IMG/VR virus record: IMGVR_UViG_3300044676_000865
Span: 1-30,036 of that record
Origin: a virus
Taxonomy: Duplodnaviria > Caudoviricetes
DNA length: 30,036 nt
Direction: 5' to 3' (one strand)
Shown here: positions 1-30,036 of the stretch, in pieces
Position numbering within the stretch: position 1 is the stretch's first letter
Layout of the letters: each line of letters begins with the position of its first letter
Notes under the pieces: model-generated
The model's database searches: none
What the model saw: the letters and a program-made list of their open reading frames with translations, nothing else
Told to the model about the DNA's origin: nothing
Program-made: the position numbers and the translations under genes

Positions 1-1
1 T

Positions 2-94
2 TCATCAGGTGGCAAACCTGGGCAATGGTCTGCCAGAAAAGCGCAGATGGTTGCAAAACAATACAAAGCAAAAGGTGGGGGGTACAAGACGTGA
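2..94 (+). CDS. 3' end of a small basic protein (N-terminal half of a DUF5872-like family), truncated by the window edge
   Basis: Manual translation of frame 2 gives ...SSGGKPGQWSARKAQMVAKQYKAKGGGYKT* (TGA 92-94). The GGKPGQWSARKAQ...YK..GGGY motif is recognised from DUF5872-like proteins. Not in the ORF track. Confidence 0.75.
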   Translation, partial: SSGGKPGQWSARKAQMVAKQYKAKGGGYKT

Positions 95-261
95 AAGTAA
101 ACGCACCGAAAGGATACCACTGGATGAAACAGCCTGATGGTGGATATAAGCTAATGAAACATACAGGTAAGTTTGTCCCTCACAAAGGAGCAAGCTTGTC
201 TGCTAACTTTGCAATACAAAAGGTTCACAATGAGTCTAAAAAGCCCACAAAAAAGTCTTAA
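91..261 (+). CDS. small hypothetical protein (56 aa, VKVNAPKGYHWMK...)
   Basis: GTG at 91 overlaps the upstream TGA (GTGA coupling). The track start at 25 overlaps the upstream gene and is less likely. Confidence 0.6.
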   Translation: MKVNAPKGYHWMKQPDGGYKLMKHTGKFVPHKGASLSANFAIQKVHNESKKPTKKS

Positions 262-682
262 GTCTTGGACTAAACAAAAGTGGAGAACTAAAAGTGGTAA
301 GCCTAGTGCTAAGACTGGTGAACGTTATCTCCCTGATAAGGCTATTAAGTCTCTTAGCAGCAGTGAGTATGCCGCTACAACCAGAGCTAAACGAAAAGGC
401 ACGAAGGCAGGTAAACAGTTTGTAAAACAACCTAAAAAGATTGCAGACAAGGTTAAATCATATAGAGCAGTAGCAGAAGGAGGCGTTATGAAAAAACCAA
501 TGAATGAAGGAATGAAAGCACTTAAGAAAGAAGCACCAGATGTAGCCAAGAAGATGGGCTACAACTACGGTGGTATGACTAAGAAAAAGTCAGGCTACAT
601 GGGTGGTGGAATGGGTAAAATGAATGACATGCGTAAAACAGGAATGTTTTATGGTGGTATGACTAAAAAGAAAAAGGCTTAA
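230..682 (+). CDS. Lys-rich basic protein: C-terminal half of a DUF5872-like domain plus M/K/G-rich tail
   Basis: ATG at 230 (MSLKSPQKSLKSWTKQKWRTKSGKPSAKTGERYLP...) is preceded by AAAGG. The tail carries repeated xxxGG motifs. Confidence 0.75.
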   Translation: MSLKSPQKSLKSWTKQKWRTKSGKPSAKTGERYLPDKAIKSLSSSEYAATTRAKRKGTKAGKQFVKQPKKIADKVKSYRAVAEGGVMKKPMNEGMKALKKEAPDVAKKMGYNYGGMTKKKSGYMGGGMGKMNDMRKTGMFYGGMTKKKKA

Positions 683-683
683 A

Positions 684-917
684 ATGAAACTAGATGGTGA
701 TAAAGTAGTTGATCAATACGGTGCTGTTCTTGCGGAATATATTCGTGGGGAATGGCACACTAAAGATCCTGCCGTATTGGATTTTGTAAAAGATACAAAA
801 GAAGTAAAAGTACGTGCTCGTAATGACAAGGGTCAACTTGTTGGGGATGATCCTTCTACTCCTGATGTAAACGAAGCTTGGACTACTAAGGTAGTTAAGA
901 AAGTAAAAGGTAAATAG
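684..917 (+). CDS. hypothetical protein with RARxxxGxxxxDDPSTPDVNEAW motif
   Basis: 77-aa ORF starting 1 nt after the upstream stop; contains RARNDKGQLVGDDPSTPDVNEAW. Confidence 0.75.
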   Translation: MKLDGDKVVDQYGAVLAEYIRGEWHTKDPAVLDFVKDTKEVKVRARNDKGQLVGDDPSTPDVNEAWTTKVVKKVKGK

Positions 918-1282
918 TGACTATACTAGCAGATGCTAAATTCTTTTCAGCGGCTAAAGACCTCACTGCAACTGCAGGTGGGGCAAGTGGTAATGTTATC
1001 TATACTTGCCCTAATAACTATACAAGCCTTATTAAATTCCTGCATGTATCTATTGGAGCTAACTCTACTAAAAAGTATAGCCTTCAATGGTATGAAGCTT
1101 CTACTACAACTTATCATTTTATTGTGGATGATCACAGTCTTGCAGGTAACAGTCTTGAAGAGGTAGTACAAGGTGGTAGTTACCTTGCACTATCTCCTGG
1201 AGATAAAATTGTAGGTTTTGAGGAATCAGGTGCAGATGCTCATATTATACTATCGGGTGAGGAGCATTACCAACCGACATAA
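917..1282 (+). CDS. small beta-rich hypothetical protein (possible minor virion protein)
   Basis: GTG start overlaps the upstream TAG, with AAAGG upstream. The IYTCPNN motif and alternating beta pattern are typical of small marine-phage proteins. Confidence 0.65.
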   Translation: MTILADAKFFSAAKDLTATAGGASGNVIYTCPNNYTSLIKFLHVSIGANSTKKYSLQWYEASTTTYHFIVDDHSLAGNSLEEVVQGGSYLALSPGDKIVGFEESGADAHIILSGEEHYQPT

Positions 1283-1323
1283 CGGGATTGCATTTTTGTC
1301 TGTAGTAAGTCACTGTAAAATAT

Positions 1324-1333
1324 AGTATAACTA
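1324..1333 (+). promoter_or_regulatory. putative -10-like promoter box AGTATAACTA
   Basis: An identical 10-mer occurs at 13079-13088, where it sits 16 nt downstream of TTGACA. No good -35 here. Confidence 0.45.
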
Positions 1334-1365
1334 CTCCTGTCCAGATAGGGCTAACACAGGAGTAG
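1331..1365 (+). promoter_or_regulatory. RBS-sequestering hairpin upstream of the DUF1127 gene
   Basis: CTACTCCTGT (1331-1340) is the exact reverse complement of ACAGGAGTAG (1356-1365), with a 15-nt loop. The 3' arm contains SD AGGAG; ATG is at 1369. Confidence 0.7.
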
Positions 1366-1368
1366 AAA

Positions 1369-1533
1369 ATGTTTAGAAAATTACTTAATAGAATAATAGA
1401 GGCAAGAACAGAGTCAGCTAGACGTAAGATTGCACGTATGCAACTTTATAGTATGACTGACAGAGAGCTACGAGACTTAGGTATTGGTAGATATGATATA
1501 GAAAGAGTTATACTTACAGGTAAAGCTCTTTGA
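1369..1533 (+). CDS. DUF1127 (YjiS/CcaF1-like) small Arg-rich protein, 54 aa
   Basis: Manual translation: MFRKLLNRIIEARTESARRKIARMQLYSMTDRELRDLGIGRYDIERVILTGKAL*. LxxMTDRELRDLGIxRxDI is the DUF1127 signature. AGGAG SD at 1358-1362. Below the ORF-track length cutoff. Confidence 0.85.
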   Translation: MFRKLLNRIIEARTESARRKIARMQLYSMTDRELRDLGIGRYDIERVILTGKAL

Positions 1534-1584
1534 AGAACGCAATAAGTTCTTTAATGATACTAGGAGTACTTTGGGAGGAGGCTC

Positions 1585-2043
1585 GTGGACCCAGTTACAA
1601 TAATCGGTGGAGCTACCGTAGCGTTCAATGCGTTGAAGAAAGGCTTTCAGGTAGGTAAAGACCTACAAGATATGTCAGGACAGTTGACTCAATGGGCAGG
1701 TTGCATGAGTGATCTGTCCTACGCTGAACAGAAAAACAAAAACCCTCCTTGGTGGAAAGCACTCAATGGTGGGTCTGTTGAAGCAGAAGCTCTAGAGATA
1801 TTCACAGCTAAAAGAAAAGCTGAAGCAATGAGAAAAGAGCTAAAAGACTGGATTAGTTTTAGTATGGGGCCATCTGCTTGGGATGAACTTGTAGCGACTG
1901 AAGGTAAAATACGTAAACAAAAGAAAGAACAAGAGTACCGTAAAGCAGAGATACAAGAAGCAATAATTACTTGGGGTATCTCAGGTGTTCTTCTTTTAGC
2001 AGGTGCAGGTACTTTAGGTTTTATAATTTATATGGTGGCATAA
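1585..2043 (+). CDS. hypothetical membrane-anchored protein
   Basis: GTG start with strong GGAGGAGG SD. Helical, charged body and hydrophobic C-terminus (IITWGISGVLLLAGAGTLGFIIYMVA). Confidence 0.75.
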   Translation: MDPVTIIGGATVAFNALKKGFQVGKDLQDMSGQLTQWAGCMSDLSYAEQKNKNPPWWKALNGGSVEAEALEIFTAKRKAEAMRKELKDWISFSMGPSAWDELVATEGKIRKQKKEQEYRKAEIQEAIITWGISGVLLLAGAGTLGFIIYMVA

Positions 2044-2411
2044 TGGCAAGAAACTTAACAGAAAAACAACAGAAGTTCTTAGACGTACTGTTTGAAGAAG
2101 CTGGAGGTAATCTAGTTAAAGCTAGAAAACTTGCAGGTTATGCAGATGGGGTAGCTACAAAAGCTATTGCAGAGTCTTTAGCAGAAGAGATTGCAGACCT
2201 TACAAAGAAGTTTATTTCTTCGTCAGCTGTAAAAGCTGCATACTCAATGTTTGAGGTTATGAACAATCCTACAGACTTAGGTAATAAAGAAAAGATGGCA
2301 GCTGCTAAAGATGTTTTAGATCGTAGTGGTTTTATTAAGACAGAAAAAGTAGAAGTATCTGCAGCTAATCCACTATTTATATTACCACAGAAAGCTAATG
2401 AAGACGAATAG
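2043..2411 (+). CDS. terS: putative terminase small subunit (HTH)
   Basis: ATG at 2043 overlaps the upstream TAA. N-terminus LTEKQQKFLDVLFEEAGGNLVKARKLAGY fits the TerS helix-turn-helix pattern; AAAKDVLDRSG near the C-end; lies upstream of terL. Confidence 0.6.
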   Translation: MARNLTEKQQKFLDVLFEEAGGNLVKARKLAGYADGVATKAIAESLAEEIADLTKKFISSSAVKAAYSMFEVMNNPTDLGNKEKMAAAKDVLDRSGFIKTEKVEVSAANPLFILPQKANEDE

Positions 2412-2811
2412 AACTTGGAAGTTACCCAAACCTGTAGAGGTAGATGGTGAATATGAGTGGCAACCCGTTGTAAGAGTTGGTAGACATGTACCATTTGGGT
2501 ATAGACAAGACCCTGATGACTGTGATATACTACTACCAATTCCAGAAGAACTAGAGTTGTTTGAAAAAGCTAAGAAGTTTATAAAGCAATACAGTTACCG
2601 AGAAGTAGCAGCTTGGCTCAGTACTCAATCTGGAAAATACATTTCACATGTAGGATTATACAAGAGAGTAAAAATTGAGCAACAACGTAAGAACGAAGCT
2701 TCAACTCAACGTTACCTCGCCCAAAGGTACAAAGAAGCGTTACAAAAAGCGGAAAAGCTTGAAACCCAAAGACTCGGTTACAGAGAAAGAGTTAGTTCCA
2801 GCCCAACCTAA
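2398..2811 (+). CDS. hypothetical protein resembling the stand-alone DNA-binding 'recombinase' domain of large serine recombinases
   Basis: HVPFGYRQD...LLPIPEE...YSYREVAAWL...ISHVGLYKRV resembles the PYGY...E...S...IA..L pattern. No catalytic resolvase domain. Confidence 0.55.
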   Translation: MKTNRTWKLPKPVEVDGEYEWQPVVRVGRHVPFGYRQDPDDCDILLPIPEELELFEKAKKFIKQYSYREVAAWLSTQSGKYISHVGLYKRVKIEQQRKNEASTQRYLAQRYKEALQKAEKLETQRLGYRERVSSSPT

Positions 2812-4237
2812 GCCTGAAGAAATAGACTTCGAAAAAGCTAGAGAAGTTATCTTTGAGCCTAACCCTGGACCTCAGACTAGTTTTTTAGCGGCAACAGAAC
2901 AAGAAGTTCTTTATGGAGGAGCAGCAGGTGGTGGTAAGTCTTATGCGATGGTTGCAGACCCAGTGCGGTACTTGGGGAATCCAAATGCACGAATGCTACT
3001 TGTTCGTAGGAGCACAGAAGAGCTTAGAGAGCTTATATCAGTAAGTAAACAACTTTATCCCAAAGCTATACCTGGAATAAAGTTTATGGAAAGAGATAAA
3101 ACTTGGGTAGCTCCATCAGGTGCTACATTGTGGATGTCCTACCTCGACAGAGAGGATGACGTTATGAGATACCAAGGTCAAGCCTTTAACTGGATTGGCT
3201 TTGACGAACTTACACAATGGCCTACACCTTATGCATGGAATTATATGAGATCACGTCTCCGTACAACAAGGGCTTCCGGTTTGCCACTGTATATGAGAGC
3301 GACTAGCAACCCTGGAGGTCCAGGCCATCAGTGGGTAAAAAGAACGTTTATTGACCCTCAAGTGCCTAATAACTCGTTCCATGCTACTGATGAAAATGGG
3401 GAAGTGATACAGTGGCCTAAAGGTCACAGTCGAGAGGGTGAGCCTCTGTTCAAACGTAAGTTTATTCCTGCCACCCTTTTCGACAACCCTTATTTATCAG
3501 ATGATGGTTTATACGAAGCCAATCTTCTGTCGTTACCTGAACATCAACGTAGACAACTACTCGAAGGTGATTGGGATATAAACGAAGGTGCAGCTTTTCC
3601 TGAGTTTAATAGAAACATACACGTAGTAGAGCCTTACGAGATACCTTCTAACTGGGTTCACTTTAGAGCTTGTGATTATGGTTACGGTTCATACACTGGC
3701 ATTCTTTGGTTTACTATGGTTCCTGGATCTGAACAGCTAGTAGTATACAGAGAACTCTACGTATCAAAGGTCACAGCTACTGACCTAGCTGACATGGTAC
3801 TAGAAATAGAAAATGAGTCAGGAGAAAACATACGTTACGGAGTTCTTGACTCATCTCTTTGGCACAAACGTGGAGATACTGGCCCAAGCCTAGCAGAACA
3901 AATGATCTTAAAAGGTTGTCGTTGGAGACCCTCAGATAGATCAAAAGGTTCTCGTGTAGCAGGTAAAAATGAATTACATAGACGATTGCAAGTAGATGAA
4001 TTTACGGAGGAACCTAGACTTGTGTTTTTTTCTAGTTGCACTAACCTTATATCTCAGTTACCCTCTATTCCGTTAGATAAGAAAAATCCAGAGGATGTAG
4101 ATACACACGCAGAAGACCACTTGTATGATGCCTTAAGGTATGGTATAATGACTAGACCAAGAAGTAATATATTTGATTTTGATCCTGCAGCACAACGTAC
4201 AGGTTTTCAAGCATCAGATCCAACATTTGGATACTAA
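2675..4237 (+). CDS. terL: terminase large subunit (start uncertain; TTG at 2675 or 2759)
   Basis: Walker A YGGAAGGGKS, Walker B WIGFDE, motif III ATSNPGG, nuclease motifs ACDYGY and EDHLYDALRY. Confidence 0.95.
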   Translation: MSNNVRTKLQLNVTSPKGTKKRYKKRKSLKPKDSVTEKELVPAQPKPEEIDFEKAREVIFEPNPGPQTSFLAATEQEVLYGGAAGGGKSYAMVADPVRYLGNPNARMLLVRRSTEELRELISVSKQLYPKAIPGIKFMERDKTWVAPSGATLWMSYLDREDDVMRYQGQAFNWIGFDELTQWPTPYAWNYMRSRLRTTRASGLPLYMRATSNPGGPGHQWVKRTFIDPQVPNNSFHATDENGEVIQWPKGHSREGEPLFKRKFIPATLFDNPYLSDDGLYEANLLSLPEHQRRQLLEGDWDINEGAAFPEFNRNIHVVEPYEIPSNWVHFRACDYGYGSYTGILWFTMVPGSEQLVVYRELYVSKVTATDLADMVLEIENESGENIRYGVLDSSLWHKRGDTGPSLAEQMILKGCRWRPSDRSKGSRVAGKNELHRRLQVDEFTEEPRLVFFSSCTNLISQLPSIPLDKKNPEDVDTHAEDHLYDALRYGIMTRPRSNIFDFDPAAQRTGFQASDPTFGY

Positions 4238-4246
4238 GGAAATAAA

Positions 4247-6346
4247 ATGGCAGAAGAAGATTTTGAAGAAATGATTATGGACATGGAAGAGACATCAGCT
4301 ATAGAAGATGTTGCTGAAGAAGATTATTCAGATCCACTTACAGGTCAGATTATCCAGTTTGTTAAAAATAAATACAGTAAAGCTGAAACAGCTAGACAAC
4401 TAGATGAAGAACGTTGGATTCAAGCTTACAGAAACTACCGTGGTTTATATGGACCTGATGTACAGTTTACTTCTACGGAAAAATCTAGGGTATTTGTTAA
4501 AGTAACTAAAACAAAAGTTCTTGCAGCATATGGTCAAATAGCAGAAGTTTTATTTGGCGGTAATAAATTTCCAGTAACTATTGACCCTACTACTCTTCCA
4601 GAGGGAGTTCCTGAGACTGTAAATTTTGAATCTAACGATGAATTGATGAAAGCAAAAGAAACACCAGACTTAGAGCCTGGAGAAACTTTTCCAGACTTTT
4701 TAGACAGATTAGGTGGTTTAGAAGATGAACTGGAGCCTGTAGCAGAAAAACTAGAGGAAGGGCCAGGATCAACTCCAAGTGCTATTCAACTCCATCCTGC
4801 AGAAATTGCAGCTAAAAAGATGGAAAAGAAAATACATGATCAGTTAGAAGAATCTCATGCAAAGAAACATTTACGTGCTGCTGCTTTTGAGTCAGCACTT
4901 TTTGGTACAGGGGTTATGAAAGGCCCGTTTGCTATAGATAAAGAATACCCAAACTGGGATGATGAGGGCAACTACTCTCCTATGTTTAAAACAGTTCCAC
5001 AAACTACGTCTGTATCTATCTGGAACTTTTACCCAGACCCCGATGCAGCTACTATGGAAGAAGCAGAGTACGTTGTAGAACGCCACAAGATGTCACGTTC
5101 TCAAGTACGTGGTTTAAAGAATCGTCCTTATTTTCGTGAGAATGCTGTAGACAATGCTTTACGACTTGGTGAAAGCTACCGCAAACAGTGGTGGGAACAC
5201 ATCATGGAAGATAACTCAGAAGAAGATAGAGCTGATCGTTTTGAGGTTCTAGAGTTCTGGGGTTTTGTGGATAGAGAAATAATAGAAGATCAAGGGGTAG
5301 ACATACCCTCTGAATTAGAAGATGCGGATCAGCTAAGTGTAAATATCTGGATTTGTAATGGGCAAGTGTTACGTCTTGTAATGAACCCATTTACTCCAGC
5401 TTATATTCCTTACTTTGCAGCTCCTTATGAGATGAATCCATACAGTATTTTTGGTGTAGGTATTGCTGAAAACATGGATGACACTCAAACACTAATGAAC
5501 GGCTTTATGCGAATGGCAGTAGATAATGCAGCTTTGTCTGGTAATCTACTGATTGAGGTAGACGAGACTAATCTCGTCCCAGGGCAAGACCTCTCCGTGT
5601 ATCCAGGAAAAGTGTTTAGGAGACAGGGAGGGGCGCCTGGTCAAGCCATCTTTGGAACTAAGTTTCCTAACGTAAGTAATGAGAACATGCAGATGTTCGA
5701 TAAAGCAAGGGTATTATCAGATGAATCAACTGGCTTTCCTTCTTTTGCTCATGGTCAAACAGGCATACAAGGAGTGGGTCGTACTGCTTCTGGTATTTCT
5801 ATGCTTATGTCTGCTGCCAACGGTAGCATACGTAATGTTGTTAAGAATATAGATGACTATTTACTAGCTCCTTTAGGTAAAGCTTTCTTTAATTTTAATA
5901 TGCAGTTTGACTTTGATACAGAAATTAAAGGTGATCTGGAGGTAAAAGCCCGTGGTACAGAAAGTCTTATGGCTAATGAAGTACGTAGCCAACGCCTTAT
6001 GCAATTTATGCAGGTTGTATCAAACCCTGCGCTTGCTCCATTTGCACGTATGGATTACATTGTACGTGAAATTGCTAAGTCAATGGATCTTGATCCAGAT
6101 AAAGTTGGCAACAATATGGCAGAAGCTGCGGTTCAAGCTGAAATACTGAAAAAATTCCAAGCTGAGAACCCACCACCTGCTCCACCACCAGGTGCTCCAG
6201 GTCAAGGAGGTCCACAGGGCGCTCCTGCAGGGGTACAGGTGCAGGATACCCAAGGTAGTGGGGGTGGCACTATAGGAACTGGAACAGCCCCTCAGCCAGG
6301 AGAACAGGGCTTCTCAGGTAATACTGGCCCACAACAGGTACAATGA
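4247..6346 (+). CDS. portal (head-tail connector) protein
   Basis: 699 aa directly after terL, AAGGA SD. Podoviral portal-like segments (SALFGTGVMK, FYPDP, GVGRTASGISML) and a P/G/Q-rich tail. Confidence 0.9.
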   Translation: MAEEDFEEMIMDMEETSAIEDVAEEDYSDPLTGQIIQFVKNKYSKAETARQLDEERWIQAYRNYRGLYGPDVQFTSTEKSRVFVKVTKTKVLAAYGQIAEVLFGGNKFPVTIDPTTLPEGVPETVNFESNDELMKAKETPDLEPGETFPDFLDRLGGLEDELEPVAEKLEEGPGSTPSAIQLHPAEIAAKKMEKKIHDQLEESHAKKHLRAAAFESALFGTGVMKGPFAIDKEYPNWDDEGNYSPMFKTVPQTTSVSIWNFYPDPDAATMEEAEYVVERHKMSRSQVRGLKNRPYFRENAVDNALRLGESYRKQWWEHIMEDNSEEDRADRFEVLEFWGFVDREIIEDQGVDIPSELEDADQLSVNIWICNGQVLRLVMNPFTPAYIPYFAAPYEMNPYSIFGVGIAENMDDTQTLMNGFMRMAVDNAALSGNLLIEVDETNLVPGQDLSVYPGKVFRRQGGAPGQAIFGTKFPNVSNENMQMFDKARVLSDESTGFPSFAHGQTGIQGVGRTASGISMLMSAANGSIRNVVKNIDDYLLAPLGKAFFNFNMQFDFDTEIKGDLEVKARGTESLMANEVRSQRLMQFMQVVSNPALAPFARMDYIVREIAKSMDLDPDKVGNNMAEAAVQAEILKKFQAENPPPAPPPGAPGQGGPQGAPAGVQVQDTQGSGGGTIGTGTAPQPGEQGFSGNTGPQQVQ

Positions 6347-6555
6347 AACTAGTCGTGAATAATACTTTAAAACCTTTTGTCAACAATCCAGAGTTGTATA
6401 ATCCATTTATGGAAGAGATAACTAAACGGATAGAAAAGACACACAGACGACTTGAGCAGATCAGTGAAGTAGAAGAACTGTATCGTGCTCAAGGTGAAAT
6501 ACGTACACTTAGATCAATGCTAAGACTGAGGGATGACATTAATGGAAGCTCTTAA
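6343..6555 (+). CDS. small helical hypothetical protein downstream of portal
   Basis: ATGA overlap with the portal stop. The YRAQGE motif is typical of post-portal small proteins. Confidence 0.75.
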   Translation: MKLVVNNTLKPFVNNPELYNPFMEEITKRIEKTHRRLEQISEVEELYRAQGEIRTLRSMLRLRDDINGSS

Positions 6556-9500
6556 AGAATCTTTACGTCCAAGACCTAGACCTAGAATACAGACAGGTAA
6601 AAAGACCCTACGTAATAGGGTTGTTTGGTCAGACGAGACTTCTGAAGATCCTTACTCCGAGATAACTTATACAGTTCCTTGGGGAGAAGGTTATGCTGTT
6701 ATTCCCACAGTAGATGCAAACGGTAATAAACTATCTGTTCCAGATGCCTTAGAAAAAACTTTGGATAAAAAATTATTAACATCTTCAAGAAATCCATTAG
6801 ATTTTGTAACTGGTGAAGAACTTCCTGTATTTTCAACTGAAGAAGAGGCTAACCGTTACGCACAGTGGAGATCAGACACTATGTTTGATGCTGAAGCTAT
6901 AGCTAAAGGTTTTGAAATAGCACCTACTCAAATTTTTCCTGATGCTCCTCCACCTGAAGTAGACAACCGAAGTATTACTAATAAGGTTATAAATAAGCTA
7001 AATAGATTCTTAGCTTACACTGGTGTAAAATCTTACAAGGGTGAGATAGAAGGTTTTGATGAGGGTGCTTTAGTAGAACAAAGACCTATGTCGTTTAGTG
7101 GAGTAGCTGCACCTGATACTAAAGGTTTAAGTTATTCTGAGATTATATTAGACAGTATAATAGGTTTAGAAAATAACTACGAAACTGGTGTAGAAGGTAT
7201 TGTCAAACAGTTTAATCAAGATAGAATGGGGTTTTTAAAGACATTAGGTAAAACTATTTATGATGAGACTGTAGATTTTATATCTTCACCAGTAGATATG
7301 CAAGGGCTTGAAAAAGTCAATCCAATGGTTGCACCAGAACTAAAGGTTGCAGAGTTTGGCGTAAATATAGCTAATGAACTAAAACAAGCAGTTGAAAGAT
7401 TATCTTCTCAAGATCTTAATACTAGACTTCAAAGTATGTTTGGGGTTGATTATAATAATGCCACTGATGATCAGGTATCTAAGGCTAGGGAGTCTGTTCT
7501 TGGTGATGGTTTAATTGTTGCTGAAGTTATACCTGCTGTAAGAGCAGCTAGTAAAGCTGTTCCTGGAGAAGTTAAAGCAGACCTTATGGGTCAAACAAGA
7601 GCTTTACTTGAGGGTGACATTGTAGAGTTTAGTCAAACTTCATCCCAACCACCAAAAGGCGTAGGTGCAAATGTTCCTGGTATGTTCCCCAAAAGATCTG
7701 ATGATGGAATAACATCATATTTAGAAGAAGAAGCACTAGATCCCGATTTTAGTCTTATAGATATGGATCAAAAATATGGGCAGTATCTACCATCTGGTGA
7801 AGCATTTGTAAATACCATGAGGGATGATAAGCTAAACTTACGTAGTCTTTCCGTAGACCCTTACATACCTTTACTTATTGATACACTTGACGGTGTTGAT
7901 TCTGATGAATATACAATAAGTGAAGCTTTCGATACTATAACAAAAGATTTAAAAGACGTTGCAAAACAAAGATCATCATATTACGTACCATTTTTAAATG
8001 ATAAAGATATAAAATTAGAAGACGTACCTAGCATTACTGATCAACAAGTAAATCAGTTCAATGAGCATGGTTATTATAATTTTAATCGTCTTACAATCGA
8101 TTTAGGGTTTGGCCCTAAGTTTAAAGAAATAGGTGAAGTTACATTACCAGATGTTGTTACTACAGATTATTTTGAACAAGTACAAGCTGACCTTCTTTTT
8201 AGTATAGAAAAGAAAATTAAAAAAGAAATACCAGAGTTACCGTTTAATAAATTAGCACGTTTAGTTGGGCTGTCAAATTCAGATGAGTTACTTTCTGATA
8301 TAACAAAAGATCAACTTGCAACTATGAATACTTATAGTGAAGCTAGCACAAAAAGAGATTTTCTTGATAAACAATTAACTGAATTTATAATTGAATCAGG
8401 TCTTTTAGATGGACATTATATATCTGACCCTAGAAAGTACAGAAGGGTTACAAAAAATCCTATTAACGACTCAGAAAATTTTTTTGATTTAGATGCTGAT
8501 GCAGCTTTTTTTGCCGATCTTACACCTAGAACTACCCGAGTTGATGCTAACACAGGTAGAACTATCTCTGAAACAGACCCAGGAAAAATTATAGATGGGC
8601 AAAGAAAATATAAATTTGAAGCAGTGTTTGGAGCAGTTACAACGGAAAACCCTCTTCCTTTGTTTAATGTTACTAATAACGAATCTTTTTTAATTAATGG
8701 TATAAAAGAATCTCTAAAAGATTATTTAAGAAAATTAGACCTCAATCAAAAAACACCTCAAGGAGATACTTTAGGTGAAGTTTCAAAAGTTTATACTGAA
8801 GATCTTATAGCTACTGAAGCAAGAAGAGAATTAATATCTGGGCCAAACACATCTACAGTTAAAGATTTAGAAAATATAGGTAAAATAGTTCTTTTAGAGT
8901 TAGGGCAGTCAGCTAATAAAGCTGTTCCTGGTGCTAGAGTACTTGAAGCTTTAGAAAATGATCCACGAATTAAAAATGCAAATATACCCCCTTATTTTAA
9001 AAGTTCTCAATTTAAGGGTAGGATGGTTACTCCTTTAGAGTATGAAGAATTAGCAGACGAATATTATAAAAAAAGTCCTGCAGTTACTTATCCTGAAGAA
9101 GTGTCGAATAATTATGATGATTTTCAAAGACAAGATTTTAATCAAAATCCTAACAGTGGTAGGTTTGTAGGCGGAAATGTTGTAGAAACTTATCAAAGAG
9201 AAATAATTGCTGAAGCAAGTCCAGAGAACAGAGTTCCAGCATTTACTGTAAGAAATCAACAGCATTACGATGATAGAGGATTAGCTCATACACGTTACAC
9301 TGAAATAGAGCCTATAGACGTAACTGATGAATCTGCTATTAGAGAGACTTACCCTGAATTAGAACTTAGAGACTTAGATACAGATCTTGCAAAAGGCTTA
9401 GAAGATTTTGAATCTATAATTAACTATGAAAATTACTTTCTTGTAGATGAATTACAATCTGATCTTATATCTAGAGGTTATAATGTTTACAAACGAATAC

Positions 9501-12109
9501 CTTTTACTAAAGAAGTAGTTAGGAATGCTATAGACTCAAAATCTAGTAAAAGTATTATAGACGAGGCTATGTCAGGTTTTGATATTGATGCTTACAAAGA
9601 TGAAATTTTTGAAAAACTCCCTGAGTTAGTAGACCTTTATCATAATACCGTAGATAAAGATGATTTAAGTAAGGTATTAGAGTTACAAGATAATATTTTA
9701 AACAGCATATTAAAAAAAGAAAAAAAATCTTTTGACAATTTGCCTTTTGAAAAACAAAAAGATAAAATTATAGAGAGTAATAAATCTCTCGGAGAAATAA
9801 AAAGTCTTGTAAATAAAAATATCAGAGATTTAAATACACCTGAAGATGACTATTTTAAAAAGCAAAAGAAAGAATACTTCGCACAATTTCAAGCTAATTT
9901 TCGTAATTTTTTGAATCAAACAGAACGTGCATCTCACTATGATAAAAACTACACTGATAATAATGTTGGATTATCTGGAGTGGTTAGACAAGCTACTATA
10001 AATCGAAAATCTAGGGAGAACCCAGATTCTTATAAAAAACCTCCTATAACTACTACTGAAGAAGCTGTACAACAAATAATACAAAGACTTATTTTTGATG
10101 CTAATAAACGTGGCGTAAATAAGATTGTTATACCAAATTTTGATAGGATAGCAGCTGCAGATAGATACTCAGGGAAAAAACTTTTTCATGCTTTACAAAA
10201 CAAAAGTTATGATTCTGACACAGGTGAAATAAAAGATGGACAAGCTCTTTATAGAACATACGTTTCATCTTTAGAAAAAGTTTTACCTAAATTTGAAGAA
10301 GCTTATGGTATAACAATACACAGAGATGTGACATTACCTTATCTAAAAGATGGCATAGGAAATTTTAGTGAACGTGGTGGCGATCCTATTAGATTTAGTG
10401 ATAAGGGTATAATATTAGACATTACGAATATGAAAGAAGATTTTGACTTATCAAGACCAGCATTTGCCGAAGGAGGCACAATAATGAACAAACAAATGGA
10501 AATGGCATTTATGAAGCAGGGTGGCATCAAAGATGATGGCATGACAAAAGATCCAGTATCAGGTAATGAAATACCACCTGGATCTATGGCAACAGAAGTA
10601 AGAGATAATATTCCTGCTATGTTATCAGAGGGTGAGTATGTCGTCCCTGCAGATGTTCTTCGTTATTACGGTGTAAACTTTTTTGAAAATCTTCGTGGTC
10701 AAGCAAAAAATGGCTTGCAAAGCATGGAACAAAATGGTAGAATAGGTGGAACTCCAATGACTCAGCAGGATGTTGCACGTAATATGCAACAACCTATGGC
10801 AGCTGCTCAGGGAGCTATGATGCAATCTCCTATACGTGTTCAACAACAACCTGCTCCACAGGCTATGGGCAATACTATGCAGCCTGTGCAAGGATTTAAC
10901 TCTGCTAGTGTAGTAACTCCTAATCCAATGCCATCTACTGTAAATCCAGCTAATTTATATGCCAAAGCAAGTTTTCAAAATACTTCTTCTTACCAAAAAA
11001 ACTTAGCCCAAGCTCAAGAAGAACAAAAGTCTCAAGCAGTTACGACTATGGTAAAACATTATAGTAACAATGGTGACTCTGTAATGATTAGGTACGATCA
11101 ATTACCAGGTGGAACACCAACCCCTGCTCCAGGACAAGAATCTGAATTAGCTAAATATCCTATGACAGAGTTACAATACACAACCTACAAAAAAACTCAA
11201 CAACAGTCTCAAGGTAGTGATAAAAAACCTAATCCATTTGATAAACCTAAAGTTGACAGTATTGGACCTCTAGTAAATATTGGTGCAAGTGATGCTGTTG
11301 GCGTTGAAGATTGGGCTAAAAAAACTCTAGAAATAACTGGTACTAAAGCAGTCTTTAACAAATTTGGGCCAATTGGTAGACTTCCTGGTATTGGAATGCA
11401 AGCAAATAATATTGCTGAAGTACGTGCCATGGCTAAGTATAGAGAAAGTTTAGGTGGTGCTGATAATTTAGCTCTGGCAAAAAAATTAAACGATCAAGCT
11501 AAAGCTGCTATCGGTGATAACTTAGGTTTATTAGCTCTGGATCAATTGGGTTTAATGTCTGGAGAAAATATCTATAGAGATATGGTTGGATATACCCCAG
11601 GAGATTCAGGTCCATCTTTACCTAATGCAAGCAGTGGACAAACTAGAGAATATATGTTTAATGATGATGATGGTAATCCATTAACTGCTAAAGATTATAG
11701 GTTTGCTGCAGCATTACGTGGAGAATATGGATGGCAAGCTAGACACTTCGCTGTACAACAACAAGCTAGTATGAATATTGCTGCAAGAAATGCTGAAGAG
11801 GGTATTAATATTCCAGATAATACTTACTACGGTGGTGGAACACAAGGTGATGATAAAGATATAACTGATGACGATAAACCTGATGGTGGTGGCTCTGATA
11901 CTAGTAGCGAGGATTCAGATCCACCAGTTGTACCTTCAGGTGGTCCAGGAACATTTCAAGTAACGGATAATACACCTTCAGCTAATACTTTTGAAGGTAA
12001 TGAAGTAGACCCTACTATAGGTGGTCGAAACAAAGGTGGTCTAATGGCTACACCAAAAAAGAAGAAGAAACGTCAACCTAAGAAAGGTGGACTTGCAGGT
12101 AAAAAATAA
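6542..12109 (+). CDS. large multidomain putative internal virion/ejected protein (~1855 aa)
   Basis: Long open frame between portal and scaffold. GAGGG SD favours ATG 6542 over 6533. Contains a DELQSD module and a C-terminal IPAMLSEGEYVV module. Function inferred from position and composition. Confidence 0.7.
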   Translation: MEALKESLRPRPRPRIQTGKKTLRNRVVWSDETSEDPYSEITYTVPWGEGYAVIPTVDANGNKLSVPDALEKTLDKKLLTSSRNPLDFVTGEELPVFSTEEEANRYAQWRSDTMFDAEAIAKGFEIAPTQIFPDAPPPEVDNRSITNKVINKLNRFLAYTGVKSYKGEIEGFDEGALVEQRPMSFSGVAAPDTKGLSYSEIILDSIIGLENNYETGVEGIVKQFNQDRMGFLKTLGKTIYDETVDFISSPVDMQGLEKVNPMVAPELKVAEFGVNIANELKQAVERLSSQDLNTRLQSMFGVDYNNATDDQVSKARESVLGDGLIVAEVIPAVRAASKAVPGEVKADLMGQTRALLEGDIVEFSQTSSQPPKGVGANVPGMFPKRSDDGITSYLEEEALDPDFSLIDMDQKYGQYLPSGEAFVNTMRDDKLNLRSLSVDPYIPLLIDTLDGVDSDEYTISEAFDTITKDLKDVAKQRSSYYVPFLNDKDIKLEDVPSITDQQVNQFNEHGYYNFNRLTIDLGFGPKFKEIGEVTLPDVVTTDYFEQVQADLLFSIEKKIKKEIPELPFNKLARLVGLSNSDELLSDITKDQLATMNTYSEASTKRDFLDKQLTEFIIESGLLDGHYISDPRKYRRVTKNPINDSENFFDLDADAAFFADLTPRTTRVDANTGRTISETDPGKIIDGQRKYKFEAVFGAVTTENPLPLFNVTNNESFLINGIKESLKDYLRKLDLNQKTPQGDTLGEVSKVYTEDLIATEARRELISGPNTSTVKDLENIGKIVLLELGQSANKAVPGARVLEALENDPRIKNANIPPYFKSSQFKGRMVTPLEYEELADEYYKKSPAVTYPEEVSNNYDDFQRQDFNQNPNSGRFVGGNVVETYQREIIAEASPENRVPAFTVRNQQHYDDRGLAHTRYTEIEPIDVTDESAIRETYPELELRDLDTDLAKGLEDFESIINYENYFLVDELQSDLISRGYNVYKRIPFTKEVVRNAIDSKSSKSIIDEAMSGFDIDAYKDEIFEKLPELVDLYHNTVDKDDLSKVLELQDNILNSILKKEKKSFDNLPFEKQKDKIIESNKSLGEIKSLVNKNIRDLNTPEDDYFKKQKKEYFAQFQANFRNFLNQTERASHYDKNYTDNNVGLSGVVRQATINRKSRENPDSYKKPPITTTEEAVQQIIQRLIFDANKRGVNKIVIPNFDRIAAADRYSGKKLFHALQNKSYDSDTGEIKDGQALYRTYVSSLEKVLPKFEEAYGITIHRDVTLPYLKDGIGNFSERGGDPIRFSDKGIILDITNMKEDFDLSRPAFAEGGTIMNKQMEMAFMKQGGIKDDGMTKDPVSGNEIPPGSMATEVRDNIPAMLSEGEYVVPADVLRYYGVNFFENLRGQAKNGLQSMEQNGRIGGTPMTQQDVARNMQQPMAAAQGAMMQSPIRVQQQPAPQAMGNTMQPVQGFNSASVVTPNPMPSTVNPANLYAKASFQNTSSYQKNLAQAQEEQKSQAVTTMVKHYSNNGDSVMIRYDQLPGGTPTPAPGQESELAKYPMTELQYTTYKKTQQQSQGSDKKPNPFDKPKVDSIGPLVNIGASDAVGVEDWAKKTLEITGTKAVFNKFGPIGRLPGIGMQANNIAEVRAMAKYRESLGGADNLALAKKLNDQAKAAIGDNLGLLALDQLGLMSGENIYRDMVGYTPGDSGPSLPNASSGQTREYMFNDDDGNPLTAKDYRFAAALRGEYGWQARHFAVQQQASMNIAARNAEEGINIPDNTYYGGGTQGDDKDITDDDKPDGGGSDTSSEDSDPPVVPSGGPGTFQVTDNTPSANTFEGNEVDPTIGGRNKGGLMATPKKKKKRQPKKGGLAGKK

Positions 12110-12112
12110 TAA

Positions 12113-12136
12113 GGCTACTCAGCTTCGGCTGACCCC
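12113..12136 (+). promoter_or_regulatory. cUUCGg hairpin with CUAC/CC internal loop in the scaffold leader
   Basis: GG-CTAC-TCAGC-TTCG-GCTGA-CC-CC, followed by SD AGGAG (12143-12147) and ATG 12154. No U-tract, so not a classic terminator. Confidence 0.65.
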
Positions 12137-12153
12137 AACAAAAGGAGAAAAAT

Positions 12154-13053
12154 ATGCCTGAACTAGCAGAAGTAGAAACACAAAAAACAGCAGGATTTGT
12201 TGACAGAGGTTACAATCACGAAAAGAAACGTAGCCGAATGGAAGCTGAAGAAGAGGAGATCCGTAAACTTGAAGCTGAACAACGTGGAGAAGAAGACGAA
12301 GAGCAGCAACCAGAAAAAGAAGCTTCCAAAGAAAAAGAGGCCGATACAGAAGTTAAAGAAGAAACGTTATCTGCTGAAGAAAAATCGTTTAAAAAGCGTT
12401 ACGGTGATCTAAGACGGCATATGCAAGATAAAGAAAAGGAATGGGACGAAAAGTTTCAAGCCTTTGAGAAACGATTAGAAAAAGAATCTATAGTACCACC
12501 TAAGTCTGATGAAGATATAGAAAAGTGGGCAAAAGAGTATCCAGACGTAGCAGGTATTGTAGAAACTATTGCTGCTAAAAAAGCTAAAGAGATGTTTAGC
12601 AAAGCTGAAGCTCGTATGCAAGAGTTTGATAAGATTCAAACAGAAGCTGAAAGAACTAAAGCTGAGAGTGTTATACGTAAGTCTCATGAAGATTTTGATG
12701 AATTACGTGCATCAGAAGAATTTCATGGTTGGGCTAATGAGCAACCTAAGTGGGTACAAGACGCATTGTACGAAAACTCAGATGACCCTGCTTCTGTAGT
12801 TCGTGTTATAGACCTCTATAAAGTAGACAAGGGTCTTACTAAAAGTGCAAAGAAAGCAAAAGCTAAAAATGCAGCTTCTACTGTGATTAAACGTACTAAG
12901 ACACAAGTAGATGTAGAAGATGCAAATGACGCAATTCGTGAGTCAGAAGTTGCAAAAATGTCCGATAGGGAATTTGAAGAACGATCTGACGAAATCAACA
13001 AAGCTATCCGTTCGGGTAAATTTGTTTACGATGTATCTGGCAAAGCTAGATAA
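12154..13053 (+). CDS. capsid scaffolding protein
   Basis: E/K-rich coiled-coil protein upstream of the capsid gene; FKKRYGDLRRH motif; C-terminal helix INKAIRSGKF. Confidence 0.85.
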   Translation: MPELAEVETQKTAGFVDRGYNHEKKRSRMEAEEEEIRKLEAEQRGEEDEEQQPEKEASKEKEADTEVKEETLSAEEKSFKKRYGDLRRHMQDKEKEWDEKFQAFEKRLEKESIVPPKSDEDIEKWAKEYPDVAGIVETIAAKKAKEMFSKAEARMQEFDKIQTEAERTKAESVIRKSHEDFDELRASEEFHGWANEQPKWVQDALYENSDDPASVVRVIDLYKVDKGLTKSAKKAKAKNAASTVIKRTKTQVDVEDANDAIRESEVAKMSDREFEERSDEINKAIRSGKFVYDVSGKAR

Positions 13054-13058
13054 AACTG

Positions 13059-13086
13059 TTGACAAATCAATTTTCAGCAGTATAAC
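13059..13086 (+). promoter_or_regulatory. sigma70-type promoter upstream of the major capsid gene
   Basis: TTGACA (13059-13064), 16-nt spacer, TATAAC (13081-13086), within the 240-nt scaffold-capsid intergenic region. Confidence 0.7.
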
Positions 13087-13089
13087 TAT

Positions 13090-13252
13090 GGGTATATTGA
13101 CAAAAGCCTCATTTTGACTACCTTTTGTCATACTCAAATTCATAAAAAGTCTAAACTAAGAAGAACTACCTGGACAAGTATAGGCCCAGTAGTATTCGGT
13201 AGCGCAACCTAATACTGACTGCACCCTAGAAAACGTACAGCCCCTTTTAGAT
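13090..13252 (+). promoter_or_regulatory. structured 5' leader of the capsid mRNA
   Basis: Stem TGACAAAAG (13098-13106)/CTTTTGTCA (13122-13130). Long stem TAGG-CC-CAGT-AGTATT...AATACT-G-ACTG-CAC-CCTA (13181-13228). Outer pairing GTCTAAA (13149-13155)/TTTAGAT (13246-13252). Confidence 0.55.
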
Positions 13253-13293
13253 GTTTAAGCTTAATTCAAGCCAAATATCAGGAGGATTTTATC

Positions 13294-14367
13294 ATGGCTT
13301 TTACAACAGCAGGAGGATACGGTAACTTACCTAACGGTAACTTTTCTAGTATCATATACTCCAAAAAAGTACAACTTGCATTCCGCAAGAGTACAGTATG
13401 TGGTGACATCACCAATTCAGATTATTTTGGGGAGATAGCTGCCCAAGGTGATACGGTGAAAATCATCAAAGAACCTGAAATCTCTGTGTCGTCTTATGCC
13501 AGGGGTACACAGGTTAATGCACAAGATCTTGACGATGAAGACTTTTCTCTAGTCGTTGATAAAGCTAACTACTATGCTTTTAAGATTGACGATATTGAGG
13601 AAGCTCATTCACATGTCAACTTTATGGATCTTGCTACCAACCGTGCAGCATATCGTTTAGCTGATCAGCATGACCAAGAAGTTCTTGGCTATCTATCAGG
13701 TTACAAACAGTCTGCACTACACACCGATGCTGACACAGTTAATGACCAAGTAAATGGTTCAAAAGCTGTATCAACAGCAGGTTCAGACGAGTTGTTATCT
13801 TCAATGAAACTTATCAAGTCTTCATTTGGTAACATCACAACGTCTTCTGCAGGAGATCACTCAATTCCTGTAGCAGCACGTTTACCAGGTGCAACTGCAC
13901 TACCAACAGCAACTGTTTCTCCTGCGATGATTATATCACGCATGAAACGTTTGTTAGATCAACAACAAGTTGATTCACAAGGTAGGTGGCTCGTAGTTGA
14001 CCCAGTATTCATGGAAATCTTAGCCGATGAGGACTCAAGGTTCTTAAACGCTGATTACGGTGAATCAGGTGCTCTACGCAATGGTCTAGTACTGAACAAC
14101 ATGCATGGCTTCAGACTCTATACTTCCTCAAACCTTCCTCACGTAGGTACAGGTTCAGGAACTGCAGGTTCTGCAAACCAGAACACTAACTATGGTGTGA
14201 TCGTTGCAGGTCATGACTCAGCAGTAGCAACTGCCGAGCAGATCAGTAAGACTGAAACATATCGTGACCCTGACAGCTTTGCTGACATCGTTCGTGGTAT
14301 GCATCTATACGGCAGAAAGATTCTTCGTCCAGAAGCAATCGTAACTGCTAAATATAACGCAGCGTAA
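13294..14367 (+). CDS. major capsid protein (HK97 fold, podoviral)
   Basis: 357 aa, AGGAGG SD at 13280-13285. N-terminus GYGNLPNGNFS.IIYSKKV, GDTVKI, C-terminal DIVRGMHLYGRKILRPEA; position after the scaffold gene. Confidence 0.93.
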   Translation: MAFTTAGGYGNLPNGNFSSIIYSKKVQLAFRKSTVCGDITNSDYFGEIAAQGDTVKIIKEPEISVSSYARGTQVNAQDLDDEDFSLVVDKANYYAFKIDDIEEAHSHVNFMDLATNRAAYRLADQHDQEVLGYLSGYKQSALHTDADTVNDQVNGSKAVSTAGSDELLSSMKLIKSSFGNITTSSAGDHSIPVAARLPGATALPTATVSPAMIISRMKRLLDQQQVDSQGRWLVVDPVFMEILADEDSRFLNADYGESGALRNGLVLNNMHGFRLYTSSNLPHVGTGSGTAGSANQNTNYGVIVAGHDSAVATAEQISKTETYRDPDSFADIVRGMHLYGRKILRPEAIVTAKYNAA

Positions 14368-14381
14368 GGGGAGATTGAATT

Positions 14382-14873
14382 ATGGCTTTAGGTGATAATA
14401 CACTTCAGTCTGCTCGGGGAGCCAATGCTAACCCAGGTAGAAAACCCTACATGGTTCAAACTGTTTTGAATCTAGCAACTGCTTTGTCTGACAAAGGTTC
14501 TGCTCTTGCAGCATCTGATGTCGTTCCAGTAATTGCTGTCAAAAAAGGAACTATGATTCTTAATGCAGGTATGGAAGTTGATACAGCTTCTGACGGTTCT
14601 ACATTAACTCTAGATCTAGGAACAGGGGCTGATGCCGATTGTTTTGTAGATGGATTTGATGGAACATCTGCAGCAGGAGTTGTTACTCAAAACCCTGCGG
14701 CATTCCAACCATTAATGGCTGTAGCTGATGACAACATCGACATGACAATTGCAACATTGTCTGGTGGTGCTGTTACTACAGGCAAGATCCGAATTTGGGC
14801 ATGGATGATGGATTGCACAGATATAGGTAATGACGGTACTGCTAATGAAGTAGATCGTGATGCACTTGCATAA
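14382..14873 (+). CDS. putative capsid decoration/minor structural protein
   Basis: Beta-rich, A/G/T/D-rich 163-aa protein between the capsid gene and a terminator; GGGAG SD. Confidence 0.6.
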   Translation: MALGDNTLQSARGANANPGRKPYMVQTVLNLATALSDKGSALAASDVVPVIAVKKGTMILNAGMEVDTASDGSTLTLDLGTGADADCFVDGFDGTSAAGVVTQNPAAFQPLMAVADDNIDMTIATLSGGAVTTGKIRIWAWMMDCTDIGNDGTANEVDRDALA

Positions 14874-14880
14874 CTAACTT

Positions 14881-14905
14881 AGGGGGCAGGGAAACTTGCC
14901 CCTTT
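14881..14905 (+). terminator. putative intrinsic terminator after capsid/decoration genes
   Basis: AGGGGGCAGG-GAAA-CTTGCCCCTT hairpin with a GNRA loop and short U-run. Position is analogous to T7 Tphi. Confidence 0.65.
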
Positions 14906-14928
14906 AAGCTTATCTAAGGGATTTTTTT

Positions 14929-15660
14929 ATGGCAACTTATATAACATTAGTAAATCAGCTTCTTGTTCGTCTAAACGAAGTAACGTTAGACACTGCAGGA
15001 GATGGCTTTGCTACAGTACGTAATGTTCAAGCACTTGCTAAGGATGCTATTAATAACTCCATTAGAAATATAGTTCAAACAGGACAAGAGTTTCCATTCT
15101 TAAAAACAACAAATACACAGACATTAACAGCAGGTACTAGGCAATATGCTTTTCCTGCTGATTTTGCTTCTGTAGATTGGGATACCTTTTATATAAAGAA
15201 ACTAGGGTCTGTAGGCAACACACCTAGTTTTCTTCCTACAATATCTTTTGAAGAGTATACTCAAAGGTTTCGTGGATTAGATGATGAAGGTGATTCTGGC
15301 TCTGGTATATCAGCACCACAACGTGTATATCAAACATTAGAAGCAAAGTTTGGTGTTACACCTGTACCAGATAATAGCTACGTAGTAGAGTATGTATACT
15401 TTTCATTCCCATCAGATCTCACAGCTTTTAATGATACATCTGTCATTCCAGATAGATTTAATCATGTACTAATTGATGGTGCTATGATGTACATGATGCG
15501 ATTTAGATCTAATGATCAAAGTGCTGCTATACATCAACAAAACTTTCAAGACGGTATAAAATCTATGAGACGAGTACTTATGGATGATCCACTTGATGTT
15601 AGATCAACAGTAATACAAAGAAACAAATCATTCAGTAACACTATTAGCAGTATTGTATAA
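14929..15660 (+). CDS. tail adaptor / tail tubular protein A-like
   Basis: N-terminus TYITLVNQLLVRLNE, LTAGTRQYAFPADF, PVPD..Y, IPDRF motifs of head-tail adaptors; position. Confidence 0.75.
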   Translation: MATYITLVNQLLVRLNEVTLDTAGDGFATVRNVQALAKDAINNSIRNIVQTGQEFPFLKTTNTQTLTAGTRQYAFPADFASVDWDTFYIKKLGSVGNTPSFLPTISFEEYTQRFRGLDDEGDSGSGISAPQRVYQTLEAKFGVTPVPDNSYVVEYVYFSFPSDLTAFNDTSVIPDRFNHVLIDGAMMYMMRFRSNDQSAAIHQQNFQDGIKSMRRVLMDDPLDVRSTVIQRNKSFSNTISSIV

Positions 15661-17201
15661 TGCCAGATAATTTAGCCTCTTTTAAAGTCTTCTGTCAAGG
15701 AGGACTAAATACTAGCAGAGATGTGCTATCTCAGGGTGAGACACAGCCTGGATCTGCTACTGCACTTATTAACTACGAACCTGCTGTTACTGGTGGTTAC
15801 AGAAAGATAAGCGGTTTTAGTAACGATTTTGGTACAGTTACAGGCACAGGAAATGTACTTGGTGTTTGTGTAGTTAATGGTATAAATGATGGCATATTAG
15901 CTTGCCGTACTCCTTCTAGTGATCCTGGAAATTATTTTCACAAATGGAACTCTAGTTCTTCTTCTTGGGATGCTATTACAGTTTCTGGTTCACCTACAAT
16001 GTCAGGTGTAACCAAGGTTAGATTTACAAAGTATAATTTTAGTAGCCCAAAGGTAATATTAACAGATGGTATAAATCCTGCAGCTACTTATGATGGCACA
16101 ACGTATACTCAGATTACTCACGCTAGTGCACCTGACGATCCAAAATTTTCTGCGGTATTTCAGAATCATATGTTCTTGGCAGGTGATCCAAACGAAGACA
16201 CAAACCTATACTTTAGTGCTCCATATGCAGAAACAGACTTTAGCGCAGCAAATGGATCAGGTGTTATAAATGTAGGTTTTCCTGTTGTAGCAATAAAGAC
16301 ATTTAGAGATGCGTTATACATTTTTGGTACTAATAACATCCGCAAACTTGTTGGCAATAATATATCTAACTTTGTTTTAGAAACAGTTACTGATGATTTA
16401 GGATGCCTAGCTACAGACAGTGTTATAGAAATAGGTGGTGATTTACTATTCTTATCTCAAGATGGTCTACGTCCAGTGTCAGGTACAGATAAGATTGGTG
16501 ACGTAAATTTAGAAACAGTATCAAAAGATATTCAATCTATTTTTACAGATATTATTTTTGATATTGACCTTGAGGGTTTAAATGCAGTAGTAATTAGACA
16601 GAAAACACAATTTAGATATTTCTTTGCAGGTAGTGATACTCAAGGTATCATTGGTGGCTTTAGACAAACACCTAACGGATTACAGTTTGAATACAGCCAG
16701 ATGCTAGGTATTACTGCTACTTGTGCAGACAGTGGTTATATAGGTCAGAACGAATTTGTAATACATGGTGACAGTTCAGGTAAAGTACACAGACAAGAAC
16801 AAGGTAATAGTTTTGCAGGAAATAATATACTAAGTATATTTCAAACACCATTCTTTCATATGCAAGACCCAGAACAACGTAAGGTATTTTACACTGTAGC
16901 AACTTATCTAAGATCAGAAGGTGATAACTCAATTGTTATGTCGGCTGTGTATGACTATGAAGATGTAGATACTCTTAACCCAACAAACTTTAATTTATCT
17001 ACAGCAGGAGCAGCAGCGTACTATAACGAAGCTACATACAATAGCACTGCAATATTTGATGGTAATCCATCACCAGTACAAAGAACTAGTATATCAGGAT
17101 CAGGTAAATCAGCATCTTTCAGGTATGTAACTAATGACTCAGATGCGTCACACAGTATACAAGGTTTAGTGATTACATTTGGAGTAGGAGACAGGTTGTA
17201 A
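15660..17201 (+). CDS. tail nozzle / tail tubular protein B-like (beta-propeller)
   Basis: GGLN N-terminal motif, FQNHMFLAG, GCLATDSV...GGDLLFLSQDGLR; follows the adaptor gene with a TAATG overlap. Confidence 0.8.
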   Translation: MPDNLASFKVFCQGGLNTSRDVLSQGETQPGSATALINYEPAVTGGYRKISGFSNDFGTVTGTGNVLGVCVVNGINDGILACRTPSSDPGNYFHKWNSSSSSWDAITVSGSPTMSGVTKVRFTKYNFSSPKVILTDGINPAATYDGTTYTQITHASAPDDPKFSAVFQNHMFLAGDPNEDTNLYFSAPYAETDFSAANGSGVINVGFPVVAIKTFRDALYIFGTNNIRKLVGNNISNFVLETVTDDLGCLATDSVIEIGGDLLFLSQDGLRPVSGTDKIGDVNLETVSKDIQSIFTDIIFDIDLEGLNAVVIRQKTQFRYFFAGSDTQGIIGGFRQTPNGLQFEYSQMLGITATCADSGYIGQNEFVIHGDSSGKVHRQEQGNSFAGNNILSIFQTPFFHMQDPEQRKVFYTVATYLRSEGDNSIVMSAVYDYEDVDTLNPTNFNLSTAGAAAYYNEATYNSTAIFDGNPSPVQRTSISGSGKSASFRYVTNDSDASHSIQGLVITFGVGDRL

Positions 17202-17202
17202 C

Positions 17203-20200
17203 ATGGCAGGTTATTCAAGACAATCAGCAGCAGATATTATCGCTAATGCGGTTATTAAAGCTGCACCAGTAAACGCAGAGTATAATGCTCTACGAGATAC
17301 TTTTGCTTTAGCTACTGGACATAAGCACGATGGTAGTTCCACTGAAGGTGGTTACGTACCTCTGATAGCTGACAGTGATGCACTAAACAAAGTTGTAATA
17401 GATACGTCTAACAACCGTATAGGTTTCTTCAGTGAAGTTTCTTCTGCTGCTGTAGAACAAATACGTATTCAGGATGGTGCTATTGTTCCTGTAACTGATA
17501 ATGACATTGACCTTGGTGCTTCAAGTACAAAGTTTAAAAACCTTTACGTAAATGGTATTGCAAGTATAGGATCTATATCCCTGTCAGGTGGAACCATAGA
17601 CGGTACAGTAATAGGTGGTACAACTGCTGCTGCTGCAGATTTCACTACTATGGATGCTTCAGGTAATGCTACTGTAGGCGGTACTCTTGGTGTTACAGGT
17701 AATGTTACAATGGGTGGTACATTAGCAGTAACTGGTACAACTGCTCTTACAGGTACAGCAACTATTACATCTGCTGATATAAACTCTGGTGCTATGGATA
17801 ATACTACCATTGGTAATACAACGGCTGCTGCAGGTACATTTACTAATCTTACTTCTACAGGTACATCTACTCACGCTACTGTTGATATTAACGGTGGTGC
17901 AATTGATGGTGTCACTATAGGTGCAGCATCTGCAGGTGCAGGTACATTTACTAATTTAACAGCCTCTGGCACAACAACTGTAACTACTGCAGATATAAAT
18001 GGTGGTAACATTGATGGTACAATTATTGGTGCTTCTAGTGCTGCAGCAGGTAGTTTTACAACTGTATCAACAACTGGACAAGCTACATTAGCAACTGTTG
18101 ATATTAATGGTGGCGCTATTGATGGCGCTATTATCGGGGCTAATAGTGCTGCAGCCATAACAGGTACAACTATTACAGGAACAAGTCTTGTAGGTGCAGT
18201 TACAGGTAACGTCACAGGAGATCTAACAGGTGATGTCACTGGTGATGTAACAGGTGATCTTACAGGAAACGTAACTGCAGGTTCTGGTTCGTCTACGTTT
18301 AACAACGTAACTGTCAACGGAACACTGGACGTAACAGGTACAACAATTGCTAACGTTACTGATCCTAGTTCTGCACAAGATGCTGCCACAAAAAATTATG
18401 TTGATTCTGAAATATCCAGTCTCGTAGACTCAGCACCTGGAACACTAAACACACTTAACGAACTAGCTGCAGCATTAGGTGATGATGCAAGTTTTAGTAC
18501 AACTATTACAAATAGTATAGCTACTAAGTTACCACTAGCAGGTGGTACAATGAGTGGTGCTATAGCTATGGGTACATCTAAGATTACAGGTTTGGGTGAT
18601 CCAACAGCAGATCAAGATGCAGCAACTAAAAAGTATACAACAGATACATTCTTACCGTTAGCAGGTGGCACTCTAACAGGTGCAGTAGCAGCAGGTAGTA
18701 ACAAAATTACCGCTACATACACACCGAGTGCAAATTCGGACTTGACAACTAAGACATATGTTGATAGTATTTTAGGATCAGGAACATCAGCAGCAAGTTC
18801 AGCAACTGCAGCCGCCTCAAGTGCTACAGCCGCTGCTTCAAGTGCCACTGCAGCCGCATCTAGTGCTACTGGAGCAGCTTCTAGTGCAACCTCTGCAGCC
18901 GCAAGTTATGATTCCTTTGATGACAGATACCTTGGTGCTAAGTCATCTGCTCCCACTGTAGACAATGATGGTGATGCTTTAGTCACTGGTGCACTCTACT
19001 TTAACAGCACTACAAACATTATGAATGTTAGAACTAGTGGTGGTGCTTGGACTGCAGCAGGTTCATCCGTAAACGGTACATCTTCTCGTAACACTTACAC
19101 AGCTACAGCAGGTCAAACTACCTTTGCATCTACATATGATTCTGGTTATGTAGATGTGTATCTTAACGGTGTTAAACTGCTAGTAGGTACAGACTTTACA
19201 GCTACAAGTGGTACATCAATTGTGTTAGCGTCTGGTGCTGCAGCAGATGACATTGTTGATATTGTAGCCTACGGTACGTTTACTCTAGCTGATCACTACA
19301 CCGAAGCAGAGTCTGATGCGAGATACTTACAGCTATCAGGTGGTACACTTACTGGTGGACTAACAGGTACAACTGCTACGTTTACTGTTGCTGATAACTC
19401 AACAAATCTTTCGCTTGTGTCTACTGATGCAGATGCAAACCGTGGTCCTGTTTTAGATTTATACAGAAATAGCGCAAGTCCTGCTGATGATGATGTTTTA
19501 GGTGAAATAAAATTTCATGGAGAAAACGATGCAGATGAAAAAATACAATATGGACTTATTGCTGCCAAACTCCAAGATGCTTCAGATGGAACTGAAGATG
19601 TTAGATTAAGTTTTAAAACAATAACAGCAGGTACTGAAAGAGAAAGAGTTACAATTCAGCCAACTGAAGTGGTATTCAATGAAGACTCTCAAGATATAGA
19701 CTTCCGTGTTGAAAGCAATGGCAATGCTAACATGCTATTTGTTGATGGTGGAAATGATGCGGTTGGGATTGGAACGAGTTCAAATAGAAACTCTACAAAA
19801 TTAGACGTTTTGGGCGATATTACTTTTGGCGAAAATGCAAATTACTACGGCACCTTAGCTTATAATGCAGGAGCAGGTTTTCTCGATATTACATCTGGCG
19901 ATGGTGGATTCAGATTGTTTAAACGCTCTGGGCCAACAGAACTTATGCGCATCGACAGCAGCGGTAATACAACATTTAAAACAAGTGCTGGACATTTATC
20001 AGTAGAAGCACTTGGAGGTGGCTCAGTAAAACTTAACAGCAACGGCTCATTGGGTATGAATGTTGCCTCTGGGTTTTCCTATGAAATAGATGTTGGCGGC
20101 AGTGAGGTCATGCGAATAGACAGCAGCGGAAATGTTGGGATTGGGACGAGTTCGCCTAGTGCTCCGTTAGATGTAAGAACCGCTCACACATCTACGACTG

Positions 20201-21132
20201 TAGCTGATGCAAATAGTAATACTACCATGACTGTTGGAAATACTGGCTCTGGTAATGGTATTTACAACGCTATTAAGTTTGCAGGTAATCAACAAGATAT
20301 GTACATCATGTCGTTTAATCATGCTACTCAAGCTAGTAGACGGCTTGGGTTTTTTGTTGGTTCCGTTGCTGGTGATGCTACAACGGATGAGAGATTATCT
20401 ATAACAGGAGATGGTGATGTAATTATTAACCACAACGCTAATAATGCAAAACTTATGTTTAACGATCAAAGCAACTCTACAGGAATATATCTTCAGCAAA
20501 TTGGTAGCAGTGGCTCACCACAGCTTCGGTTCTTTGACTCTGCTGCTGGCTCAGAAACCATGCGTCTTAGCAGCGGTAACTTGCTTGTGGGTAAAACTGC
20601 TACGACAGATTTTAGCTCAAGCACAGCACAAGGAACTGAGATTAAAGACTTTATGATCCATGCTTCTAGAAATGGTGACGCTGCTCTTAAATTACAACGA
20701 AGTGGAACAAATGGAGGAATTGTCTCCTTTCATAGAGACACTAGCCTTGTCGGTACTATATCTGTCACTGCATCAGCAACAGCTTACAACACATCCTCAG
20801 ACTACCGCTTAAAAGAAAACGTAGCTGATCTTACAGGCGCAACAGATCGTCTCAAGCAGCTAGAGCCTAAACGCTTCAACTTCATTGCAGACGCAGACAC
20901 AACTGTTGATGGTTTCTTAGCACACGAAGTTCAGTCAGTTGTACCAGAAGCAATCACTGGCACACACAACGAGGTCGATGATGATGGCAACCCTGTTTAC
21001 CAAGGTATTGACCAAAGCAAATTAGTGCCATTGCTGACGGCTGCACTGCAAGAAGCGATTGCTAAGATTGAAACACTAGAAACAGAAATGACATCTGTTA
21101 AAGGACGACTAGACGCATTGGAGGCGAATTAA
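17203..21132 (+). CDS. tail fibre protein 1 with C-terminal peptidase S74 intramolecular chaperone
   Basis: N-terminal anchor (GHKHDG), G/T/A-rich repeats, DAATKxYVD and LNTLNELAAALGDD fibre motifs, MRIDSSGN repeats, TSSDYRLKENV...GFLAHEVQ S74 signature, terminal coiled coil. Confidence 0.9.
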   Translation: MAGYSRQSAADIIANAVIKAAPVNAEYNALRDTFALATGHKHDGSSTEGGYVPLIADSDALNKVVIDTSNNRIGFFSEVSSAAVEQIRIQDGAIVPVTDNDIDLGASSTKFKNLYVNGIASIGSISLSGGTIDGTVIGGTTAAAADFTTMDASGNATVGGTLGVTGNVTMGGTLAVTGTTALTGTATITSADINSGAMDNTTIGNTTAAAGTFTNLTSTGTSTHATVDINGGAIDGVTIGAASAGAGTFTNLTASGTTTVTTADINGGNIDGTIIGASSAAAGSFTTVSTTGQATLATVDINGGAIDGAIIGANSAAAITGTTITGTSLVGAVTGNVTGDLTGDVTGDVTGDLTGNVTAGSGSSTFNNVTVNGTLDVTGTTIANVTDPSSAQDAATKNYVDSEISSLVDSAPGTLNTLNELAAALGDDASFSTTITNSIATKLPLAGGTMSGAIAMGTSKITGLGDPTADQDAATKKYTTDTFLPLAGGTLTGAVAAGSNKITATYTPSANSDLTTKTYVDSILGSGTSAASSATAAASSATAAASSATAAASSATGAASSATSAAASYDSFDDRYLGAKSSAPTVDNDGDALVTGALYFNSTTNIMNVRTSGGAWTAAGSSVNGTSSRNTYTATAGQTTFASTYDSGYVDVYLNGVKLLVGTDFTATSGTSIVLASGAAADDIVDIVAYGTFTLADHYTEAESDARYLQLSGGTLTGGLTGTTATFTVADNSTNLSLVSTDADANRGPVLDLYRNSASPADDDVLGEIKFHGENDADEKIQYGLIAAKLQDASDGTEDVRLSFKTITAGTERERVTIQPTEVVFNEDSQDIDFRVESNGNANMLFVDGGNDAVGIGTSSNRNSTKLDVLGDITFGENANYYGTLAYNAGAGFLDITSGDGGFRLFKRSGPTELMRIDSSGNTTFKTSAGHLSVEALGGGSVKLNSNGSLGMNVASGFSYEIDVGGSEVMRIDSSGNVGIGTSSPSAPLDVRTAHTSTTVADANSNTTMTVGNTGSGNGIYNAIKFAGNQQDMYIMSFNHATQASRRLGFFVGSVAGDATTDERLSITGDGDVIINHNANNAKLMFNDQSNSTGIYLQQIGSSGSPQLRFFDSAAGSETMRLSSGNLLVGKTATTDFSSSTAQGTEIKDFMIHASRNGDAALKLQRSGTNGGIVSFHRDTSLVGTISVTASATAYNTSSDYRLKENVADLTGATDRLKQLEPKRFNFIADADTTVDGFLAHEVQSVVPEAITGTHNEVDDDGNPVYQGIDQSKLVPLLTAALQEAIAKIETLETEMTSVKGRLDALEAN
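17773..18170 (+). repeat. four 108-nt (36-aa) coding repeats, xDINxGxxDxxxIG
   Basis: Units start at 17773, 17881, 17989 and 18097. GCAGGTACATTTACTAAT is identical at 17830 and 17938. Confidence 0.8.
18190..18280 (+). repeat. 12-nt coding repeat (TG[DN][VL])n
   Basis: Protein reads VTGNVTGDLTGDVTGDVTGDLTGNVT. Confidence 0.75.
18787..18906 (+). repeat. 21-nt heptad coding repeat (AASSATA)n
   Basis: Protein reads SAASSATAAASSATAAASSATAAASSATGAASSATSAAAS. Confidence 0.8.
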
Positions 21133-23750
21133 TGACTAGAGCAAGAGACTTAGCAGATAGTGCTGACAAGGATATTGCAGGGACACTGACGCTTGATGGT
21201 TTGACTGTCGCAGGTAATGTGTCAGTCGATAGCGGCACAATTAAACTAGACGGTAATTACCCTACTGGTACAGGCAACGTGGCGTTGGGTGATACTGCGT
21301 TGGACAGTGTGCAGTCTGGTGGTAATTATAACATAGCTATAGGCCATAATGCAGGAACTGCAATTACGACAGGAACTGTAAATACTTTTGTAGGTACGTC
21401 ATCAGGCGATGCCTTAACAGTAGGTCATCATAATACAGCTTTGGGATACCAAGCCTTAACGAGTGATACCAAAGGTTCAAATAGTATTGCTGTAGGTAGT
21501 TTTGCATTAAACAATCAAAACTTTACATCTGCTACAGATGCTCACAATACAGCAGTAGGTTATAGTGCAGGGTCAGCAGTCACAACAGGCATAGAGAACA
21601 CCCTTATCGGTGGATTAGCAGGTGACGCTTTAACCGATGCTGATTACAATGTGGCATTAGGAGCTAGGGCATTAAGCAGTGACACATTAGGAAGTAGGTC
21701 AGTTGCTATTGGTAGATCAGCATTAGAAAGCCAAAATTTTACAACGGCTACAGATGCATACAATGTAGCTGTTGGTATGGCAGCAGGAGTATCAGTCACA
21801 ACAGGTGTAAGAAATACCTTAATAGGAGGACTTGCAGGTGATGCGATTACTTCTGGTGATAATAATGTGGCATTAGGATTTAATGCATTATCTGCTGATA
21901 CTCAAGGTGATAGAAACATTGCCATCGGTGTTGATGCATTAGCTGCACAAAACTTTACTACTAGCACTGATGTTTATAACATAGCTATTGGTTTTCAAGC
22001 AGGGGCAGCAGTCACAACAGGTGAGTCAAACAACCTTATTGGTGGACTTGCAGGTGATGCACTTACTACTGGATCGTTTAATCAAGTTTTAGGGGTTGCT
22101 GCATTAAGCTCTGACACGCAAGGAGGCAGAGCAGTTGCTATTGGGCATGGTGCTTTACTTAATCAAAACTTTACCACTGCTACAAATAGTTACAACATAG
22201 CCATAGGTCATAATGTAGGACTATCAGTCACAACAGGCATACACAATACCCTTGTTGGTTCTTTATCTGGTGATGCAATAACAATTGGTACTAATAATAC
22301 AGCAGTAGGTATTGATACTTTAGGATCAGAAGTTGCAGGACAGTTTTCAGTTGCTATTGGTGCTAACGCTTTAGCAAATCAAAGTTTTAGTACATCCACA
22401 GATGTTTATAACACAGCAGTAGGGCTTAATGCAGGACAAGCAATCACAACAGGCATATCTAACACCATTGTCGGGGGACGTGCAGGAGATGCTCTTACTG
22501 ATGCTGACTTTAACGTAGCTATAGGTATGGATGCTTTAACTTCTGATACATTAGGAACTGGAAGCACTGCTATTGGTTTAGGGACTTTGGCTGCACAAAA
22601 CTTTACTACAGCTACAAACACTTTTAACACAGCAGTTGGTTTTCAAGCAGGTAATTCAGTAACAACAGGTACGTATAACACGCTTATCGGGGCACAGTCA
22701 GGTGATGCACTTACTACTGGTCAAGAAAACGTAGCAGTAGGTACTGCAACACTAGGTGTTGATACTCAAGGTAGAAACTCAGTTGCTATCGGTCACTCAG
22801 CCCTTGAAGCTCAAAATTTCACGACAGCTACAGAAAGTCATAATATTGCTATTGGTCATAACAGTGGTAAAGCAATTACGACAGGCATAGAAAATACAAT
22901 CATTGGTAGTCAAGCAGGTGATGCCATCACTGATGCAGACCGTAATGTTGTTATTGGTAAAAACGCTTTAGCTCGAGACACTTTAGGATCACAAACAGTG
23001 GCAATTGGTTTTGGATCTTTAGAGAATCAAAACTTCACTACCGCTACTAATAGCCTCAATACAGCGGTTGGTTATAATACAGGATCAGCAGTCACCACAG
23101 GAAGAAAAAACACCATAGTCGGAGCTGATGCAGGTAATAACATAACTACTGGTGGCGAAAATGTAGTCGTGGGTTATGGCTCTATGAATAACCAAACTGG
23201 TGATGAAAACATTATTATTGGTTCAAACTCAAGCAACTCTTCTACAAGTGTTAGTCAAGAATATGTATTTGGAAGAGCGGCATCAGGAAGCGGCACTGCT
23301 ACTTTTACAATTGGTCGTGGTGATACTGATGTTCAAATAAATATTGATGGTTCGGATACTAGTTGGAGTGCTACATCAGATGAAAGATTAAAGCACAATA
23401 TTAATACACTATCTGTAGGATTAGATTTCATAGATGAACTAAGACCAGTTACTTATGAGTGGAAAGAAAAGAAAGATATAGACCCAAGTTTGGGCAGATA
23501 TTATGAAGAAAACTCTACTGATCCTTGCAGAGGCGATGGCGGTATTCATTATGGTCTTATTGCTCAAGAAGTGAAAACAGTAGTAGATAAATATTCTTTA
23601 ACTGGAAGGCATAATATCTGGAAAGAAGGTGTGGATGGCTTCCAAGTTGTTGGTTTAGGTAATGTTATGCCTATGCTTATTAAAGCCGTACAGGAACTGT
23701 CTGCAAAGAACGATGCACTTGAAGCTCGTATCGCAATCCTAGAAGGTTAA
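21132..23750 (+). CDS. tail fibre/spike protein 2: beta-solenoid repeats plus peptidase S74 chaperone
   Basis: MTRARDLAD N-terminus, many NxAIGxxA (YadA-head-like) units, TSDERLKHNI...YGLIAQEV S74 signature; GGAGG SD. Confidence 0.88.
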   Translation: MTRARDLADSADKDIAGTLTLDGLTVAGNVSVDSGTIKLDGNYPTGTGNVALGDTALDSVQSGGNYNIAIGHNAGTAITTGTVNTFVGTSSGDALTVGHHNTALGYQALTSDTKGSNSIAVGSFALNNQNFTSATDAHNTAVGYSAGSAVTTGIENTLIGGLAGDALTDADYNVALGARALSSDTLGSRSVAIGRSALESQNFTTATDAYNVAVGMAAGVSVTTGVRNTLIGGLAGDAITSGDNNVALGFNALSADTQGDRNIAIGVDALAAQNFTTSTDVYNIAIGFQAGAAVTTGESNNLIGGLAGDALTTGSFNQVLGVAALSSDTQGGRAVAIGHGALLNQNFTTATNSYNIAIGHNVGLSVTTGIHNTLVGSLSGDAITIGTNNTAVGIDTLGSEVAGQFSVAIGANALANQSFSTSTDVYNTAVGLNAGQAITTGISNTIVGGRAGDALTDADFNVAIGMDALTSDTLGTGSTAIGLGTLAAQNFTTATNTFNTAVGFQAGNSVTTGTYNTLIGAQSGDALTTGQENVAVGTATLGVDTQGRNSVAIGHSALEAQNFTTATESHNIAIGHNSGKAITTGIENTIIGSQAGDAITDADRNVVIGKNALARDTLGSQTVAIGFGSLENQNFTTATNSLNTAVGYNTGSAVTTGRKNTIVGADAGNNITTGGENVVVGYGSMNNQTGDENIIIGSNSSNSSTSVSQEYVFGRAASGSGTATFTIGRGDTDVQINIDGSDTSWSATSDERLKHNINTLSVGLDFIDELRPVTYEWKEKKDIDPSLGRYYEENSTDPCRGDGGIHYGLIAQEVKTVVDKYSLTGRHNIWKEGVDGFQVVGLGNVMPMLIKAVQELSAKNDALEARIAILEG
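21361..23110 (+). repeat. eight 216-nt (72-aa) tandem coding repeats
   Basis: QNFT/QSFS codons begin at 21516, 21732, 21948, 22164, 22380, 22596, 22812 and 23028: exact 216-nt period. Confidence 0.9.
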
Positions 23751-23752
23751 GC

Positions 23753-24394
23753 ATGGACCTAATACAAAGAAATTTTCCAAACGTAGGTGTGGTTGAAGCT
23801 CAACTACCAGAAGACGTTGTGAACAACATATGGAAAGTTGTAAACGAAGCAAGAGAACAGCCAGAAGATATGAAGCCTGAACTCGCAGGTAACATCAGTA
23901 AGTCTATCAGGTTAGACGGTGACTCACCTTTACTCAAAGAGTTTGTTGGTGAGCTACTACCCTCGTTTATACAAAGCCACATTGAAGCTTATGGCGCACC
24001 TTGGCGTGAAACGATGCGTGAGGGTGACGGTTGGAACTTAGAAAGCCTCTGGGTCAACTTCCAGAAGCAACATGAGTTTAACCCACCGCATGACCACAGT
24101 GGCGTATACAGCTTTGTAATATGGATGCAGATACCTACGTCTTATGCAGAGCAAAAGAAACTTCCTATTTGTGCCAACTCAAATGCAGATAATCACATAT
24201 CTAACTTTGCATTTAGTTACACAAATACGTTGGGCAGGGTATCAACCTTTGCTTACAACATGGAAAAAGAAGCAGAAGGTTACATGGTTATGTTTCCATC
24301 AACCATGCTTCATCAGGTGTTTCCCTTTTACGATAATGATGGGGAACGTATTTCAATCTCAGGCAATATCAATATTGCAAACCTAGAAGGATAA
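23753..24394 (+). CDS. putative 2OG-Fe(II) oxygenase (TIGR02466-like phage family)
   Basis: WVNFQKQHEFNPPHDHSG (HxH), FPSTMLHQVFPF (distal His), ERISISGN (RxS 2OG-binding motif). Confidence 0.85.
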   Translation: MDLIQRNFPNVGVVEAQLPEDVVNNIWKVVNEAREQPEDMKPELAGNISKSIRLDGDSPLLKEFVGELLPSFIQSHIEAYGAPWRETMREGDGWNLESLWVNFQKQHEFNPPHDHSGVYSFVIWMQIPTSYAEQKKLPICANSNADNHISNFAFSYTNTLGRVSTFAYNMEKEAEGYMVMFPSTMLHQVFPFYDNDGERISISGNINIANLEG

Positions 24395-24400
24395 ATAACA

Positions 24401-24670
24401 ATGGCAAGAGAAGCTGATCAAATAGCAAAAGACCACGCAGCAATGCTTGGTAGTGTGTCAGTAATTACTAGTGTTATTGCTACACATAACAAAGGCAGTG
24501 ATGCAACTAGTGAAGATTTCGGACATGACATGACGCATGACGAAAAGAAAGAGCGTGTAGCTCGAAGCAACGGTTATCTAGTTCACATGAAAGCACTTGA
24601 TGATTGGGGCGATGAAAGTTTCACAGAGATAGATGCAGCTATTTCTGCGGCTAATTCATTTACTGCATAA
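24401..24670 (+). CDS. small hypothetical protein (possibly tail-fibre associated)
   Basis: 89-aa ORF with AAGGA SD, downstream of the fibre genes. Confidence 0.65.
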   Translation: MAREADQIAKDHAAMLGSVSVITSVIATHNKGSDATSEDFGHDMTHDEKKERVARSNGYLVHMKALDDWGDESFTEIDAAISAANSFTA

Positions 24671-24696
24671 TTTTAACCAAGGAAGGAAATGGTACA

Positions 24697-24927
24697 ATGG
24701 GAAAAGATAAAAAGACCCCAGTAACTATTAATGATGTAGAATACTTTGTAGAAGACTTAACAGATCAACAACGCACTATACTAAATCACATTCAAGATTT
24801 AGAACGTAAACTAGCAAGTACTCGTTTTAATGTTGATCAACTTACTGTAGGACGTGACGCATTTATTAATATGCTGACACGATCATTAGAGACTACAGAA
24901 GAAGAAGTTTCACCTGAAGCAGCTTAA
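24697..24927 (+). CDS. small coiled-coil hypothetical protein
   Basis: 76 aa, AAGGAAGGA upstream. VTINDVEYFVEDLTDQQ followed by a coiled coil, a pattern common after marine-phage fibre genes. Confidence 0.7.
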   Translation: MGKDKKTPVTINDVEYFVEDLTDQQRTILNHIQDLERKLASTRFNVDQLTVGRDAFINMLTRSLETTEEEVSPEAA

Positions 24928-24942
24928 TATGTTTTAACCATA

Positions 24943-24970
24943 GATAGGGCTGCAGCAATGTAGCTCTATC
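24943..24970 (+). terminator. 12-bp hairpin with GCAA tetraloop (terminator or processing site)
   Basis: GATAGGGCTGCA-GCAA-TGTAGCTCTATC, with two G-U pairs. No + strand U-tract. Confidence 0.45.
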
Positions 24971-24991
24971 ATAGTATAAAAAGAAAAGTTA

Positions 24992-25246
24992 ATGAGTGAC
25001 ATCAAACTAACCCCAGAAGAAGTAGAGACAATGCTAGACAACGCAGCTAGGCGTGGTGCTAAAGAGGCACTCCGTTCTATTGGGTTACTTGACGATGACG
25101 CAGCCAGAGATATTATAGAAATGAGAAGTTTACTAGAGGCTTGGAGAGACACACGTAAATCTGTCTGGTCAACTGTAGTTAAATTAACCACTGTCGCACT
25201 GCTGACATTTATTGCAGGTGCAGTGTGGATGACAATGGGTAAATAA
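24992..25246 (+). CDS. DUF6127-like small membrane protein (possible holin-like)
   Basis: AARRGAKEALRSIGL.D..A.RDI.EMRSLLEAWR motif plus one C-terminal hydrophobic helix. Confidence 0.65.
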   Translation: MSDIKLTPEEVETMLDNAARRGAKEALRSIGLLDDDAARDIIEMRSLLEAWRDTRKSVWSTVVKLTTVALLTFIAGAVWMTMGK

Positions 25247-25256
25247 GGAATAAGAT

Positions 25257-28200
25257 ATGGCAGGAACAAAGTATTTAAAAACAGAAGGAGCTTTAACTTA
25301 TACTGCTCAAAACATAAATAGTCTTAGTGCAGAAAATCAACAGGCAATCAGAGAAAGTGATAGGCACACTATTAATCCTGATGGCACAATATCTTTTACA
25401 GATTCTGATGGCTCAGAACAACTTGTACCAGTAGGCATTAGTGGCGCAACTGTAGACCTATCTAATATTTCTACTGATGCATTACAAAAAGCTGCTGATT
25501 TAACTTTTCTTTCGCAAAATACTGGTGTTTTAATATCAGACTTAAATCCTGTTTTTGCTAGCCTTGGAATTGATCCAAACGATCCTCAAGCCCATGTTAA
25601 AAGGGATGCTATACTTAAAGAGGCAGGTTATAATCCAGGGGAACAAGCAGCATTTTATGGTAATAATTCTGCTGCAGACATAGGTGCCCAAATTCTTTCA
25701 GAACAGTGGCAAAATGCCCCAACTGATGAAGAAATAGAAGCAGCAGGGCTTGATCCAAATGAAGTTTCTGTAGTTAATAGTAACGCAGCAAATGCTTTCT
25801 ATCTTGAACAAGAGCTAGCTAATAGAGGTATTGATCCAAGTCAAACAGCAGGTAGAATAGGTTCTGGTGCAGGTTTTGGTGGTGGTAATTTAAGCCCGTT
25901 AGGTATGACAGGTGCTACAAGTGTTGAAGATGTTAGAACTCTAAATGATGCAAATAAAGTACAATATGGTGCAGATAATCCTAACTTTTTAACTTCTGAC
26001 CAACAATTAGATATATTTGAATGGGACTTACTTAAAAAGGAGAAAGAAGAGGAGTCTACTGGAACTGGCACTACCCCTGCAGCTACAGGTCTTACACCAA
26101 GTGGTTCTGTTAGTACAGGAGGAGCTGGAGGAGTATCTGGAGGTTTTACTTCAAGTTCAGGTGGATACAATATTCCAGCTTCAGGAATTACTCCTGGTCT
26201 AACACCGTCTCTAGTTTCATCAGGTGCTTCTGAGACATATCAAGTACCTGCACAAACATTCAGTCAAAATATTACTGATCAAGTTACAGATTTTCAAGGT
26301 AGAGATCAGTCACAGTATTTTCAACCACAAACAATGGCTGAAAAACAAGCTGCAGGTCAAGATACAGCTGCGTATACAATCAGTCAAAAACTATATCGTA
26401 ATCCAAACACTGGTCATCAGTTGTTTATAGCTTTTCAAGGTGAACAACCTTTAGCACCAATCCCTGCAGGTTACTACGAAGTAAATCAATCTACAGGAAC
26501 TTTTGGACAATCTTCTAATGTGTTTAATCCTGTTACTGCAGGTGGTAATACTTTTACTGCTGCAGGAGCTTCTCAAGGTATGTATATACAAGGGTTTGAT
26601 GGCGCAGGTTATGTTGAAGGTCACACCAGTCATCCAGACGGAACTCCTCACACACCTGAAGAAGAAGGTTCAGGTGTAGTAAATCCTTTTGATCCATCTA
26701 ATATCTACGGTAATACTAGTTTTATGGACCCTGTTACTGGTCAAGTAGTGACACAAGATCCTTATGAGTATCAACAAACAAAATTAAATAAAGTTGCACA
26801 AGCTACTATAAATCCTGCCACTGCTGTTACAATGCCTGGTGTTTCTACTATGGCAGAGCTTGGGTATGTTTATAATACAGATGGCAGTATAAAAACAGAT
26901 CCTGCTACTGGTCAACCTATGACTCAAGAACGTATGCCAGGAACTGTTCTTGAATCTACTGCAGGTCAAGCTTCTGGTCTTGCTCCTGTTATTGGTAAAA
27001 GACAAGCTACAGATGCAGAAGGCAAGCTTCTGTTTGGTGCTGATGGTAAGCCTGTTATGGTTGGTGCAGATATTGCACAAGTTACTGGTGTTACACAAGC
27101 TAAAGGTCCAGGTCAATCTGCTGTTTATGATGCTGAAGGTAATCTTGTTTCAGCTGCAGTTGCTGTTCCAGGTACATCTACAGCTGGATTAACTACAGCT
27201 ACTGGAGATATTTCTAGAACACTTGAAGGTGGTACAACTACTGATTATGCAGGAATGGCAGCATCTGTTGAGGGAGCTACTTGGGATGCAGCTACAGGAA
27301 CATTTAAAGTAGGGGATCAAAATCTTACTCCAGATCAGTTTATTGCAGCTAATAATATTAATGTAGGTGATTATATGACCACTACAGGTGGTCTGCAAGC
27401 TGTTACATCTACAGGTCCAACAAAGACAATAGATGCTGCAAAGATGCAGAAACAAAAGGTAGACCCTGTTACTGGTCAACCTATGTTTACTGTTGATGCA
27501 GAAGGCAATCAAGTTCCTGTAATGGAATCTGCTACATCTGTATCTGGTATTGATGCTGCTACAGGTACTGCAACTGAAGTTGGTGTTAGGCAAAAAGCTG
27601 ATCCTGAAACAGGTGAGCTTATGTTTGATGCTCAAGGTAATCCTATTATGGAAAGGGTTTTACCAAAAAGAACTTTACAAGAACAAGTAGTAGATCCTGT
27701 TACTGGTGAGGTTATACAGCAGGGTGAACTTATTAGTGGCACTGGTGTAGATCAGACTAAAGTAGATGCAGCTTTTGGTACTGGTGAGGTAGCTGCTGCT
27801 TCCGTACAAGATGAATTATCAGGTCTTATGGCACAGTTTGAAGGTGGTGATACACCTGCTTGGGCTGCAGGGTCTATGAGAAAAGCTACACAAATGCTTG
27901 CAGCTAGAGGTCTTGGTGCTTCGTCTCTTGCAGGTCAAGCTGTCATACAAGCAGCAATGGAAGCTGCACTACCTATAGCTCAAATAGATGCAGGTAATAA
28001 GCAGCAGATGGCTCTATTTAAAGCAGAACAAAGATCTAAATTTTTAGGTATAGAATTTGATCAATCATTTCAAACTAAGGTTATGAATGCTTCTAGAGTA
28101 TCTGAAATAGCTAATATGAATTTTAGTGCAGAGCAACAGATAGCACTAGAAAACTCTAGAGCAGCAAACACTATGAATTTAGCTAACTTAAGTAATAAAC

Positions 28201-28964
28201 AAGCTAAAGTAATGGCAGAAGCTGCTGCTCTGTCGCAGATGGATATGGCTAATCTATCAAATGAACAACAATCAAGAATACAAAATGCTCAAAACTTTTT
28301 GCAAATTGACATGGCTAACTTATCTAATGAGCAATCTACAGCATTGTTTAAAGCTCAGTCAGTTACAAACTCTATGCTTAGTGATGTTGCTCAAGCCAAT
28401 GCTACTGCTCAGTTTAATGCTACGAGTGAAAATCAGGCTACTCAATTCTTTTCAAACTTATCAGCTCAAGTTTCACAGTTCAATGCAGCACAACAAAATG
28501 CTATAAATCAATTTAATGCTGAAGAAGCAAACTCAGTGTTAGAGTTTAATGCGGCATTACAAAATCAAAGAGAAATGTTTAATGCACAAAACTATCTAGT
28601 CATAGCTCAAGCTAATGCTAAATGGCGCCAAGATATAAACACTTCAAATACTGCAGCACAAAACGTAGCTAATTTAACTTATGCAAAAGAAGTAAATAAT
28701 TTAACTAACAAAGCTCTTGACGATTTTTGGCAAAAAGAAAGAGATGTTATGTCTTATATATTTGCACAATCTGAAAGTGCTATGGATAGATCTTTAAAAG
28801 TATTACTTGGAGATCAAAGTATGGAGCAATTAAGGGAGCAATTAGGCTTCTTAAATGATAGAGCTAAATCTTCATTTTTTAGTAGGCTTATACTAGGAGA
28901 TGCATCTGTAACAGATATATTTAAGTTGACTCAAACAACAACAGATGAGGATGAAAATGACTAA
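25257..28964 (+). CDS. large internal virion (DNA-ejection) protein
   Basis: 1235 aa. G/T/A-rich N-half; TPAWAAG...ARGLGASSLAGQA...AALPIA motif; Q/N/A-rich helical C-half with ANLSN repeats. AAGGA SD. Confidence 0.7.
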   Translation: MAGTKYLKTEGALTYTAQNINSLSAENQQAIRESDRHTINPDGTISFTDSDGSEQLVPVGISGATVDLSNISTDALQKAADLTFLSQNTGVLISDLNPVFASLGIDPNDPQAHVKRDAILKEAGYNPGEQAAFYGNNSAADIGAQILSEQWQNAPTDEEIEAAGLDPNEVSVVNSNAANAFYLEQELANRGIDPSQTAGRIGSGAGFGGGNLSPLGMTGATSVEDVRTLNDANKVQYGADNPNFLTSDQQLDIFEWDLLKKEKEEESTGTGTTPAATGLTPSGSVSTGGAGGVSGGFTSSSGGYNIPASGITPGLTPSLVSSGASETYQVPAQTFSQNITDQVTDFQGRDQSQYFQPQTMAEKQAAGQDTAAYTISQKLYRNPNTGHQLFIAFQGEQPLAPIPAGYYEVNQSTGTFGQSSNVFNPVTAGGNTFTAAGASQGMYIQGFDGAGYVEGHTSHPDGTPHTPEEEGSGVVNPFDPSNIYGNTSFMDPVTGQVVTQDPYEYQQTKLNKVAQATINPATAVTMPGVSTMAELGYVYNTDGSIKTDPATGQPMTQERMPGTVLESTAGQASGLAPVIGKRQATDAEGKLLFGADGKPVMVGADIAQVTGVTQAKGPGQSAVYDAEGNLVSAAVAVPGTSTAGLTTATGDISRTLEGGTTTDYAGMAASVEGATWDAATGTFKVGDQNLTPDQFIAANNINVGDYMTTTGGLQAVTSTGPTKTIDAAKMQKQKVDPVTGQPMFTVDAEGNQVPVMESATSVSGIDAATGTATEVGVRQKADPETGELMFDAQGNPIMERVLPKRTLQEQVVDPVTGEVIQQGELISGTGVDQTKVDAAFGTGEVAAASVQDELSGLMAQFEGGDTPAWAAGSMRKATQMLAARGLGASSLAGQAVIQAAMEAALPIAQIDAGNKQQMALFKAEQRSKFLGIEFDQSFQTKVMNASRVSEIANMNFSAEQQIALENSRAANTMNLANLSNKQAKVMAEAAALSQMDMANLSNEQQSRIQNAQNFLQIDMANLSNEQSTALFKAQSVTNSMLSDVAQANATAQFNATSENQATQFFSNLSAQVSQFNAAQQNAINQFNAEEANSVLEFNAALQNQREMFNAQNYLVIAQANAKWRQDINTSNTAAQNVANLTYAKEVNNLTNKALDDFWQKERDVMSYIFAQSESAMDRSLKVLLGDQSMEQLREQLGFLNDRAKSSFFSRLILGDASVTDIFKLTQTTTDEDEND

Positions 28965-29784
28965 CACACCGAACAAAACAAAACAAGATTTATATATACA
29001 AAATTTAAGGAGAAATCCAGCTACAGCTAGAAGTCCTTCAGATGGTCTTATGGGAGAACTTCCAACTTCTGTACCAAAAAGTGGACTCAGTGTCTACCAG
29101 AGTAATAGAGATGTTATAGAAGCTGCTTTAGGTGATTTAATTAATTATATGCCGAATAACTCTGCAGGTGATACAGCACAAAGAATTTATGATGAAAAAC
29201 TTATGAGCAGGGAAAACTCTTCTAGAGCTTTAACTGATATAGATGACAGCCCTATAAGATTAGATGATGCTAATCTTAAGCAAGCTGTAGAGGATGCTTT
29301 AGACGAGGTTAGAGAAAGTGAAAGTCTCGTAACTAGACCTGTAATAAGTCCTATATCACCACTAACTTTTGATCCTGAAACTGATATAGATAGGGCAGTA
29401 AACTCATTAAAATTTTTAGAAAGCGGTGGTAAGAAAAATCCCTATAAAACAAAGGGTAAAAAGGTTACCAAAGGGCAGTATAAAGGAGAACAAGCAGTAG
29501 GTGCTTATGGAGTAATGGAAAGTAATGTACCTATATTTACCAAAGAATATTACGGTAAGGAGTTAACTGTAGAACAATTTATTAACAGCCCTAAAGCTCA
29601 AGATGAAGTAGCTAAAGAATTTATCTTGCAAAACTATGAGAAGTATGGTAATCTTGAAGATGCAATATCTACATGGTTTACTGGAGATCCTTTAGACCAA
29701 GCTATAGCTCGTAAAGCAGATGATGGCAGTATAGATGTAAATGAGTATATGATTAGGTTTAATCGTAAATTTAATCCAGAGTAG
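28957..29784 (+). CDS. virion-associated lysozyme-fold / lytic transglycosylase-like protein
   Basis: C-terminal domain LKFLESGG...AVGAYGVM...AQDEVA...YG.LEDAISTWFTG. GAGG SD (28947-28950) favours ATG 28957. Confidence 0.65.
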   Translation: MTNTPNKTKQDLYIQNLRRNPATARSPSDGLMGELPTSVPKSGLSVYQSNRDVIEAALGDLINYMPNNSAGDTAQRIYDEKLMSRENSSRALTDIDDSPIRLDDANLKQAVEDALDEVRESESLVTRPVISPISPLTFDPETDIDRAVNSLKFLESGGKKNPYKTKGKKVTKGQYKGEQAVGAYGVMESNVPIFTKEYYGKELTVEQFINSPKAQDEVAKEFILQNYEKYGNLEDAISTWFTGDPLDQAIARKADDGSIDVNEYMIRFNRKFNPE

Positions 29785-29795
29785 GAAATAATAAA

Positions 29796-30036
29796 ATGAT
29801 TTTTGATAGAACACCCCCAGGATATTCTTTAACACAAGAACCAAAAGGTGCTCCTTTTGAACATCCACCTGAGATTAGTGACCCTGTAGAGGCCGCTAGG
29901 TATCATTTAGGTAGATTAAGTGAGCCAGATTTAGTTGAAGATGCCTTGTTTTTTCTTGAAGAAGGTGTACCAATAGCTGTACTTGTCCAAGGTATACTTC
30001 GTGGAGCTGTAATGCAGGGTATGCATAGTGTAGATG
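29796..30036 (+). CDS. hypothetical (probable internal virion) protein, 3'-truncated by the window edge
   Basis: Manual translation MIFDRTPPGYSLTQEPKGAPFEHPPEISDPVEAARYHLGRL... stays open to the window end; AGGA SD. Confidence 0.75.
   Translation, partial: MIFDRTPPGYSLTQEPKGAPFEHPPEISDPVEAARYHLGRLSEPDLVEDALFFLEEGVPIAVLVQGILRGAVMQGMHSVD

Follow-up and report, generated by a model that had tools for sequence, protein, structure and literature searches.

A C-rich internal loop repeated in the scaffold and capsid mRNA leaders of HMO-2011-type phages: a candidate RNA operator whose type tracks the scaffold protein

The locus described here raises the question whether an RNA loop that recurs in the leaders of a phage scaffold gene and a phage capsid gene is one shared regulatory element and, if so, which protein reads it. 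An earlier note on this DNA had described an asymmetric CUAC/CC loop in four unrelated stems and had proposed that a phage protein binds these loops and thereby tunes scaffold:capsid stoichiometry. For phage P22, translational autoregulation of the scaffolding protein (gp8) was reportedly described by Wyckoff and Casjens in 1985, a study cited in PMC2115188.

The stretch of DNA analysed (30,036 nucleotides, referred to as the window) is a 30-kb viral record and comprises the late region of an HMO-2011-type phage with the gene order terminase, portal, a 70-aa ORF, an 1858-aa ORF, a 299-aa gene and the major capsid gene. The capsid protein is 81% identical to that of Roseobacter phage CRP-9 and 73% identical to that of HMO-2011. 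The 299-aa protein belongs to no named family, and searches of Pfam, NCBIfam and PDB gave no significant match. Its AlphaFold model is all-helical (mean pLDDT 76, pTM 0.36), PF09306 is the closest of the named ESM-Atlas clusters (score 0.92, 13% of members), and Foldseek returned weak matches to scaffolds with E-values of 0.01-0.03. From the position of the gene, the helical model, the ESM-Atlas neighbour and the weak Foldseek matches we infer that it is the scaffold. Ahead of the capsid leader lies a promoter-like site, and the pattern TTGAC-N17-TA[TA]AAC is present in 101 of 158 unique related intergenic regions; because this site is conserved, the capsid leader likely starts near position 13090. 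Metatranscriptome contigs from four studies span the scaffold gene, the leader and the capsid gene; strand, start and level are not given for these contigs, which may derive from DNA and carry no weight in what follows. The features of the locus are compiled in Table 1.

Table 1. Features of the scaffold and capsid leaders and adjoining genes; coordinates are window positions.
Feature	Coordinates	Strand	Basis or detail
Copy 1, scaffold-leader hairpin	12113..12136	+	CUAC 12115-12118 / CC 12133-12134
Shine-Dalgarno, scaffold gene	12143..12147	+	sequence
Putative scaffolding protein gene, candidate RNA reader	12154..13053	+	299 aa, phrog_13678
Basic helix KKRYGDLRRH, residues 80-89, start of long helix	12391..12420	+	codon 87 = 12412-12414, Arg
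Promoter-like TTGACA-N16-TATAAC ahead of capsid leader	13059..13086	+	conserved; putative function
Copy 2, 5' hairpin of capsid leader	13098..13130	+	CC 13107-13108 / CUAC 13118-13121
Long-range helix P0, closes domain with copies 3 and 4	13152-13156 with 13253-13257	+	co-variation
Copy 4, outer loop	13166..13242	+	CUAC 13166-13169 / CC 13241-13242
Copy 3, carries hairpin P5, inverted relative to copy 4	13181..13228	+	CC 13185-13186 / CAC 13222-13224
Apical loop AGCGCA with four-base palindrome GCGC, candidate kissing (dimer) loop	13201..13206	+	conserved palindromes
Alternative hairpin, predicted off state	13241..13285	+	Shine-Dalgarno AGGAGG 13280-13285 paired with copy 4 3' strand and P0
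Major capsid protein gene	13294..14367	+	phrog_267, E 1e-61

Three observations concern neighbouring or related genes. The tail-region protein encoded at window positions 15660-17201 has 'amidase' as its best PHROG match and also matches head-closure and virion structural families; the amidase annotation is probably a mislabel. Group I introns (RF00028) split the major capsid gene in two relatives, once in L342 (3030-3238) and twice in L346 (2946-3173 and 3269-3527). In MW202701.1 (L086), an HNH-type endonuclease gene at 1115-1684 lies between the scaffold and capsid genes and splits the capsid leader.

All four copies of the loop that had been claimed for the two leaders were found (Table 1). 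The 3' end of the copy 1 hairpin, a likely translational operator, lies 17 nt upstream of the scaffold AUG. Copies 2 and 3 are part of the minimum free energy fold of 13090-13296, as is the inner stem of copy 4; the stability of this fold corresponds to z=-2.15, with 2 of 200 shuffled sequences equally stable. Copy 4 had been described as imperfectly closed, which is correct for the window and does not extend to its relatives, where the outer stem has at least 4 bp in 62 of 88 dereplicated leaders. An energy-filtered scan of the whole window gave three matches on the plus strand, namely copies 1-3, and two on the minus strand; no copies were detected in the window before other genes. In HMO-2011, scanning of the late-gene strand gave five matches, one in the scaffold leader and the rest outside the scaffold and capsid leaders. 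Beyond the account in the earlier note, the locus contains the promoter, the long-range helix closing copies 3 and 4, an overlap of the CC strand of copy 4 with the anti-Shine-Dalgarno segment, and the palindromic apical loop.

Conservation was determined in leaders drawn from IMG/VR, GTDB and cultured phages. The strict motif was present in 152 of 188 unique scaffold leaders (shuffle mean 1.4, maximum 3) and in 127 of 161 unique capsid leaders (shuffle mean 3.6, maximum 6), counts obtained with a scan that overlooked known copies closed by A-U or G-U; the reverse complements of both sets gave 0. Equal frequency in shuffled sequence, which the earlier note had named as fatal to the idea, was thus not what was found. 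In capsid coding sequence the motif occurred in 4 of 802 pieces. It was also found in pelagiphages, Rhizobium phages, Vibrio phage CHOED and Aeromonas phage 1233, with capsids 35-55% identical, and the hosts of motif-bearing phages are SAR11, SAR116, Roseobacter, Rhizobium, Vibrio and Aeromonas. In genomes whose capsid gene directly follows the scaffold gene, the loop is found only upstream of the latter, with tandem loops in the HTVC103P group; long scaffold leaders carry two nested copies in opposite orientations, like copies 4 and 3 in the capsid leader. A 16-base pattern based on sequence only retrieved 120 loci from IMG/VR; 86 match the scaffold profile, several others are truncated members, and the remainder look like chance matches. 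One clade (L042, L054, L056, L059, L061, L062, L064) has a different hairpin in place of the scaffold-leader loop; it has kept Arg87 of the scaffold and the capsid-leader copies, and the basic helix has drifted at residues 88-89. A search at Rfam gathering thresholds gave no match in the window or in 18 related loci, the best hit (E=9.1) being an unrelated snoRNA on the opposite strand, in agreement with the suspicion that the motif has no named family. Compared across all these leaders, the four loops represent a single conserved RNA motif common to scaffold and capsid mRNA leaders and confined to them, and this motif is a real, widely conserved and uncatalogued operator-like RNA.

The earlier note had pictured a constant loop set in variable helices, and relatives bear this out, the loop being conserved and the stems co-varying. 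Co-variation was counted in leaders anchored on the loop strands, a procedure chosen because a structure-unaware MAFFT alignment misplaced the variable stems; it was applicable to 89 of 98 dereplicated capsid leaders. Compared to a cross-sequence null that ignores relatedness, position 3 of the inner stem in the scaffold leader was paired in 72 of 82 leaders (null 44.7) and position 3 of the copy 3 stem (P4) in 84 of 89 (null 54.3). For copy 2, position 3 of the outer stem was paired in 80 of 85 leaders (null 44.6), with four Watson-Crick pair types, and inner position 1, the closing pair, in 74 of 86 (null 41.5). The stem of copy 4 was CUG/CAG in 61, CUA/UAG in 13, CAG/CUG in 13 and CUG/UAG in 2 of 89 leaders.

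The loop had also been likened to a C-loop. According to passages of PMC9516175, the first base of a C-loop makes a trans Watson-Crick/Hoogsteen pair whose partner, taken from the short strand at the 3' closing pair, is G, C or A, never U, and the side of the cis Watson-Crick/sugar-edge pair accepts any closing pair. In our leaders, the long strand begins with C in 80 of 82 scaffold leaders and at 82 of 86 copy 2 sites. Every anchored scaffold leader had a purine, G or A, as Hoogsteen partner (CG 67, UA 8, CA 4, UG 3), and so did every copy 2 site, a result that is partly given by construction since the anchor demanded a purine there; in the inner copy of HMO-2011 the partner is perhaps U. The closing pair of copy 2 was UA at 44, CG at 13, GC at 8 and AU at 7 of 86 sites. 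At the level of sequence, the closing pairs agree with the rules given in those passages, and the motif is C-loop-compatible. Like a C-loop, it is an asymmetric 3x2 or 4x2 loop within a hairpin whose first base is usually C; it differs in its invariant parts, CC (or AC) as the short strand and AC at the end of the long strand. Alternatively, the loop may be a stack of an A.C and a C.C mismatch. The fixed CC and AC exceed the needs of the fold, which suggests recognition. In three dimensions, a C-loop contains two crossed base triples. A C-loop is also borne by a known translational operator, that of E. coli thrS.

Lineages with an altered loop bear on the identity of the reader. Members of the CRP-738/L031 clade have AC as the short strand of the scaffold-leader loop, and inspection showed mostly AC at this place in capsid copies 2 and 4 as well; CC is found in nearly all leaders outside this clade. 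Loop position 1 of the clade is A in copies 1 and 2 and C in copy 4, and the loop of CHOED is AUAC/AC. When A-type lineages were defined by their RNA, residue 87 was the only scaffold column conserved to >93% elsewhere that had changed in all 8 of their sequences; in this first comparison, residue 87 was Arg or Lys in 205 of 206 scaffolds as compared to Gln in 8 of 8 A-type sequences. For a follow-up set, scaffolds retrieved by a protein-only pattern that required Gln were pooled with the earlier ones, giving 340 distinct proteins. Both loop positions were C in 238 of 238 resolved scaffold leaders of Arg/Lys87 scaffolds (9 unresolved) and in 0 of 77 of Gln87 scaffolds (15 unresolved), where the second Gln lineage had been enlarged by the Gln-requiring pattern and its protein-side overlap is partly by construction. 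One scaffold (L337) has Asp at position 87 and, by eye, a CUAC/CC leader, which the script left unscored. In the Gln lineages the long strand mostly begins with a purine; purine-first capsid-leader loops were seen by inspection in a long-branched Gln pair (L484, L495), and Aeromonas phage 1233 and L539 combine Gln87 with a CC short strand, yet position 1 is a purine.

A scaffold tree of 68 representatives, built without the KKRYGDLRRH helix, placed the CRP-738 clade among Arg proteins and recovered the second Gln lineage, which includes CHOED. The association of residue 87 with the loop is represented by only two independent pairs on supported branches; both agree, a number too small for significance (sign test, p=0.5). 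Within the CRP-738 clade, position 87 is the sole real change among 59 conserved scaffold columns. Apparently, loop type tracks the scaffold protein at residue 87, an association that is new here. Since the loop changes in several copies together and in step with one scaffold residue, the data point to a phage-encoded reader, and we consider the scaffold to be the probable reader of the loops.

The A-type loops of the CRP-738 clade accompany capsids that are 77-86% and about 48-58% identical to the window capsid. Scaffold and leader of the CRP-738 type were found joined to a capsid of the former kind in L031, L342, L345, L346, L497, L504, L507, L512, L545 and L550. Such mosaic head modules imply recombination near the capsid start.

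As to mechanism, we lean towards a reading in which unassembled scaffold binds the loops via KKRYGDLRRH, represses its own translation and likely favours translation of the capsid gene, the capsid step being the least sure. Free scaffold would bind the loop and sense, through residue 87, loop position 1, the first short-strand base or both; the bound hairpin would block the 30S subunit. Across relatives, the end of the scaffold-leader stem is 12-23 nt upstream of the AUG. This distance falls within the footprint of the 30S subunit; as the stem lies in the covered region, binding would repress. In the capsid leader, binding at copies 3 and 4 would keep the RNA in a fold that leaves the Shine-Dalgarno sequence free. 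Finally, capsid would draw scaffold into procapsids and so lift the control, resulting in feedback on the scaffold:capsid ratio.

The capsid leader was analysed for the two folds that such activation would involve. Helix P0 co-varies, with several pair sets and an own score of 6.99 as compared to a null mean of 6.40 and a maximum of 6.62. The helix of the predicted off state scored 6.11 and was not above its null (mean 6.03, maximum 6.19). A two-state switch supported by co-variation was thus rejected, P0 passing and the off-state helix failing. In the free ensemble, the Shine-Dalgarno sequence is paired with the CC strand of copy 4 in 44 of 88 capsid leaders; an overlap with the anti-Shine-Dalgarno segment is lacking in half of them. 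Forcing copies 3-4 and the outer stem increased the mean unpaired probability of the Shine-Dalgarno sequence from 0.26 to 0.57 (88 leaders), and forcing the fold with P0 in the window increased it from 0.02 to 0.82 at a cost of 6.8 kcal/mol, openings that are partly built into the constraint. When only the inner stems were forced, the mean rose from 0.26 to 0.32, and no rise was seen in the window. Activation is the weakest step on account of this effect of the constraint, the small effect of the inner stems and an off-state helix that does not co-vary.

A conserved NGCC is located 12-34 nt upstream of the capsid AUG in 80 of 98 leaders (window 13250-13281); near the capsid Shine-Dalgarno sequence, it may represent a fifth, degenerate CC loop. 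It is placed like the scaffold-leader operator and would fit an alternative in which scaffold binds the loops and represses both genes, so that the system is a brake on head-protein synthesis and does not control the ratio. Lineages without a capsid leader, whose loops are restricted to the start of the scaffold-capsid operon, would fit as well. However, copies 2-4 are 50-190 nt away from the AUG, and in 44 of 88 leaders copy 4 cannot coexist with a paired Shine-Dalgarno sequence, which predicts activation; repression of both genes appears rather unlikely to us.

Another reader altogether is a slightly less probable alternative: capsid, portal, terminase, DUF1127, an early protein or a host protein might recognise the loops, and residue 87 might co-vary by ancestry. 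Just two independent switches are supported, and the screen for co-varying columns covered five late proteins, the terminase in part, both of which leave room for such a reader, for instance an early protein or the rest of the terminase. Apart from the scaffold, however, the screen gave no matching column. None of 113 capsid columns changed in the CRP-738 clade and A-type loops persist unchanged over two capsid lineages, so that the capsid was rejected as reader; the portal (284 columns), part of TerL (33) and the small post-portal ORF (11) were likewise rejected, none of their columns having changed in both Gln lineages. A small DUF1127 protein is encoded at window positions 1369-1533 and in 5 of 10 related genomes, all five Roseobacter phages. 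DUF1127 was rejected as reader, being missing from 5 of 10 motif-bearing genomes (HMO-2011, HTVC103P, HTVC115P, phiM6 and CHOED). Against a host protein, the motif spans six host groups and both loop types are found among Rhodobacteraceae phages. Scaffold, capsid and DUF1127 had all been named as candidate readers; residue 87 favours the first, and the other two are disfavoured.

Hairpin P5 carries an apical palindrome in 63 of 68 cases with inserts of 34-52 nt. The palindrome is GGCC in 35, GCGC in 10, GAUC in 10, GUAC in 5 and AGCU in 3 hairpins, and its type changed 19 times on a FastTree capsid tree. Centred palindromes were found in 49 of 73 long P5 inserts as compared to 7 of 425 other loops in these leaders, and an origin by chance or as a by-product of hairpin formation was rejected on the basis of the latter number. 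The length of P5 clusters at 35-40 nt (58 of 89 leaders) and 47-50 nt (10 of 89); in 19 of 89 leaders P5 is short (at most 25 nt) and mostly lacks the palindrome, which is hence an accessory element. A second intramolecular copy of the palindrome was present for GCGC in 0 of 10, for GAUC in 2 of 10, for AGCU in 0 of 3 and for GUAC in 5 of 5 leaders; GGCC also occurs in nearly all leaders through copy 3. By these counts, a consistent intramolecular partner does not exist. Such a pattern would be expected of a kissing-loop homodimer. Two capsid mRNAs probably pair through this palindrome, and as a second new element we propose the palindromic loop of the capsid leader as a candidate RNA dimer site. 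Kissing-loop RNA dimers are described for the GACG loops of MoMuLV/MoMuSV and for phi29 pRNA in passages of PMC7357161. The likeness lies in a short self-complementary apical loop and, for the phage pRNA, in loop-loop pairing over four bases. Unlike these cases, the loop described here belongs to an mRNA leader of a dsDNA phage and occurs with at least five interchangeable palindromes; moreover, pRNA is a separate RNA and uses two different loops, and dimerization through P5 is predicted.

These hairpins would also suit an alternative in which loops and kissing hairpin tether scaffold to paired capsid mRNAs and nucleate procapsids co-translationally, with little effect on translation. The prevalence of the palindromic apex, the preferred P5 lengths and the arrangement of the copies as inverted pairs in both leaders are in line with this. 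Copy 1 directly adjoins the scaffold ribosome-binding site, however, and the leaders with a short P5 and lineages without a capsid leader, such as the pelagiphages, would have no platform of this kind; we regard tethering without regulation as improbable. Least probable by far is a loop that no dedicated protein reads, serving just as a structural C-loop or acting in nuclease processing or stability: C-loops can be structural and the closing pairs fit their geometry, but a structural element needs no CC that is fixed in every copy and then changed together in one clade, and the scaffold-leader stem (5+2 bp) is shorter than the substrates of RNase III.

A broader reading builds on the preferred one, repression by scaffold of its own translation with likely support of capsid translation. 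Here, the scaffold would moonlight as a sequence-specific RNA regulator whose residue 87 alone sets the code, Arg or Lys matching C and Gln matching A; it would repress its own mRNA and switch on the capsid mRNA. Capsid mRNAs that kiss in a lineage-specific manner would form a scaffold-loaded platform nucleating procapsids and would keep apart the RNAs of co-infecting relatives. Taken as a whole, this reading is unlikely.

The closest known system is scaffold autoregulation in phage P22, where control is attributed to the N-terminal part of the scaffold (bioRxiv 2022.12.13.520362). P22 resembles the locus described here in having a gene for a helical scaffold of roughly 300 aa upstream of the coat gene, and the ESM-Atlas neighbour of the window scaffold, PF09306, is named Phage-scaffold. 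In the start regions of P22 genes 8 and 5, inspection of sequence and minimum free energy fold revealed no CUAC/CC hairpin before the ribosome-binding site. The present system differs by a defined candidate operator that is repeated, recurs ahead of the capsid gene and changes in step with one residue of a protein. Candidate viral structured RNAs, including cis-candidates upstream of capsid genes, are described in passages of PMC10690425. The only candidate listed there before P22_CoatProtein, DNAVirus_7287, is associated with human and other mammalian hosts and is not marine; an unnamed candidate in the alignment archives of that study may overlap the phage motif. PMC12005531 does not mention autoregulation. 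Our literature search retrieved nothing relevant on the motif or on a scaffold operator, and no defined RNA operator or RNA-binding surface for any phage scaffold.

The locus thus supplies a candidate 24-nt hairpin operator, a 10-residue helix and a natural swap of specificity. If the proposed reading is true, hairpin and helix would form an orthogonal RNA-protein pair of small size, and a palindromic loop that dimerizes would be one of the rare examples of kissing mRNAs in dsDNA phages. For the phages themselves, a widespread marine group, regulation of this kind would account for balanced amounts of scaffold and capsid.
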